Assembly: GCA_963730095.1 (NCBI GenBank)
Contig: CAVSQJ010000002.1
Span: forward strand, 1,923,779-1,987,778
DNA from: an uncultured Acidobacteriota bacterium
Lineage (GTDB): Bacteria > Acidobacteriota > Vicinamibacteria > Vicinamibacterales > SCN-69-37
Direction: 5' to 3'
Length of the DNA: 64,000 nucleotides
Shown in pieces: positions 1 to 64,000 of this stretch. Positions within the stretch are counted from its first letter, which is position 1. Each line of letters opens with the position of its first letter. The position numbers were made by a program, and so were the translations under genes. Below the pieces are notes generated by a model. It was not told where the DNA came from. It ran no database searches and saw nothing but the letters and a program-made list of their open reading frames with translations.

Positions 1-35
1 AGTCGCGGATTCGCGGGCGACGCGGGTAAGCACGC

Positions 36-680
36 GTGCCGGTTCGGTTGTTGATGCTCGGGCCCCCTGGCGCGGGCAAGGGGACGCAGGCAGAGCGGTT
101 CGCCCGCGAGCGCCGCATCCCGCGCATCTCGACGGGAGACATCCTGCGGGATGCCGTGCAGGCGGGCTCGCCCCTCGGACGCGCCGCGAAAGCGGTGATG
201 GACGCGGGCCGTCTCGTCGGCGACGACGTGATGATTGGCGTCATCCGGGAGCGGCTGTCGCGCCCGGACGTCGCGCCGGGGTTCGTGCTCGACGGGTTTC
301 CGCGGACGGTCGCGCAGGCGGTCGCCCTCGACGGGCTGGTCGATCACCAGGCGCCGCTCGTCATCGTCGACGTCGAGGTGCCCGAGGAGCGGCTGGTCGA
401 GCGGTTGAGTGGCCGGCGGATCTGCAGCGCGTGCGGGTGGCTGGCCGCTCCGGCGGCGAACGAGTGCGCACGCTGCGGCGGGGCGCTGATTCAGCGGCCC
501 GACGATCGGCCCGACGTCGTGCGCGAGCGCCTGCGCGTGTTCATGCGCGACACGCAGCCGCTCGTCGAGTACTATCGCCGGTTTTCGACCTTCCGGTCGG
601 TCGACGGCGACCAGGGGGAATCGGCTGTGGCGGCCGACATCGCAGCGGCCGTCGCATCCGTGTTGGGAGGCACGTCATGA
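36..680 (+). CDS. adk: adenylate kinase
   Basis: 214-aa ORF with GTG start. P-loop GPPGAGKGTQ and a zinc-type LID (CSACG...CARCG). Its stop overlaps the map start (ATGA). Canonical position ahead of map-infA. Confidence 0.95.
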   Translation: MPVRLLMLGPPGAGKGTQAERFARERRIPRISTGDILRDAVQAGSPLGRAAKAVMDAGRLVGDDVMIGVIRERLSRPDVAPGFVLDGFPRTVAQAVALDGLVDHQAPLVIVDVEVPEERLVERLSGRRICSACGWLAAPAANECARCGGALIQRPDDRPDVVRERLRVFMRDTQPLVEYYRRFSTFRSVDGDQGESAVAADIAAAVASVLGGTS

Positions 681-1469
681 TCGTCTGCCGGTCGGCGGCG
701 GAGATCGAACGGATGCGCCTGGCGAACCAGTTCGTCGCCGGCGTGCTCTCGCAGCTCGAAGCTGCGGTGGCGCCAGGGGTGACGACGGCGGATCTGGATC
801 GGCTGGCGGAGCGAATCGTGCGGGACGGCGGCGCCGAGCCGGCGTTCAAGGGCTACCGCGGCTACCCGGCGACGCTCTGCGCGTCGGTGAACGAGCAGGT
901 GGTGCACGGGATTCCGTCCTCGTCGCGCGTGCTGAAGTCGGGCGACATCGTGTCACTCGACATCGGCGTGAAGCTCGAGGGGTTCTACGGCGACTCGGCC
1001 GTGACCGTGGCGGTCGGCGAGGTGCCGGACGCGACGCACCAGTTGCTGCGCGTGACGAATGAAGCGCTCGAGCGCGGCATTCGCGCAGGTGCAGGTCGGC
1101 GGGCGGCTGTCGGACATCGGCCATGCGATTCAAGGCTGGGTCGAGTCGCACGGGTTTTCGGTGGTGCGCGAGTTCGTCGGGCACGGCATCGGCGAGCGGC
1201 TGCACGAGGAGCCGCAGATTCCGAACTACGGATCGCCGGGCCGCGGGCCGAAGCTGGCGGAAGGCATGGTGCTCGCGATCGAGCCGATGGTCGCGATGGG
1301 TCAGCCCGAGACGCGGGTGCTGGCCGACGGGTGGACGGCGGTGACGCGAGACGGCAGTCTCGCGGCGCACTTCGAGCACACGGTCGCGGTGACCGCGCGC
1401 GGGCCGCTCGTGCTCACCGCGCGCCAGAGCGCGCCGTCGGAAGAGACTCCCGGAGTCTTTTCCAGATGA
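677..1469 (+). CDS. map: type I methionine aminopeptidase (frame broken by one surplus nt at ~1082 in this assembly)
   Basis: The protein is split over two frames. 677-1081 reads [14 protein letters not shown]...[10 protein letters not shown]; 1083-1469 reads [17 protein letters not shown]...FVGHGIG...EPM...HFEHTV. Joined, they give a full-length MetAP. ATGA overlaps with both adk and infA. Confidence 0.9.
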
Positions 1470-1500
1470 GCGACGACGAAAAGACTCCCGGAGTCTTTTC
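1444..1500. repeat. 19-nt perfect direct repeat (x2), each copy palindromic, straddling map stop / infA start
   Basis: AGACTCCCGGAGTCTTTTC occurs at 1444-1462 and 1482-1500. Each copy contains the palindrome AGACTCC-C-GGAGTCT. The copies encode TPGVFS in the C-terminus of map and the N-terminus of infA. Confidence 0.9.
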
Positions 1501-1690
1501 GGCGGGGACGGTGCGGGAGGTGCTGCCGCGGGCGCTCTACCGGGTGCGGATGGACTCGGGGCACGACGTGACGGCGCACGCGCCCGGCGGAGTCGGACGG
1601 AACTTCGTGCGGCTGGTCGTGGGCGATCGCGTGAGAATCGAGCTCGCAGGGCGGGACGTCACGCGAGGGCGGATTGTGAAGAAGTTGTAG
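1466..1690 (+). CDS. infA: translation initiation factor IF-1 (divergent)
   Basis: 74-aa S1/OB-type ORF ([15 protein letters not shown]...GDRVRIEL...TRGRIV) in the canonical map-infA-rpmJ slot. ATG 1466 overlaps the map stop. Confidence 0.85.
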
Positions 1691-1714
1691 TTGAGCAGGC
1701 GCGCAGAAATGAGT

Positions 1715-1751
1715 GGGGTCTGACCCTGGTGGCGTAAGCCGGGTCTGACCC
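1715..1751 (+). repeat. GGGTCTGACCC double-palindrome element, copy 1
   Basis: Sequence GGGGTCTGACCC-TGG-TGGCGTAAGCC-GGGTCTGACCC, 25 nt downstream of the infA stop. Same architecture as the copies at 4615-4653 and 55590-55723 (reverse complement). Confidence 0.85.
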
Positions 1752-1799
1752 TGATCCGGCCGGTTCGAAGCGATCGCCGGACAGAGAGGTAGTACAACG

Positions 1800-1914
1800 A
1801 TGAAAGTCCGGGCGTCGGTGAAGACGAATTTGTGACAAGTGCAAGATCGTGCGCCGGCAGGGCGTCGTGCGCGTGATCTGCCCGAATCAGAAGCACAAGC
1901 AGAGGCAAGGATAG
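1800..1914 (+). CDS. rpmJ: 50S ribosomal protein L36 (frame broken by one surplus nt at ~1828)
   Basis: MKVRASVKT then, in the next frame, [27 protein letters not shown]. In-frame TGA at 1833-1835. The span is 115 nt, i.e. 38 codons plus 1 nt. RBS-like AGAGAGG upstream. Confidence 0.85.
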
Positions 1915-1916
1915 CC

Positions 1917-2294
1917 ATGGCACGCATTGCAGGTGTCGATCTGCCGCGCACGAAGCGCGTCGAGATCGGACTGACCTACATCTACGGCATCGGCCGGAAG
2001 CGGTCGAACGACATTCTCGGCAACGCCGGCGTCAATCCGGACATCCGCGTCAAGGATCTGTCCGAAGAGGACGTTCGGAAGATCAGCCGCGTCATCGAGG
2101 AGCAGGGCCGCGTCGAGGGCGACCTGCGCAAGGAGATCTCGATGAACATCAAGCGGCTCGTCGAGATCGGCAGCTACCGCGGGTCGCGGCATCGCCGCAA
2201 TCTGCCGGTGCGCGGCCAGCGGACGCGAACCAACTCGCGCACCCGGAAGGGCCCGCGCAAGGGCACGATTGCCAAGAAGAAGGTGGAAGTCTAA
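1917..2294 (+). CDS. rpsM: 30S ribosomal protein S13
   Basis: Protein reads [26 protein letters not shown]...[17 protein letters not shown] at 1917 lies inside the listed ORF 1839-2294. Confidence 0.95.
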
Positions 2295-2749
2295 TGGCGA
2301 AGGAAAAACCGCAGGCGGATGCCGCGGCCGTTCCGGGTGCTGAGCCCGGCAAGGCGTCGACAAAGAAGAAGAAGACGTTCAAGAAGCGCGGCGAGAAGCG
2401 CGTCGTCCATCACGGCTTCGCGCACATCCACGCGTCGTTCAACAACACGACCGTGACGATCACCGACACGGACGGCAACGTCATCGCGTGGTCGAGCGCC
2501 GGCGGCATCGGCTTCAAGGGATCGCGCAAGGGCACGCCGTTCGCGGCGACCCAGGCCGCGATGGCCGCGGGCAATGCCGCGAAGACGTACGGCCTGCGAT
2601 CCGTCGAAGTGCGGGTGAAGGGACCAGGCGCGGGCCGTGAGTCGGCGATTCGCGCGCTCCAGACGGTCGGCATCGACGTGAAGTCGATTCGCGACATCAC
2701 GCCGATTCCGCACAATGGGTGTCGGCCACCAAAGAGACGTCGGGTCTAG
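2294..2749 (+). CDS. rpsK: 30S ribosomal protein S11
   Basis: 151-aa ORF with ...[18 protein letters not shown]...[13 protein letters not shown]...[20 protein letters not shown] overlap with rpsM. Confidence 0.95.
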
Positions 2750-2760
2750 AGGGATCCAGT

Positions 2761-2849
2761 GTGAAGTTCGAAGTATGAAGTTCGAAGTCGCGGAGTGCCA
2801 CGCGGGCAATCTGAACTTCAAATTTCGAACTTCTAACTTCGAACTTAAC
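2761..2849. repeat. heptamer tandem-repeat hairpin (GAAGTYN arm / complementary AACTTC arm)
   Basis: Left arm 2761-2790 reads GAAGTTC GAAGTAT GAAGTTC GAAGTCG. Right arm 2811-2849 reads TCGAACT TCTAACT TCGAACT. Fills the rpsK-rpsD spacer and is lower in GC than its surroundings. Confidence 0.85.
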
Positions 2850-2867
2850 GAGCGATAGAGGTAACGA

Positions 2868-3498
2868 ATGGCAAGGTATATCGGACCGGTGTGCCGGCTC
2901 TGCCGGCGCGAGGGCATGAAGCTCTTCCTCAAGGGCGAGCGGTGCTACACGGACAAGTGCGCGATTGAGAAGCGCAACGTGCCGCCCGGCCAGCACGGCC
3001 GCGCGCGCAAGGCGAAGATGGTCGGCTACGGCGTGCAGCTGCGCGAGAAGCAGAAGGTCAAGCGCACCTACGGCGTCCTCGAGAACCAGTTCCGCCGCTA
3101 CTTCGAGGCGGCCGATCGGACCAAGGGCATCACGGGCGAGCTGCTGCTGCAGATGCTCGAGCGCCGGCTGGACAACGTGGTCTACCGGCTCGGGTTCGCG
3201 ACGTCGCGGCCGCAGGCGCGGCAGCTCGTGCGCCACGGGCACTTCACGGTCAACGGCAGGAAGGTCGACATCCCGTCCTACTCGGTGCGGCATGGGCGAC
3301 GTCGTCGCCGTGCGCGCGTCGAGCGGGGAGAACCCGACGATCCAGCACGCGACCGAAGAGGTGAAGGGCCGCGGCGTCCCCGAGTGGCTCTCGCTCGAGC
3401 CGGCCGGGCTCTCGGGCCGCGTCGCGGCGCTCCCGACGCGCGAGCAGATCAATCTGCCCGTGCAGGAACAGCTCATTGTGGAGTTGTATTCCAAGTAG
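2868..3498 (+). CDS. rpsD: 30S ribosomal protein S4 (frame broken by one surplus nt at ~3291-3296)
   Basis: N-terminal part is in ORF 2868-3593 ([26 protein letters not shown]...IPSYSVR). C-terminal part is in ORF 2965-3498 ([10 protein letters not shown]...[11 protein letters not shown]). The span is 631 nt, i.e. 210 codons plus 1 nt. Confidence 0.9.
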
Positions 3499-3520
3499 AA
3501 ACTTCTAACTTTTCTTCTCC
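3499..3520. repeat. single-arm AACTTC-type short repeat
   Basis: AAACTTCTAACTTTTCTTCTCC lies directly after the rpsD stop. Same unit family as 2811-2849 and 54171-54210. Confidence 0.6.
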
Positions 3521-3592
3521 GTCGTCGGCCCGCAGCCCTCAGACCTGCGGCGGGAGGCCGGCGACGTATTCAGCAGGTCTGATCTCGCTGTA

Positions 3593-3612
3593 GCTCGCGC
3601 GAAAGCGCGAGC
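3593..3612 (+). other. perfect 8-bp GNRA-capped hairpin in the rpoA 5' leader
   Basis: GCTCGCGC-GAAA-GCGCGAGC, 30 nt upstream of the rpoA ATG. Function unknown. Confidence 0.35.
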
Positions 3613-3642
3613 GAAGGCGGATGAATCGAAAGGACGTTCGCG

Positions 3643-4614
<972 letters not shown>

Positions 4615-4623
<9 letters not shown>

Positions 4624-4653
4624 CCCCGCCTGGCGTCAGCCGGGTCTGACCCC
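4615..4653 (+). repeat. GGGTCTGACCC double-palindrome element, copy 2
   Basis: Sequence GGGGTCTGACCCC-GCC-TGGCGTCAGCC-GGGTCTGACCCC. The rpoA stop codon (4621-4623) is the TGA inside the first palindrome. Confidence 0.85.
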
Positions 4654-4666
4654 TTAGAGGATCCAT

Positions 4667-5248
4667 ATGCGTCACAGAGTTGCGTATCGAAAGCTCGGCC
4701 GGGTGACGGAGCATCGCATCGCGATGCTCCGCAACCAGGCGTCCGCGCTGCTGCAGTACGAGCGGATTGAGACGACGGTGCCGCGCGCCAAGGAGCTGCG
4801 GCCGTTCGTCGAGCGGATCATCACGATTGCCAAGCGGAGCCTGAACGCGCCGGAAGGCAGCACGCACGGCGTGAACGCGCGCCGCATGGTCGCACGGGAC
4901 ATCGCGGACCGCGAGGTCGTCCAGAAGCTGTTCGATACGATCGCGCCGCGGTACGTCGAGCGGCCGGGCGGCTACACGCGCATCCTGCGCCTCGGCATCC
5001 GCCGCGGCGACAACGCGGACGTCGCGCAGATCGAGCTGCTCGGCAGCGAATACGATCCGAACGCCGCGACGGCCGAGAAAGCCGGCGAGGCCTCGCCCGA
5101 CAAGCCCAAGAAGAAGACGATGGGCGAGCGGCTGCGCGGCGCGCTGGGCCGCGGCAAGAAAGACGAAGCGGGAGGCGGCAGGGTCGAGAAGAAGGCCAAG
5201 GGCGCGCCGAAGAAGAGCACCGCTCCGCGCAAAGCGGGCGGCAGCTAG
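4667..5248 (+). CDS. rplQ: 50S ribosomal protein L17 (with Lys/Ala/Gly-rich C-terminal extension)
   Basis: 193-aa ORF reading [37 protein letters not shown]...[10 protein letters not shown]. The last ~70 aa are low-complexity and basic. Confidence 0.95.
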
Positions 5249-5250
5249 CC

Positions 5251-5287
5251 AAAGTTAGAAGTTCGAAGCCAGAAGTTAGAAGTCAGC
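5251..5287. repeat. single-arm GAAGTYN heptamer array
   Basis: AAAGTTA GAAGTTC GAAGCCA GAAGTTA GAAGTCA lies directly after the rplQ stop. No complementary arm is nearby. Confidence 0.8.
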
Positions 5288-5301
5288 ACCGACTCACACA
5301 C

Positions 5302-5341
5302 ACCGCGCCGGCGTCCAACGCCGGCGCGGTTCTGTTTTTTT
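5302..5341 (+). terminator. rho-independent terminator of the alpha operon
   Basis: Stem ACCGCGCCGGCG, loop TCCAA, stem CGCCGGCGCGGT, followed by TCTGTTTTTTT. Confidence 0.85.
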
Positions 5342-5443
5342 GTCCAGTCCCCGCCCTGGCATCGGTTGTGCAATCTGCCGCATTGCCGCGCCGGGTTTTA
5401 CCGAAGTCAGGGCTTTTCACACAACTGCCGCGAGGAGGACGCC

Positions 5444-5956
5444 ATGCGTCGATGGCTATGGGTGTGCGTGATCGCGGTGGTGACCGGCTGCGGGGGATCG
5501 TCGAGTCCGTCGAGTCCGACCACGTCCAACGTGAGCGGCACGTGGACGGGAACCGAAACGGTGACGGCGACGACCGGCGGCCCCCAGTGCCTCGCCGAGG
5601 TCCAGCCGATCATCAACGTGCAGGATTCGCTGACGGCCGCCATCGCGGAGAACAGCGGGAATCTCGCGGCGACGATTACGTCGAACCGCACCGGCCAGGT
5701 GTGCACCTACAGCGGCACGGCAGGGGTGAACTCGATGACGTTGACCGGCGGCACGTGCACGCCGAACCTCGTGCAGCTCACGTGCAGCGGCAATGCGCGG
5801 GATATCTATCTCTCGTCGCGGACGTTCACCGGCGCCGTCAACGGATCGACGATCGCCGGGACGACGGTCGAGCAGTGGGACGTGTTCGCACACGGGGACA
5901 AGTCGACCAACCTCGGGGCGATTCGCACGTCCGGCAACTTCACGTTCCAGAAGTAG
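5444..5956 (+). CDS. small secreted lipoprotein, function unknown
   Basis: ATG at 5444 preceded by GAGGAGG. Signal peptide plus lipobox (VIAVVTGC). The mature part is Thr/Gly/Ser-rich and carries several Cys. I recognise no family. Confidence 0.7.
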   Translation: MRRWLWVCVIAVVTGCGGSSSPSSPTTSNVSGTWTGTETVTATTGGPQCLAEVQPIINVQDSLTAAIAENSGNLAATITSNRTGQVCTYSGTAGVNSMTLTGGTCTPNLVQLTCSGNARDIYLSSRTFTGAVNGSTIAGTTVEQWDVFAHGDKSTNLGAIRTSGNFTFQK

Positions 5957-5987
5957 CGGCGGCGGGAGCGGACACGCGGCGGATGCT

Positions 5988-6968
5988 ATGATCCTCCACG
6001 CCGTGTTGACGCTGCCGACGACCAGGGAATTCGAAGAAGCGCGCGCGCGCATGGGGGCGCACGTGTACCACACGCCGCTCGTCACGTCGCGCAAACTGAG
6101 CGAGGCGAGCGGCTTCGACGTCCGCCTCAAGGCCGAGCTCTTCCAGCGGACGGGCTCGTACAAGATCCGCGGGCCGCTCAACAAGTTCACGTTCCTCAGC
6201 GCCGACGAGAAGCGCCGCGGCGTGATTTGCTCGTCGGCAGGCAATCACGCGCAGGGCGTCGCGCTCGCCGCGAAGATCCACGGCATCCACGCCGTCGTCT
6301 GCATGGCCGCGAACGCGACCCCATCGAAGATCGAAGCGACCAGGGCGTACGGCGCCGAGGTCGTGCTCCACGGATCGATCTGGGACGAGGCGAACGACCG
6401 CGCGAAACAGCTGGTCGCCGAGCGGGGCTACACCTACATCCATCCGTTCGACGACGAGCAGTTGATGATGGGGCAGGGGACCGTCGGGCTCGAGCTCGTC
6501 CGCGACTGGCCAGGCGTCGACGTCATCGTCGTCCCGATCGGCGGCGGCGGACTGATCTCCGGCGTCTCGATGGCGGCCAAGAGTATCAACCCGAAGATCA
6601 AGATCGTCGGCGTCGAGTCGTCTGGCGCGCCAGGGATGAAGCGCAGCGTCGAGGCGGGGCACCTCGTGACGCTCGATCGCGTCGATTGCATCATCGACGG
6701 CCTGCGCGTGAAGCGCGTCGGCGAGAAGACGCTCGAGGTCGTGCGAAAGTACGTCGACGAGGTCGTCACGCTTCCCGACGATCAGATCTTCGACGCCGTC
6801 GTCTGGACGATGCACCACGCGAAGCTGGTGCCGGAGGGCGCGGCGGCGGCGCCGGTCGCGGCGCTGCTGCACGGCCTCGTCAAGGCGCCCGCCGGATCGA
6901 AGGTCGTCGCGGTGCTCAGCGGCGGCAACGTCAATCTCGATCAGCTCAAGGGCCTGAAGTGGAACTGA
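5988..6968 (+). CDS. PLP-dependent threonine/serine dehydratase family protein
   Basis: 326 aa. PLP-lysine motif GSYKIRG, plus SSAGNHAQGVA and a glycine loop VPIGGGGLISG. No C-terminal ACT/regulatory domain. Confidence 0.85.
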   Translation: MILHAVLTLPTTREFEEARARMGAHVYHTPLVTSRKLSEASGFDVRLKAELFQRTGSYKIRGPLNKFTFLSADEKRRGVICSSAGNHAQGVALAAKIHGIHAVVCMAANATPSKIEATRAYGAEVVLHGSIWDEANDRAKQLVAERGYTYIHPFDDEQLMMGQGTVGLELVRDWPGVDVIVVPIGGGGLISGVSMAAKSINPKIKIVGVESSGAPGMKRSVEAGHLVTLDRVDCIIDGLRVKRVGEKTLEVVRKYVDEVVTLPDDQIFDAVVWTMHHAKLVPEGAAAAPVAALLHGLVKAPAGSKVVAVLSGGNVNLDQLKGLKWN

Positions 6969-7023
6969 CCGCCACCGCCGAGAGCGTGCGCGCGGCGGCC
7001 GGCGTGCGGTACGCTGTCGGCGC

Positions 7024-7938
7024 GTGGGATCCGGCGACCCTGACGGCTGGCTGAGCACGCTCGCGCGCCTGTTGCGAGCCGCGCCGCTTCCCGTACCGGC
7101 GCGCGCGCGGATCTGGCGCGCCCTCACTCGCGGCCGCGCCGGCACGCCATACATCTATCCGACGACATGGCGCCATGTCGCCGGCGTCCACGGCGGCGTC
7201 TGCGGCGTGTCGGACTACACGCTGTTCACTGACCTCGCGACGTACGAAGCTGAGTCCGTGCGGGCGATCGAAGAGGTCCTCGGCGACCGTCGCCGGCCGG
7301 TGGTCATCGACGTCGGCGCGCACAGCGGGGCGTGGGTGTTCATCGTCAAGGCGATGCACCCGGACGCGACGGTGCACGCGTTCGAGCCGTTTCCGGCGCT
7401 CGCGGCGTTCATCACTCTGCTGGCCGGGCGCAATGGCTGGACCGACGTCCACGTCGAGCAGGCGATCGTTGGCGCGGCCAGTGGCGAGGGCGAGTTGCAC
7501 TTCGCGCCCGGCGCGACCGACTGCGCGTCGACCGTCGCGGATTTTCAGTCCGGCTTCAGTCAGGCGCTGCGCGTGCCGCGCGTGACCCTCGACGAGTACG
7601 TCGACGCGCACCGTCTCGAGCCGATCGCGCTCATCAAGATCGATGTCGAAGGCGGCGAACTGGAGGTCCTCCAGGGTGCGCACCGGACGCTCGAGCGCCT
7701 GCGCCCGCCGCTGCTGATGGAAGTGCTGTTCACGACCAATCCGGCGCACGCGCGCCGGCAGCAGGAGGCCGTCGCGCTCCTGCAGCAGTTCGGCTACGCC
7801 TTCTTCCACATTCAGGTCGACGGCCGCCTGGTGCGGCAGGAGGTCGTCCGGCCGGATCCGGCCTACAAGGCGCTCAACTACCTGGTCACCGCCCCGGCTG
7901 CGATCTTGTCGGACAGCAGCCCGACGCTCACCGCATAG
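7024..7938 (+). CDS. FkbM-family SAM-dependent methyltransferase
   Basis: Contains VVIDVGAHSGAWV...AFEP... and IALIKIDVEGGELEVLQGA. The start is uncertain; an alternative GTG lies at 7207. Confidence 0.75.
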   Translation: MGSGDPDGWLSTLARLLRAAPLPVPARARIWRALTRGRAGTPYIYPTTWRHVAGVHGGVCGVSDYTLFTDLATYEAESVRAIEEVLGDRRRPVVIDVGAHSGAWVFIVKAMHPDATVHAFEPFPALAAFITLLAGRNGWTDVHVEQAIVGAASGEGELHFAPGATDCASTVADFQSGFSQALRVPRVTLDEYVDAHRLEPIALIKIDVEGGELEVLQGAHRTLERLRPPLLMEVLFTTNPAHARRQQEAVALLQQFGYAFFHIQVDGRLVRQEVVRPDPAYKALNYLVTAPAAILSDSSPTLTA

Positions 7939-8991
7939 GCGTTCGAGCAGTTGTAGTCGAGGATCGCCTGGTAGTTCTGATAGACGAGGAAATTTCGGTT
8001 CTGACCGCGCACGAGCGAGGCCGGCATCGTCGCCGCCGGCAGCTTCGATCCGTCCATCTCGACCACGCCGAGCGTGCGCCATTCCGTGACCGGGCGCGCC
8101 TCGGTCATCTCGCGGCGCGCGCGGCAGCCGCTCGCGCGCATCGGCACGGCCTTCTCGATCTTCGCCATGACGGCCTTCGAGATCTTCACCTCGCGGCCCC
8201 AGCGCGTGCCCTCGGTCCAGCCGGCGGTCTTGAGGTAGTTCGCCATCGAGCCGAGGACGTCGGCGGGCGTGCCCCAGATGTCGATCTTGCCGTCGCCGTC
8301 GAAATCCACCGCGTACTTGAGAAAGCTCGAGGGCATGAACTGCGGCTGGCCAATCGCGCCCGCCCACGAGCCGATGAAATCGGGCGGCTGTACCAGGCCT
8401 TTGTCGAGGATCGCGAGCGCCTGAAAGAGCTCGGCGCGAAACAGCGCGGGCCGGCGCGAGTCGTACGCGAGCGTCGCGAGCGCGGTGACGACGGGCCGGA
8501 CGCCGGTGAACTGGCCGAAGTTCGACTCGAGGCCCCAGATGGCGATCATGATCGGCCCGGGCACGCCGTAGGTCGCCTGCACGCGCTCGACGACGTCGTG
8601 CTGCTCGGTCGCGGCGTCGGCGGCGCGCGCGAGCGTCTTCGGATTGAGCCGCGCCGTGAGGTAGTCGTCGAGGCTCTGCGTCTGCTCGGGCTGCGTGCGG
8701 TCGCGCGCGATGATGACCGGATCGGGCTGCGAGGTTCGCGAAGGCCTGGTCGATCGTCGCCTGGCTGATGCCCTTGGCGAGGGCCTCGGCCCGGACGGCC
8801 GTGAGCCATTCATCGAACGGCACCGCGGGCGTCGGCGTCGGCGTGACGGTCGGCGCAGGCGCGGCGGGTGGCGGTGGAGGTGTCGGTACTGTCGAGACCG
8901 GCGGCGTCTGAACCGGGGGCGGGTCCTGCCGCGCCGCTGGAACGGCCGTCCAGAGGCACGCCAACAGCGTGCCGGTCATGACAAATCGCAT
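7878..8991 (-). CDS. mltB: lytic murein transglycosylase B-like lipoprotein (frame broken by one surplus nt at ~8730)
   Basis: N-terminus (MRFVMTGTLLAC lipobox, Pro-rich linker, ...QATIDQAFANL) lies in the frame of ORF 6946-9030. The rest (PDPVIIARDRTQPE...WGLESNFG...GQPQFMPSSF...DFDGDGKIDIW) lies in ORF 7878-8813. Confidence 0.85.
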
Positions 8992-9061
8992 ACTCGACTC
9001 AATCCTCGGGCGGCCGGTAGGAAACCGCAACTGAATTGTTTATCGGCCGTAGGCCCGTAGG

Positions 9062-9299
9062 CATGAAGGACATGAAGGGAATGAAGGACATGAAGTAAGA
9101 AGTAAGAAGAACCGCCCGTCGATCTGACGGCTGCCGACGGCGGCCCGAGCGCGTGTCACGACGACCAAGAAACCAAGAGCGTTCCGCCTCTCACACGCTC
9201 GTGTTTCTTGCTCGTCGTGACAGGCGCGCCCGGCGAAGCCGGGCAGTCAGATCGACGGGCGGTTCCTTCATGACCTTCATTTCCTTCACGACCTTCATG
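9062..9299. repeat. 238-nt nested inverted-repeat element (CATGAAGGR repeat arms)
   Basis: Outer arms 9062-9127 and 9246-9299 include the exact pair GAACCGCCCGTCGATCTGAC / GTCAGATCGACGGGCGGTTC. Inner arms are ~9153-9181 and 9196-9223. No ORF. Lies between the EF-G stop and the mltB start. Confidence 0.9.
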
Positions 9300-9303
9300 C
9301 CTG

Positions 9304-11403
9304 TTACTCGTCCTCTTCCTTCACCTCGCCGCGCTCGGCCTTGGATGCCGCGACGATCTTCGCGTGCAGGTGCGACGGCACCTCGTCGTAGTGCGAGAAC
9401 TCCATGTGGTACGACCCGCGGCCGCCGGTGGTTGACGTCAGCGTCTGCTCGTAGGTCAGCATCTCGGCCATCGGCACGGTCGCTTTGATGACCGTCGCGG
9501 CGCCGCGCGTGTCCATGCCCGCGATGCGGCCGCGGCGGCTGTTGAGGTCGCCCATGAGGTCGCCGGCGAAATCCGACGGCGCGTACACCTCGACGTTCAT
9601 GATCGGCTCGAGGATCGTCGGCTTGGCGCGCGACATGGCGTCGCGGAACGCGAGCCGCCCGGCGAGCTTGAACGCCATTTCGCTGGAGTCGACGTCGTGG
9701 TACGACCCGTCGGTCACGGTCACGCGGAAGTCGACGACGGGGTAGGTCGTCATGTAGCCGCGGACGCGCGTCTCCTGGATGCCCTTTTCGACCGCGGGCA
9801 CGAACTGGCGCGGAATCGAGCCGCCGAAGATGTCGTTCACGAACTCGAAGTCCTTGCCGCGCGGCAGCGGTTCCATGGTGATCTTGCAGTCGCCGAACTG
9901 GCCGTGGCCGCCCGTCTGCTTCTTGTGGCGGCCGTGCGCCTCGACTTTGGCGGTGATCGTCTCGCGGTACGGGATCCGCGGCGGCTTGAGGTTGACCTCG
10001 ACGCCGAATCGCCGGCGCAGCTTCGCGACCGTCACCTCGATGTGGAGCTGGCCCTGGCCCGGAGAGCAGCAGCTCGTGCGTCTGCGGATCGCGGTCGTAG
10101 CTGATCGACGGATCCTCCTCGCGCAGGCGCTGCATCGCGGGACCGATCTTGTCCTCGTCGCCGCGGCTCTTCGGCTCGATCGCGTACGCGAGCACGGGCT
10201 CGGGAAATGTCATCGGCGGAATCGTGAAGCCGGCCGTGCTTGTCGCCGAGCGTGTCGCCGGTGTGCGCGTCCTTCAGCTTCGCGACGGCGCCGAGATCGC
10301 CGGCGTGCATCTCGGGCACGTGCGTCTGCGTCTTGCCCTGCAGCGCGAGCAGATGACCCAGTCGCTCCGGCGCGTCGCGCGTGACGTTGTGCACCGTCGC
10401 GTCCGCCTTGACGACGCCAGAGACCACGCGAAACATCGTGATGCGGCCCGCGAACTGATCCGCGATCGTCTTCCACACCCAGAGGACGAGCGGGTCGCTG
10501 TCTTTGGCCGCGCGCGTGACGTCTTCGCCTCTGACGTTCTTGCCGGCCATCGGCCGCTCGGCGGGGGAGGGCACGTAGGTCACGAGTGCGTCGGCGAGCG
10601 GCTGCATGCCGATGTTTCGCAGGCCCGACGCGCAGTACACGGGAAACAGCTTGCCCGTCTGAAACGCGCGGGCCAGGCCGAGGGCGAGCTCCTCCTGCGA
10701 AAGCGTCCCCGCTTCGAAGAATTTCTCCATCAACGAGTCGTCGGCTTCGGCGACCATCTCGGTCAGCGCGTCGCGGCCGGCTTGCGCATCGGCGGCGAGC
10801 GCGTCGGGGATCGCTCCCTCGGTCATCTTGCCGGAGTCATCGCTGGCGAACGTGCAGGCCTTCATCGCGACGAGATCGACGACGCCCCTGAAATCCTTCT
10901 CCGCGCCAATCGGGAGCTGCACCGGGATGCACGCGCGGCCGAGCGTCTCGCGCATCGACGCCAGCGTGCGGTCGAGGCTGGCGCGCTCGCGGTCCAGCCG
11001 GTTGACGACGATCAGGCGCGGCAGCTGCAGCTCGTCGGCCGCGGCCCACGCTTTCTCGGTCGACACCTGGACGCCGCCGACGGCATCGACGACGACGACC
11101 GCCGCTTCGGCCACGCGCAGCCCGCGCCAGCGCCTCGGACAGGAAGTTGCCCATGCCCGGCGTGTCGATCAGATTGACTTTCGCTTTGTTCCACTCGATG
11201 TAGGCGAGCGACGCCGAGAGCGTGTGCTTTCGCGCAATCGCCTCATCGTCGTAGTCGGTGACCGTCGTGCCCTCGTCGACTCTCCCGAGCCGATTCACCG
11301 CGCCGGCATCGAAGAGCAGCGCCGAGACGAGCTGCGTCTTGCCCGATCCGCTGTGCCCCACGAGCGCTACGTTGCGGATGCCGGTCGCGTCAAAGACCTT
11401 CAT
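9304..11403 (-). CDS. elongation factor G family GTPase (paralogue; three frame breaks at ~11128, ~10232, ~10057)
   Basis: Four ORF pieces read consecutively. They are MKVFDATGIRNVALVGHSGSGKT...NLIDTPGMGNF; then LRVAEAAVVVVDAV...KLKDAHTGDTLGDKH; then FTIPPMTFPEPVLAYAIEPK...LLLSG; then QLHIEVTVAKLRRRFGVEV...GRGSYHMEFSHYDEVP. The gene is not in a str operon. Confidence 0.85.
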
Positions 11404-11440
11404 AACGGGGATTCCTCCGGTACCGGGGAATCATATCAAC

Positions 11441-11508
11441 GGCAATCGGGCAATGGAGGATCTGCGATGGCAGGGCCATTGCCGATCCCCCATTGCCGAT
11501 TGCCGATT
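11441..11508. repeat. GGCAATC/GGCAATG short-repeat hairpin
   Basis: Left arm GGCAATCGGGCAATGG (11441-11456). Right arm CCATTGCCGATCCCCCATTGCCGATTGCCGATT (11476-11508). The right arm overlaps the stop of the upstream permease gene. Confidence 0.8.
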
Positions 11509-12787
11509 ACTCGTACCTGAGCGCCTCGATCGGGTCGAGGCGCGACGCGCGGATGGCGGGCACCATCCCGAAGAACACGCCGACAAAGGCCGAGAAGCCG
11601 ATGCCGATCGCGAACGACCACCAGGGGAGCGAGACGGGGAAGCTGGTGAAGGTGTGAATCAAGAGCCCGATGAGGCTCCCGAGCGCGATGCCGAGAATGC
11701 CGCCGAAGGAGGTGAGCACGACGGCCTCGATCAGGAACTGCCAGAGGATCTCGACGCGGCGCGCGCCGAGTGCCTTGCGCACGCCGATCTCGCGCGTTCG
11801 TTCGGTCACGCTCATCGTCATGATGCTCATGACGCCGATGCCGCCGACCATGAGCGCGATCGACGACAGCACGACGAGCGCGAGAAATGCGCCCTGGCTG
11901 ACCTGATCCCACACCTGCAGGATCGCGTCCTGCGTGACCATGTCGAAGTCGTTCGGCTGGTCGAGCCGCAGCCCGTGCCGCACGCGCATCGTCGTCTCGA
12001 TCTCCGTGAGCACCTCGTCGCGGGGCACGCCCTCGCGCGGCACGGCGGAGATCTGCACGCTCCGAAGCTGGCCGCGGGCCTGATCGTTGGCCTTGATCCC
12101 AAAGTGCTTCTCGTACTCCGTGTACGGAATGATGACGAAGTCGTCCTGCCCGAGGTTGAAGCCGCCCGGGCTGGGCCGCTGGGCCATCACGCCGATCACT
12201 TCGTACGAGTCGAGGCCGATGCGCACGCTCTTCCCGATCGGATCCCCGTTGGGAAAGAGCGCCGTGTACGGCGTTTGCCCGAGGATCGCGACGTTGCGGT
12301 GGTGCTGCACTTCGGCGCTCGTGAAGAAGCGGCCTTCCTCGACCTCGAGCCGCACGGCGAACGGCCACCGCTCGGTCGTGCCAAAGACGATGATCGGCTT
12401 GGTGTGCGAATCTTTGTAGTACACACGCTGCATGGGCGCGCCGAAGCCGCCGCCGCCGAGCGTGATGTCGACAACCTCGATCGACGGCAATCGGCCGATT
12501 GCGTCGGCGTCGTCGACCGTCACGTTCGGGCGGCGGAGCAGGTCTTGCAGCTTGGCGCCCGAGCTCAGGCTCACGCCCGAGAACTTCGCGACGAAGATCG
12601 TGTCCGGTCCGATGCCGCGAATCAGGTCGCGGAAGGACTGATCGAATCCTCGGATGAGCGATGTCATGCCGACGATCGACGTGATGCCGATGACGACGCC
12701 GAGGACCGTGAGGGCCGAGCGGAGCTTGTTGCCGCGCAGCGTGTCCCACGCCATCGTCACGATCTCGAAGAAGAGGCCGCGTCGCAC
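11507..12787 (-). CDS. ABC-type efflux permease, MacB-like periplasmic core + FtsX domain (no ATPase domain)
   Basis: 426 aa with N-terminal TM (LRSALTVLGVVIGITSIVGM), a large periplasmic domain and a C-terminal 3-TM FtsX-type domain (...TREIGVRKALGARR...). Confidence 0.85.
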   Translation of the reverse strand: MRRGLFFEIVTMAWDTLRGNKLRSALTVLGVVIGITSIVGMTSLIRGFDQSFRDLIRGIGPDTIFVAKFSGVSLSSGAKLQDLLRRPNVTVDDADAIGRLPSIEVVDITLGGGGFGAPMQRVYYKDSHTKPIIVFGTTERWPFAVRLEVEEGRFFTSAEVQHHRNVAILGQTPYTALFPNGDPIGKSVRIGLDSYEVIGVMAQRPSPGGFNLGQDDFVIIPYTEYEKHFGIKANDQARGQLRSVQISAVPREGVPRDEVLTEIETTMRVRHGLRLDQPNDFDMVTQDAILQVWDQVSQGAFLALVVLSSIALMVGGIGVMSIMTMSVTERTREIGVRKALGARRVEILWQFLIEAVVLTSFGGILGIALGSLIGLLIHTFTSFPVSLPWWSFAIGIGFSAFVGVFFGMVPAIRASRLDPIEALRYE

Positions 12788-12790
12788 CGG

Positions 12791-14014
12791 TTACTCTCGC
12801 CTCAGCGCTTCGATGGGGTCGAGCGAGGCCGCCTGCGACGCCGGATACATGCCGAAGAACAGGCCCACGGCCACCGTCATGCCGATGCCCAGCGCCACCG
12901 ACCACGGCTCGATGATCGCCGGCAGCGGGCTGATCTTGCTGATGGCCCACGCGACCAGAAACCCGAGCCCGGTGCCGACGACGCCGCCGAAGGTCGAGAG
13001 CGTGACCGACTCGGTGAGGATCTGCCACAGGATGTCGCGCCGGCGCGCGCCGAGCGACTTGCGCAGCCCGATCTCGCGCGTGCGTTCCGTCACGACCATC
13101 AGCATGATGTTCATGATCACGATGCCGCCGACGACGAGCGAGAGGCTGACGACGCCGATGAGCACGGCAAAGATGCCCTGCGTCGCCGAGTTGTAGATAT
13201 TGAGCAGCGTGTCCGACGAAAGCACGCCGAAATTATCAGGCTGCTTCGGCCGGAGGCGGCGCTGGACGCGCATCGCCACCGTCGCTTCGTCGAGCGCCGT
13301 GGCCACGAGCGACGGATCGCGCGGCCGCACGGTGAGCTGCAGCGACTGCCGCGACCCGAACATCCGCACGAACGCGTCGAGCGGGACCACCGCGTACTCG
13401 TCCTGCGAGTTGCCGAAGATCGATCCCTTCTTGCCCGCGACGCCCAGCACCTCGAATCGCACGCCGTTGATCGTGATCATCTTGCCGACGGCGTCGAGCT
13501 CGCCAAACAGGTGATCCGCCGTGTCCCAGCCGAGCACCACGACGTGCCGGCCCGCGTCGAACTCGCTGGCCGTCGGCGTGCGGCCCTCTTCGACGTTGGT
13601 CGTCGGCAGCGCGATCCACTCCTTCGTCACGCCCTGGATCGACACGCTGTCCTGCGTCTGCTCGCGGAACTTGAGCTGCGCGCTCGAGCCGGCCTGCCCA
13701 ACGACGAGCGCGACCGACGGGCTGTTCCGGCGGATCGCATCCGCATCGTCGAGGGTCACGCGCGGGTTGCTCTGCGCGCGCTGTGCGTCATCGTCGGTGC
13801 GCGTGATGCCGACGCGGACCACCGTGAACGTGTCGACGCCGATGCCGGACTGGATCGCGTCCTTGACGCTCGAGTTCAGGCCCTGGACGAGCGACACCAC
13901 GGCGATGATTGACGTCACGGCGACGATGTTGCCGAGCACCGTGAGGAGCGATCGGAGCTTGTTCGCCCAGACCGCCTGCAGGGCGATCTGCGCCGATTCG
14001 AGGAACTGCTGCAT
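12791..14014 (-). CDS. ABC-type efflux permease, MacB-like periplasmic core + FtsX domain (paralogue)
   Basis: 407 aa with the same architecture (LRSLLTVLGNIVAVTSI...TREIGLRKSLGARR...). Lies 3 nt from the next gene. Confidence 0.85.
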   Translation of the reverse strand: MQQFLESAQIALQAVWANKLRSLLTVLGNIVAVTSIIAVVSLVQGLNSSVKDAIQSGIGVDTFTVVRVGITRTDDDAQRAQSNPRVTLDDADAIRRNSPSVALVVGQAGSSAQLKFREQTQDSVSIQGVTKEWIALPTTNVEEGRTPTASEFDAGRHVVVLGWDTADHLFGELDAVGKMITINGVRFEVLGVAGKKGSIFGNSQDEYAVVPLDAFVRMFGSRQSLQLTVRPRDPSLVATALDEATVAMRVQRRLRPKQPDNFGVLSSDTLLNIYNSATQGIFAVLIGVVSLSLVVGGIVIMNIMLMVVTERTREIGLRKSLGARRRDILWQILTESVTLSTFGGVVGTGLGFLVAWAISKISPLPAIIEPWSVALGIGMTVAVGLFFGMYPASQAASLDPIEALRRE

Positions 14015-14020
14015 GAACCC

Positions 14021-15355
14021 TTACGTGCGGGCGGGCGGCGTGGTCTCGATCTTCACCGCGTCGCCGTCCTTCAAGCTCCGGACGGAGGCAAACGGCCCGG
14101 TGATCACCTGGTCGCCCTCCTTCAAGCCGTCGAGCACCTCGAAGTACTTCTCGCCGGCGATGCCGGACTTGACGGCGGTGTACACCGCGTGGCCGTCGCG
14201 GACGACGAACACGCCCTCGATCTCCTTGCGGGCCTGGCCGGGCTTGAGCGCGTCGGTGCCCGTGCCGACCCGGCGTGGCGCCGGGCCGCCGCGTCCGGGA
14301 GCCGGCGTGTCGTGCACGATCTGGCCTTCCTGATCGAGCGTGACCTCGCGCAGCGTCATCGCCTGGATCGGCACCGACACGACCTTCTGCCGCGTGGCCG
14401 TCGTGATCGTCGCCGTGCACGTGAAGCCCGGCCGGACACTCGGCACCTGGCCATCGATCGTGACCTTCACGAGGAAGTTCGTCGCGCGCGTTGTCGAGCC
14501 GGCGGCCGCGGCAATCGGGCTGTTGCCGACCTCGGTCACCTTGCCCGGGAACGTCTGGTTGGGCAGCGCGTCGATCGTGATCTTCGCCGGCTGGCCGATT
14601 TTCACCGACGGAATATCCGTCTCATCGACCTCGATCTCCGCGCGAATCACCGACATGTCCGCCACCGTGATGAGCGCCATCGTCTGGAACTGATTGCCGC
14701 TGACCATTTCACCCATGTCCACGTCGCGCTTGGTGACGACGCCGTCGATGGGCGAGAGGATGCGCACCTTGCTGAGGTCGTACTGCGCGTTCTGCAGCAG
14801 CGCTTCCTGCTGCGCAATCCGGGTCAGCTGCGTCTTGAGCGACTGCTCGACCTGGGCGACGGTCGCCACGCGCGACGCCAGGTCGTTTTCCGCGGCGTCG
14901 TACTGGTCGCGCGACGTGAGGCCACTCTTCATCAGCCCCTGCTGCCGGGTGAACGTGGCCTGCGACTGCGTCAGCGCGGCCTTCGCGCTTTCGAGGGAAC
15001 GCTTCGTCTCCTCGAGCTGCGAGCGCGCGGCGTCAAGGCTGGCGTTCTGGCTGTCGACCTGGATCTGCAGGTTGCGCGGGTCGATCTGCATCAGGAACTG
15101 GCCCTTCTTCACGACGTCGCCTTCCTGCGCGTCGAGCCCGACCACTTCGCCTGCCGCGGGCGCGCCGACGTTCACCGACCGCACCGGCTGGATCGTGCCG
15201 CTCGCCGAGACGACGGCCTCGAGGTCGCGCTTCTCGATCTTCTCCGCGGCAATCGACGTGCCGGTCTTCCGCGAGAACGCGAGGTTGGCGTAGACGATGG
15301 CGCCGAGCAGCACCACGCCGATCAAGCCGATCAGAATCTTCTTGTTTCGTGACAT
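14021..15355 (-). CDS. HlyD/MacA-type periplasmic adaptor (membrane fusion protein)
   Basis: 444 aa with an N-terminal anchor, a lipoyl-like motif (GEVVGLDAQEGDVVKKGQFLMQID), a long coiled-coil hairpin and beta-barrel domains. Confidence 0.85.
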   Translation of the reverse strand: MSRNKKILIGLIGVVLLGAIVYANLAFSRKTGTSIAAEKIEKRDLEAVVSASGTIQPVRSVNVGAPAAGEVVGLDAQEGDVVKKGQFLMQIDPRNLQIQVDSQNASLDAARSQLEETKRSLESAKAALTQSQATFTRQQGLMKSGLTSRDQYDAAENDLASRVATVAQVEQSLKTQLTRIAQQEALLQNAQYDLSKVRILSPIDGVVTKRDVDMGEMVSGNQFQTMALITVADMSVIRAEIEVDETDIPSVKIGQPAKITIDALPNQTFPGKVTEVGNSPIAAAAGSTTRATNFLVKVTIDGQVPSVRPGFTCTATITTATRQKVVSVPIQAMTLREVTLDQEGQIVHDTPAPGRGGPAPRRVGTGTDALKPGQARKEIEGVFVVRDGHAVYTAVKSGIAGEKYFEVLDGLKEGDQVITGPFASVRSLKDGDAVKIETTPPART

Positions 15356-15362
15356 TCAGGGT

Positions 15363-16088
15363 CTACCTTGTGCTGAGAAACGTTGCCACGCCCGCCGCGA
15401 ACAACCCGTACAGAATGAGCAGCGTGGTCGCGATCGTGGTCGTGTTGCGCTTGTAGAGCACGCCCAGGCCGATCGCCACGACGACGATGCCCCAGATCGT
15501 GAAGGGATTGATGAAACCGAGGAAGCCGACGAGGAAGCTCTTCTCGTCGAGCGTCGGCACGAGCGCCGCCAGGGTAAACGGGCCCTGCGACGACATGGTG
15601 CCCTTGAGGTACTGAATCGGCGCCCCGAGTATTACGCCGACGGCGCCGACGACCATCGAATGGGTCACGACGGCGAGCACCTGCTTGAAGACCGCCGTGC
15701 CTCCCATGATGACGTTGAAGACGAACCAGTAGATGCCCGCGATGATCATCGCGATGATCGGCGACGCGATGAAGATCGAGGCGATCGTGAAGTAGGCGCT
15801 GTACTTGCTGCGCGCCTGCATCTGCGCGTACATCTCGTCGCTCGCCGGCTGGCCGGTGAACTTCTCGACCTGTTGGATCTGCATGTCGAGCACGGCCTGC
15901 CGGCCGCTCTCGGTGAACTGCGGCAGCCCCGTCGCGAGGGCGATGACCAGCACGCAGAGAAACAGGATGCCGACGGGCCTCGGATGCTGGACCACAGCTT
16001 CGTAGGTCTTGCGCGGCGAGGTCAGAATGCCAATGGCCCGCGCGAGCAGACCTGGCTCCGGGGCGGCGGTCGGGATCGTGTCGGTCAT
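15363..16088 (-). CDS. Yip1-family polytopic membrane protein
   Basis: 241 aa with ~5 TM helices and the motif ...LTSPRKTYEAV.... First gene of the adaptor/permease operon, 7-nt gap to the adaptor gene. Family call is by resemblance only. Confidence 0.6.
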   Translation of the reverse strand: MTDTIPTAAPEPGLLARAIGILTSPRKTYEAVVQHPRPVGILFLCVLVIALATGLPQFTESGRQAVLDMQIQQVEKFTGQPASDEMYAQMQARSKYSAYFTIASIFIASPIIAMIIAGIYWFVFNVIMGGTAVFKQVLAVVTHSMVVGAVGVILGAPIQYLKGTMSSQGPFTLAALVPTLDEKSFLVGFLGFINPFTIWGIVVVAIGLGVLYKRNTTTIATTLLILYGLFAAGVATFLSTR

Positions 16089-16216
16089 GGGGCTGGCACC
16101 TCAGGCGGGTCGTCGGCGCGACGACTGATCCTCCAATTGTACCGCCGCGAACAGAATTACGAAGATCGGTGGGCCGAAGGTTCCCGCGGACCTGCGGGCC
16201 TGATACGCTCAGGCGC

Positions 16217-17200
16217 ATGTTCCGGCGCGCCTCCCGGCTCTCGGCGCTCGCGCTGCTTGCCGGGCTCATGGCGCCGGCAGCCGCGGACGCCCAGCTCGTC
16301 TTCGAGTCGGTGGGCATGCGGGCCCTCGGCATGGCCGGCGCCTTCGTCGCCGTCGCAGATGACGCCACAGCGACCTTCTGGAACCCGGCCGGCCTGCCGT
16401 CCGGGGGGCCTGCCGGGATGACAGTTGAGTGGAACCGATTTCAAACTGGTAACCAGAAGGCCCCGCCAACGCCCGGCCCTTCCCTCGGTACGGCCTCCTT
16501 TGTGAGTCTGGGCACATGGCCGGTCGGCGTTTCCTACGGCCGGTTCCAGACGTCCTGGCTGGCCCCTGGGACTCCCGGGCACCCCTTCGGGGAGTCACTC
16601 CAGGTCTTCCAGGCGGGCGGGACGATCGTCCAGACCGTGGCGCCAGGCGTGGTCGTCGGGACGACCCTCAAGTACCTCCACGGCACCTTCGTGACGGCCG
16701 CGTCTGGCGGGCCTACAGTGGGCGACGCCCTCAGCCAGGCCGGGGACCTGGATGGCGACGGTGAGAGCAAGTTCGACCTCGACGTCGGCGTGATGGCCGA
16801 CATGCATAAAGTTCGGCTGGGCCTGACATCGCGGAATCTGACAGATCCGCATTTCACGGATGCGGCAGGAAATGTGATCCCCCTCCAGCGGCAAACGCGT
16901 GCGGGCGCAGCCTTTCTCCCGACGTCTGGCCTGACCCTTGCTATGGATGTCGACCTGAACACGGTCGACCTCCGGGACGGCCTTCGTCGGATGATCGCTC
17001 TGGGTGGCGAGAGCCGCTTGGGGTCGCACGTCGCCCTGCGGGGCGGCGTTCGATGGAACCTGGAAGGGGACCATCAACAGGTAGGCGCCATCGGGTTGGG
17101 CGTCGGACTGCGATCACGCCTCTGGCTCGACGGGTACTACACCCAGGGCCGGCGCGACGAAGACCGCGGGTTTGGTATCGGGCTTCGCGCCGGTTACTAG
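16217..17200 (+). CDS. outer-membrane beta-barrel protein (FadL/PorV-like N-terminal motif)
   Basis: ATG at 16217 and signal peptide ...LMAPAAADA. Motif GMAGAFVAVADDATATFWNPAGL. Alternating beta-strand pattern with C-terminal ...GIGLRAGY. Lies 33 nt upstream of pilB. Confidence 0.65.
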   Translation: MFRRASRLSALALLAGLMAPAAADAQLVFESVGMRALGMAGAFVAVADDATATFWNPAGLPSGGPAGMTVEWNRFQTGNQKAPPTPGPSLGTASFVSLGTWPVGVSYGRFQTSWLAPGTPGHPFGESLQVFQAGGTIVQTVAPGVVVGTTLKYLHGTFVTAASGGPTVGDALSQAGDLDGDGESKFDLDVGVMADMHKVRLGLTSRNLTDPHFTDAAGNVIPLQRQTRAGAAFLPTSGLTLAMDVDLNTVDLRDGLRRMIALGGESRLGSHVALRGGVRWNLEGDHQQVGAIGLGVGLRSRLWLDGYYTQGRRDEDRGFGIGLRAGY

Positions 17201-17233
17201 CCTCCCCTGAAACGGCCGTGTGCTTGATGACAC

Positions 17234-18985
17234 ATGGCCATTCGTCTCGGTGAGTTGCTGCTTCGTGAGAAGCGCGTCACGCCTGCGCAGTTGCAGGAGG
17301 CGCTGAACTACCAGAAGGCCAATGGCGGCCGGCTCGCTGCCAGTCTGGTCAAGCTCGGCATTCTCCGCGACGAAGACATCACCTCGATTCTGAGCCGCCA
17401 GTACGGCGTGCCCTCGATCAACCTCAAGGAGTACGACCTCGATCCGGCGATCGTCCGGCTGGTGCCCGGCGAGACGGCGACCAAGCACAACCTCATTCCG
17501 GTCGGTCGCAACGGCACGACGCTCACGCTCGCGATGACCGACCCGACGAACATCTTCGCGATGGACGAGGTGAAGTTCATCACGGGCCTGCACGTCGAGC
17601 CGGTGGTCGCCTCGGAAACGGCGATCCGCGACGCCGTGGCGAAGTACTTCGGCAAGATTGTCAACGGCACGTCGGGCCCGAGAGGGCAGGGCGCGTCACC
17701 TGACCTCGTCACCAAGGCGCTCGAGGACTTCGGCTCCGAGGACGCGGGCCTCGTCGAGGTCGTCGCCGACGCGGAAGAGATCGACGCCGCGTCTCTCGAG
17801 AAGGCCAGCGGCGAAGCGCCGATCATCCGGCTCGTCAACGCCCTCATGCTCTCGGCGATTCAGAAGGGCGCGAGCGACATCCACGTCGAGCCGTACGAAA
17901 AGGACATGCGGATCCGGTTCCGCATCGACGGCGTGCTCCAGGCGGTGATGGCGCCGGCGCTCAAGTATCGCGATCCGATCATCTCGCGCATCAAGATCAT
18001 GGCGCGGCTCGACATCGCCGAAAAGCGCCTCCCGCAGGACGGCCGCATCAAAGCGCGCTTCAACGACCAGAACAAGCTCCGCGAGATCGATTTCCGCGTG
18101 TCGGTCCTGCCGACGCTGTTCGGCGAAAAGGTCGTCATGCGTATTCTGGACTCGGGCAAGCTGCAGCTCGACATGACGAAGCTCGGCTTTTCGCCCGAGT
18201 CGCTGACGCGATTCGACGTCGCGATCAAGAAGCCGTGGGGCATGGTGCTCGTCACCGGGCCCACCGGCAGCGGAAAGACGAACACGCTCTACTCGGCGCT
18301 CTCGCAGCTCAACCAGCCCGGCGTGAACATCATGACCGCCGAGGATCCGGTCGAGTTCAACCTGCAGGGCGTCAACCAGGTGCTCGTGCGCGAGGGCATC
18401 GGCCTGAACTTCGCGGCCGTGCTGCGCTCGTTCCTGCGGCAGGACCCCAACATCATCCTGGTCGGCGAGATCCGCGACGGCGAGACGGCCTCGATCGGCG
18501 TCAAGGCCGCGCTCACCGGGCACCTCGTGCTTTCGACGCTCCACACGAACGACGCGCCGAGCAGCATCAACCGGCTCGTGAACATGGGCATCGAGCCCTT
18601 TCTCGTCGCTAACTCCGTGAACCTCATCGTGGCGCAGCGCCTCGTGCGCCGCGTGTGCGAGCAGTGCAAGCATCCGGTGCAGGTGCCGATGGCCAAGCTC
18701 GTCGAGGCCGGGTGGGACGGCCCGACCACCGGCAGCCACGTGACCGGCGCGCAGGGCCGCGGGTGCGACCGCTGCGGCGGCACGGGCTACAAGGGCCGCG
18801 TCGGGTTGTTCGAGGTGATGGAGATGAACGAGCCGCTTCGCGAGATGGTCATCGCGAACGCGTCGGTCATGGATTTGAAGAGGACGGCCATGGCCGAGGG
18901 CATGCTGCCGCTGCGCCAGGCCGGCTTGAGGAAAGTCGCGGAAGGGATGACCACGATCGAGGAAGTGGTCCGGGAGACGATCTGA
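17234..18985 (+). CDS. pilB: type IV pilus assembly ATPase PilB (GspE family)
   Basis: 583 aa with an N-terminal MshEN-like domain, Walker A GPTGSGKT, a tetracysteine motif (CEQCK...CDRCGGTGY) and a GspE signature. Confidence 0.93.
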   Translation: MAIRLGELLLREKRVTPAQLQEALNYQKANGGRLAASLVKLGILRDEDITSILSRQYGVPSINLKEYDLDPAIVRLVPGETATKHNLIPVGRNGTTLTLAMTDPTNIFAMDEVKFITGLHVEPVVASETAIRDAVAKYFGKIVNGTSGPRGQGASPDLVTKALEDFGSEDAGLVEVVADAEEIDAASLEKASGEAPIIRLVNALMLSAIQKGASDIHVEPYEKDMRIRFRIDGVLQAVMAPALKYRDPIISRIKIMARLDIAEKRLPQDGRIKARFNDQNKLREIDFRVSVLPTLFGEKVVMRILDSGKLQLDMTKLGFSPESLTRFDVAIKKPWGMVLVTGPTGSGKTNTLYSALSQLNQPGVNIMTAEDPVEFNLQGVNQVLVREGIGLNFAAVLRSFLRQDPNIILVGEIRDGETASIGVKAALTGHLVLSTLHTNDAPSSINRLVNMGIEPFLVANSVNLIVAQRLVRRVCEQCKHPVQVPMAKLVEAGWDGPTTGSHVTGAQGRGCDRCGGTGYKGRVGLFEVMEMNEPLREMVIANASVMDLKRTAMAEGMLPLRQAGLRKVAEGMTTIEEVVRETI

Positions 18986-20115
18986 TGACATTGCCTGACT
19001 TGCTGAAGGCGACGCTCGACATGGGAGGCTCGGACCTCCACCTGGCGATTGGCTGTCCGCCGCAGGTGCGCGTGGACGGCGAGCTCACTCGCCTCAAGGA
19101 GGCCGATCTCACGCCCGAGCTGACCAAGGCGCTGGCCTATAGCGTGCTCACCGACGCGCAGAAGAAGAAGTTCGAGGAGATGTGGGAACTGGACCTGGCG
19201 TTCGGTCTGCGCGGCGTCGGCCGCTTCCGCTGCAACGTGTTCAACCAGAAGGGCGCCGTCGGCGCCGTCTACCGGCTGATTCCCGAGCGCATCCGGGCGC
19301 TCGAGGAGCTCGGCCTGCCGCCGGTGCTCGCCGAGCTGGCCGATCGGCCGCGCGGCCTCGTGCTCGTCACCGGGCCGACCGGCTCCGGAAAGTCGACGAC
19401 GCTGGCCGCGATGATCGATCGGATCAACCTCACGCGCCACGCGCACATCCTCACGATCGAGGACCCGATCGAATATCTGCATCAGCACAAGACGGCGCTC
19501 GTCAACCAGCGCGAGCTGCACGCCGACACGCAGAGCTTCACGATGGCGCTGCGCGCCGCCCTCCGCGAGGACCCGGACGTCGTGCTCGTCGGCGAAATGC
19601 GCGACCTCGAGACGATGGAAGCCGCGATGAAGCTCGCGGAAACCGGTCACTTGACGATGGCCACGCTGCACACGAACTCGGCCGCGCAGACCATCACCCG
19701 TATCATCGACGCGTTTCCGGCGCACCAGCAGGCGCAGATCCGCACGCAGCTCTCGCTCGTGCTCGAGGGCATCGTCTGTCAGGCGCTCTTGCCGAAGGCG
19801 GGCGGCTCGGGCCGCGTGGCGGCGCTCGAGATCCTCGTCGCCAACCCGGCCATCCGGAACCTGATCCGCGACGACAAGATCCACCAGATCTACGGCACGA
19901 TGCAGACCGGGCAGGAAAAGTTCGGGATGCAGACGATGAACCAGGCGCTTGCGCGGCTGCTGGAGAAGCGCGTCGTCGCGCGCGAGACGGCGTTCGCGAC
20001 GTCGTCGAACCGCGACGAGCTCATCACGATTCTTGAACGGGGCGCGGGCCCGGTCTCGCCCGCGCTGGCCGGCGCCCGTCCGCGCCCGCCGATGCGGCAG
20101 GAGGTCCTTAAATGA
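18985..20115 (+). CDS. pilT: type IV pilus retraction ATPase PilT
   Basis: 376 aa with GSDLHL, Walker A GPTGSGKST and AIRNLIRDDKIHQI. TGATG overlap with pilB. Confidence 0.92.
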   Translation: MTLPDLLKATLDMGGSDLHLAIGCPPQVRVDGELTRLKEADLTPELTKALAYSVLTDAQKKKFEEMWELDLAFGLRGVGRFRCNVFNQKGAVGAVYRLIPERIRALEELGLPPVLAELADRPRGLVLVTGPTGSGKSTTLAAMIDRINLTRHAHILTIEDPIEYLHQHKTALVNQRELHADTQSFTMALRAALREDPDVVLVGEMRDLETMEAAMKLAETGHLTMATLHTNSAAQTITRIIDAFPAHQQAQIRTQLSLVLEGIVCQALLPKAGGSGRVAALEILVANPAIRNLIRDDKIHQIYGTMQTGQEKFGMQTMNQALARLLEKRVVARETAFATSSNRDELITILERGAGPVSPALAGARPRPPMRQEVLK

Positions 20116-21314
20116 CGACGTATTCTTGGGTCGGAAAGACGCGCGCCGGTCAGATGGTCAGCGGCGAGCGTCAGGCGGAATCAGGCGACGCGCTGACGGT
20201 GGCGCTCCGGCGCGAGCAGATCACCGTCACGAGAGTCGCCGAGGCGCCCAAGAAAGAAGAGAAGTACCGGCGCGTCCCGGACCGGAACCTGGCGGTCTTC
20301 ACCCGCCAGTTCTCGGTCATGATCGACGCCGGTCTGCCGCTCGTGCAGTGCCTCGAGCTGCTCGGCAAGGAAGAGCCGGACAAGCGTCTGTCGGCGGCGA
20401 TTGCCAAGACGCGCGCCGACGTCGAAGCCGGCGCCACGCTGGCTGACTCGATGCAGAAGCGCGACTACGCGTTCGACGCGCTCTACACGCACATGATTGC
20501 CGCCGGCGAGGCTGGCGGTATTCTCGACGTCATCCTCAAGCGCCTCTCGATCTTCATCGAGAAGCAGGCCAAGCTGAAGTCGCAGGTCAAGTCGGCGATG
20601 ATCTACCCGATCTCCGTGCTCTCGATCGCGGCGGTCGTCGTGGTCGTCATCCTGTGGAAGGTCATCCCGACGTTCACCGCACTCTTCGAGGGCCTCGGCG
20701 CTAAGCTGCCGCTCGCGACCCGCGTCGTCATCTGGCTCAGCAAGAAAACGATCATCGGCATGCCGTTCGCGATCGCCGGCGGCTTCGTGTTCGCCTACGT
20801 CTTCCGCCGGTACTACAAGACCGTGTCGGGCCGCGAGCGCGTGGACCGAATCATGCTGAGGGCGCCGCTCGTCGGCAAGATTTTCCGCAAGATCGCGGTC
20901 GCGCGGTTCTGCCGCACGCTCGCGACGCTCCTCAGCTCGGGCGTGCCGATTCTCGACGGGCTCGACATTACGGCCAAGACGTCGGGCAACGCGATCATCG
21001 AGAACGCGATCAAGGGCGTCCGCGCCAAGATCGAACGCGGCGAGACCATCGCGGCACCGCTGCGCGCGACCGGTGTGTTTCCGCCGATGGTCGCCCAGAT
21101 GATTGGCGCAGGCGAGAGCACGGGCGCCCTCGACACGATGCTCGCGAAGATCGCGGACTTCTACGAGGAAGAGGTCGACGTCGCCATCGCGGGCCTGCTC
21201 ACGATTCTGGAGCCCGCGCTGATTTGTGTGCTCGGCGTCATCGTCGGCGGTATCGTCATCTCGATGTACCTGCCGATGTTCGACCTGATCAGTCAGCTGT
21301 CCGGCGGCCACTGA
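20112..21314 (+). CDS. pilC: type IV pilus platform protein PilC (GspF family)
   Basis: 400 aa with two GspF repeats and three TM segments. ATGA overlap with pilT. Confidence 0.92.
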   Translation: MTTYSWVGKTRAGQMVSGERQAESGDALTVALRREQITVTRVAEAPKKEEKYRRVPDRNLAVFTRQFSVMIDAGLPLVQCLELLGKEEPDKRLSAAIAKTRADVEAGATLADSMQKRDYAFDALYTHMIAAGEAGGILDVILKRLSIFIEKQAKLKSQVKSAMIYPISVLSIAAVVVVVILWKVIPTFTALFEGLGAKLPLATRVVIWLSKKTIIGMPFAIAGGFVFAYVFRRYYKTVSGRERVDRIMLRAPLVGKIFRKIAVARFCRTLATLLSSGVPILDGLDITAKTSGNAIIENAIKGVRAKIERGETIAAPLRATGVFPPMVAQMIGAGESTGALDTMLAKIADFYEEEVDVAIAGLLTILEPALICVLGVIVGGIVISMYLPMFDLISQLSGGH

Positions 21315-21478
21315 CGGGAATGGCGACCAATTGGACGGCAGCGCTGTCAAAAGTGTGAGGCAGACTGGCGGTTCCTGTCGGGCGGATGGGGGCCCGGTGA
21401 AGACGCGGGTCTTGAATAACTGACGTAACTTACTGAGTTTAAATAGGTTAGCAAGCATTACAAAGACGGCGGGCACGT

Positions 21479-21494
21479 TGGTATTCGGGTTGCT
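21479..21494 (+). promoter_or_regulatory. candidate sigma-54 (-24/-12) promoter for pilA
   Basis: TGGTAT-TCGGG-TTGCT compared with the consensus TGGCAC-N5-TTGCW. Lies 117 nt upstream of the pilA ATG and is preceded by an AT-rich tract (21410-21465). Confidence 0.45.
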
Positions 21495-21610
21495 ATGTTC
21501 AGACTGCGGCGGCAGTGCCGAAACTCGGGTTCCAGGTGCGCTAACTCCCTGGCGGCGTGACCGCGATGTGGCTTGGTTGAGTGAGTGCAACTTTGAGGAG
21601 AACAACTGAC

Positions 21611-22153
21611 ATGAGAGGCAAAGCTGAGCAGGGTTTTACGCTTATCGAACTGCTGATCGTCGTGGCGATCATCAGCATCATCGCGGCGATCGCGGTGCCG
21701 GGACTTCTGCGTGCCCGTATGACGGGTAACGAGACCTCGGCCATTGCGTCGCTGAAGGTGACGACGTCTTCGCAGGTCGCCTACTCCGCTTCGTGCGGCG
21801 GTGGCGCCTATGCGCAGGACTACCACACCCTCGGCACGCCGCCGAACGGCACGACCGAAGCGTTCATCTCGCAGGACCTCGGCGATCCGCTCGCCCCGGT
21901 GCCTGTGCTGAAGAGCGGCTACGCGTTCCAGCTTGTTGCTGGCGCGAACAACAACGCCGGCCCGAACGACTGCAACGGCACGGCGACGATCACTGCGTGG
22001 TACGCGACGGGCGTGCCGCAGGCGTACGGGACGTCTGGTACGCGTTGCTTCGCAGTGAACGCGGGCAACACGATCTTCCAGGACACGAACAACAACTGCG
22101 CGGCTCCGCCCGAGCCCTTCACGGTCGGCGGAACGATCAGCGTCATCCAGTAG
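21611..22153 (+). CDS. pilA: type IV major pilin (prepilin with class III signal)
   Basis: ATG at 21611 after GAGGAG. Leader MRGKAEQ-G|FTLIELLIVVAIISIIAAIAVPGL. The mature part has four Cys (SASCGG, PNDCNG, GTRCFA, NNNCAA). Confidence 0.9.
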   Translation: MRGKAEQGFTLIELLIVVAIISIIAAIAVPGLLRARMTGNETSAIASLKVTTSSQVAYSASCGGGAYAQDYHTLGTPPNGTTEAFISQDLGDPLAPVPVLKSGYAFQLVAGANNNAGPNDCNGTATITAWYATGVPQAYGTSGTRCFAVNAGNTIFQDTNNNCAAPPEPFTVGGTISVIQ

Positions 22154-22169
22154 TTCACACACACCGACA

Positions 22170-22223
22170 CGAGGCTCCGTGGCTCGGGGATCCGCCCCGG
22201 CCCGGAGCCTCGGGTTGTTTTCG
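22170..22223 (+). terminator. rho-independent terminator after pilA
   Basis: CGAGGCTCCG (22170-79) pairs with CGGAGCCTCG (22203-12), with an inner GC stem. Followed by GGTTGTTTTCG. Confidence 0.65.
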
Positions 22224-22276
22224 ATGCGCGGGCCAGCCCTCCGGCTTGGCCAGCCTGTCCCTTATACTGTCCCCAG

Positions 22277-23515
22277 ATGACTTCCAGGGCACGGCTTCTG
22301 ATTTTGGCGTTTTCCCTGGTCGGGCTGGCATTCGCGGTTGGCTCGGCGTATGTGCACTACCGCGTCCTCACCGATCCGGGCTACATCAGCCCGTGTGACA
22401 TCAACGCGCACTTCAACTGCACGCAGGTCTACCTGAGCCGCTTCGGGACGGTGCGGGGCGTGCCGGTGGCGCTTGGCGGCGTGATCTGGTTTGCGCTGGT
22501 GGCGCTGCTTGCGGCGTTCGCCAAACCGGGCGCCACGGACGGGGCGTCCGCGACTGGCGGGTACATCTTCGCGCTCGCGACGATCGGCCTCGCGACGATT
22601 CTCTATCTGGGTTACGCGTCCTTCTTCATCCTGAAAACGGCCTGTGTGCTCTGCATGGGCACGTACGTCTGCGTCATCGGCATCTTCGTCACGTCCGGTT
22701 TGCAGGCGTCGACCACGTTCAGCGGGCTGCCGGGGCGGCTGATGCGAGATTTGCGAGCGGCGATGGCGAAGCCGGTGTTTCTGACGGTCGCGCTGCTCTA
22801 CATTGCCGGCGCGGCGTCGGCCGTGGCGTTCTTCCCGCGCGAGGGCGCCCAGCCGCAGGCGCAGGCGCCGCCGCCGGTGTCGCAGGATGTCGAGAAGCTG
22901 TTCGCCGACGCGTGGTGGCAGCAGCCGCGCCTCGATCTGGGCGTCCCGACGGACGGCGCCAAGGTCGTGGTCGTCAAGTTCAATGACTGGCTATGCCCGG
23001 CGTGCAGAGCGGCCGAAATAACGTACAAGCCGGTGCTCGACAAATACCAGAAAGACAATCCCGGCGCCGTGAAGTACGTCATCAAGGACTGGCCGTGGAA
23101 CACGGAGTGCAACTTCAACATCGCCAACAGCATCCACGGCCACGAGGGATCGTGCGCGGCGGCGGCTGCCGTGCGCATGGCCAGGGACATGGGCAAGGCC
23201 GACAAGATGATTGAGTGGCTCTTCGCCAACCAGCAGCACCTCGACGAGCTGGGCCTGACCAACGGTCCGGCGGCGGCGACCGTCAAGCAGGGCGCGATCG
23301 ACGTGCTCGGCATCAAGGACTGGGACGCGCAGTACGCGCGCAAGCTGCCAGAGATCCGCCGTGACGTCGCCGACGGCGGCGCGCTGAAGGTCAACTCGAC
23401 GCCGACGTTCTTCATCAACGGCGTGCGCGCGGCCGACGGGCAGGGCAACTATCTGCCGCCACAGTACTTCGATCTCGCGCTCAAGCTGGAGATCGCCAAG
23501 AGCACGGCTAAATAG
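22277..23515 (+). CDS. VKOR (vitamin K epoxide reductase family) fused to a DsbA/thioredoxin-like domain
   Basis: 412 aa. N-terminal 4-5 TM region with loop cysteines (SPCDINAHFNC) and a membrane CxxC (CVLCMG). C-terminal periplasmic Trx-fold with WLCPAC. Confidence 0.85.
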   Translation: MTSRARLLILAFSLVGLAFAVGSAYVHYRVLTDPGYISPCDINAHFNCTQVYLSRFGTVRGVPVALGGVIWFALVALLAAFAKPGATDGASATGGYIFALATIGLATILYLGYASFFILKTACVLCMGTYVCVIGIFVTSGLQASTTFSGLPGRLMRDLRAAMAKPVFLTVALLYIAGAASAVAFFPREGAQPQAQAPPPVSQDVEKLFADAWWQQPRLDLGVPTDGAKVVVVKFNDWLCPACRAAEITYKPVLDKYQKDNPGAVKYVIKDWPWNTECNFNIANSIHGHEGSCAAAAAVRMARDMGKADKMIEWLFANQQHLDELGLTNGPAAATVKQGAIDVLGIKDWDAQYARKLPEIRRDVADGGALKVNSTPTFFINGVRAADGQGNYLPPQYFDLALKLEIAKSTAK

Positions 23516-23521
23516 CCCCGC

Positions 23522-24505
23522 ATGGCGACGGTTGTCCGAACCGATCACCTCACGAAAGACTTCTCCACCGGGTTCTGGCGTCCGCGGCCGCACCGCGCGC
23601 TGGACGCGCTGTCATTCGACATTCCTGCTGGCGGCGTGTTCGGGCTGCTCGGCCCCAACGGCGCGGGCAAATCGACCACGCTGAAACTGCTCGTCGGCTT
23701 GCTCTGGCCGACGTCCGGCACGGCCGAGATTCTGGGCCGGCCGCCCGGCGATGCGCGGGCCCACCAGAGGCTCGGCTTCCTGCCCGAGAATCCGACGTTC
23801 TACGACCACCTGACGGCCGTCGAGCTGCTGGTGTACTTCGCCGGCCTCTTCGGGCATCGCGGCGCGGACGCGCGCGCGCGCGCGGCGCGCGTGCTCGATC
23901 TCGTCGGTCTCGATGAGGCCGCGAGGCGGCGGCCGCTACGGCAGTACTCGAAGGGCATGGTGCAGCGCGTGGGCCTCGCGCAGGCGCTCGTGAACGACCC
24001 GGAGTTCGTCATGCTCGACGAGCCGATGTCCGGCCTCGATCCGGTCGGCCGGCGCGAAATCCGCGACCTGATTCTGCGGCTCCGCGACGAGGGGCGCACC
24101 GTGCTCTTCAGCTCGCACATCTTGTCGGACGCCGAGCTGCTCTGCAGCCGCGTCGGCATCATCGCCCGGGGCCGTCTGGTCGCGGCGGGAACGGTTGCCG
24201 AGCTGGCCTCGGGGACCGCGCGGGGCGGTCATGGCTGGGAAGTCGTGGTCTCGGCGCTGCCTGCGGGCATGGCCGAGCGGCTCGGATCACGCGTGCGCCG
24301 CGCGACAGCCATCGCCGACGGACGCTACAGTCTTGAGCTTGCCGCCGACGTGCGCCCCGAGCCCATCGTCGCCGAGCTGGCGGCCGTGGGCGCCGCGCTT
24401 GTCTCGGTGGCGCCGCTGCGGACGACGCTCGAGGACGTGTTCCTGAAAGCCCTCGAGGCACCAGCAGACTCCGGACCACGGACCGCGGAGGGAGGACGGT
24501 CGTGA
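23522..24505 (+). CDS. ABC transporter ATP-binding protein
   Basis: 327 aa with Walker A GPNGAGKST, signature YSKGMVQR and Walker B VMLDEP. Confidence 0.92.
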   Translation: MATVVRTDHLTKDFSTGFWRPRPHRALDALSFDIPAGGVFGLLGPNGAGKSTTLKLLVGLLWPTSGTAEILGRPPGDARAHQRLGFLPENPTFYDHLTAVELLVYFAGLFGHRGADARARAARVLDLVGLDEAARRRPLRQYSKGMVQRVGLAQALVNDPEFVMLDEPMSGLDPVGRREIRDLILRLRDEGRTVLFSSHILSDAELLCSRVGIIARGRLVAAGTVAELASGTARGGHGWEVVVSALPAGMAERLGSRVRRATAIADGRYSLELAADVRPEPIVAELAAVGAALVSVAPLRTTLEDVFLKALEAPADSGPRTAEGGRS

Positions 24506-25317
24506 GCGCGCGCCGCATCGGCATCGTTGCCTGGCACGTGTTCAAGGAGACCGTCCGCGACCGCGTGCTGTACGCGATCGCTGCGTTCGCGCTCCTCCTG
24601 GTCGCCGCGTCGGCGCTGATCGGCCAGATCACCGCCGGGCAGGACGTGAAGATCATCAAGGACCTCGGGCTCGCCACGATCGAGCTGGCCGGCATCCTGA
24701 TCACGGTGTTCATTGGCGTCGGGCTCGTCGCGCGCGAGATCGAGCGGCGCAGCATCTTCAGCCTGCTCGCGAAGCCGCTGCCGCGCTGGGAATTCGTCGT
24801 CGGCAAGTACGCGGGGCTCGTGCTGACGGTTGCTGTGAACATCGCGGCGATGACCGCGGCGCTCTACGTGATGCTGGCCTGGATGAACTGGGAGTCGTCC
24901 ATCAACCTCCGACGCTCGTGGGACGCGCCGGCCCTGGACGTCCGGCTGCTGATCTCCGTGCTGCTGATATTCGCGGAGATGGCGCTCTTGACGGCGATCG
25001 CGCTCTTCTTTTCGACGTTCTCGTCGAGGGCGTTGTGGTCGGTCGTGTTCACGCTGGGATTTTTCGTCGCCGGGCTCGAGAGCGATGACCTGCGCAACTT
25101 CGGCAACATCGTCGACGCGCCCGTGATGGGGCACATCGTGTCGGCCGTCGGCTGGGTGATACCGGCGTTTTCCGCGTTCGACGTGAAGGCGCAAGTCGTG
25201 CACGGCATCCACGTGCCCGCGGGTTACGTGTTCGGCACGCTGCTCTATGCCGCGATCTACATCGGGGTGGCGATTGCGGCGGCCATCGGCGTGTTGTCGC
25301 GGCGAGAGTTCAAGTGA
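24502..25317 (+). CDS. ABC-2 type transporter permease
   Basis: 271 aa with ~6 TM helices. GTGA overlap with the ATPase gene. Confidence 0.8.
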   Translation: MSARRIGIVAWHVFKETVRDRVLYAIAAFALLLVAASALIGQITAGQDVKIIKDLGLATIELAGILITVFIGVGLVAREIERRSIFSLLAKPLPRWEFVVGKYAGLVLTVAVNIAAMTAALYVMLAWMNWESSINLRRSWDAPALDVRLLISVLLIFAEMALLTAIALFFSTFSSRALWSVVFTLGFFVAGLESDDLRNFGNIVDAPVMGHIVSAVGWVIPAFSAFDVKAQVVHGIHVPAGYVFGTLLYAAIYIGVAIAAAIGVLSRREFK

Positions 25318-26210
25318 GCGCGCGCTTTCGCAGCGTCGTCGTGCTGGCGGTCGTGGTCGTCGGGCTCGCGCTGGCCGCGCTGACGCTGCGTCTCCGGGAC
25401 GAACGGTACATGCTGCCTGCCGCCGGCGGGCAGGCGATGTACCTGCGCTCGGGTGCCACCGCGTCGCGCCTGATGCTGTCGTTCAAAGCGATCGCGGCCG
25501 ACGTGTACTGGATGCGCACCATTCAGTACTACGGGCGCGAGCGCAAGTCGACGGCGCAGACCGGGCGCTTTGCGTTGCTCAATCCGCTCCTCGATCTGAC
25601 GACGACGCTCGATCCCCGGTTCAACATCGTTTATCGATTTGGCGCGATCTTTCTGTCGATCGACCCGCCCGACGGACCCGCGCAGCCACCCGAGGCGATC
25701 GCGCTCCTCCAGAAGGGCCTCGCCGCCAATCCCACACGCTGGCAGTACGCGCACGACATCGGCTTCGTCCACTACTTTCACACGGGCAACATGGCCGAGG
25801 CGGCCAGGTGGTTCGAGGCGGCGAGCGACATGCCCGGCGCACCCTCGTGGATGCGGACGCTCGCGGCGACGACTCTGGCCGAGGGCGGCAATCGCGACGC
25901 GGCACGAACCATCCTCGAAGAGCTGCTGAAATCGGAAGACAAGTACATTCGGGTCTCCGCCGGACGAACGCTCACGCAGCTCCACGCGCTCGATGATCTC
26001 GATCAGCTGCAAGCGCTGGTCGCGGCCTATGCGGCGCGCCTCGGGAGCTATCCACCGGACATGCTGACGCTGATGCGAGCCGCCGGCTATTCCGGCGTGC
26101 CCACCGACCCCGCGCGTGTGCCCTACGTCTACGATTCGACGACACACATCGTGTCGGTGTCGCCCCGTTCGCCTCTCAATCCTATGCCGAAGGGGTTCCG
26201 CGCCAAGTGA
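25314..26210 (+). CDS. membrane-anchored helical-repeat (TPR-like) protein, function unknown
   Basis: 298 aa with an N-terminal TM (VVVLAVVVVGLALAAL) and a helical-repeat body (...YWMRTIQYYG...). GTGA overlaps on both sides, with the permease and with pilD. Confidence 0.7.
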   Translation: MSARFRSVVVLAVVVVGLALAALTLRLRDERYMLPAAGGQAMYLRSGATASRLMLSFKAIAADVYWMRTIQYYGRERKSTAQTGRFALLNPLLDLTTTLDPRFNIVYRFGAIFLSIDPPDGPAQPPEAIALLQKGLAANPTRWQYAHDIGFVHYFHTGNMAEAARWFEAASDMPGAPSWMRTLAATTLAEGGNRDAARTILEELLKSEDKYIRVSAGRTLTQLHALDDLDQLQALVAAYAARLGSYPPDMLTLMRAAGYSGVPTDPARVPYVYDSTTHIVSVSPRSPLNPMPKGFRAK

Positions 26211-26977
26211 CGCTCGTGCCACTGGCGATCATCGGCATCCTCGGCCTGATGCTCGGCAGCTTTTTCAATGTGTGTATCGCGCGGCTGCCGCAGGGCGAGT
26301 CGATCGTCTCTCCGCCGTCGCACTGCCCGAAGTGCCAGACGCCGATTCGCTGGTACGACAACCTGCCGGTCGTGAGCTACGTGCTGCTCGGCGCGAAGTG
26401 CCGGGCGTGCCGTGCGCCGATCAGCCTTCGGTATCCGATCGTCGAAGTCGTGACCGCGCTGGCATTCGTGGCGCAGGCGGCGATGTTTCTCGACCAGCCC
26501 GTGCTGCTCGCGTCGCGGCTCGTGTTCACGTCGATTCTGATCGTTCTCTTCGGCACGGACATGGACACGCAGCGTCTGCCTGACGTCATCACGCTGCCGG
26601 CCATCATCGTCGGCGTAATCTTCAGCGCGTTCGCGCCGCCCGGGCTGGTCGCGAGCCTGATTGGCGCCGCCCTTGGCGCGGCCATCCTGCAGGCCGTGCG
26701 CTGGCTGTGGCGGCGGCTGCGCGGCGTCGAAGGCATGGGCTTCGGCGACGTGAAGATGCTCGCCGCAATCGGCGCGTTCCTCGGCTGGCGCCAGGTGTGG
26801 GTCGTGCTGTTTCTCGCGAGCCTGACGGGCGCGATCGTCGGCGTCGCCGTGTCACTCGGGCGCGGACGCTCCATGCAAACGCGCTTGCCCTTCGGCACGT
26901 TCCTCGCGCTCGCGGCCTACGCCGCGTCTCTCTTCGGGGAACGACTGCTCGCGTGGTACCTGGGCTTGTACGCGTGA
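26207..26977 (+). CDS. pilD: prepilin peptidase / N-methyltransferase (A24 family)
   Basis: 256 aa with a zinc-finger region (CPKC...CRAC), the aspartyl motif GFGDVKMLAAIGAFLG and multiple TM helices. Confidence 0.92.
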   Translation: MTLVPLAIIGILGLMLGSFFNVCIARLPQGESIVSPPSHCPKCQTPIRWYDNLPVVSYVLLGAKCRACRAPISLRYPIVEVVTALAFVAQAAMFLDQPVLLASRLVFTSILIVLFGTDMDTQRLPDVITLPAIIVGVIFSAFAPPGLVASLIGAALGAAILQAVRWLWRRLRGVEGMGFGDVKMLAAIGAFLGWRQVWVVLFLASLTGAIVGVAVSLGRGRSMQTRLPFGTFLALAAYAASLFGERLLAWYLGLYA

Positions 26978-27270
26978 CGCGCCCCGGGCACTCGGGCTCG
27001 GCTGACGGCCTCGCCGGCGGCCTTACATAACCGTAACGCTCCAGCAAATCCCGGGCCTCTCGTGCGGTCCAGGGCCGCGCTTCCGGCCTGAATCCACCAT
27101 CCAGGTCGCGCGGTCGCTGGAACGATCCTTGCGCCTGAACCCTGGTCTCCCGCGCGGCAGGAACTGCGATCCGGCCAGACCGTGAGGTACGCACTTTCTG
27201 CGACGCCCTCGCGTTTCAGGCCGGAAACAGCGGGCCGACGATGGATCGTCCGTTGCTTTGATCGGACGCC

Positions 27271-27843
27271 ATGCGGAAGGCGGGTGACGCGGGATTCAGT
27301 CTCGTGGAAGTGCTGGTGGCGATGTTGATCATCACGCCGGCGGCGATTGGCGCGGCGGGTCTGGTGACGGTCGCTGTCGCCGCGGTGCGCGACGCGCGAG
27401 TCGAATCGACGGCCGTCGTGCTCGCGTCGCAGAAGCTCGAACAACTGCGCACGCTCGAGTGGAACGCGGACGATCTGGGGCGCGGAGGATCGGTGACGAG
27501 CGATATGGCGACGGACCTGACGCGTGACCCGGCGACGAGAGGCGGCGCCGGGTTGAGCGCCTCGCCGGCTGGCACGCTCGCGGGCAACCTGCCGGGCTTC
27601 GTCGACTATCTGGACGCCGCCGGCGCGTGGATAGGTACCGGGCCGATGCCGCCGCCGCGGGCAGTGTTCATCCGGCGATGGGCGGTGACGCCCCTGCCGG
27701 ACGATCCGGCGGACACGCTGGTGCTTCAGGTGCTCGTGACCAACGTCACGCGCGACGCCGGTGTTCGGCATGGTCCGGGCAGGCGCGCGAGGCTTGGGAG
27801 CGAAGCGCTCGTGACGACGATTCGGACGCGGACGTCGAGGTAG
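27271..27843 (+). CDS. minor pilin (prepilin-type N-terminal cleavage/methylation domain; PilV/GspI-like)
   Basis: Leader MRKAGDA-G|FSLVEVLVAMLII. 190 aa. Confidence 0.8.
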   Translation: MRKAGDAGFSLVEVLVAMLIITPAAIGAAGLVTVAVAAVRDARVESTAVVLASQKLEQLRTLEWNADDLGRGGSVTSDMATDLTRDPATRGGAGLSASPAGTLAGNLPGFVDYLDAAGAWIGTGPMPPPRAVFIRRWAVTPLPDDPADTLVLQVLVTNVTRDAGVRHGPGRRARLGSEALVTTIRTRTSR

Positions 27844-27849
27844 AGGGAC

Positions 27850-28914
27850 ATGACGCGTGATGCGGGGTTCTCGCTCGTCGAGGTCATCGTGGCGACGGCA
27901 TTGACGATGTCTCTCGCGGGCGTCGTCGTGTCGCTGGCCACGCCCGGTACGACGGCTTCGCCGGTGCTGCCCGAGGCGATCGATCTCCAGCAACGCGCGC
28001 GCGTTGCCGCCGACGTGCTCGCGGAAGATCTCTCGAAGGCGGGCGCCGGCCTGTCGGCGGGCCCCGAGCTCGGCCCGCTCGTCGATTTCTTCGCGCCCGT
28101 GGTGCCGCGTCGGATGGGGATGACCCAGCCTGACGCGTTCACGGTCGCGCGCCCCGACGCCATCACGATCCGCTACGTGCCGGACTCGCACGCGCAGACG
28201 ACCGTCAGCGCGTTTGCGTTCGCGCCATCGGTCGTCGCGACCCTCATCCAGTCTCCAGGGTGTCCGGCGCAGTCGTCGTGCGGATTCAGCGCCGGCGCCG
28301 ACGTCTTCGTGTTCGATCGGCTGGGCCAGGCCGAGACGTTCTCGATCCAGCAGGTTCAGAGCGGGATCGCCGTGCTGCAGCCGCATGACGCGACAGGGTT
28401 CCCGTTCCAGCCCGGCGCGTCGATCGCCGAGGCAATGTCGCGCACCTACTACTTCGACAGCGCCCAGCGTCAGCTTCGTGTCTACGACGGATCCCAAACC
28501 GACGCGCCGGTCGTCGACGGCGTCGTGGGCATGTCGTTCTCGTACTTCGGCGATCCGAACCCGCCCCTGGCTCCCCGGCCTTCACTCGGATCGGCGAACT
28601 GTCTGTACGACGCAAGCGGCGCGCTGGATCCGTCGCTCGTGACGCTGCCAGGCTCGGGCGGGGCGCTCGAGCCGTTGCCGCTCTCGATGCTCACCGACGG
28701 TCCGTGGTGCGGAACGGGCGCGGCGCGCTTCGACGCGGACCTGCTGCGCGTGCGCGAGATCCGCGTGTCGCTTCGGCTCGAGGCGCAGGCGTCATTCCGA
28801 GCGGCCGGTCCGGCGTTCGCGCATCCCGGCACCGCTACGGCGGCGCCGCGCGCGCTGCCGGACGTGCAGCTTTCGTTCGACGTCACCCCGCGCAACATGA
28901 ATCTGAGGCGGTAG
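27850..28914 (+). CDS. minor pilin (PilW-like)
   Basis: Leader MTRDA-G|FSLVEVIVATALT. 354 aa. Lies 6 nt after the previous gene. Confidence 0.8.
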   Translation: MTRDAGFSLVEVIVATALTMSLAGVVVSLATPGTTASPVLPEAIDLQQRARVAADVLAEDLSKAGAGLSAGPELGPLVDFFAPVVPRRMGMTQPDAFTVARPDAITIRYVPDSHAQTTVSAFAFAPSVVATLIQSPGCPAQSSCGFSAGADVFVFDRLGQAETFSIQQVQSGIAVLQPHDATGFPFQPGASIAEAMSRTYYFDSAQRQLRVYDGSQTDAPVVDGVVGMSFSYFGDPNPPLAPRPSLGSANCLYDASGALDPSLVTLPGSGGALEPLPLSMLTDGPWCGTGAARFDADLLRVREIRVSLRLEAQASFRAAGPAFAHPGTATAAPRALPDVQLSFDVTPRNMNLRR

Positions 28915-28919
28915 AGGAG

Positions 28920-29573
28920 ATGCCATCACCGACCTTGCGCGTGCCGGAAGGCAGAGATCGCGAGCGCGGAGCCGCGCTGATCGCGGCGTTGCTCGCGACG
29001 ATGCTGCTGTCTGCGCTCGGTGCGGCCATGACCGCTTCCGCCAACATGGAGACGAGCATTGGCTCGACGTTCCGTGAGGACAACGAACTGGCGTACGCCG
29101 CCGAGGCCGCCGTCGCTCGCGCGCTGCAGGACGTGCGCCTTGCGACGCGCTGGGACGACATCCTGGCGGGCGCGCAGCAGTCCTCGTTTCTCGACCCGGT
29201 GGCCGTGCTACAGCTTCCTGGCGGCGGCACGCTCGACGTGCCCGCCGTCACCAGCCGGCTGCAGGCGTCCACCGACGCCGCGTTCGGCGGGGCGAACGCG
29301 CCGCAGTGGCGTGTGTTCGCGAGCGGCCGGCTCGCGGACGCCGCGGGCCCGGGCGCGATCGAGAGTCGCGCGTACCTCGTCGCGTGGGTCGCGGACGACC
29401 CTTCGGAAACAGATGGCAATCCCTTCGCGGACACCAACGACACGCTGGTCGTTCGCGCTGAAGCTGTAGGTTCGGGCGGCCGGACGCGCGCGCTCGAAGT
29501 AACCGTGACGAGGGCCGGCATGCCCCGCGGGCAGGCCGGTCTGTCGATCACTTCGTGGCGGGAGGTCAGATAA
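28920..29573 (+). CDS. PilX-like minor pilin / pilus assembly protein
   Basis: ATG at 28920 inside ORF 28704-29573. PilX_N-like start ...ERGAALIAALLATMLLSALGAAM.... Confidence 0.7.
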   Translation: MPSPTLRVPEGRDRERGAALIAALLATMLLSALGAAMTASANMETSIGSTFREDNELAYAAEAAVARALQDVRLATRWDDILAGAQQSSFLDPVAVLQLPGGGTLDVPAVTSRLQASTDAAFGGANAPQWRVFASGRLADAAGPGAIESRAYLVAWVADDPSETDGNPFADTNDTLVVRAEAVGSGGRTRALEVTVTRAGMPRGQAGLSITSWREVR

Positions 29574-30166
29574 TGTCGTTCTGGCAGGCACCTGTAGTCG
29601 TCGTCGCGCTGCTCACGTGGCTCAGCTCGACGCCCACATCGTTTGCTGACGCGGCGCAACGCGAAGCGCTGCGCCGGCAGCTGATGCCCAAACCCACCCG
29701 GCAGTTGTCCAATCTCAACTTGCCGGCGTCCGCGATCGTGACGGAAGCGTCGATGGCGGCCGCCGCCGCTGCCGCCTTTCCCGTCGCCTCGTCCGACGAC
29801 GCCCCGACGCCGCCGCCCGCGGCAGCCAAGCTCGACCAGGCCCAGGCGGCGCCAGCGGCACCGGGCGCGCCGGCGGGCGACAGCCACGACGAGCAGTGGT
29901 GGCGCAATCGCATCGCGTCGGTCCGGCAGGATCTCGACTCGCATCAGCGGCTGGCCGCCGCGCTCCAGAGCCAGATCAACGGGCTCACGGCGGACTTCAC
30001 GAGCCGCGATGATCCTGCGCAGCGGGCGAAGATCGCCGAGGATCGCCGCAAGGCGATGGACGATCTCGCCGGCATGCAGAAGCAGATCGATCTGGACCAG
30101 AAGGCCGTCGCGGCGGTGCAGGAAGACGCCCGCCGCGCGGGCGTTCCGGCCGGCTGGGTTCGCTAG
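29573..30166 (+). CDS. secreted coiled-coil protein, function unknown (last gene of minor-pilin operon)
   Basis: TAATG overlap with the pilX-like gene. Signal-like MSFWQAPVVVVALLTWLSS, an Ala/Pro-rich linker and a C-terminal heptad-rich region. Confidence 0.65.
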   Translation: MSFWQAPVVVVALLTWLSSTPTSFADAAQREALRRQLMPKPTRQLSNLNLPASAIVTEASMAAAAAAAFPVASSDDAPTPPPAAAKLDQAQAAPAAPGAPAGDSHDEQWWRNRIASVRQDLDSHQRLAAALQSQINGLTADFTSRDDPAQRAKIAEDRRKAMDDLAGMQKQIDLDQKAVAAVQEDARRAGVPAGWVR

Positions 30167-30231
30167 GCGCTGGAGCCGGGCACCGGGGCAGGGCAGCGCG
30201 CCGCCACGGGCGGCGTGTGCCTCGGGGCTCC

Positions 30232-31317
30232 CTAGGCTTTCATGCCGAGGCTTCGCATGGCCTCGGCGATCTCGCGCGGGTCCACGTCGGATGCGATGGC
30301 CGTCGCGCCGATCTCGCGCGCCAGGACGAAATGCAGCTTGCCGCCAACGACCTTCTTGTCGTGGGCGATGACACCGAGAGCCGCGCGCGCCGAGAGATCG
30401 CCGACGGGAGGCAGCGCGCCCATCCGGAGAATCAGCTCCTGCAGCTTCGCCTCATCGGCGGTCGAGAGCAGGCCGCGGGCCGCGGAGACCCGTGCCGCGG
30501 CCAGCATCCCGCAGGCCACCGCCTCGCCGTGCCGAAACCTGCGGTACTTCGTGATCGCCTCGAGCGCATGCCCGACCGTGTGGCCGAAGTTGAGCACGCG
30601 CCGCGGGCCGGCCTCGCGCTCGTCGAGCTCGACGAGCCGCGCTTTGATGCGACAGCAGTCTGCAATCAGATCCGGTAACACCGGGCCGTCCTGCTCCAGG
30701 ATGTCGGGCAGACGCGACGACACGCGATCGAAGAGCGGCCGCGACGCGATCATGCCGTACTTGACGACCTCGTAGAGACCGGCGCGGAACTCTCGCTTCG
30801 GCAGCGTCCTGAGCACGTCCGGGTCGCAGACAACGAGCGACGGCGCGTGAAACGAGCCGATCAGGTTCTTGCCGGCGGGCAGGTTCACGCCGACTTTGCC
30901 GCCGACCGCGCTGTCCACCTGTGCGAGCAGAGTCGTTGGTACCTGCACGAGCGGGATGCCCCGGAGGTACGTCGCCGCCGCGAACCCCGCCACATCGCCC
31001 ACGACGCCGCCGCCGAACGCGATGAGCGTGGCGGAGCGATCGAGCTTGCGGCGGATCATCGCGTCGTAGATCCTGGCGACGGTCGCGAGCGTCTTGGCGC
31101 GCTCGCCGTCGGGGATGACGGTCGGCCCGGCGCGGCCGGCGATCTCCTTCATGGCCTTGCCGTGGCGCCGCCACACCGGCGGGCAGCTCACGACGAGCGC
31201 TTCGCCTGCGAGGCTGTGCTCGCGGAGCAGATCGGGGAGGCTCGACATCAGGCCTCGCCCGATGAGGACCCGATACGGCGCGCGGCTGGAGTGGACGTCG
31301 ATGCGGACCGGAGGCAT
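30232..31317 (-). CDS. aroB: 3-dehydroquinate synthase
   Basis: 361 aa with ...LIAFGGGVVGDVAGFAAATYLRGIPLVQVPTTLLAQVDSAVGGKVGVN... and ...LNFGHTVGHALE.... Confidence 0.95.
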   Translation of the reverse strand: MPPVRIDVHSSRAPYRVLIGRGLMSSLPDLLREHSLAGEALVVSCPPVWRRHGKAMKEIAGRAGPTVIPDGERAKTLATVARIYDAMIRRKLDRSATLIAFGGGVVGDVAGFAAATYLRGIPLVQVPTTLLAQVDSAVGGKVGVNLPAGKNLIGSFHAPSLVVCDPDVLRTLPKREFRAGLYEVVKYGMIASRPLFDRVSSRLPDILEQDGPVLPDLIADCCRIKARLVELDEREAGPRRVLNFGHTVGHALEAITKYRRFRHGEAVACGMLAAARVSAARGLLSTADEAKLQELILRMGALPPVGDLSARAALGVIAHDKKVVGGKLHFVLAREIGATAIASDVDPREIAEAMRSLGMKA

Positions 31318-31418
31318 GCGTGGTGTTCCTGCCCGCGGCAGGCCGGCAGGAACGGCTCTAGGATAAACTGAACGCTTGTGTTCCGCGCGCGGCCAGCCGC
31401 CGTGCGCGTCGAAACAGA

Positions 31419-32879
31419 GTGGTGCCCGTGGCCGACAAAAAAGAATCGTTCGTCACCGAGATCACGCCTCGCTCCGAGGATTTTTCGCGCTGGTATCTCG
31501 ACGTCGTCCGGCGCGCCGAGCTGGCCGACTATTCGCCCGTCAAGGGCTGCATGGTCATCCGTCCGTACGGCTACGCGATCTGGGAGCACATCCAGCGGCT
31601 GCTCGACGCGCGCTTCAAGGCGACGGGCCACGTCAACGCGTACTTCCCGCTCTTCATTCCCGAGAGCCTCCTGATGAAGGAGAAGGAGCACGTCGAGGGC
31701 TTCGCGCCGCAGGTCGCGTGGGTGACCAAAGGCGGCGATGAAGAGCTCGAAGAGAGGCTCGTCGTCCGGCCGACGTCCGAAGTGCTCGTCGGCACGATGT
31801 ACGCGAAGTGGATTCAGTCGTGGCGCGATCTGCCCGTCCTCATCAACCAGTGGGCGAACGTGGTGCGCTGGGAGAAGGTCACGCGGCCGTTCCTGCGGAC
31901 GACCGAGTTCCTCTGGCAGGAGGGGCACACGGCGCACGAGACCGCCGAGGAATGCGAAGCCGAGACGCTCACGATCCTCGGGCTCTACAAGGAATTCTGC
32001 GAGACGGAGCTCGCGATGCCCGTGGTCGACGGGCTCAAGAGCGACAGCGAGAAGTTCGCGGGCGCGTCGCGCACCTACTCCATTGAGGCGCTGATGGGCG
32101 ACGGCCGCGCGCTGCAGGCCGGCACGTCACACAACCTCGGCCAGAATTTCGCCAAGGCGTTCGAGATCCAGTTCCAGGGCCGCGACAAGACGCTGCAGCA
32201 CGCGTGGACGACGTCGTGGGGCGTGTCGACGCGGCTGATCGGCGGTTTGATCATGACGCATGGCGATGACAGCGGGCTCGTCCTGCCGCCCCACATCGCG
32301 CCGCATCAGGTCGTGATCGTTCCCATTCCCCGCGGCGACTGGAAGCAGACCGTGCTGCCCAGAGCCGAGGCGATTGCCCAGGAGCTGCGGGCCCGGGGCG
32401 TGCGCGTCAAGCTCGACGCCGACGAGGAGAACTCGCCCGGCTGGAAGTTCGCCGAGTGGGAGCTCCGCGGCGTGCCTCTGCGCCTCGAGATCGGGCCCAA
32501 GGACATCGAGAAGGCGCAGGTCTTCTCGGCGCGGCGCGACACGCGCGAGAAGGCCGCGATTCCGTTCGCCGACCTTGCCACGCGCGTGCCCGCGCTGCTC
32601 GAGGAGATTCAGGCGAACCTGCTCGCGCGCGCCACCGAGTTCCGCAAGGAGCACACGACCGAGGTGGGGACCTGGGACGAGTTCAAGAGCGCGATGGACG
32701 GCCGCCCCGGCTTCGTCATCGCGAGCTGGTGCGGCGCCGCCGACTGTGAGGCGCAAATCAAGGCCGAAACCCAGGCGACGCTGCGCAACATCCCGCTCGG
32801 CTCGCCGCGCGTCGACGGCCAGTGCGTGAAGTGCAACGGCGCGTCGCACGTGAAGGCGTGGTTCGCGAAGGCGTACTGA
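31419..32879 (+). CDS. proS: proline--tRNA ligase (archaeal/eukaryote-like type)
   Basis: 486 aa with ...RSEDFSRWY...VKGCMVIRPYGYAIWE..., class II motifs, a C-terminal zinc-binding domain and a terminal Tyr. Confidence 0.95.
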   Translation: MVPVADKKESFVTEITPRSEDFSRWYLDVVRRAELADYSPVKGCMVIRPYGYAIWEHIQRLLDARFKATGHVNAYFPLFIPESLLMKEKEHVEGFAPQVAWVTKGGDEELEERLVVRPTSEVLVGTMYAKWIQSWRDLPVLINQWANVVRWEKVTRPFLRTTEFLWQEGHTAHETAEECEAETLTILGLYKEFCETELAMPVVDGLKSDSEKFAGASRTYSIEALMGDGRALQAGTSHNLGQNFAKAFEIQFQGRDKTLQHAWTTSWGVSTRLIGGLIMTHGDDSGLVLPPHIAPHQVVIVPIPRGDWKQTVLPRAEAIAQELRARGVRVKLDADEENSPGWKFAEWELRGVPLRLEIGPKDIEKAQVFSARRDTREKAAIPFADLATRVPALLEEIQANLLARATEFRKEHTTEVGTWDEFKSAMDGRPGFVIASWCGAADCEAQIKAETQATLRNIPLGSPRVDGQCVKCNGASHVKAWFAKAY

Positions 32880-32897
32880 TCTCCGGCGCGACCAGAA

Positions 32898-32950
32898 AAA
32901 AAGAAAAAGGCCCGGGCGTTTCGAACGCCCGGGCCTTGTCTGTTTCGAGG
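32898..32950. terminator. bidirectional rho-independent terminator between convergent proS and ompA-like genes
   Basis: A-tract, stem GGCCCGGGCG, loop TTTCGAA, stem CGCCCGGGCC, then TTGTCTGTTT. Confidence 0.8.
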
Positions 32951-32959
32951 CTTCGACCC

Positions 32960-34729
32960 TTACGGGTACTGCAGCCGCACGGTGAGGGCGGCGCGGCGGT
33001 TCAGGCGGCGCGTCTCCTCGCGTGAGTTGTCGAACTTCGGCCGCTCTTCGCCGTAGCTGACCGTCGACAGCCGGTCGGCGGAGATGCCGCGGCTGATGAG
33101 GTAGTCACGGACGGCCTGCGCGCGGCGCTCGCCGAGCGCGAGGTTGTACTCGGCCGTGCCGATGTTGCAGGTGTGACCCTCAATCATGATCTTGAGGTTC
33201 GGGTCGGCCTGCATCGCGGTGACGGCCTGATCGAGCGAGCGCAGAGCATCGGCCCTGAGCGTGTAGCGATCGAAGTCGAAGTGCACGTCCTCGAAGTTGT
33301 ATTCCTTCGGCTGCGGACGGATGACGTTGATCGTGACCGTGTCGTTCGCCGTGCCGCCCTTGCCGTCGTTGACGGTGATCGTGATGCGGACCGGGCCCTC
33401 GACGTTGGGCGCCGTCCATGGCGTCTGGCGGCTGGTCGCGCTCGAGAGCGTGCCGGCTGCGGCCGTCCAGCGGTACGTCAGCGGATCGCCGTCCGGGTCC
33501 TGCGCATCAGCGGTGACCGACGCCGTCTTGCCGACCTCGACCGTGCACGGATCGCATGACGCATGGACCGTCGGCGGCCGATTCTGCGGTGCCGGCGCTG
33601 GTGTTGGCGGCGGTGGTGGTGGCGTCGGGGCCGGAGGCGGCAGCGGCTTCTCGACCCTGCGGCCGCCCGGATGGAACCCGATGCGGAACTGCAGCCCCAT
33701 GTTGTCCTTGGGATAGTCACCGACCGGCGGGGTGAGACAGGCCGCGCAGAGCGCGTCGCTGCGTCCCGACATATGCATGTTCACGCTGCCCGCGACGCCG
33801 GCGTAGAAGCCGTTCGGAGCGTGCCACGTGACACCGAGCAGCAGGACCACGGGCGCCTTCAGCTGGCTTGACGTCGGGACGAACGAGCCGTCCTCACCGA
33901 CGAGTCCAGCCGGGGCGGTGATCGTGTCGTTGAAGTAGTTCTCGCCGAAGAGCTCGGCCGTGAAGTCGAACGGTGTGTCGACGGGCAGCGTGGCGCCGAA
34001 GCCCCAGCGGAACCCGTTGGTCAGCTGGTAGCCGGTCGGGCTGCCGCGGAACATGAAGCCGCCGTAGCCGGAAACCTCGGCCTTTTGAGTGTGCTTGGAC
34101 ACGATGCCATCAACGGCGAAGTCCACCTGGCCGCTCGACGTACCGTTCGGCTCCTTGGCGCCGGTTGGAAACTTCAGCATCGCGCGCACGGCGACGGCCG
34201 CGGGCTTGCCAAACGCCTCCGACAGCAAGGCGAACTTGCCGCCGACCCACATGTCGCCCAACTGGTTGCCGGTCCACGCCACGCGGTTCAACGGGTAGTT
34301 CGGCAGGATGCCGCCACCCGTGCCGGTGTCCTGGGCCGAGGCCGCGCTCGTGAAGAACAAGGGCCGCGTGTCGCGGTCGATGCGCGTGTCGAGCGACCAG
34401 CTGACGAAGACTTCGGCGCGGTCTTTCAGACCGACGGCGAAAGTGACCGGGAAGGTCGAGATGTCCGCAAATCCCTGTCCATCATCGATGTTGGTCCTCT
34501 GAAAGCTGAGGGACCACATTTTGTCTTTAAGTACTTCTCCAGTGGGGACGTACCACAACCCCGTGTCACCCGAGGTCGTCGCGGTTTCGGATCGGCGTTC
34601 GGTCGTCGATGTCGATCCTGAGGTGCCACCTGAGGACGGCTGGGGCGGCGTCTGCGGTGTTTGCGCGAAGACCCAGGTAGGAGCCACAAGCAGAACACTC
34701 AGCAAACTCACATTGAGGAGTCGTCTCAT
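32960..34729 (-). CDS. OmpA-family outer-membrane protein (beta-barrel + Pro-rich linker + PKD/Ig-like domain + OmpA_C)
   Basis: ATG at 34729 with signal peptide [23 protein letters not shown]-terminal OmpA domain ...[19 protein letters not shown]...NRRAALTV. Confidence 0.88.
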
Positions 34730-34952
34730 GAGGTCCACCCAGTCGGACAGCCGACGGAGGGCCGCCGGTTGCGTTAGCGAAGTTCTGTCCGAGCGCGGCT
34801 CGGACGACCCCGCCATCGTACTGCCCGGGGTCTGTGCAAGTCAACGCAAACACAGCACTTTTCGGTATTGCACTAAGGACCTACGCCCCACCGGCCTTGG
34901 TCTGGTCGCGGTATACTGGCGAGAGATTATCGTCCCGGGCGAGGAGTCCGTC

Positions 34953-35264
34953 ATGGGTCCAATAGGCATTCCAGAACTGCTGATCATTTTCGTCGTCGCT
35001 CTTATTGTGTTCGGTCCTCGCAAGCTGCCGGAGCTGGGCAAGTCGCTGGGGAAGAGCATCGCGGAGTTCAAGCGCGCGTCGAACGAGTTACAAAGCACGC
35101 TCGACGAGGAAATCCGGTCGGAGCAACGGCGAGCGCCCACGTCGACGCCTGCGCCCGTCCAGCCGGCGCCCGTAGTCGCCGCGCCCCCGAGTCCGTCCGA
35201 TCCATCGATGCTCCCATCGCCCGCCGCGCCCGAGACCGTCGCGCGCGGGCAGCACGGCTCGTAG
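34953..35264 (+). CDS. tatA: twin-arginine translocase subunit TatA/E
   Basis: [40 protein letters not shown], then a Pro/Ala-rich tail. GAGGAG RBS. Confidence 0.92.
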
Positions 35265-35282
35265 CGCGCCCGCCGCGCGCGC

Positions 35283-36113
35283 GTGGCTCATCGTTTCGAT
35301 CAGGCCGCCATGTCGTCTGACAGCACCGAATTGGCCACGCGCGACGCCTTCGATGACGCCGAAGAGGCGCCCGAAGGCGATCGCTCGAGGATGAGCTTCC
35401 TCGAGCACCTCGACGAGCTTCGCCGGCGCATCATCTACTCGCTGTACGCCATGCTCGCCGGCTGTGCGGTGTCGTTCTGGTTTCTGAACGACCTCTACGA
35501 GGGGATGACGAAATACTTCTCGCAGTTCGGCGGCCAGCTCATCATCAACGGCCTGACCGACGGGTTCGTCCTGCAGATGAAGTTCGGTCTGCTCGTCGGC
35601 TTCCTCATCGCGTCGCCGTTCGTGTTCGCGCAGCTCTGGCTGTTCGTTGCGCCCGGGCTCTACACGCGCGAGAAGAAGGTCGTCTTCCCGTTCGCCATCA
35701 GCGCGACGACGCTCTTCGCGTGCGGCGCGTGGTTCGCGCACGTGCTCGCGTTTCCGGGGATGTTCCGCTTCTTCGCGAGCTACGAGAACGAGCACGTCAA
35801 GTTCTTCCCGACGATCAGCGAAGCCGCGACGTTCTACATCTGGATGGTGCTCGGCTTCGGCCTCGTGTTCCAGATGCCGATCTTCGTCTTCTTCCTCGCG
35901 CGCTTCGGCATCATCACGTGGCGCTGGATGCTGAAGAACATCGGCTACGCGGTGCTCGTCGCGTTCATCGTCGCGGCGGTCGTCACGCCGTCGGGCGACC
36001 CGGTCAACCAGACGATCTGGGCGGCGCCGATGGTCGTGCTCTACATCCTCAGCATCGGCGTCGCGTGGATGTTCGGCAAGAAACCCAGGAAATCCGAGGA
36101 CACAAGCGAGTAG
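35283..36113 (+). CDS. tatC: twin-arginine translocase subunit TatC
   Basis: Motif ...MSFLEHLDELRRRIIYSL... and six TM helices. The start is uncertain: GTG 35283 or ATG 35310. Confidence 0.9.
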   Translation: MAHRFDQAAMSSDSTELATRDAFDDAEEAPEGDRSRMSFLEHLDELRRRIIYSLYAMLAGCAVSFWFLNDLYEGMTKYFSQFGGQLIINGLTDGFVLQMKFGLLVGFLIASPFVFAQLWLFVAPGLYTREKKVVFPFAISATTLFACGAWFAHVLAFPGMFRFFASYENEHVKFFPTISEAATFYIWMVLGFGLVFQMPIFVFFLARFGIITWRWMLKNIGYAVLVAFIVAAVVTPSGDPVNQTIWAAPMVVLYILSIGVAWMFGKKPRKSEDTSE

Positions 36114-36135
36114 CCGGAGCCGGGGCTCTGGTAGG

Positions 36136-37812
36136 ATGAAATCTATGCGCAATCGAACAACCGGCGTCGCCGTGATGGTGATCGTGCTGTCGGCTCTGGC
36201 CGGCGGTGCGCTTGGGTCGCGCGTTCTGGCGACCGCCGATCGCGAGACCGAGCGCACGCGCTCGTTCGCCGCGGCGCTCGCGGTCGTCGAGAGCCAGTAT
36301 GTCGAGCCGGTCGAGACGACGCCGCTCATCTACGGGTCGATCGAAGGGATGCTGCGCACGCTCGATCCGCACTCGTCCTTCTTCGATCCCCGCACCTACG
36401 CGCAGATGCGCGAGCGGCAGGAAGGGCACTACTACGGGATCGGCATCACCATCGCGTCGGTCGACGGCGACGTCACCGTGACGCAGCTCTTCGAGGGCTC
36501 GCCCGCGTATCGCGCCGGCATCCGTCGCGGCGATATCGTCGCCTACGTGCCGTGCGCGCCGGGCGCGACGTCGAAGATCGACGCCGCGGCCGTCGGCACC
36601 AAGCCCGGCGTGTGCCAGGACAGCACCAAAGGCTGGGGGACGGACGATGTCGTGAAGCGCATCAAGGGGCCGAAGGGCACCACCGTGGACATCGCCATCC
36701 GCCGCGACGGCGTCCCGCAGCTCATCAACCTCACGGTCGCGCGCGACGAGATCAACATCACGACGGTGCGCACGGCGTTCATGATCGCGCCCGGCGCGGG
36801 CTACGTCCGGCTCGAAGGGTTCTCCGAGACCTCGGACACCGAGCTGCAGGCCGCGCTCAAGAAGCTGAAGGCCGCCGGCATGCAGAAGCTCATCCTCGAT
36901 CTGCGTGACAACCCTGGCGGCCCGCTCAACCAGGCGATCGCCGTCGCGAATCACTTCCTGCACAAGGGCCAGATGATCGTCTACACGCGCGGCCGCGTCG
37001 AGAACTCCGACGACGACTACCGCGCGGTGACCGAAGGCGATTACATCGACGTGCCGCTCATCGTGCTCACGAGCCGGCAGAGCGCGAGCGCGTCGGAGAT
37101 CGTCACCGGCTCGATGCAGGATCACGACCGCGGCCTCGTCATCGGCGAGACGACATTCGGCAAGGCGCTCGTCCAGTCCGTGTATTCGATCGACACCGCG
37201 GGCCTGGCGCTCACGACGGCGCACTACTACACGCCGAGCGGCCGGCTGATCCAGCGGCCGTGGGACGGCAGCTTCGACGAGTACTGCCTGTACACGCTGC
37301 GCGACCAGACGGCGAACCGCCCGCACCCCGACTCCGAGCTGAAGTACACCGACGGCGGCCGCAAGGTCTACGGCGGCGGCGGGATCGAGCCGGACCACTT
37401 CATCCCCGGCGCCGTCGAAGGCTTCAACATCTCGAACTTCACCCGCGCGCTCAAAGAGCGCGGCGCGTTCATCAGCTTCGCCGAGAAGTTCACCAAGGAA
37501 GGCGACACGCGCCCGGCCGCGCGCTCGGCGGCCGTCCACAAGGTCGCGCCCGGCTGGGAAGTCACCGACGCGATTTGCGACGAGTTCAAACAGTTCCTGG
37601 TCTCCCAGCGCATCAAGGTTGACGACGCCGCCATGACCGCCGACCGCGCGTTCATCAAGGCCGAGATCCACTTCGAGGTCGATAACGATCTGTTCAGCGC
37701 CGAGGAAGCTCGTCGCAACATCGTCAAGATCGATCCGCAGGCGCAGGCCGCGCTCGGTTACTTCGACGAGGCCCGCAAGCTGCTCGACCTCAACGCCCGC
37801 AAGGGGCAATGA
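36136..37812 (+). CDS. S41-family carboxy-terminal processing peptidase (PDZ domain)
   Basis: 558 aa with ...YYGIGITI..., a PDZ domain, the catalytic region ...LTSRQSASASEIVTG... and ...GETTFGKALVQ.... Confidence 0.9.
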   Translation: MKSMRNRTTGVAVMVIVLSALAGGALGSRVLATADRETERTRSFAAALAVVESQYVEPVETTPLIYGSIEGMLRTLDPHSSFFDPRTYAQMRERQEGHYYGIGITIASVDGDVTVTQLFEGSPAYRAGIRRGDIVAYVPCAPGATSKIDAAAVGTKPGVCQDSTKGWGTDDVVKRIKGPKGTTVDIAIRRDGVPQLINLTVARDEINITTVRTAFMIAPGAGYVRLEGFSETSDTELQAALKKLKAAGMQKLILDLRDNPGGPLNQAIAVANHFLHKGQMIVYTRGRVENSDDDYRAVTEGDYIDVPLIVLTSRQSASASEIVTGSMQDHDRGLVIGETTFGKALVQSVYSIDTAGLALTTAHYYTPSGRLIQRPWDGSFDEYCLYTLRDQTANRPHPDSELKYTDGGRKVYGGGGIEPDHFIPGAVEGFNISNFTRALKERGAFISFAEKFTKEGDTRPAARSAAVHKVAPGWEVTDAICDEFKQFLVSQRIKVDDAAMTADRAFIKAEIHFEVDNDLFSAEEARRNIVKIDPQAQAALGYFDEARKLLDLNARKGQ

Positions 37813-37870
37813 GGCAATGGGGGCAACAACTAGGGCCCTCTAATCTGCTTGCCCCCACCCATAGTGCTTG
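37803..37870. repeat. GGCAATG-type short-repeat hairpin overlapping the peptidase stop codon
   Basis: GGGGCAATGAGGCAATGGGGGCAA (37803-26) pairs imperfectly with TTGCCCCCACCCATAGTGCTTGC (37848-70). A GC hairpin GCCCCG-N9-CGGGGC follows at 37879-37899. Confidence 0.65.
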
Positions 37871-37911
37871 CTAGACTTGCCCCGGTCGCTGGACGGGGCC
37901 AGGCGGTCTTG

Positions 37912-37990
37912 GAAGTCGAAAAGTCGAAAAGTCGAAAAGTCGAAAAGTCGGGAAGTCGGGAAGTCGGGAACTGGAGAAGTCGGGAAGTAG
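37912..37990. repeat. ~10 tandem 8-nt units (AAGTCGAA x4, AAGTCGGG x3 and variants)
   Basis: GAAGTCGA AAAGTCGA AAAGTCGA AAAGTCGA AAAGTCGG GAAGTCGG GAAGTCGG GAACTGGA GAAGTCGG GAAGTAG. No complementary arm is present. Lies ~110 nt upstream of smc. Confidence 0.9.
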
Positions 37991-38097
37991 CGCAGTAGCG
38001 CGGGCTATCACGCCCTGGCGAGCGTTCCCAGCCGCTTGAGCGTCGACGCGCGTGTGTCGACCGAAGCGGCTGTTTGTGTGTACAGGGTCAAGGCCAC

Positions 38098-41000
38098 ATG
38101 AGACTGTCGAGACTGCACATCGCTGGATTCAAGAGCTTTCCGGATCGCGCCGAGCTCGGCTTCGACCACGGCGTGACGGCGATCGTCGGCCCCAACGGCT
38201 GCGGCAAGAGCAACGTCGTCGACGCGATTACGTGGGTGCTGGGCGAGCAGAGCGCGAAGAGCCTGCGCGGCGAGCGCATGGAAGACGTGATCTTCAGCGG
38301 CAGCGACGCGCGCAAGCCGACGGCGGCCGCGGAAGTCCGCCTCAAGTTGAGCGACGTGGCGCAGGCTGCGATGACCGACGCGACGGCGGCGCTCGCCGTG
38401 CCGCCCGACGCGCTCCTCGACGAGCGGCCGCTCGTGACGAAGGACATCGAGATCGGCCGCCGGCTGTATCGATCCGGCGAGAGCGAGTACCTGATCGACG
38501 GCGAAGTGTGCCGGCTGCGTGACATCCACGATCTGCTGATGGACTCGGGGCTCGGCGTCAAGGCATACGCCGTGATCGAGCAGGGCAAGATCGGACAGAT
38601 CCTCTCGTCGCGGCCCGGCGAGCGGCGCGCGCTGATCGAGGAAGCCGCCGGCGTCACGAAATACAAGTCGCGTCGTCGTACGGCGGAGCTGAAGCTCGAG
38701 GCCGCGCAGGGGAACCTGACGCGCATCGACGACATCATTTTCGAGGTCGAGAAACAGCGCGGCGCGCTCAGGCGGCAGGCCGCGCGCGCCCGGCGCTACA
38801 AGCGGCTGCGCGAGGAGCTGCGGCGCTGGGAGCAGGTGCAGTTCGCGCGCCGGTACGACGCGCTCGCCACCGACATCGAGCAGGCGGAGCGGCGGCTCGA
38901 GGAAGCGCGGGCGCGCGAGGCCGCGGCATCGGCGCACGTGGCCGAGCTCGAGACGGCCCTCGAGGCCGTGCGCCTGGGCTTGACCGGCGCCGAGGCCGGC
39001 GCGACCGAAGCGCGCGAGGCCGCGCACGCCCGCGAGCTCGACATCGGCCGGCGTCAGCAGCAGATCGAATTCGACAAGCAGCAGATCGACGAGCTGGCCC
39101 GTCAGGCCGAGACGCTCGCCGGTGAAATCAGCGACCTGACCGGCCGGCGCGACCCGGCGCAGCTCGCGATCGAAGCGCAGCGCGAGGCCGCGGCGCGAGC
39201 GCGGCAGGCGCTCGAGGACGCGGGCCGCGAAGTCGCGGCGCGCGAGGCCGAGTACCGCCAGGCGCTCTCGGCGGTGCAGGACGCGGAACACGAAGGCGAC
39301 GAGACGCGCGCGGCTTCGCTCGCGGCGACGACGACGCTCGGCGCGCTGCGGCAGGCGCGCGATCACGCCACTGCCGTGCGCGACCGCGTCGCGGCCGAGC
39401 GCGAGAAGCTCGACGTGGAAGGCCGCGATCTGGAACGCGAAGCCGCGCGCGCGAGTGCCGATCACACGCAGGCCGCCGAGTCGGTCACGTCGGCTCGCGA
39501 GGCGATCGCGGCGGCCGGCGCCGCTCGCGTCGCCGCCGAGGCCGCGCTCCAGGCCGAGCGCGCCGCGCGCACGCTGCTCGGCAACGCCATCGCGTCGCGC
39601 CAGCGCGACCTGGCCGGGCACGAAGCCGCGCTCGAGTCGTTCGAGCGGCTGACGGCCACCCGCGCGACGTTCGGCGACGGCGCGCGCTTCCTGCTCGCCG
39701 AGTCCGGTGACGCCGTGCGCCAGCAGGGCGCCGTGGCCGATCATCTCCAGGTCGAGCGCACGTTCGAGCGCGCCGTCGATGCTTTGCTTGGCGATCTTCT
39801 GCAGCACGTCATCGTCGAGCGCGTCGCCGACGTCGCCAATGCGCTGGCGGTCGCCTCCGAGCGCGGGGCCGGGCACTGCGGCTTCGTGGTGCTCGAGGAT
39901 CTCCCGGAACGGCCCGCGCCGCCGTCGATCCCTGTGCCCGCCGCCGCGCGCGCGCTGTCGACAGTGGTCACCGCGACCGGACCGCACGCGGCCGGGCTTG
40001 GCCGCCTCGTCGGCGAGGCGCTGATCGTGAGCTCGTTCGACGTCGCGGCGACGCTCTCGCGCTCGACGGCTGTGCCGGTGGCGACGATGGCCGGCGAAGT
40101 GTTCAGAGGCGGCGGTCTCGTCGAAGGCGGATCGCTCGCCGACGCGCGCGGCATCTTCGAGACCCGCGGCGAGACTGAGCGGCTGCGCGAACAAGTCGCA
40201 CAGGGCACCGCCGAGCTCGACCGCATGACGAGCGATGGCGCCGCGCTCGACGCCTCGCTCGCAGCCCACCAGACCGCCATCGCGGCGGCCGTCGACGAGC
40301 AGCATCGGCACGAGAAGGCCGCGGTCCTGTTCGAGGCGCAGGTCGATCGCGCGGCCGAAGAGCTCGCCCGCGCGAACCGGCGACTCGACGTCGTGCGCAC
40401 CGAGCGCGGAAGGGCGGAGGAGGAAGAGCGCGCCGCCGACAAGCGCCGCGAGGAATCGACCGCCGCGATCGCGATGCACGAGACCGCGCAGCGTGGCGCG
40501 GCCGATCGGCTGGGCGACGTCCTCGCCAGGCTTCAGCAGGCGCGCGAGGCCGCCGAGGTCCGCACGCGCGAGGTGACCGAGGCGCGCGCGGCGCAGGCGG
40601 GCCTCATCGAGCGCACGTCCGCGCTCGACACCGACGTCGTCCGCCTCGACGATGCCGCCCGCGAACTGGAGGCGCGCATCGCCGCGCGGACCGAGGAGTC
40701 CGGGCGCAACGCCGCGCGGCGCGAGGAGCTGCGCCGGTCGGTTCGCCAGACCGAAGGCCTGCTCGACGAGGACGTGCGCGTGCTCGACGTCCTCAAGCAG
40801 GAAGTGCGCGCGCTCGACGAGCGCGTCACGGCGCTGCGGACGGACTTCAGCGCGCGCGAGCACGAAATTCGCGGCGCGAGACACGCGTTCGAGGCGGTCC
40901 GCAACGAGCTCACGCAGTCGGAGGTGGCTCGCGCGACCGCGGCGTCCGACCTCGCTCATTTGACCGCCGCCTGCGTCGAAGCCGTCGGGCTTCAGCTCGA

Positions 41001-41823
41001 CGAGGTCGTCGCGGCCGTCGCGAAGATGGAGGAGGCCGGCGAGCTCGTCGCGCCCGCACGCCGCGTGGCCGCCGTCGCCGCCCCCGACGAAGACGAAGAG
41101 GAGACGTCCGGGCCGGAGGCCGGTGCGTCGTTGCCGGCCGAAGCCGCGCCGCCCGACGGCGCGCTCGACGAGTCGGGCCCGGTGAGCCCCGAGGACGTGA
41201 TCGCCGACCTGCGGCGCAAGATCGAACGCCTCGGGCCGGTCAACATGATGGCGATCGAGCAGTTCGACGAGCTCGAAACGCGCCACACGTTCCTCACCAC
41301 GCAGCGCAAGGATCTCCTCGACTCGATCGCGCAGACCGGCGAGGCGATCCGCAAGATCGACAAGACGACGCGCGAGCGCTTCGCCGAGGCGTTCGAGTCG
41401 ATCAACAAGAAGTTCGAGACGACGTTCACCACGCTCTTCGGCGGCGGCCGCGCCGGGCTCGTGCTGATCGACATCGAGAACGATCCGGAGAGCGGCATCG
41501 ACATCATCGCGCAGCCGCCCGGCAAGCGCCTCCAGAACGTCCAGCTGCTCTCGGGCGGCGAGAAGGCGCTCACCGCGATGGCGCTGATGTTCGCGATCTT
41601 CCAGCACCGCCCGAGCCCGTTCTGCCTGCTCGACGAGATCGACGCGCCGCTCGACGACGCGAACATCGGCCGGTTCGTCGAGATGCTCCAGAATATGCAG
41701 GCGCATACGCAGTTCATCCTCATCACGCACAACCGCAAGACGATGGAAATCGCCGACCGGCTGTACGGAGTGACGATGGAGGAACCGGGCGTATCGAAGC
41801 TCATTTCGCTGCAGCTCAACTAG
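38098..41823 (+). CDS. smc: chromosome partition protein Smc
   Basis: ATG at 38098 (MRLSRLHIAGFKSFPD). Walker A GPNGCGKSN, long coiled coils, a hinge, signature LSGGEKALTA and Walker B FCLLDEIDAPLD. Confidence 0.96.
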   Translation: MRLSRLHIAGFKSFPDRAELGFDHGVTAIVGPNGCGKSNVVDAITWVLGEQSAKSLRGERMEDVIFSGSDARKPTAAAEVRLKLSDVAQAAMTDATAALAVPPDALLDERPLVTKDIEIGRRLYRSGESEYLIDGEVCRLRDIHDLLMDSGLGVKAYAVIEQGKIGQILSSRPGERRALIEEAAGVTKYKSRRRTAELKLEAAQGNLTRIDDIIFEVEKQRGALRRQAARARRYKRLREELRRWEQVQFARRYDALATDIEQAERRLEEARAREAAASAHVAELETALEAVRLGLTGAEAGATEAREAAHARELDIGRRQQQIEFDKQQIDELARQAETLAGEISDLTGRRDPAQLAIEAQREAAARARQALEDAGREVAAREAEYRQALSAVQDAEHEGDETRAASLAATTTLGALRQARDHATAVRDRVAAEREKLDVEGRDLEREAARASADHTQAAESVTSAREAIAAAGAARVAAEAALQAERAARTLLGNAIASRQRDLAGHEAALESFERLTATRATFGDGARFLLAESGDAVRQQGAVADHLQVERTFERAVDALLGDLLQHVIVERVADVANALAVASERGAGHCGFVVLEDLPERPAPPSIPVPAAARALSTVVTATGPHAAGLGRLVGEALIVSSFDVAATLSRSTAVPVATMAGEVFRGGGLVEGGSLADARGIFETRGETERLREQVAQGTAELDRMTSDGAALDASLAAHQTAIAAAVDEQHRHEKAAVLFEAQVDRAAEELARANRRLDVVRTERGRAEEEERAADKRREESTAAIAMHETAQRGAADRLGDVLARLQQAREAAEVRTREVTEARAAQAGLIERTSALDTDVVRLDDAARELEARIAARTEESGRNAARREELRRSVRQTEGLLDEDVRVLDVLKQEVRALDERVTALRTDFSAREHEIRGARHAFEAVRNELTQSEVARATAASDLAHLTAACVEAVGLQLDEVVAAVAKMEEAGELVAPARRVAAVAAPDEDEEETSGPEAGASLPAEAAPPDGALDESGPVSPEDVIADLRRKIERLGPVNMMAIEQFDELETRHTFLTTQRKDLLDSIAQTGEAIRKIDKTTRERFAEAFESINKKFETTFTTLFGGGRAGLVLIDIENDPESGIDIIAQPPGKRLQNVQLLSGGEKALTAMALMFAIFQHRPSPFCLLDEIDAPLDDANIGRFVEMLQNMQAHTQFILITHNRKTMEIADRLYGVTMEEPGVSKLISLQLN

Positions 41824-41824
41824 C

Positions 41825-42176
41825 GGGCTTAAGGCTTAGGGCTTAAGGCTTAGGGCTTAAGGTGATGACCTGGGATTCCGGTTCTGAAGCGTTTGAGCGG
41901 CTTTGAGGAGACTGGCTTGGACGGCCTCGTACGTTGACGACGAGAGCGTCGGCGGCTTGAAAGGCTGACAGGCGTCGGTGATCTCTGCTCATGAGGGTCC
42001 ACTGAGCAAGCGATGTGCCGAAGGCAATTCGGGCTCTTTGTTGGGAGAGGGGCGCTCGACGTTGCAGAAACTGCCTACTCGCGAGGCCGCCTGCTTTGCA
42101 GGTTCTGCAACATCTCCGGCCACGGTTCGGAGCCCCAAGCCCCAAGCCCCAAGCCCCAAGCCTTAAGCCTTAAGCC
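41825..42176. repeat. 352-nt element: GGCTTAR heptamer arm and complementary CCCCAAG/CCTTAAG arm bracketing a ~270-nt core
   Basis: Left arm 41825-41862 reads GGCTTAA GGCTTAG x5. Right arm 42131-42176 reads AGCCCCA x4 then AGCCTTA x2. It fills the whole smc-M48 spacer. The core contains the internal inverted repeat GTTGCAGAA...TTCTGCAAC. Confidence 0.9.
41843..41992 (-). pseudogene. possible remnant of a four-helix-bundle (23S rRNA intervening-sequence protein family) gene
   Basis: The minus-strand ATG at 41990-41992 opens MSRDHRRLSAFQAADALVVNV(Y). This resembles the typical N-terminus of that family (..DHR.L.af..A..l...vY). Similarity is lost after ~22 aa. Recognised from memory, not searched. 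Confidence 0.3.
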
Positions 42177-43295
42177 ATGAACGAAACCAAAGCCTCCCGC
42201 TACCAGCGCCTGCGCCGCCGCGCGCAGTCGAGCGGCGTGGTGTCCGGCGGGCTGATGCTCGCGCTGGTGGCGCTGACCCCGGCCGCGCGCGCGATCGCTG
42301 ATTGGGCCGGCGGCTTCGGACGGACCGCCGGTGGATGGCTTGGCGGCGTCGTCTCGCTCGTCCTTTTCGTCGGCGTGCTCGTGCTGCTGTGGGAGATCGC
42401 GGCCCTGCCGTCGATGCTGTACCTGGGCCTGCGCGTGGATCGCCGGCACGGCCAGAGCGGTCCGACGCCGGGGGATGTCTTCGCGGCGCAGGCGCACGCG
42501 GCGGTCGTCGCCCTGCCGTTTGCGCTCGCGGCGGCGGCCATCGTGATGGTGTCGGCGTGGGCGGCCGGAGGGTGGTGGTGGGCGCTCGCCGGCGGGTTGC
42601 TGGCGATCGTGCTGGGCGCGGCGCTCCACGGAGCGCCCGCCGCGCTCGCGCGGTTCGCCGAGGTACGGCCCGTCTCGCGCCCCGATCTCGCCGCCTTGCT
42701 CGAGGACCTCGCCCGTCGCGCCAGCGTGCGAGTGGCGGGCATCGACGAGTGGCGCGCCGCCGACGCGGGTCCGACCACGGCGCTCGTCACCGGGTTCGGC
42801 CGCACGCGGCGCATCTTCATCTCATCGGACGTCATACGAGACTGGTCCGACACCGAGATCGCGGTCGTCGTCGCGCACGAGCTCGCGCACCACGCGCATC
42901 ATGACTTGCTGCGGACGCTCGCGCTCGACGCCCTCGTCCTCTCGTGCGGGCTGGGCGCGGCGGCGGCGGTTTTCAGTGCCGCGCCGGCTGCCGGCGCGGC
43001 GGGCGAGCTGTCGACGCTGCCGCTCCTCGCCCTCATCGCCGGCGGCGTCTGGATTGCAGCGACGCCGTTACGCCACGCGCAGTCTCGCCGGCACGAGCGG
43101 CGCGCGGACTTGTTCGCGCTCGTGACGACCGGAGGCGCCGAGGCGTTCAGCGCCGCGATTCGCCGGCTGGGCGCGCGGCACCTCGCCGAGGAGCGCCCGA
43201 CCGCCGTCACGCGGTGGCTTTTTCATCGCCATCCGACCGTTGCCGAGCGCCTCGCGATGGCCGAGGCGTACCGGCAGCTGCGCGCGCAAAGCTAG
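42177..43295 (+). CDS. M48-family zinc metallopeptidase (membrane)
   Basis: 372 aa with several TM helices, an HExxH motif (VVAHELAHHAHHD) and a downstream E (RRHERRAD). Confidence 0.85.
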   Translation: MNETKASRYQRLRRRAQSSGVVSGGLMLALVALTPAARAIADWAGGFGRTAGGWLGGVVSLVLFVGVLVLLWEIAALPSMLYLGLRVDRRHGQSGPTPGDVFAAQAHAAVVALPFALAAAAIVMVSAWAAGGWWWALAGGLLAIVLGAALHGAPAALARFAEVRPVSRPDLAALLEDLARRASVRVAGIDEWRAADAGPTTALVTGFGRTRRIFISSDVIRDWSDTEIAVVVAHELAHHAHHDLLRTLALDALVLSCGLGAAAAVFSAAPAAGAAGELSTLPLLALIAGGVWIAATPLRHAQSRRHERRADLFALVTTGGAEAFSAAIRRLGARHLAEERPTAVTRWLFHRHPTVAERLAMAEAYRQLRAQS

Positions 43296-45370
43296 GGAGT
43301 CGGGTGCTGGACGGGTAGCGCCGCGAGCGCCTGTCTCGCGGGCGCGAATTCCGGATCGATCGCGAGCGCGGCCTGCAGCTGCGACCTCGCGTCGGCGAAA
43401 CGACCGCGTTCGACGAGCAGTTGCGCCAGCTCGACGTGCCAGCCCGGCTCGGCGGCGTCCCGCGCGAGCGCCTGCGTCAGCTGGTTGATCGCCTCGTCGA
43501 TCTTGCCCTCGGACGCGAAGACGGCGGCGAGGTTGACGTGCGGCGAGGCGAGCGCGGGCGAGAGGGCGAGCGCCCGCTGGTCCTCGGCGACGGCCCGGTC
43601 CTCGTGGCCCGTCAGTGCCAGCGCCGCCCCGAGCCCGCTATGCGCCTCCGCCATGTCGGGCCGCGCCTCGACGGCCGCCTCATAGTCCGGCAGCGCGTCG
43701 GCGGCCCGGTGCTCGTTGAGCAGCGCCGCGCCAAGCCCCAGTTCCGCTTCGATCATCGACGGGTCCAGCCGCAAGGCCGTGGAGTACTCCGTCGTGGCCT
43801 CCGGGAGCCGCCCCGTGGCGGCGAGCACGTTGCCCAGATTCCCGTGCGCTTCGGCAAAGCCCGGATCGAGCTCGACCGCGGATCGGAACTCCGGCTCGGC
43901 GGCCGCCGGCCGGTTCCGGCCCGTGTCGACCAGTCCGAGGTTGTTGAAGAGCGTCGCGCGGTAGCGCGGCGACCGGCCGTCGGAGAACGCGAGCGCCTGT
44001 GAATACCCGGCGTACGCCTCATCGAGGCGGCCGAGGTCTCGAAGCGCCTCGCCCTGCTTCTCGTACGCGACGTAGTTGGCGGTCGTGACGCTCGCGGCGT
44101 GCTGCCAGAGCATCAGGCTGTCCGCCCAGTATCCGACTTGCGCGCGCGCGAGCGGCACGCACAGCGCCACGAGGACGAGCGCGGCGGCGCCCAGCGCGCG
44201 CTCGAACCTGGGCCCGGCCAACTGCGGCAGTCCCCACGCGGCCAGTACGAGCAAACCCACCATCGGCAGGTACATGTAGCGGTCCGCCGTGGCCTGCCCG
44301 CCAACCTGCACGAGGCCAGCGACCGGAGCCAGCGCCACGACGTACCAGAACCATCCGGTGACGCCCCACGGCGCGACCCGGCGCCAGCGCACGACGGCCG
44401 CGGTGATTGCCCCGAGCACGGCCGCGCCGGCGGCGACCGCCAGCCATCGAATCGGCGCCAGCGGATAGAACGGGGCCAGATTGATCGGCAACAACGTCTG
44501 CTTGAGGTAGGCCACGTATCCGTTGACCGCGTTGGCCAGACGCTCGTACCAGCGCAGGACGTCGAGGCGCGCGACCGTGCCGCCCTGGCTGAAGATCGTC
44601 ACGACGCCGACGGCTGCCGCGGCGCCGAGCAGCGGCACTTTTTCCGCGATGAGGCGAGTCCAGCCGACACCCGGGGCAGCGGGCGACGGCGTCCTCGCGA
44701 GCGGCCAGAAGTCGAGCAACAGGAGGAGGACCGGCAGCGTCACGACCATGGGCTTCGCCAGCAGCGCCAGCGCGTACATGGCGAAGACCGTGAGATAGCG
44801 AAGCACGGTCGGACGCTTGACGTAGGTCGTGTAGGCGAGGATGGCCACAAGCGCGAAGAAGGTGCTCAGCACGTCCTTGCGCTCGGACACCCAGGCCACG
44901 GACTCGACGTGAAGGGGATGTACGGCGAACACCGCGGCCACGAACGCGCTGCGCCAGAGCGTCCCGGTGAGCCGGTAGATCGCCGTGAAGAGCAGCAGCG
45001 TGTTGCCCAGGTGCAGCGCGAGGCTAGTCGCGTGATGCCAGCCGGCGTCGGCGCCGAACATCTCGACGTCCAGCATGTGGGACAAGAGCGTGAGCGGATG
45101 CCAGTTGCCGGCCACGACCGCCGTGAGCGCCCAGGACACGCTCGCGCGCGTCAGGCCGGCGAGGACGTGCGGGTTCGCCGAGACGTAGATCGGGTCGTCC
45201 CAGTTGACGAACGGAAACCCGTGGACGGGCCAGTACACCCCGAGCGTCAGGACGACCAGCGCGAGCGCGGTCAGCGCAAGGCGCGCCGGCGTCGCTCCAC
45301 GCGAGGGATCTGGCGCCGTCGGTACATTGGGTTGGGTGCGCTTACGGCCGCGCGCCTGGCGTGTGGACAT
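43292..45370 (-). CDS. membrane PMT/TMTC-like glycosyltransferase domain fused to TPR repeats
   Basis: 692 aa. The N-terminal ~420 aa are polytopic (...FVNWDDPIYV...HPLHVESVAWVSERKDVL...). The C-terminal part has ~8 TPR units. A 4-nt convergent overlap with the M48 gene. Confidence 0.8.
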   Translation of the reverse strand: MSTRQARGRKRTQPNVPTAPDPSRGATPARLALTALALVVLTLGVYWPVHGFPFVNWDDPIYVSANPHVLAGLTRASVSWALTAVVAGNWHPLTLLSHMLDVEMFGADAGWHHATSLALHLGNTLLLFTAIYRLTGTLWRSAFVAAVFAVHPLHVESVAWVSERKDVLSTFFALVAILAYTTYVKRPTVLRYLTVFAMYALALLAKPMVVTLPVLLLLLDFWPLARTPSPAAPGVGWTRLIAEKVPLLGAAAAVGVVTIFSQGGTVARLDVLRWYERLANAVNGYVAYLKQTLLPINLAPFYPLAPIRWLAVAAGAAVLGAITAAVVRWRRVAPWGVTGWFWYVVALAPVAGLVQVGGQATADRYMYLPMVGLLVLAAWGLPQLAGPRFERALGAAALVLVALCVPLARAQVGYWADSLMLWQHAASVTTANYVAYEKQGEALRDLGRLDEAYAGYSQALAFSDGRSPRYRATLFNNLGLVDTGRNRPAAAEPEFRSAVELDPGFAEAHGNLGNVLAATGRLPEATTEYSTALRLDPSMIEAELGLGAALLNEHRAADALPDYEAAVEARPDMAEAHSGLGAALALTGHEDRAVAEDQRALALSPALASPHVNLAAVFASEGKIDEAINQLTQALARDAAEPGWHVELAQLLVERGRFADARSQLQAALAIDPEFAPARQALAALPVQHPTP

Positions 45371-45381
45371 GTCGTGCCCGA

Positions 45382-45825
45382 CTACTTCCCTTCGACGATG
45401 AGCTTGCCCCGCGTCTCGCGCCGGCAGCGGGGGTCATTGGACAGATTACAGTAGATCTCGAACGTTCCCGCCTTGTCGGCCAGGAAGTCGAACATCACGG
45501 GCTTGCCCGGCTCCGCCCGCCGGCTGATTCGATAGTGGTCGTCGTCGATCGTGAAGCTGTGGGGGATGTCATCGGCGGAAAACGTGATCCGCACCATGTC
45601 GCCCTTACGGACGAGCAACTCGCCGCTATCGGAGCCCGAGACGCGGTATCCGTATTTGTGCGCGGACACGGCGAACGTCACGCGAGTCTGCGCGGCGACC
45701 ATCACCGCCCCGAGGACCACGATGCCGAACAGCGCGCCGAGCACAGCACCCGCCAGGCGGGGGCCGGTTTGGGAAGGCAGACGTACCACAGGCTCCTCCT
45801 GTTGAGTTCTGACGCGCCAGCCCAA
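45382..45825 (-). CDS. membrane-anchored cupredoxin-fold protein
   Basis: 147 aa with a TM anchor, then ...GDMVRITFSADDIPHSFTIDD...GTFEIYCNLSNDPRC.... His/Cys are spaced as in cupredoxin-like domains. Confidence 0.6.
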   Translation of the reverse strand: MGWRVRTQQEEPVVRLPSQTGPRLAGAVLGALFGIVVLGAVMVAAQTRVTFAVSAHKYGYRVSGSDSGELLVRKGDMVRITFSADDIPHSFTIDDDHYRISRRAEPGKPVMFDFLADKAGTFEIYCNLSNDPRCRRETRGKLIVEGK

Positions 45826-45857
45826 GAGCCGGCCGGCTGGGAGCCAATAGAGGTATC

Positions 45858-46026
45858 GGGAGATTGGGGATGGGAGATTGGGGATGGGAGATGGCCGATG
45901 GGAGATGGCCGATGGGAGATGGCCGATGGGAAATGGCCGATGGGAAATGGCCGATGGGAGATGGCAATCGGCAATCGTTCAATCTGCCAATTCCACCACC
46001 AATCACCAATCTCCCATCATCAATGG
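45858..46026. repeat. ~8 tandem 14-nt units (GGGAGAT+GGCCGAT type) plus short complementary arm
   Basis: GGGAGATTGGGGAT x2, GGGAGATGGCCGAT x3, GGGAAATGGCCGAT x2, then GGGAGATGGCAATC. The arm CAATCACCAATCTCCCATCATC follows at ~46001-46022. Lies between the pnp stop and the cupredoxin start. Confidence 0.9.
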
Positions 46027-46032
46027 TTATGG

Positions 46033-48253
<2,221 letters not shown>

Positions 48254-48261
48254 GAGAGAAG

Positions 48262-48293
48262 GTCAGAGATCAGAGGGCAAAGGGCAGAGGGCA
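48262..48293. repeat. CAGAGRG heptamer array in the rpsO-pnp spacer (GCCCTCT-type on the sense strand)
   Basis: GTCAGAGAT CAGAGGG CAAAGGG CAGAGGG on the plus strand. It ends 8 nt from the pnp start codon. Confidence 0.8.
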
Positions 48294-48346
48294 TCGAGCA
48301 CTCTGGCGCCCGTCCACGGCCGGCGCCCGCCGTCGTTCGGGGTTGA

Positions 48347-48613
48347 CTACTTGCGGATGCCGAGCTTGCGAATCAACTCGCCGTACCGGTCCGCATCCTT
48401 CCGCTTCAGGTAATCGAGTAACCGCCGCCGCTGTCCGACCAGCTTGAGCAGGCCGCGCCGGGAGTGGTGGTCTTTCACGTGCGTCTTGAAGTGTTCCGTC
48501 AGGTAGTTGATGCGCTCGCTCAGAAGCGCCACTTGTACTTCCGGAGAGCCCGTATCGGCCGTGTGCGTGCGGTACGTGCCGATGAGCTCACCTTTGCGTT
48601 CGTTTGTCAGCAC
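48347..48613 (-). CDS. rpsO: 30S ribosomal protein S15
   Basis: 88 aa with ...[49 protein letters not shown].... Confidence 0.96.
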
Positions 48614-48710
48614 TAAGGGCCTCCACGAACGATCCAGAGCGCGCTGGGGTGCGTGACCGGACCGCCGTCATACTGCGACCACGAAACGCCGTAGCCACAA
48701 GGTACAAATG

Positions 48711-49601
48711 TTATCCGAGTACGACAACGGGATGCAAAGCGCCTCCGCGCGAGCGGGCCAGCGCGATCAGCCGGCCGTCGGCGGCGACGATGCGCACGGG
48801 CGCTTGCGAGGTCGCTGGCGGCAGCCAGCGGCCCTCCAAATGCTCCGGGCCGAGCGGGTTGCCATGAAGGGCGCGCCGCAGCCCGGCCTCGTTCGGGCGG
48901 ACGGCTAACAAATCTGGCAGGGCGTCGGCCGGCGGCAGAACCCGGGCCACGACGTCGCGGCCAAGGCCCTCCGCCTCATCCATGGGCAGCGCCGCCGCCA
49001 CGTCGAACGTCCCGCTTTTCGTACGCCGCAGGGCGGTCAGGTGGGCCCCGCAGCCCAGCCGCTCGCCCAAGTCCCGGGCCAACGCGCGGACGTAGAACCC
49101 GGCTGACGCGGTGATGCGGATGTCCACCAGGTCACCCTCGCGCCCGGTCCGCTCGAGGGCCCGGACGGTGACCGTCACCGGCTTGAGGACGACGAGTTCT
49201 TCGCGCCGTGCCAGCTCGTACGCCTTCCGGCCGCCGATCTTCTTGGCCGAGTGGGATGGCGGCGTCTGGTCGATCGGCCCGCGAAACGCGCCGAGCGCCT
49301 CGTCAACGGCCGCATCCGCCGGGAGGCTGGACACCGGCTCCCCGATCAGCCGGCCGTCGGCATCGTCGGTGTCGGTGGCGAAGCCCAGGCGGACGGTCGC
49401 TTCGTACGTCTTGTCGCCGCCAGTGAGGTAGGACGCCAGGCGCGTCGCGCGACCGAGCACGAGCGGCAGCAGGCCCGTCGCCCGCGGATCGAGCGTGCCC
49501 GTGTGGCCGATGCTCTTCTCGCCGGTCGTCCGGCGCAGCCTGGCGACGACGTCGTGGGACGTCGGGCCGGAGGGCTTGTCGATGAGCAGGACGCCGTCCA
49601 T
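48711..49601 (-). CDS. truB: tRNA pseudouridine(55) synthase
   Basis: 296 aa starting MDGVLLIDKPSGPTSHDVV...GHTGTLDPRATGLLPLVLG, with a PUA-like C-terminus. Confidence 0.95.
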   Translation of the reverse strand: MDGVLLIDKPSGPTSHDVVARLRRTTGEKSIGHTGTLDPRATGLLPLVLGRATRLASYLTGGDKTYEATVRLGFATDTDDADGRLIGEPVSSLPADAAVDEALGAFRGPIDQTPPSHSAKKIGGRKAYELARREELVVLKPVTVTVRALERTGREGDLVDIRITASAGFYVRALARDLGERLGCGAHLTALRRTKSGTFDVAAALPMDEAEGLGRDVVARVLPPADALPDLLAVRPNEAGLRRALHGNPLGPEHLEGRWLPPATSQAPVRIVAADGRLIALARSRGGALHPVVVLG

Positions 49602-49660
49602 GGCAATGGGAGATGGGAGATGGGCAGATGGGCGATGGGCGATGGGCGATGGGCATGGGA
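49602..49660. repeat. GGGAGAT/GGGCGAT heptamer array
   Basis: GGCAAT GGGAGAT GGGAGAT GGGCAGAT GGGCGAT x3 GGGCAT. Begins immediately upstream of the truB start codon, in the nrnA-truB spacer. Confidence 0.85.
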
Positions 49661-49703
49661 TTGAGTTATTGGGCTAGTGGGCCATTGCGCAGCCCGCAGT
49701 GCC

Positions 49704-50675
49704 TTACTTCACGGCCACGCGCCCAATCGCTTCACCGAGGGCCTCGATCATCTGGCGTTTGAGCGAATCGTAGTCGCCCGAGAGGGTGCAGCCGGCGGCG
49801 TTCTTGTGGCCGCCGCCGTGCCAGCGGCTTGCGACCGTGCGCACGTCGACGTCCTCTTTGGAGCGGAGGCTGACGCGGAAGCCGCCGGTGGTCTGCTGCT
49901 TGAACATCGCGACCGCGACGACTTCCTGCGCGGCGAGCGGCATGTTCACCAGGCCTTCGACATCGTCGTTCGTCGCGCCGCAGGCGGCGAGCAGCTCGTC
50001 GTCGAGGTAGAGCAGCGCCATGCGCCGGTCGTGGTGCAGCTCCATCGCGTTCAGCAGCGCGCCCATGAGGCGCACGCGCCCGATGCCGAAGCTGTCGAAG
50101 ATCTGCCGCGAGAGGCGCGCGAGGTCGACGCCCGTCTCGGCGATGCGGCGGCACGCGTCGAACGTGCGGCCGGTGATTGGGCCGTAGCGGAAGCTGCCCG
50201 TATCGGTCGAGATGGCGAGATAGAGATGCGACGCGATCTCCGGCGTCCATCGCACGCCGAGCGCGTCGATGATGTCGGCGACCATCTCGCCGCACGCGGC
50301 GGCCGACGGATCGAACCAGTTGACCGCGCCGTACATGCCGTTGCCCGCGTGATGATCGATGTTGACGACGAAGTAGCGATCGAGGCCGCCGACGTCCGGC
50401 CGGCTGATGTCGCTGCACTCGAGCAGCACCGAGGCGTCGGCGGGCGAGTCCACGCCGATCGACGATCTCGATGCGATCGGTCTGGGGAACGCGCGGTACG
50501 GCGCCGGCACGGGATCGTGGCCGACGACCCGCACGGTTTTCCCGATCGCCTCGAGCGCCAGCGCGAGCGCCAGCGTCGATCCGACGGCGTCGCCGTCGGG
50601 CCGCGCGTGGGAGGTCAGGATGAAGGACTGCCGCGCGCGAAGCGCCGCGGCGATCTCGGCCGCACTGCCGGTCAC
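49704..50675 (-). CDS. nrnA: DHH/DHHA1 phosphoesterase, NrnA-type oligoribonuclease/pAp phosphatase
   Basis: 323 aa with ...TSHARPDGDAVGS..., ...NIDHHAGN... and ...GGGHKNAAG.... Confidence 0.88.
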   Translation of the reverse strand: MTGSAAEIAAALRARQSFILTSHARPDGDAVGSTLALALALEAIGKTVRVVGHDPVPAPYRAFPRPIASRSSIGVDSPADASVLLECSDISRPDVGGLDRYFVVNIDHHAGNGMYGAVNWFDPSAAACGEMVADIIDALGVRWTPEIASHLYLAISTDTGSFRYGPITGRTFDACRRIAETGVDLARLSRQIFDSFGIGRVRLMGALLNAMELHHDRRMALLYLDDELLAACGATNDDVEGLVNMPLAAQEVVAVAMFKQQTTGGFRVSLRSKEDVDVRTVASRWHGGGHKNAAGCTLSGDYDSLKRQMIEALGEAIGRVAVK

Positions 50676-51046
50676 GAAGGTTCCTCGGGTTTTCTTGCCT
50701 GCCGTTCGGCTTCGAGCTCGATGAGGATCCGCTCGAGCCGGTCCTGCGCTTCGACGCTCTCGTCGAAGTGGAACCGCAGCTCGGGCACGCGGCGCAGCCG
50801 GATTCGGCTGCCGATCTGCCGGCGCAGGAACGGCGTCGCGCGGCCGAGCGCGCGCTTCGTTTCCTCCTTCGCCTTGTCGTCGCCCATCAGCGTGTAGTAC
50901 ACCTGCGCGAGCTGCAGGTCGGGCGACACCTTGACGCGCGTGAGGGTGATGAGGCCGATGCCAGGGTCGTGGACGTCGCTCAGCAGGAGCTGGCTGAGCT
51001 CCTGGCGAATCTGCTCGCCGACGCGATCCGGACGTGATCCCTGCAT
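50672..51046 (-). CDS. rbfA: ribosome-binding factor A
   Basis: 124 aa with ...RVGEQIRQELSQLL...ITLTRVKVSPDLQLAQVYY.... Confidence 0.93.
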   Translation of the reverse strand: MQGSRPDRVGEQIRQELSQLLLSDVHDPGIGLITLTRVKVSPDLQLAQVYYTLMGDDKAKEETKRALGRATPFLRRQIGSRIRLRRVPELRFHFDESVEAQDRLERILIELEAERQARKPEEPS

Positions 51047-51047
51047 G

Positions 51048-51329
51048 TCAGCGAAGGTACTCCACCTGGCTGCGCGTGATGAGCCCGGGCTCGAGGCGCT
51101 CGATTTCGTCCACGACGGACCGCATCGTCTTCTCCGCCATCTCGTCCGACGAGGCCACGGTCACCACGCCGAGCCCGGCCCGCTGCCAGACGTCCTGATG
51201 CGCCACTTCGGCGAGGGCGACGTTGAACGCCTGCAGCCGATCCTTCAGCCGCCGCAACACCATGCGCTTGTCCTTCAGTGACTGCGACATCGGAAGAAAC
51301 AGCTCCAGGGACAGTAGCGCGACGGTCAC
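51048..51329 (-). CDS. DUF503 (YlxP-like) protein
   Basis: 93 aa with ...LELFLPMSQSLKDKRMVLRRLKDRL.... Conserved position between infB and rbfA. Confidence 0.85.
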   Translation of the reverse strand: MTVALLSLELFLPMSQSLKDKRMVLRRLKDRLQAFNVALAEVAHQDVWQRAGLGVVTVASSDEMAEKTMRSVVDEIERLEPGLITRSQVEYLR

Positions 51330-51342
51330 GGGCGATCACTGC

Positions 51343-51421
51343 AAGTCGTAAAGTCGGGAAGTCGATAGGTCGAGAAGTGAACCCTCATGTCACGCGGTCG
51401 ACTTCTCGACTTCTCGACTTT
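51343..51421. repeat. AAGTCGRR octamer hairpin
   Basis: Left arm AAGTCGTA AAGTCGGG AAGTCGAT AGGTCGAG AAGTG (51343-79). Right arm GTCGACTT CTCGACTT CTCGACTT (51397-51421). Fills the infB-DUF503 spacer. Confidence 0.88.
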
Positions 51422-51428
51422 CAACGTT

Positions 51429-54130
51429 TTACGCAGTTTGCGCCACCCGCTCCACGGTGAACACTTCGATGACGTCTCCCACCTTGATGTCATTGAACCG
51501 GTCGAGTGAGATGCCGCATTCGAGCCCGGCCTTGACCTCGCTCACGTCGTCCTTGAAGCGGCGGAGTGACGAGATCTTGCCGTGCCAGACGACGACGTTG
51601 TCGCGGAGCAGGCGGGCCTGCGCGTCGCCCGAGCGCGCGATGCGCCCGTCGAGAACCATGCAGCCGGCGATCGTGCCGACTTTCGGCGTCTTGAAGATCT
51701 GGCGCACGTCGGCGGCGCCCAGTCGCGTTTCCTTCGTCGTGGGCTCGAGCAGCCCGACCATCGCCTTCTTGATCTCGTCGGTCACGTTGTAGATGACCGA
51801 GTGCTGGCGGATGTCGACCTTCTCGCGCTCGGCCACTTCCGCGGCGTTGCGGTCCGGCCGCACGTTGAAGCCGATGATGATCGCGTTCGACGCCGTGGCG
51901 AGCAGCACGTCCGACTCGTTGATCGCGCCGACGCCGGTGTGGATGATGCGGATCTTCACCTTCTCGTCGCTGAGCTTCGTCAGCGTGTCGGCGAGCACCT
52001 CGGCCGAGCCCTGCACGTCGGCCTTGATGATGATCGAGAGCTCCTTCATTCCGCCCTCGGCCATCTGCTGCTGCAGCGATTCGAGCGTGAGACGGCCGCC
52101 CTTGCCGCCGAGCGCCTTCTCTTTGGCCTGCGCCTGGCGGTACGCGATGACCTGACGCGCCTTGGTCGGATCGTCGATCACCTGGAACGTGTCGCCCGGC
52201 TGCGGCAGTGCCGAGAGGCCGAGCACTTCGACCGGCGTCGCGGGCCCGGCTTTCTTGACTTTGCGGCCGAGATGATCGAAGAGCGCGCGCACCTTGCCGT
52301 CGACCGTGCCGGCGATGAACAGATCGCCTTCGCTCAGCGTGCCGTCCTGCACGAGCACCGATCGCGACGGGGCCGCGGCCGCGATCGAGCTTCGCCTCGA
52401 GTACCGTGCCCTGCGCCGTTGCGCTCCGGGTTCGCCTTGAGGTCGGCGAGGTCGGCGACGAGCAGAATCATCTCGAGCAGCTGATCGAGATTCTTGCGCT
52501 GGCGCGCGGACACCTCGACGGTGACCGTCGTGCCGCCCCACTCTTCCGGCATCAGCCCGAGGTCGGACAGCTCGCGCTTCACGCGCTCGGGATTGGCGTC
52601 AGCCTTGTCGATCTTGTTGATCGCCACGACGATCGGCACGTTGGCGGCCTTCGCGTGGTCGATCGCCTCCCTCGTCTGCGGCATGACGCCGTCGTCGGCC
52701 GCGACGACGAGCACGACGATGTCGGTGACGCGGGCGCCGCGGGCGCGCATCATCGTGAACGCCTCGTGGCCCGGCGTGTCGAGGAAGACGACGCGCCGGC
52801 CGTTGATCTCGACCGAGTACGCGCCGATGTGCTGCGTGATGCCGCCCGCTTCGCGCTCGGCGACCTTCGTCTCGCGAATCGCGTCGAGCAGCGACGTCTT
52901 GCCGTGGTCGACGTGGCCCATGACCGTGACGACCGGCGCACGCGTCGTCATGTCTTCCGGCCTGGACGCTTCGCCTTCGACCTCGACGAGCTCTTCCTCG
53001 AAGCTGCGCATCAGGACCTCGGCGCCGAAATCGCGCGCGATGGTCTGCGCCGTCTCCGCGTCGAGCGTCGAGTTGATCGTCATCATCATGCGGCGATCGA
53101 TCAGCCGCTTGAGGACGTCCTTGACCTTGACCTCGAGCTTGTCGGCGAGGTCGCGCACGCTCATGCCTTCCGCGAGCGTGATGAGCTTGGTGATCGGCGG
53201 CGGCGCTTCCTGGGCGAGCGACGCCGACGGGCGGTCGTCGCGGCGGAACGTCCTCGGCCGCGGACCGGCGGGCCGGAACGGCGGCCGCGGTCCGCCTGGC
53301 GGACGCATGCCGGGCGCGCCGGGCGCCGACGGGCGGATCGGCTGAGAGGGCAGCGGGCGCGGGCCGCCGAGCGGCGCCCGCGCCGCGGGCGCCGACGGTC
53401 GCAGGCCGCCGGGACGCACGTCGGACGGCGCGACACCCGGGCGCGTCGGCGCGGGTGGCGACGGCTGCGGTCGCACGACCGGTCGCGGCGGAATGGGCCG
53501 GGCGGCTGGCGCTTCGCCCGTGAGCGGATCTTCGATGCGCAGGCGGCGCGTCGGCGGCACGAGCCGTCCGGCGGGTCGCGCGACGACCGGTGGCGCCGCG
53601 GCGACCGGTGGCGGCGGCGCGACGGGACGGTGAATCTGTGGCGGCGGCGCCTCGACGGGCGCTTCGGCCACGGCCGCGGCGGCGATCTCGACTTCGGGCA
53701 CGTGCGTCACCTCGGGCACGTGCATGTCGGGTTCGAGCTCGGGCAGCGCCTCGTCGTGCGCAGGCGGCTCGGCCACGGCGGCCGCGGCGGCGACCTCGCC
53801 CTCCACGGTCTCGGGCGCGGCGGCGGGCCGGATCGTCTTGATCAGGCGCGGCCGGAGCGCGGGCGCCGCCGGCTTCGGCGGCTCGGGCGCGGCCTTCGCC
53901 TTACCGCCGGCCTTCTTGGCCGCCGGCGCGTCAGCAAAGAGCGACCCGGTCGGCAGCGTGATGTTCCGCTTTCTGGCGTGTCGCTCGACGAACTGGCGCG
54001 CGACGATCTCCTCGATCGAGCTCGACGCGCTCTTCACGTCGATGCCGGTCTCCTGCTTGAGCAGGTTCATTGCGTCCTGGCTCGACAGACCCAGCAGCTC
54101 GGCGACCTTGTAGATGCGGACAGTGGACAA
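51429..54130 (-). CDS. infB: translation initiation factor IF-2; two frame breaks (~52417, ~52361)
   Basis: ORF 52334-54130 holds the N-terminal and Pro-rich region and the G domain (GHVDHGKT...DTPGHEAF...NKID). ORF 51429-52541 holds the C-terminal domains. The linking peptide [18 protein letters not shown] is in the third frame. TTG start. Confidence 0.92.
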
Positions 54131-54170
54131 GACTCCCCCGATTCCAGAAAGCGCAGATCAATTCCGATCT

Positions 54171-54199
54171 CTGAACTTCAAACTTCTAACTTCAAACTC

Positions 54200-54210
<11 letters not shown>
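54171..54210. repeat. single-arm AACTTC-type heptamer array (GAAGTT-type on the sense strand)
   Basis: CTGAACT TCAAACT TCTAACT TCAAACT CCTAACT TCC. Overlaps the last codons and stop of nusA, in the nusA-infB spacer. Confidence 0.85.
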
Positions 54211-55558
<1,348 letters not shown>

Positions 55559-55589
55559 GCTGTCCTTCTTTCAGCTAACGTACTGCTTT

Positions 55590-55723
55590 GAACTGACCTC
55601 GGGTCAGGCCCGGCTGACGCCATTCGGGGCCAGACCCGCGCTCACACCACCGGCCCGAACTGGCCTCGGGTCAGGCCCGGCTGACGCCATTCGGGGCCAG
55701 ACCCGCGCTCACACTGCCGGCCG
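55590..55723 (-). repeat. tandem duplication (2 x 67 nt, 4 mismatches) of the GGGTCTGACCC-type double-palindrome element (copies 3 and 4)
   Basis: Copy at 55590-55656 and copy at 55657-55723. The reverse complement of each contains GGGTCTGGCCCC-GAA-TGGCGTCAGCC-GGGCCTGACCC. Together they fill the rimP-nusA spacer, sense-oriented relative to the operon. Confidence 0.9.
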
Positions 55724-55727
55724 ACGG

Positions 55728-56273
55728 CTAGAACTCGACTTCCAGCCGTGCGCGGCTGATGGCGTCGAGCGGGACGCGGTGTGTGCGCTTGCCCTCGGCG
55801 ACGAGCACCACGCCATCGTCGAAGCCTGCGAGCCGGCCGGCGAAGTGCGATTGGCCGTCGATCGGCGCCTTCGTCACGATCTTCGCGAGCCGCCCGGCGA
55901 ATCGCCTGTAGTCGGCCTCACCGCGCAGCGGTCGATCGAGTCCAGGCGAGGAGACTTCCAGCGTGTAGTTACGGTCCACGCCGGCCATCAGATCGTCCTC
56001 GACGTCGATCAGCGCGCTCAGGTCTTCACTCACGCGCCGGCAGTCGTCGATCGAAACTCCATCGCCCCGCTCGCCGCCCGGCTCGGGATCGGGCCGCCCC
56101 GATCCCCCGGGTCGATCCAGGATCACACGGAGCACCCAGCCAATCGACTCGCGGCGAAACTGGAGGTCGAAGATCTCGAGCCCGTAGCTTGCGGCGATGC
56201 GAGCAGCAGCGGCCCGCAATCGGGCCAGCGTTTCGTCGGGGACCGGCACTACGATCGTGCTCCTAAAACACAA
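55728..56273 (-). CDS. rimP: ribosome maturation factor RimP
   Basis: Contains ...GLEIFDLQFRRESIGWVLRVILDRP...YTLEVSSPGLDRPL.... The listed TTG start (56271-73) lies in the T-tract of a terminator-like hairpin, so the GTG at 56247-56249 is a likelier start. Confidence 0.88.
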   Translation of the reverse strand: MCFRSTIVVPVPDETLARLRAAAARIAASYGLEIFDLQFRRESIGWVLRVILDRPGGSGRPDPEPGGERGDGVSIDDCRRVSEDLSALIDVEDDLMAGVDRNYTLEVSSPGLDRPLRGEADYRRFAGRLAKIVTKAPIDGQSHFAGRLAGFDDGVVLVAEGKRTHRVPLDAISRARLEVEF

Positions 56274-56294
56274 AAAGTGGGCACCCGCCCACTT
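56262..56294 (-). terminator. candidate rho-independent terminator after the Crp-family gene
   Basis: The minus strand reads AAGTGGGC-GGGT-GCCCACTT followed by TTTGTGTTTTAGG. Confidence 0.6.
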
Positions 56295-56389
56295 AGCAAG
56301 TCTTTCCCGCTAAGACCACCGACAAGTATAGCAGACGCGCGGCGCCCGGCGGAGAGGGCGGTCCGGGCCGCGGTCGGGCGTCGCCGTGC

Positions 56390-57121
56390 CTAATCGTGCA
56401 GGACGACCGTGAGCAGGGAGTTGTTCACCTTGAGGCCGGCCGAGTAATCGATGAACCCCAGGCGCTGGAACTTCTTCATGAAGAAATTGACGCGCGATCG
56501 GGTCGTCCCGACCATCTCCGCGAGGGTTTCCTGCGAAATCGGCGGGACCGCTCGCACGGGCCGGTTGGGCTGCCCGTACCGGGCCAGCAACAACAGGGCC
56601 CGCGCCAGCCGTTTCTCGCTCGAATTGAACAACTGGTCGATCAGATCCTCTTCGATCCGGATGTTTCGCGCCAGCATGTGCGCGATGAACCGATCCGACA
56701 GCGCGTGCTCTTCGTGCAGCAGGTCCGTCATTCGATCCCGGTCGACGGCGAGGATCGTGGTGGGCGTCGTCACGGTCGCACTGCCCATTCGGACACGCTG
56801 ACCGGCCAGGCACCCTTCCCCGAAGAACTCGCCTGGGCCCAGCATGGCGACGACCGCTTGCCGGCCGGCCTTTGAAAGCACCGACAGCTTCACGCCGCCC
56901 TTTTGAATGTAGAGGACATGATCGCCCGGATCGCCTTGGGCGAAGACGATATCGCCCCGACGATACTCGACGACCCTTCGATCGACGCCGGCCGAATCCA
57001 GGAAGGCCTTGGCGTCGAACTTGGATCCCGGCCTCGATCTTATCGCCGGTCGCCTCGCGGCGTGGTCGAGCGGCATCGTCCGCCTCGTTCGCGAATGGAT
57101 CGGTTTCGGAATGTTTTTCAC
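56390..57121 (-). CDS. Crp/Fnr-family transcriptional regulator (cNMP-binding + HTH)
   Basis: 243 aa with a beta-roll region ...GDIVFAQGDPGDHVLYIQKGGVKLS...GEFFGEG... and a C-terminal HTH ...ISQETLAEMVGTTRSRVNFFMKKF.... Confidence 0.9.
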   Translation of the reverse strand: MKNIPKPIHSRTRRTMPLDHAARRPAIRSRPGSKFDAKAFLDSAGVDRRVVEYRRGDIVFAQGDPGDHVLYIQKGGVKLSVLSKAGRQAVVAMLGPGEFFGEGCLAGQRVRMGSATVTTPTTILAVDRDRMTDLLHEEHALSDRFIAHMLARNIRIEEDLIDQLFNSSEKRLARALLLLARYGQPNRPVRAVPPISQETLAEMVGTTRSRVNFFMKKFQRLGFIDYSAGLKVNNSLLTVVLHD

Positions 57122-57130
57122 GGTGCGGTC

Positions 57131-57316
57131 TCAGCGTTCCAGTGGGCGCGGGCGCCGGTCTCTCGACGCTACGCCGAGCCAGGGCACGACCACAAGACCC
57201 ACGGCAAACAACGAGAGATTCGTGCCGACACCTTGCGGCGGGAAGACGAGCAGGACGAGCCCGAAGCCGAGGATCCAGGCCGGCATGAGGACGTTGCGTG
57301 TGAATCTCGCGGGCAT
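57131..57316 (-). CDS. small two-TM membrane protein, function unknown
   Basis: 61 aa with strong GC3 bias and two hydrophobic helices. Lies 9 nt upstream of the Crp-family gene, co-directional. Confidence 0.45.
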   Translation of the reverse strand: MPARFTRNVLMPAWILGFGLVLLVFPPQGVGTNLSLFAVGLVVVPWLGVASRDRRPRPLER

Positions 57317-57450
57317 GGGGGTCTCCGACGGGTACTAGCCTAGCGCGGCAGGGGGGATCACGCGCTGTTCTGTAGTGCACAGTCTCCTAACGCACAGACA
57401 GCGACGCCGCGAATCACTACGCTGGTCAAACACCTAAGGGAGGTCCGCCC

Positions 57451-58179
57451 ATGCTTCGTCGCTACCTCAGTCTCGCCGCTTGCCTCGCCGCCGCATCTTT
57501 GACGGTCGGGGCCCAGGTCAAGGAAAAGGATCAGAACAAGGAACAGGAACGCCTCGCCAACTGCGGGGTCGTCATGTCGGAGATCTTGAACGTCCCCGAC
57601 AACGTTCCGCAGGAAGTGCTCGACAAGGCCGAGTGCGTGATCGTCATTCCGTCGATGACGAAGGTCGCGGTCGGCCTGGGCGGCAGCTATGGTCGCGGCG
57701 CGATGGTCTGTCGCTCCGGCAAGACCTTCAAGGGGCCGTGGGGATCGCCAGCGATGTACTCGATCGAAGGCGGGAGCTTCGGTCTGCAGCTCGGCGCGGA
57801 ATCGACCGACGTCGTGCTGATGGTCATGAACGCGCGCGGCGCGGAGGCGCTGCTCGGCAGCACGGTCAAGCTTGGCGGCGACGCCTCGGCGTCGGCCGGA
57901 CCCAAGGGACGCCATCTCGAAGCCTCGACGGACGCGACGATGCGCGCGGAGGTTCTCAGCTATTCCCGCTCGCGCGGTCTGTTCGCCGGCGTCTCGCTCG
58001 AGGGCTCATCCCTCCGACCCGATGACGACGCCACAGAGCAGGTGTACGGACACCGGATGAGCGCGCGGTCGGTCATCACGGGTTCGGACACGAAAGTGCC
58101 GGCCTCTGGCCGCGCGTTCGTGGACGTGCTGCAGAAGCACGCGCCGTACAACGAATCGGGCAAGGCCCCGGTTCGCTGA
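57451..58179 (+). CDS. SYLF (Ysc84/DUF500) lipid-binding domain protein, secreted
   Basis: AAGGGAGG RBS and a signal peptide. Contains ...CVIVIPSMTKVAVGLGGSYGRG...GGSFGLQLGAE...SRGLFAGVSLEG.... Confidence 0.8.
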   Translation: MLRRYLSLAACLAAASLTVGAQVKEKDQNKEQERLANCGVVMSEILNVPDNVPQEVLDKAECVIVIPSMTKVAVGLGGSYGRGAMVCRSGKTFKGPWGSPAMYSIEGGSFGLQLGAESTDVVLMVMNARGAEALLGSTVKLGGDASASAGPKGRHLEASTDATMRAEVLSYSRSRGLFAGVSLEGSSLRPDDDATEQVYGHRMSARSVITGSDTKVPASGRAFVDVLQKHAPYNESGKAPVR

Positions 58180-58189
58180 CAGGACCGAC

Positions 58190-58951
58190 GTGCCGACCTC
58201 ATTGATGCGCGTTGACGGCCTGCCGCTGGAATTGGAGCGAACGGCCGAGAGGCAGTTGGTCCAGGAGCGCGGTCAACACGAAACGTTCGTGTCGACGCTG
58301 GCACACGAGCTCCGCCAGCCCCTCTCGGCCCTCACCCAGGCCGCGGAAATCATCCGACTCGTCTCGCTGTCCCCGGTAGCCAGCCGGGCCGCCGAGATCA
58401 TTCAGCGCCAGACGCGTCAGATGAGCCGCGTCGTCGAGGATCTGTTCGATGCGGCGCGATGGGCGAAGGGGAAGTTGGCGCTGCGGTTGGAACGGGTGGA
58501 CGTTCGCCAGGCGGTCACCGCGGCCGCGATGGATGCGAGGGCGGCCATCGAGGCGCGGGGGCATGAGCTGGTGGTCTCAACCGCGCGCTCTCCGCTCTGG
58601 GTCGACGCCGATCCCGAACGCCTGCAGCAGGTGCTCTCGAATCTGCTCGACAATGCCATCAAGTGCACCGAGCCGCGGGGCCGGATCCATCTGATCGCGA
58701 CGCGAGTGAATGCGACGGTCACCGTGCGCGTCAGGGATACCGGATGCGGACTCGAACCCCAGGCGCTGGCGCACATCTTCGACTTGTTCTCCCAGGTCCG
58801 GCCCGAACAGGGCACTGGACTGGGTCTCGGGCTGAGCGTGGTGCTTGAAATCGTGACACTCCACCGAGGTCGGGTCGAAGCTCGAAGCGATGGCCACGGA
58901 CTCGGAAGCGAGTTCATCGTGACTCTGCCGCTGGCCTTCCCTCAGGCGTGA
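58190..58951 (+). CDS. soluble sensor histidine kinase (HisKA + HATPase_c only)
   Basis: 253 aa with H-box FVSTLAHELRQPLSAL, N-box LLDNAIKCT and G-boxes DTGCGL / GTGLGLS. No TM helix or sensor domain. Confidence 0.88.
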   Translation: MPTSLMRVDGLPLELERTAERQLVQERGQHETFVSTLAHELRQPLSALTQAAEIIRLVSLSPVASRAAEIIQRQTRQMSRVVEDLFDAARWAKGKLALRLERVDVRQAVTAAAMDARAAIEARGHELVVSTARSPLWVDADPERLQQVLSNLLDNAIKCTEPRGRIHLIATRVNATVTVRVRDTGCGLEPQALAHIFDLFSQVRPEQGTGLGLGLSVVLEIVTLHRGRVEARSDGHGLGSEFIVTLPLAFPQA

Positions 58952-59065
58952 GGACCGGCGACGCTCGCCGGCCGCCCTGGACCGTTCTGCACATACCCGC
59001 CGCACCCTCCCCGGCTAGGCTCGTGGGAGCCGAGTGAGCGGACGTCGAGAAGTCGAGGAGTCAAT

Positions 59066-59281
59066 GTGTCTACAGTGAATGGCCGGGTCAAGCGCCTGGT
59101 GAATGACCAGGGATTTGGGTTCATCGCGGCTGACGACGGCCGGGAATACTTCTTTCACCGGTCGGGCTGCCACGGCGCGGAGTTCGGCGATCTTCGCGAG
59201 GGCCAGGCCGTCACCCTCGACTGTGGGGCAGGCCGAGTCACGCCGCTGGCCTCAGAGGTCATCCCGAAGGCCAAGCTCTAG
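59066..59281 (+). CDS. cold-shock domain protein
   Basis: 71 aa with a GTG start after GAGGAG. RNP1-like GFGFI and RNP2-like YFFH. Preceded by a 114-nt leader. Confidence 0.8.
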   Translation: MSTVNGRVKRLVNDQGFGFIAADDGREYFFHRSGCHGAEFGDLREGQAVTLDCGAGRVTPLASEVIPKAKL

Positions 59282-59299
59282 CCGTTCGGGTTCCGCTTC

Positions 59300-60223
59300 A
59301 TGGCGATTGACCAATCTCTGCAGTTCGCCAGCCGCGAGCAGGCGGAGGCGACGCTGAACTCGATCGGTGACGCCGTGCTCAGCACGGACGTCAACGGCAA
59401 CGTCGCCTATCTCAACCTCGCCGCTGAGACCATGACTGGCTGGACGCGTGAGGCCGCCGTCGGGCGTCCTCTCGACGACGTGTTCCGCATCATCGACCGC
59501 GAGGCGCGCACTGCCGCGCGCAACCCGCTGAGTCTGGCTATTCGGCTCAACAAGACGGTGGGCCTCAGTGCCAACTGTCTCCTCGTCCGGCGCGATGGCC
59601 GCGAGGTCGCGATCGAAGACTCTGCCGCGCCCATCCATGACGCTCAGGGGCTCATGACGGGTGCCGTCATCGTGTTTCGCGACGTGGGGGCCGCCCTCGA
59701 AACGTCGCGGCAGATGTCCCATCTGGCGCAGCATGACGCGCTGACCGGCCTTCCGAACCGCCTGCTCCTGCACGATCGACTCACCGAGGCAATCACGCTC
59801 GCGCATCGACATGGCAAGCCGATCGCCGTGCTGTTCCTGGATGTCGACCGATTCAAGGCCGTCAACGACGCGCTGGGCCACGCTTCGGCCGACCAGGTAC
59901 TGCGCTCGATCGCGATGCGCCTGAGCGGCACCCTCCGCCGGTCGGACACCGTGAGCCGCTACGGTGGAGACGAGTTCGTGATCGTGCTCTCTGAGCTTGA
60001 AAGGACGGGGGACGCGGAGCTGGTCGCGCGAAAGCTGTTGACGGCGATCGACGGAGTGCACCGCGTCGACGAAACGGATGTCCACGTGACGGCCAGCGTG
60101 GGCGTGAGCCTGTATCCCGACCACGGTGGCGACGCCGGGACGCTCATCGCTTCCGCTGACGCGGCGATGTATCACGCCAAACGCGCCGGCCCCGGCAGTT
60201 ACCGGGTGTCGCCGTCGTCTTGA
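59300..60223 (+). CDS. PAS-domain diguanylate cyclase (GGDEF)
   Basis: 307 aa with a PAS region (...IGDAVLSTDVNGNVAYLN...), then HDALTGLPNR...RYGGDEFVIVL. Confidence 0.9.
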   Translation: MAIDQSLQFASREQAEATLNSIGDAVLSTDVNGNVAYLNLAAETMTGWTREAAVGRPLDDVFRIIDREARTAARNPLSLAIRLNKTVGLSANCLLVRRDGREVAIEDSAAPIHDAQGLMTGAVIVFRDVGAALETSRQMSHLAQHDALTGLPNRLLLHDRLTEAITLAHRHGKPIAVLFLDVDRFKAVNDALGHASADQVLRSIAMRLSGTLRRSDTVSRYGGDEFVIVLSELERTGDAELVARKLLTAIDGVHRVDETDVHVTASVGVSLYPDHGGDAGTLIASADAAMYHAKRAGPGSYRVSPSS

Positions 60224-60279
60224 TCACCTGACGCGGAACGCAACGCGACGTGCGGCTGACGAGCCCACGAACACGCGGT

Positions 60280-60483
60280 TTACGCGCGCGGCCGTGTCGA
60301 GACGACGGCGCCCGGGGAGTGCGCGTGGTTCCGCTTGCCGCAGTACGGACAGAAGTACTCGTTGTAGGTCAGGTAGCCCCAGAAGCCTTGCAGCCCGGCG
60401 CACTCGAGCTCCAGCGCGCGGTGACACGCGCCGCACGCCGCCTCGACGACCACGTGCGACGGGGCCGTGAGGGTCACGCTCAT
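60280..60483 (-). CDS. 67-aa zinc-ribbon-like protein, function unknown
   Basis: Contains CGAC...C...CPYC and shows high GC3. Its ATG overlaps the stop of the SPFH gene (ATGA). Confidence 0.6.
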
Positions 60484-61298
60484 GACGTCGCCGGCCGCGC
60501 GGCCGAGGGCGGCTGAGGAAGCGCGGCGCCGCCGAACGCCGTACGCAGGCCACCGAGCAAATCGATCGGCAGGGGAAAGACAATCGTCGTGTTCTTCTCG
60601 GTGCCGATCTCGATCAGCGTCTGAAGGTAACGAAGCGTGATCGCGGCCGGCTCGCGGTCGAGCACCGCCGCCGCCTGCGCCAGCTTCTCGGACGCCTGAA
60701 ATTCGCCCTCGGCCGCGATGATCTTCGCCCGGCGCTCGCGCTCGGCCTCGGCCTGTTTCGCGATCGCCCGCTGCATCTCCTGCGGCAGATCGACCTGCTT
60801 GACCTGCACCTGCGTCACCTTCACGCCCCACGCCTCGGTGTGTTCGTCGAGGATCGTCTGCAGCCGCGCATTGAGTTTTTCCCGCTGCGACAGCAGGTCG
60901 TCGAGCTCGACCTCACCGAGCACCGAGCGCAGACTCGTCTGGGCCGCCTGCTCGACGGCGTAGCGATACGCTTCCACCTCGATGATCGCGCGCGTGGCGT
61001 TGAACACGTGGAAGTAGACGACGGCGTTCACTTTCAGCGACACGTTGTCGCGAGTGATGACGTCCTGCGGTGGCACGTCCCACGTCACGACGCGCAGCGA
61101 GACCCTGACGATCTTGTCAATCGGCCACAGGATGAGCACGAGCCCGGGGCCCTTCTCTTTCTTGAGCACCCGGCCCAGGCGAAAGACCACCGCCCGCTCG
61201 TACTCGCGGAGGATGTTGAGGCACCGGACAATCCAGATGAGAAACAGAAAAAGGACGAGCCCAGCCGTCGGCAGCAGTGTCGTCGTGATGGCGTCCAT
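60480..61298 (-). CDS. SPFH/Band-7 (stomatin-like) membrane protein
   Basis: 272 aa with an N-terminal TM, then ...[12 protein letters not shown]...[16 protein letters not shown]...[16 protein letters not shown].... Confidence 0.92.
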
Positions 61299-61405
61299 TT
61301 CTCATCCAGCGTAGCGGGGCTTCCGGTTCGAAGCTGTGCAAGAGAGCACAGGCGGCTGGCGGCCCGATCCGGCATCGCGGCCGGGCCCGCGCGTCGGGTG
61401 GACGT

Positions 61406-62824
61406 TTAGCGATCGACGACCGACGCGACCAGGTCGTACCCCTTCGCGCCGGTGACCCGGACCGAGACCATCTGGCCTGACGCGAGCGTCGCCGGGTCGC
61501 AGTCGGAGAGGTACACGACGGCGTCGATGTCGGGCGCCTGGCCCTCGAGGCGGCCCTGCAGGACGAGCGGCGATTCGGGCGACGGGCCGTCGACCAGCAC
61601 GCGGACCGTCTCGCCGAGCCGAGTCTTGTGCTTGCGCGCGACGATGTGCTTCTGCAGGCGCATCACGCGGTCGCGGCGCGCGGCCTTGACGCCGGCCGGG
61701 ACGTCGTCGTCCAGCGCGTGCGCGCGGGTGCCTTCCTCGTGCGAGTACGTGAACACGCCGACGTGATCGAACTCGGTGGCGCGGACGAAATCGAGGAGCG
61801 CCTCGACGTCCTGCTCGGTCTCGCCGGGGAAGCCGACGATGAACGTCGTGCGAAGCGTCACGCCGGGCACGCGCGCGCGGATGCGCGCGAGCAGTTTGTC
61901 GTACGTTTCGCGATTCCCGGGCCTACGCATGCGACGGAGCACCTCGGCCGACGCGTGCTGCAGCGGCAGGTCGACGTACTTGCACACCTTCTCGCACTCC
62001 GCCATCGCGTCGAGGACGTCGTCGGTGATCGTCGTTGGGTAGAGGTAGAGCAGGCGGATCCACTCGAGGCCGTCGACGTCGTTGAGGCGGCGGAGCAGCC
62101 GGGCCAGCGCACCGCGCTCGCCGCGATCGATCCCGAAGAACGTCGTGTCCTGCGAAATCAACAGCAGCTCGCGCACGCCCTGTGCCGCCAGGCGCTCGGC
62201 CTCGACGACGATCGAATCCTCGTCGCGGCTGCGGTACGAGCCGCGCAGCGTCGGGATGATGCAGAACGCGCACGTGTAGTCACAGCCCTCCGCGACCTTC
62301 ACGTACGCGTAATGGCGCGGGGTCGTCAGCAGACGCGGAGTGCTGGCGTCGTAAAGATAGGTTGGTTCCGGAGGGTTCCCAGGGGTTCCTGGGGGTTCCA
62401 TTGGGTTCCGGTTCGCCTGCTTCAGCTCAGCGCGGGACTTGAAGAGCTGAAGGGGCGCCGCCGTTGAGCGAGCGGCTGTCGATCCGCCGATCGCGCCGAC
62501 GATTTCTGGCACCTCGCCTGTGCCCAGCACGACGTCGATCTCGGGAATCTCGGCCTTGAGCTGATCGCGATACCGCTCCGCCAGGCAGCCCGTGACGATG
62601 AGCCTGCGGCATGCGCCGTCGCGCTTGAGCTGCGCCATCTCGAGGATGGCGTTGATCGACTCCTCCTTGGCCTTGTCGATGAACGCGCAGGTGTTGACGA
62701 CGATCGCGTCAGCCTTCGTCGGCGTCGGCCGTGATCTCGTGCCCCGCGTCGCGCGCGAGACCGAGCATCACCTCGCCATCGACGAGGTTCTTGGGACAAC
62801 CGAGGGAGACGAAGCCTAGTTTCA
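61406..62824 (-). CDS. rimO: ribosomal protein S12 methylthiotransferase RimO; compensating frame breaks (~62712 surplus nt, ~62640 missing nt)
   Basis: The N-terminus MKLGFVSLGCPKNLVDGEVMLG...ADADE is in the same frame as ORF 61406-62638 (radical SAM CDYTCAFC, TRAM). The conserved ADAIVVNTCAFIDKAKEESINAIL between them is in another frame, with an in-frame TGA. Confidence 0.9.
62360..62416. repeat. degenerate GGGTTCC (GGAACCC on the sense strand) short tandem repeat inside rimO
   Basis: GGTTGGTTCC GGAGGGTTCCC AGGGGTTCCT GGGGGTTCCA TTGGGTTCC GGTTC. It encodes NRNPMEPPGTPGNPPEP, an in-frame insertion. Confidence 0.8.
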
Positions 62825-62850
62825 TGTGAAAAGCACGCGTCCGCGAAGGA

Positions 62851-64000
<1,150 letters not shown>

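Follow-up and report, generated by a model that had tools for sequence, protein, structure and literature searches.

Intervening sequences (IVSs) in rRNA that carry an open reading frame (ORF) have been known since 1993, and their origin, their spread and the role of the encoded protein remain unresolved. The ORF-bearing 23S rRNA IVSs of Leptospira, Coxiella burnetii and Azospirillum lipoferum (locus L089 in this study) are alike in holding a PF05635 gene between complementary ends that pair as a long stem. In Coxiella, variable tandem heptamers of the unit GACAGAT precede the S23p ORF, and the stem is where RNase III cuts (PMC4990558). Decay of the Coxiella ORF has been reported. Members of the PF05635 family also occur dispersed within operons, cas loci for example (PMC3936711).

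Intergenic tandem 7-mers have been described separately as GGGAATC in Xanthomonas (70–75 convergent pairs), STRR and GGGGAYT in cyanobacteria and TAACTGA in Beggiatoaceae. These arrays often form inverted pairs, differ in their number of units and are frequently found directly at start or stop codons, and they were taken as G-quadruplex or regulatory elements, with no link to PF05635 drawn (PMC4692102, PMC4679880). One Xanthomonas array, of four GGGAATC units, abuts XCC0516 (PMC4692102, supplementary file 2), which is the crystallised PF05635 protein and forms pentamers. Avd of the diversity-generating retroelements shares both this Pfam family and its four-helix-bundle fold. Integron cassettes (an ORF plus attC), REP/BIME elements and MITEs are likewise small intergenic units with imperfect inverted repeats, in which structure is conserved over sequence.

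Here we describe the spacer between smc and an M48 peptidase gene in a window of 64,000 nucleotides, which is the whole stretch of DNA that was analysed. We consider it probable that this spacer is a degenerate copy of a conserved armed module consisting of palindromic boxes, a sigma-54-type promoter and a PF05635 gene, with processing at the RNA level being inferred. Like the IVSs, the element has tandem heptamers in its termini, and like the Coxiella IVS it has a decayed ORF. However, it lies outside rRNA, between two protein genes and antisense to both, whereas an IVS is inserted in helix 9, 25 or 45 of 23S rRNA, and an Rfam scan of 41000–43000 found no rRNA and no other family; strictly speaking, it is therefore no IVS. 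It further differs from IVSs in having a predicted sigma-54-type promoter and palindromic boxes of its own, and its arms are longer and purer heptamer arrays that run exactly from stop codon to start codon.

The smc–M48 spacer and its repeat arms

The spacer measures 352 nt (41825–42176), from arm to arm, and has the following features and flanks.

38074–41823, plus strand: smc (PF02463 SMC_N, 1.2e-66, plus SMC_hinge), flanking context
41825–41862, no strand: left arm, GGCTTAA/GGCTTAG x5.3 (Tandem Repeats Finder, period 7, 5.3 copies)
41857–41937, minus strand: C-terminal gene remnant, ending in YEAVQASLLKAAQTLQNRNPRSSP and a stop codon (subfamily HMM E=0.36, HMM positions 100–119)
41930–41992, minus strand: N-terminal gene remnant, ATG then MSRDHRRLSAFQAADALVVNV (subfamily HMM E=2.1e-6, HMM positions 1–24)
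42005–42020, minus strand: predicted sigma-54-type −24/−12 element, cGGCACatcgcTTGCt, with its GC 13 nt ahead of the ATG
42061–42077, no strand: promoter-proximal palindromic box, consensus GTTGCAG-N3-CTGCAAC, centre ~77 nt upstream of the ATG
42095–42111, no strand: promoter-distal palindromic box, one mismatch to the consensus
42131–42176, no strand: right arm, AGCCCCA x4, AGCCTTA x2, AGCC (Tandem Repeats Finder and inverted repeat)
42177–43295, plus strand: M48 peptidase gene (PF01435, 2.9e-16), flanking context

The smc stop codon TAG (41821–41823) lies 1 nt ahead of the left arm, and the right arm abuts the M48 ATG at 42177. A first-pass annotation of this DNA had described a spacer that opens with five GGCTTAR heptamers and closes, at the M48 start codon, with six heptamers of complementary type (four AGCCCCA and two AGCCTTA); both descriptions were base-exact, at 41825–41862 and 42131–42176, respectively. 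Positions 41826–41862 consist of three GGCTTAA units alternating with two GGCTTAG units and followed by GG. When read in the sense of the ORF, the left arm is the 3ʹ arm (TTAAGCC/CTAAGCC) and the right arm is the 5ʹ arm (two GGCTTAA, then four GGCTTGG). Tandem Repeats Finder recovered both arrays at period 7, with 5.3 and 4.6 copies and 86–100% matches, and a repeat search gave the arms as a 33-nt inverted pair with 88% complementarity, in which 42137–42176 partners the left arm.

The neighbouring genes encode an S41 peptidase, SMC, M48, a TPR protein and PNPase. In independent contigs from three soil runs, the right arm was two units (14 nt) shorter. A sigma-70 scan detected no promoter, PADLOC detected no defence family and phage records gave no match. 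The spacer is annotated as a pseudogene plus a hairpin.

Gene remnant and predicted promoter

The minus-strand ORF 42145..41843 holds an internal ATG at 41992–41990 followed by MSRDHRRLSAFQAADALVVNV, as the first-pass annotation had read it. When a subfamily HMM built from 30 members was searched against all six frames of the whole window (1442 segments), the N- and C-terminal pieces were the best and second-best matches, respectively. Relative to the N-terminal piece, the C-terminal one is read in the +1 frame, and the left arm provides its stop codon, TAA at 41859–41857.

It had also been proposed that similarity stops after the N-terminus, so that the gene looked truncated or decayed. The decay stands, but the stop does not, as similarity resumes over the last ~20 codons in the +1 frame, and the damage is therefore an internal deletion rather than a truncation. 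Window positions 41931–41873 share 73% DNA identity with the 3ʹ end of the full-length gene of L003 (described below), the deletion junction is at ~41939–41931, and ~249 nt of L003 are absent from the window copy. On the evidence of these alignments, ~250 nt of the middle of the gene is deleted out of frame, leaving codons 1–21 and the last ~20 codons (~41 of ~120 residues); the promoter region and both arms also survive. The helix-2 motif R-x3-S-x3-N-x2-E, whose residues R42, S46, N50 and E53 were invariant across 30 aligned relatives, falls in the deleted segment, indicating that the window copy is a pseudogene and not a functional member of the family.

The fragment by itself was not recognised by general models. 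The check suggested in the first-pass annotation, a search with the Pfam and TIGR02436 profiles, failed on the fragment: neither the ORF fragments of the window nor a fused 45-aa N- plus C-terminal read-through gave an hmmscan match in Pfam or NCBIfam at E ≤ 10, and phmmer of the fragment against the PDB gave nothing. These empty Pfam, NCBIfam and PDB searches, and the absence of an Rfam match, would suit a chance similarity of the peptide, the spacer being then a structured non-coding region or holding an unrelated small protein or sRNA. We give this explanation almost no credence and regard it as effectively refuted, since the site, strand and arms are shared with full-length genes at three related loci, the HMM match (E=2.1e-6) was obtained against the whole window with the C-terminal piece as runner-up, and the DNA-level alignment extends over the promoter and boxes. 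The earlier identification as a remnant of a gene for a 23S-rRNA-IVS, four-helix-bundle protein is thus upheld by the same-site full-length genes, the subfamily HMM and the identity of 18 of 24 residues between the window peptide and the L002 protein. The fragment is a genuine remnant of a PF05635/TIGR02436 gene, an assignment that rests on synteny and the subfamily model.

Upstream of the remnant, 42005–42020 reads CGGCACATCGCTTGCT, with one mismatch to TGGCAC-N5-TTGCW, and is the only match in the window to TGGCAC-N5-TTGCT at one mismatch or less. Of the 78 homologous loci, 50 have the motif GG-N9-TGC 12–18 nt ahead of the start codon, compared to an expected 1.7%, and the free positions of this motif yield GGCAC…TTGC. 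As the GC lies 13 nt ahead of the ATG, a leaderless or near-leaderless mRNA is predicted, with transcription expected to start no more than ~3 nt from the ATG. The distal and proximal boxes pair as a 17-nt hairpin; boxes occur at ~−85 and ~−118 in 18 of the 25 long-leader loci, ~70–110 nt upstream, and are missing from 41 of the 42 short-leader loci. Sequence comparison thus finds the putative −24/−12 element and the boxes conserved across the subfamily. The boxes are candidate activator sites, and RpoN dependence is inferred. A box and −24/−12 site of similar kind accompany the pilin-like gene at 27271, which makes an activator of the PilR type the first candidate.

Related loci and the association of arms with the gene family

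At three Vicinamibacterales-like loci, L002, L003 and L004, the smc–M48 site contains the gene at full length on the minus strand, in the order smc stop, GGCTTnn arm, minus-strand gene, nnAAGCC arm and M48 ATG. The M48 protein of L002 is 72% identical to that of the window. The PF05635-type protein of L002, read across one frameshift (a single base at ACGACATC, which may be a sequencing error), matched PF05635 at 2.3e-27 (95.7 bits against a cut-off of 33.8) and TIGR02436 at 4.7e-25 (87.9 bits against a cut-off of 24).

The fold was assessed on the intact orthologue from L003, P0001, and not on the broken window copy. The AF2 model of P0001 had a pLDDT of 91.6 and four helices, and Foldseek aligned it with 2GSC (TM 0.94), 2RLD (TM 0.88) and 4DWL (Avd; TM 0.87). 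A profile search of the PDB also gave 2GSC (2.4e-32). The expectation of a four-helix bundle like XCC0516, BT_0352 and Avd is met by this predicted structure, for the intact orthologue only. Sequence similarity to Avd was weak (PHROG Avd, 5e-5 to 2e-4; NCBIfam DivGenRetAVD, 5e-4), and in contrast to Avd the cassette has no phage context; neither a reverse transcriptase nor TR/VR or 100-nt-scale direct repeats of a diversity-generating retroelement were found near the element. The dN/dS values in 18 orthologous pairs were 0.06–0.19, from which the intact copies are judged to be under purifying selection; the Coxiella ORF, by contrast, is believed to be silent.

The first-pass annotation had suggested that such genes may travel with such arms, and had held that the idea would fall if intact homologues were never arm-flanked. 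Arms were scored as ungapped inverted repeats; RNAduplex on 260-nt flanks failed to separate real from shuffled sequences in this GC-rich DNA. In 54 of 62 unique intact loci, the upstream/downstream repeat scored above every shuffle, which runs counter to that refuting outcome. Further, 47 of the 62 loci exceeded the 95th percentile of cross-locus pairings, indicating that arms match within, not between, loci; the arm units themselves differ from locus to locus. In this respect, and in bracketing one gene family, the arrays of the cassettes differ from the repeats described in Xanthomonas, cyanobacteria and Beggiatoaceae.

Up to 350 nt from the gene, arrays with a period of 7 or 8 reached 2.5 per kb, ~9 times their density at greater distance (0.28 per kb). 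GGCT-type units made up 106 of the 143 arrays near the gene, 13 of the 42 far from it and none of the 13 elsewhere in the window. Tandem 7–8-mer arrays stood on both sides of each of the 14 plasmid-borne PF05635 genes examined, clearly inverted in 11; these genes are from Calothrix, Nostoc, Pseudanabaena, Picosynechococcus, Leptolyngbya, Anabaena, Geminocystis, Oscillatoria, Trichormus and Gemmatirosa, and one true 23S rRNA IVS is included. In Nostoc punctiforme, NPUN_RS33770 is bracketed by CAGGAGT arms. L089 (Azospirillum lipoferum AZO_p2) is an ORF-bearing insert in 23S rRNA (Rfam LSU, 1015 bits), and its inverted arms are heptamer-periodic (CAGAGGA/CGGATGA). As intact relatives in several phyla, and one true IVS, have this arm–gene–arm layout, the genes appear to travel with the arms, a proposal that is now strongly supported. 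The family is very large, its profile matching 29,354 clusters at 50% identity.

It could still be argued that the arms are not part of the module, being intergenic, slippage-grown, terminator-like hairpins of this lineage, in whose loop a promoter plus gene landed, or which are the only sites to tolerate an insertion. Gene-free hairpins are indeed frequent. The window holds 13 other period-7/8 arrays with different unit types and without a gene remnant; several form inverted pairs around a short loop. Related loci have one such array per ~3.6 kb of flank. In the smc–M48 spacer, L101 has a gene-free hairpin with another unit (AGGCAnn/nnTGCCT), and L001, L100 and L102 have a plain hairpin; contigs of run X1 share the GGCTTA arms of the window with loops of only 31–33 nt. 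As heptamer hairpins without a gene are common in the genome and one sits in the L101 spacer, arms can exist without the gene. Moreover, arms adjoin the end of a gene in 64 cases and the start in only 24, and gene ends are the usual position of terminators. However, the enrichment of GGCT-type units beside the gene is not explained in this way. Arm and gene also occur together in four phyla and within 23S rRNA, where a prior heptamer hairpin is not expected; the nearest relatives have neither arms nor gene at the smc–M48 site; and the stop codon of the gene lies within the arm at 28 of 72 loci. We therefore regard independent hairpins as unlikely, and retain the arms as a component of the module.

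Near-identical cassettes in different contexts were not found, and cassettes at least 72% identical always shared their flanks, so there is no direct evidence of mobility. No target-site duplication surrounds the window element (its borders read CTAGC before the arms and ATGAA after them), and no recombinase or transposase was found near it. Compared with integron cassettes, REP elements and MITEs, the element lacks an integrase, attI, a transposase and a target-site duplication, and its arms are tandem microsatellites without near-identical copies at different sites. A MITE or insertion sequence was rejected on the grounds that arm units differ by locus, target-site duplication is lacking and similar cassettes share flanks.

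Folding and possible role of the arms

The 360-nt spacer was predicted to fold at −171.9 kcal/mol on the plus strand (z = −4.7) and at −159.5 kcal/mol on the minus strand (z = −5.8), with the arms as the outer stem in both cases, and none of 100 shuffles reached the real fold energy on either strand. Together with the 33-nt, 88% complementary arms, these z-scores satisfy the IVS criterion of complementary termini forming a long stem. Since inverted arms flank most of the family members examined, including a true IVS, we take the element as the extra-ribosomal counterpart of an ORF-bearing IVS.

If read-through RNA from smc to M48 is made, the arms would be expected to pair as a 35–45-bp duplex. 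By analogy with IVS excision from pre-23S rRNA, this duplex may be an RNase III-type substrate, and the cassette might be excised from, or insulated from, the host RNA; such processing of the stem is inferred, the cleavage itself being known from the literature for true IVSs only. The other suggestion of the first-pass annotation, that the repeat hairpins of this genome may be IVS-like excisable or processed modules, is speculative; the 13 other period-7/8 arrays in the window differ in unit type and lack a gene remnant. The tandem-repeat nature of the arms would keep them paired after gain or loss of units. Intact copies would presumably use their own RpoN-dependent promoter to produce a leaderless mRNA of the gene. 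In the window copy, in which the gene is dead, any remaining activity would be that of the hairpin, in processing or termination. Because the arms enclose the predicted promoter, the transcript of the cassette itself would have the 3ʹ arm only and the stem is possible only in read-through RNA.

In the arms of the window, L002 and L003, imperfect pairs are G·U on the ORF-sense strand and A·C on the other. Selection on the arms as sense-strand RNA was considered and rejected, as 30 loci favoured sense and 28 antisense (Wilcoxon p=0.77, 63 loci). This lack of strand preference fits RNA in either direction and a role at the DNA level equally. The sequence of the locus was found only in soil DNA metagenomes; RNA runs shared 5–8% of words, from conserved smc only.

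The arms might instead act as DNA, as a cruciform, a site of replication pausing or a substrate for recombination leading to inversion or deletion of the cassette, and not as an RNA stem. Arm complementarity without strand bias and a promoter inside the arms, whose mRNA cannot form the stem, are compatible with this, as are the internal deletion of the window copy, the loss of the whole element in relatives and the variation of arm unit numbers between samples. On the other side, no recombinase or transposase lies nearby, strand-switch or inversion joints were absent from four metagenome runs, and all four smc–M48 cassette copies have one orientation. Moreover, the rRNA IVS, the sole experimentally studied relative of this layout, acts at the RNA level (PMC4990558). 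We consider a DNA-level role a slim prospect, and the armed module with inferred RNA processing remains our preferred reading.

The rule that emerges is that the gene lies between inverted tandem 7–8-mer arms, which differ between loci and match within a locus; it held in most loci examined, in Acidobacteriota, Gemmatimonadota, Cyanobacteria and the true Azospirillum IVS. If confirmed, it would make IVSs and the dispersed "S23 ribosomal protein" genes one kind of element and give unexplained heptamer microsatellites of several phyla a function-linked context. It would also explain the frequent breaks of metagenome contigs at PF05635 genes, and open the biology to testing by RNase III mapping, by rpoN dependence and by assays of whether the protein binds heptamer hairpins. 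A broader reading, which we offer tentatively and with more doubt than belief, is that PF05635 genes are everywhere carried by hairpin-armed cassettes of a single class, so far unrecognised, that rRNA IVSs are the copies that landed in rRNA and that heptamer arrays are tied to an Avd-like protein. Were this true, the cyanobacterial, Xanthomonas and Acidobacteriota arrays would be mechanistically tied to that protein, which might bind, protect or propagate heptamer hairpins, and the cassette might spread via an RNase III-excised RNA intermediate.

Two minor observations concern stop codons at the arms. Among the host-gene ends that abut arms, TAG was in excess (45 of 64). About half of the heptamer units contain a stop codon, close to the ~37% given by a rough hand estimate of chance, so the idea that units are selected for their stop codons was dropped.

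Organization of the smc-M48 spacer

The spacer between the smc and M48 peptidase genes of the window (G+C content 67.6%) is lined by two heptamer arrays, both detected by Tandem Repeats Finder, and a repeat search of the window returned these arms as a 33-nt inverted repeat with 88% complementarity. Every anatomical detail of the first-pass annotation, namely the arms, their boundaries and a minus-strand ATG followed by MSRDHRRLSAFQAADALVVNV, was confirmed in the sequence. The features are as follows.

38074-41823, plus strand: smc (PF02463, 1.2e-66), with the TAG stop at 41821-41823
41826-41862: left arm, GGCTTAA GGCTTAG GGCTTAA GGCTTAG GGCTTAA GG, opening the spacer
41992-41990, minus strand: ATG of the N-terminal piece of the gene, continuing with MSRDHRRLSAFQAADALVVNV
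42005-42020, minus strand: sigma-54-type site CGGCACATCGCTTGCT, one mismatch to TGGCAC-N5-TTGCT, its GC 13 nt 5ʹ of the ATG
42061-42077 and 42095-42111: palindromic boxes, consensus GTTGCAG-N3-CTGCAAC, 5ʹ of the sigma-54-type site
42131-42176: right arm, AGCCCCA x4, AGCCTTA x2, AGCC, its last base adjoining the M48 ATG
42177, plus strand: ATG of the M48 peptidase gene (PF01435, 2.9e-16)

When the spacer was folded, the arms formed the outer stem on both the plus strand (-171.9 kcal/mol, z -4.7) and the minus strand (-159.5 kcal/mol, z -5.8), with no shuffle equaling either value. The right arm was two units shorter than that of the window (14 nt; 42131-42144) in independent soil-metagenome contigs from runs X1, X3 and X4. 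Other contigs of run X1 had the GGCTTA arms joined (41857/42132) across unrelated loops of 31-33 nt, indicating that armed hairpins of the GGCTTA type exist without the arm-gene-arm cassette.

Identity of the gene remnant

The first-pass annotation had read the minus-strand ATG as opening a remnant of a 23S rRNA intervening-sequence (IVS) protein gene. The check that it proposed, a Pfam/TIGR02436 profile search, came out empty: the window fragments had no match in Pfam or NCBIfam at E<=10, nor any in the PDB. With the M48 protein as the query, one genome per species was scanned, which yielded two relatives. At the locus L002, on an Acidobacteriota MAG chromosome with an M48 protein 72% identical to that of the window, the smc stop is followed directly by arms that read GGCTTAA GGCTTGG…, by a minus-strand gene of 400 nt, and by AGCCCCA x15, AGCCCTA x2 and the M48 ATG. 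Read through one single-base frameshift, the gene product matched PF05635 (2.3e-27) and TIGR02436 (4.7e-25), and its N-terminus was identical to the window peptide at 18 of 24 positions. The frameshift (~2640-2650, minus strand, ACGACATC) lies just 5ʹ of the NIVEG motif in an otherwise full-length gene, and may be a real early pseudogene mutation or a sequencing error. Two further loci, L003 and L004, found via relatives of the L002 protein, have the same smc-gene-M48 order and the same arms.

A subfamily HMM built from 30 relatives was run with filters off on the complete six-frame translation of the window (1442 segments). The N-terminal piece was the best match (HMM positions 1-24, E=2.1e-6), and the second best was STYEAVQASLLKAAQTLQNR, immediately downstream of it in the adjacent frame (E=0.36, HMM positions 100-119). 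In the alignment with L003, the gene start corresponds to 41994-41939 and the gene end to 41931-41873, while ~249 nt of the L003 gene between these segments are absent, indicating that the window gene was destroyed by an internal, out-of-frame deletion. Judged on comparative sequence evidence, the question of whether the spacer holds an IVS-protein gene remnant is settled, with the three full-length genes and the subfamily HMM supporting it; the annotated decay stands, whereas the alternative of truncation fails, as the C-terminal piece is present.

The AlphaFold model of the intact L003 orthologue was a confident four-helix bundle (pLDDT 91.6) with a disordered arm-encoded tail, and its closest structures were XCC0516 (TM 0.94), BT_0352 and the diversity-generating retroelement protein Avd (TM 0.87). 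Because the conserved R-x3-S-x3-N-x2-E core is deleted, the copy in the window is no functional member of the family; the locus is a pseudogene plus a hairpin. Nor is it strictly an IVS, as it lies outside rRNA. It belongs, in decayed form, to an extra-ribosomal variant of the ORF-bearing IVS module that is equipped with a sigma-54-type site.

Arms and predicted promoters of homologous genes

A metagenome scan gave 80 loci with relatives of the gene, 62 of them unique and with enough flank on both sides. The upstream/downstream inverted repeat scored above every shuffle in 54 of the 62, and 47 scored above the 95th percentile of between-locus pairings, indicating that the arms are complementary within a locus and differ between loci. 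The units were mostly GGCTnnn (TGG, TAA, CCC, CAG, TCA, TTA and others), with some unrelated 7- or 8-mers. The density of period-7/8 arrays within 350 nt of the gene was about nine times that found beyond 600 nt. The 3ʹ arm began at a median of 4 nt past the stop codon, and the stop lay inside the arm in 28/72 loci.

More complex arm sets, in L005 (2740-3720), L020 and L090, had the 5ʹ arm repeated in direct orientation 3ʹ of the gene, followed by the inverted partner, or a complete hairpin on one side; the direct-orientation match was stronger than the inverted one in L005, L008, L022 and L078. In L003-L085, the arms usually started at the stop codon of the neighboring gene. This was TAG in 45/64 arm-adjoining gene ends, often as TAG|GCT…, vs 14/40 in a crude window gene set. 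Host genes may have their stop codons supplied or overwritten by the array.

CGGCACATCGCTTGCT was the best sigma-54-type site in the window. Among 78 unique homologous loci, 50 had GG-N9-TGC with its C 12-18 nt 5ʹ of the start codon (1.7% expected), and the positions left free read GGCAC…TTGC. An mRNA with no leader, or almost none, is predicted from this geometry. The boxes recurred at about -85 and -118 in 18/25 long-leader loci and were missing from 41/42 loci whose arm adjoins the promoter. Their placement is where sites of enhancer-binding proteins would lie, with no evidence on what binds. A second sigma-54-type site, TGGATCGTCCGTTGCT (27242-27257, region 27189-27271), precedes by 13 nt the ATG of a pilin-like ORF of 190 aa (MRKAGDAGFSLVEVLVAM…), whose neighbors are genes for a prepilin peptidase and an N_methyl pseudopilin; GTACGCACTTTCTGCGAC, ~60 nt upstream, is similar to the cassette box. 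Cassettes and type IV pilin genes may share an activator.

In other phyla, family members turned up in a tblastn search of plasmids, from Gemmatirosa, Azospirillum and ten genera of cyanobacteria. Period-7/8 arrays flanked the ORF on both sides in all 14 plasmid loci examined, 11 clearly inverted. Several plasmid-borne genes lay inside operons (cas6|gene|cas4; cmr2|gene|cmr3), in agreement with an earlier report of the family in cas loci (PMC3936711). L089 lies within the Azospirillum lipoferum 23S rRNA (Rfam LSU, 1015 bits) which makes it a genuine IVS with an ORF; the heptamer period is present in its arms (CAGAGGA CGGATGA CAGAGGA CGGAGGA and the complement), which is decisive evidence that the layout extends beyond the Acidobacteriota lineage. 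The suggestion that such genes travel with such arms thus held in every data set examined (54/62 metagenome loci and 14/14 plasmid loci, L089 among the latter); the finding of the first-pass annotation is real and its main interpretation supported.

In the Coxiella IVS, the ORF is preceded by two to three GACAGAT repeats, the first being where RNase III cuts (PMC4990558), and a GGGAATC x4 array adjoins XCC0516, a crystallised family member, in Xanthomonas (PMC4692102, supplementary file 2). These two published facts had never been connected, and a full-text literature search found no statement of a general association between PF05635 genes and heptamer arms. The locus exposes a simple, apparently general arm-gene-arm rule for a protein family that is very large (29,354 clusters at 50% identity) and whose function is unknown.

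Proposed function of the arms and history of the site

Whereas the anatomy and its conservation were observed, their mechanism is inferred. RNase III is known to excise the arm-gene-arm layout from rRNA. Pairing is, on the simplest reading, what the arms are for, as their sequence varies while complementarity is kept and rRNA contains this layout as well. Any RNA that crosses the element would have its arms paired as a 35-45-bp duplex, which RNase III could cut, separating the cassette from the host RNA; this is inferred without transcript data. Tandem-repeat arms would still pair after slippage, in any register. Since the arms enclose the predicted promoter, the stem is possible only in read-through RNA. 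Arm pairing showed no general strand bias (30 vs 28 loci, p=0.77), so that a DNA-level role is not excluded.

The leading alternative is that the gene inserted into host hairpins, which now form its arms. Heptamer hairpins without the gene do occur in the window genome and, at the smc-M48 site itself, in L101, and arms prefer gene ends (64 vs 24). However, unit type was enriched near the gene, with GGCT-type units in 106/143 arrays close to it, 13/42 far from it and 0/13 of the window's other arrays; the layout in rRNA also speaks against host hairpins.

The smc-M48 site in relatives (M48 identity to the window)
P0123, 84%: 39-nt spacer
L001, 83%: 52-nt spacer; plain hairpin, smc end paired with spacer
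L100, 80%: 79-nt spacer; hairpin of the L001 kind
L102, 75%: 49-nt spacer; hairpin of the L001 kind
L101, 73%: arms-only hairpin of a different unit (AGGCAnn)
L002, L004 (and L003), 72%: full cassette
L103, 70%: heptamer array on one side only
L104 and L105, 70% and 65%: without arms or gene

Cassettes with >=72% identical proteins always had the same flanking genes, with dN/dS of 0.06-0.19 in 18 such pairs; intact cassette genes are long-resident, vertically inherited and under purifying selection, not recently hopping. The divergence between the window and L002 cassettes was about that of the host genes, which fits an ancestral cassette, lost later in some lineages and decayed in that of the window. 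Re-acquisition by recombination cannot be excluded. In L001 (2920-3000), L100 (1391-1500) and L102 (1421-1500), the final ~15 nt of the smc reading frame (GAAGCTCATCTCGC) pair with a complement in the spacer.

Other intergenic tandem 7-9-mer arrays of the window lie at 2758-2846, 9062-9299, 11440-11510, 45858-46024, 51343-51420 and 62860-62945, and further ones at 5252-5283, 37912-37988, 48274-48293, 49602-49659, 54174-54207 and 62364-62411. None of these was GGCT-type or held a PF05635 remnant; their units include GAAGTnn, GGCRATn, CATGAAGGA and more. Several are inverted pairs with short loops, and one of them, at 9062-9299, surrounds a core of 155 nt that forms a long nested hairpin of its own. 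At 55590-55722, an intergenic spacer contains two tandem copies of a 67-nt unit with 95% identity.

Follow-up and report, generated by a model that had tools for sequence, protein, structure and literature searches.

What is an array of eight 14-nt compound units, lying just behind pnp in the DNA of a soil bacterium: a microsatellite that grew where it stands, a structure serving the 3' end of the pnp transcript, or one copy of an element dispersed through the genome? The array falls in a window of 64,000 nucleotides (the whole stretch of DNA that was analysed) from a Vicinamibacterales MAG of 4.82 Mb and 67.5% G+C, in three contigs and 82.5% complete (G000). The original prediction, made from the window alone, had proposed that the array is related by sequence to other arrays in the window, through a common origin or a common constraint. 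The reading favoured here, with moderate confidence, is that the pnp array is an arm of a gene-less repeat hairpin, a relative of a GGGAGAT-armed cassette reshaped by slippage, and likely a substrate of RNase III. The array alone is one more case of heptamer repeats that have been known since the 1990s and never explained, and its value lies in its context.

The array and its hairpin

The features of the pnp locus are as follows.
45382-45789, minus strand: small membrane-anchored cupredoxin-like gene, 135 aa (PF13473 with E 1e-4, below the curated cut-off; synteny)
45790-45857, minus strand: non-repeat leader of this downstream gene (12 orthologous spacers)
45858-45969, minus strand: long arm, eight 14-nt compound units (direct reading, TRF, shuffles)
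45966-46032, minus strand: shorter 5' arm, G/U-rich in pnp-sense RNA (direct reading, MFE fold)
46033-48253, minus strand: pnp (PNPase, with two RNase PH domains, KH and S1; domain search, congener comparison)

The eight units at 45858-45969 are exactly as first described, each a pair of heptamers with graded variants. From 45858 the order is GGGAGATTGGGGAT twice, GGGAGATGGCCGAT three times, GGGAAATGGCCGAT twice and GGGAGATGGCAATC once, although exact copy numbers may be slightly off in an assembly with at least one indel (in pnp). TRF reported 45858-45965 with period 14, 7.7 copies, 94% matches and a score of 160, against best scores of 37-56, at periods 7, 8, 14 or 16, in 20 dinucleotide-preserving shuffles of the window. 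Arrays of at least three copies numbered 13 in the real window and 0-4 in the shuffles (n=20). The array is real and far beyond chance, and by merged locus length it is the second-longest of the genome's heptamer-based intergenic arrays.

The array was described as lying downstream of pnp, which is right as to position, but the stop codon of the gene needs correcting. Relative to three congeners, pnp has a one-base insertion near 46374 (46368-46380, minus strand), which splits the frame (AAGAGCCTAC here, AAGA-CCTAC in the three congeners), so that the S1 domain runs on in another frame to the real stop, TAA 46033-46035. The extra base may be an indel of the assembly; otherwise this essential-type gene is truly frameshifted. 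With the stop at this position, the repeats begin 7 nt after it and the spacer is 45790-46032.

In pnp-sense RNA the array is the C-rich 3' arm, (AUCUCCC AUCGGCC)n, the plus strand being G-rich, and the 5' arm consists of degenerate heptamers (GAUGGGA GAUUGGU GAUUGGU and so on). A shorter complementary segment had been noted after the array and is present (..CACCAATCTCCCATCATC, to 46024); the complementarity is partial, over a stretch that spans 45966-46026. The MFE fold of the pnp-sense RNA has 43 pairs, joining 46024-45967 with 45863-45920 in an interrupted stem. An imperfect hairpin takes up the spacer between pnp and the cupredoxin-like gene, and the array is its longer arm, not a free-standing microsatellite. 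Neither the hairpin, nor its place at a stop codon, nor a tie of the family to PF05635 gene cassettes formed part of the original prediction. Inverted terminal repeats that form a long stem, as in cassettes of the intervening-sequence (IVS) type, are found at the pnp site, and likewise in the congeners. No Rfam family was matched at gathering thresholds anywhere in the window.

Repeats are absent from the final 60-70 nt ahead of the small gene, which comprise a CGATACC boundary, a GC-rich stem and AGGAGG as the Shine-Dalgarno sequence; the gene probably starts with GTG at 45789. The outline of this leader recurs in other genera, so the repeat hairpin is inserted between it and the pnp stop. 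In the orthologous spacers as in the window (45790-45857), the cupredoxin-like gene comes after a conserved CGATA-type boundary with a GC stem and a GTCWGA..AGGAGG leader, which may be its promoter or 5' UTR. The gene order on the minus strand is DHH/DHHA1, truB, rpsO, pnp, the cupredoxin-like gene and a TPR gene, and the genes that neighbour arrays in the window (pnp, truB, DHH, a MacB/FtsX permease and an EF-G-like gene) have no common theme. A scan of 45300-46500 found neither a sigma-70 promoter nor an intrinsic terminator, that is, a GC-rich stem with a U-tract.

Termination at this site could in principle be Rho-dependent, the unpaired C-rich 14-mers acting as the loading site that ends the pnp transcription unit. 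Rho favours C-rich, G-poor, unstructured RNA, and the sense strand is 50% C and 14% G over about 80 nt, while the MFE fold leaves 52 of the 112 array bases without a partner. However, solo arrays of GGGNGAT and other families have no consistent C-rich-sense orientation, so a role of Rho could only be incidental to the pnp locus, and this account of the array is very improbable.

The pnp site in related genomes

The pnp gene and the small gene are adjacent throughout the family, and in all five of the other same-genus genomes (G001-G005) a hairpin with GGNGAT(T/C)-type arms comes right after the pnp stop. The element measures about 65, 95, 290, 350 and 600-640 nt in the congeners and about 175 nt in G000. 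Length variation, which had been proposed as a check, is therefore large at this orthologous site, from 65 to about 640 nt over six same-genus genomes. Other genera have an ordinary GC hairpin (several of them) or nothing here. One genus with good synteny thus allows the site to be traced, with a plain GC hairpin in other genera set against the repeat hairpin of this one, and the site has been occupied by a hairpin of this unit superfamily since the ancestor of the genus. No remnant of a gene for S23p (PF05635, the four-helix-bundle '23S rRNA intervening-sequence protein'), of the kind discussed below, was detectable in the pnp spacers of 12 genomes.

Compared with shuffles, the congener spacers fold with z values of -13 (G003), -10 (G002), -5.6 (G004), -5.0 (G005) and -3.1 (G001). 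Of the six, the hairpin of G000 folds most weakly (z = -2.3); six pnp spacers from other genera gave values from +0.2 to -2.4. The antisense strand of the pnp spacers folds at least as well as the sense strand and G-U pairs are few, so the complementarity is Watson-Crick at the level of DNA and gives no specific pointer to selection on RNA.

That the hairpin stands where other genera have a plain GC hairpin favours a structure selected by the host for the 3' end of pnp (a terminator, an attenuator or an exonuclease barrier) and built by happenstance of slippage-prone repeats, S23p genes having then invaded hairpin loops secondarily and not given rise to them. Against such a role, the site has no U-tract and no match to an intrinsic terminator, and the sense strand has no folding advantage. 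The spread of lengths at this single site, from 65 to about 640 nt, and frequent loss also sit poorly with a tuned structure. Further evidence on both sides comes from the arrays elsewhere in the genome and from the cassettes, and is taken up with them.

Repeat families across the genome and the genus

Intergenic DNA, called with a rough GC3-based gene model, makes up 13.6% of the genome, but holds about 60% of the 7/8-nt arrays. Periods 7 and 8 are the top non-triplet periods among tandem arrays of at least four copies (195 and 179 rows), and merging leaves 371 intergenic 7/8-nt arrays, spread over 278 spacers. Eight motif families account for 258 of the 371. Their sizes in G000 are given below.
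AAGTCGRR: about 92 arrays
GAAGTTN: 53 arrays
GGGNGAT: about 36 arrays
GGGCTATT: 22 arrays
CCAGGGT: 16 arrays
ATTGGGTT: 15 arrays
GGACCTT: 12 arrays
AAGGCTT: 12 arrays

A continuum of unit sequences had been named as the outcome that would speak against kinship between the arrays; genome-wide clustering gives discrete families instead and rules it out. Two loci in the window had been singled out as sharing heptamers with the pnp array.
49602-49660, unstranded: sister array in the spacer between the DHH-family gene and truB (GGGAGAT twice, GGGCGAT three times, and more)
11441-11508, unstranded: small GGCAATC / ATTGCCG hairpin
For the first the claim is correct, the heptamers being GGGAGAT and GGGCGAT. 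For the second, the shared part is the GGCAATC/ATTGCCG unit at the inner end of the array and nothing more. The broader claim, that such loci are related by sequence through common origin or constraint, is supported by the discrete families and by a compound motif described below.

An inverted partner, with the reverse complement of the unit as second arm, is present in 98 of the 278 array-bearing spacers (35%), and the median hairpin loop is 32 nt. Of the 72 hairpins, which represent about 25 unit types, 69 begin with the G/purine-rich arm and end with the C-rich one when either strand is read 5' to 3', a rule that the pnp hairpin obeys. Relative to transcription, solo arrays show a weak strand bias, the G-rich strand being, if anything, more often sense; a weak bias is expected, because a G-first hairpin reads alike on both strands. 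Arrays number 0.17 per spacer between convergent genes, 0.11 between tandem genes and 0.066 between divergent genes. In tandem spacers the median distance from the array edge to the upstream stop is 10 nt, and in convergent spacers the median to the nearest stop is 3 nt. That arrays hug stops, and are commonest in convergent and rarest in divergent spacers, is in keeping with a 3'-end structure. The distribution of array lengths is broad and tailed, with no peak at four units.

Turnover of the arrays was followed in two congeners. G000 and G004, whose proteins are about 80% identical, were compared over 400 kb of synteny with 214 orthologous spacers, of which 13 have arrays in both genomes, 17 in G000 only, 9 in G004 only and 175 in neither; chance would give about 3 shared ones. 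Many G000 arrays look like insertions next to stops where the G004 spacer is 9-31 nt long; the spacer that holds the 49602-49660 array is only 27 nt in G004. No target-site duplication was seen, by eye, at ten filled-versus-empty sites. For G001, which is about 84% identical to G000 in nucleotides, 16 arrays were mapped; 9 are common to both genomes, with differing copy numbers, and seven of these nine keep their family. Some orthologous spacers hold different unit families in sister species and appear to be hot spots, which also agrees with selection for a structure at the 3' end.

Unit variants are genome-specific, as counts of three tandem units on both strands indicate.
GGGNGAT: G000 28, G001 0, G002 0, G003 2, G004 0, G005 0
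GGNGATY: G000 4, G001 11, G002 40, G003 41, G004 8, G005 0
AAGTCGRR: G001 133; G002, G003, G004 and G005 0
GAAGTTN: G001 6, G002 30, G003 2, G004 2, G005 42
GGNGATY also gave 31 and 25 matches in two other genera and none in 42 of 61 family genomes. With reversed patterns as controls, almost every genome gave zero, and a few order-level genomes gave 1-12 matches. At two loci where the hairpins of G003 are built of GGYGATT, those of G000 have GGGAGAT or GGCTGAT units, so units are alike within a genome and unlike between genomes at the same site. The octamer family AAGTCGRR (in the window at 37912-37988 and 51343-51420) is common to G000 and its nearest relative G001 only; it is absent from the four other congeners, and the corresponding G004 spacers are 17-75 nt long and empty.

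These patterns bear on the possibility that the array is an ordinary microsatellite, grown by slippage from an arbitrary seed and unrelated to other arrays. Slippage typically leaves neighbouring units that are nearly identical and vary by degrees, copy number does vary at orthologous sites, and the excess of heptamers in GC-rich genomes is ascribed to polymerase slippage by Mrazek 2007, as that work is cited in PMC4692102. However, the units form discrete families, the variants are genome-specific at dozens of loci, and arrays look inserted beside stops where a sister species has a spacer of 9-31 nt. Neither the polarity seen in 69 of 72 hairpins nor the association with S23p genes follows from random seeds. 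The random-seed account is largely refuted and is left with a very small share of the probability.

By its tandem heptamers and placement, the pnp array belongs to a published kind, the closest being the heptamer repeats of Xanthomonas (GGGAATC) and Nostoc (GGGGAYT), with about 180 arrays per genome, some 90% of them intergenic (Rehm et al. 2015, PMC4692102). Many of those arrays form inverted pairs, lie near the stop of the upstream ORF and are rare between divergent genes; they occur at conserved gene pairs in sister species with widely differing length and sequence, show no link to gene function and have no known function (PMC4692102). The likeness here extends to heptamers of at least two units that are mostly intergenic, have inverted partners, are stop-proximal and are depleted between divergent genes. 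The differences are the GGGAGAT/GGCCGAT units, the many families (8- and 9-mers included), most of them without G-runs, the missing peak at four units, and arms that also bracket PF05635 genes, which do not figure in PMC4692102.

Because repeats of GGGAATC and GGGGAYT form G-quadruplexes in vitro and have a similar genomic distribution (Rehm et al. 2015, PMC4692102), the pnp array might be a G-quadruplex repeat of that type, which would influence transcription or replication by way of the quadruplex on the G-rich strand and an i-motif on the C-rich strand. Five runs of at least three G, 2-5 nt apart, do occur at 45858-45894, and 49602-49660 has at least eight G-runs with 3-5-nt loops. Over most of the pnp array, however, the loops between G-runs are 11 nt, and most families (GAAGTTN, AAGGCTT and GGACCTT among them) share the architecture with no G-runs at all. 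Array lengths show no preference for four units either, and a quadruplex as the basis of the array is quite improbable.

Several tandem heptanucleotide families scattered in intergenic DNA are likewise a trait of heterocystous cyanobacteria. The name given to them, STRR (short tandemly repeated repetitive), and the report on Calothrix are said to go back to Mazel et al. 1990. The phylum and the units differ from those here. A heptamer report on Calothrix PCC 7601 stands as ref. 39 in PMC4692102. The TAACTGA repeats of Beggiatoaceae, cyanobacteria and Bacteroidetes (MacGregor 2015, PMC4679880) are also abundant intergenic heptamer arrays, distributed patchily over the phylogeny and spreading by no mechanism yet known. 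They lie mostly just upstream of starts and are almost never inverted, whereas the arrays here are stop-proximal and commonly paired.

S23p cassettes and the proposed origin of the arms

The association with S23p genes is the interesting part of the finding. G000 has seven PF05635 matches, six of them bracketed by inverted arrays. In five of the six the arms belong to a major 7/8-nt family (GGGAGAT, GAAGTTN, AAGTCGRR, CAGGGTC/GGACCTT and ATTGAAG/CAATCTT) and in the sixth they are GGTACG-type 9-mers, no unit type being used twice. As background, only 19 of the 1859 genes that encode 60-250 aa are bracketed in this manner. The five congeners have 29 PF05635 ORFs, 24 of them with an array on each side; most of these pairs are clearly complementary, although two of the 24 look spurious. 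The S23p proteins group by arm family and not by genome, with 11 label changes (minimum 10) against a shuffled mean of 21.5, and none of 200 shuffles was as low as 11. This clustering could reflect vertical inheritance of each cassette and not a specificity of the protein for its arms. Among the papers searched, none links heptamer repeats to PF05635 genes and none treats repeats in Vicinamibacterales.

Two loci are central to the comparison with the pnp element.
G000 C2:168371-169105, after an upstream stop codon: GGGAGAT-armed S23p cassette
41826-42176 of the window, unstranded: hairpin with GGCTTAA ... AAGCCYY arms in the smc-M48 peptidase spacer

The cassette runs from a G-rich arm through a 136-aa S23p ORF (Pfam E = 2.3e-12; nearest solved structure 2RLD, E = 5e-7) and a 137-nt C-rich arm to a GC hairpin. 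Its right arm contains (ATCCCCC ATCAGCC) four times, where the pnp arm, read in the matching sense, has (ATCTCCC ATCGGCC) five to seven times. The pnp array and this arm are 81% identical without gaps, the left arms of the two elements share 74% of columns, and both elements have lopsided arms. Only three loci of the genome have the compound motif CCCATCRGCCATYNCCC, namely the pnp array, the right arm of the cassette and one C1 hairpin. The pnp arms are thus specifically similar to those of a gene-bearing copy in their own genome, which are the closest relatives they have there. A PF05635 ORF lies between the arms at C2:168371-169105 and none lies between those at pnp, so the pnp element is classed as a gene-less relative and not as a cassette. 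Its kinship with the GGGAGAT cassette, and its possible descent from a cassette, are read from the similarity of the arms, which are low-complexity sequence.

This S23p cassette, with arms of the GGNGAT type, lies at an orthologous locus in three species, G000 (C2:167075-170359), G002 and G003. The arms of these orthologous cassettes differ between genomes as their solo arrays do, and at dozens of loci the unit variant of each genome matches the arms of its resident S23p cassette. The cassette ORF of G002 points the other way with respect to its neighbouring genes, as recombination between the inverted arms would have it.

At 41826-42176, a 27-aa remnant of an S23p gene lies within the hairpin (41897-41974, minus strand). 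The orthologue in G004 (C1:2134747-2135415) has a frameshifted, near-complete PF05635 gene, flanked by heptamer arms with 18 and 12.7 copies. The site is a decay series from cassette to gene-less hairpin at a single locus.

This series from gene to remnant gives the direction, cassette to hairpin, at least once, which runs counter to S23p genes as late invaders of a host-selected 3'-end structure. The compound unit and lopsided arms of the pnp element, which match the cassette, count against such a structure as well, and with these points added it is rather unlikely as the explanation of the array.

The favoured reading, a gene-less relative of the cassette, can be set out as follows. The pnp element belongs to genome-wide hairpins whose arms are tandem units of 7-9 nt, the G-rich arm 5'. 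Within the genus such arms bracket small PF05635 genes, each arm family with its own S23p lineage, and the genus hairpin stands where other genera have a plain GC hairpin or nothing. Copy number and unit variants change quickly, presumably through replication slippage and exchange between copies, and the eight near-identical 14-mers may stem from recent growth of one arm or from a copied cassette arm. In the pnp co-transcript the interrupted stem would be cut by the RNase III of the genome, the gene for which is present, and the cut would part the pnp mRNA from the downstream gene. Cleavage of the predicted pnp stem is suggested by analogy with the S23p IVS of Coxiella, the 28-bp stem of which is cut by RNase III in vitro (PMC4990558). 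The ORF-bearing 23S rRNA IVS of Coxiella burnetii resembles the cassette at C2:168371-169105 in its inverted-repeat stem around a PF05635 ORF (PMC4990558). The pnp element, unlike an IVS, contains no ORF, lies in an mRNA spacer and not in helix 25 or 45 of 23S rRNA, and has tandem repeats as arms. If this reading holds, decay of S23p cassettes would explain, in a concrete way that can be tested, where a very common class of non-coding DNA in bacteria comes from, and many operons in these soil bacteria would be predicted to be punctuated by RNase III-sensitive stems.

A further proposal, possible but doubtful, is that the element is selfish, the S23p protein recognising its own arms and promoting their copying or homogenisation to stop-proximal sites, with no conventional transposase. 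The pnp array would then be a recent product of S23p-promoted copying, and the heptamer repeats of Xanthomonas and cyanobacteria would be explained as well. As part of this proposal, and just as tentatively, heptamer-armed hairpins and S23p cassettes would constitute a single, undescribed kind of element.

Other mobile elements offer partial parallels. REP/REPIN-RAYT systems and MITEs are, like the hairpins here, short, dispersed, non-coding and placed beside stops, with genome-specific variants and with gene-less copies that far exceed gene-bearing ones. The arms here differ in being tandem units of variable number, and the association with a RAYT or transposase and the target-site duplication are missing. 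The pnp element itself shares inverted arms with MITEs, but no target-site duplication was seen and no transposase was identified. In G000 the arrays have no linked transposase, RAYT or reverse transcriptase. A RAYT/IS200-type link was considered and rejected, as two Y1_Tnp (PF01797) genes have no 7/8-nt arrays within 2.5 kb of either. A reverse-transcriptase partner for an Avd-like S23p was set aside as well, no RVT_1 being found in the genome (82.5% complete). For a composite transposon, long-range inverted pairs around ordinary genes were about as common as direct pairs (27 versus 18), and the long-range pairs were therefore taken as chance neighbours. A likeness of GGUGAUC/GGGAGAU to the extended Shine-Dalgarno complement of the 16S 3' tail was judged to be at chance level, given the many families and rotations.

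Two further repeats were observed in the window. The rpsO-pnp spacer has a short AGGGCAA array of 2.9 copies at 48274-48293, and the same site in G004 holds AGGTCAGA in 5.2 copies; in E. coli this spacer contains the autoregulatory hairpin of pnp, which is cut by RNase III. At 55590-55722 there is a near-identical tandem duplication of 2 x 67 nt (TRF score 245), unrelated to the heptamer families.
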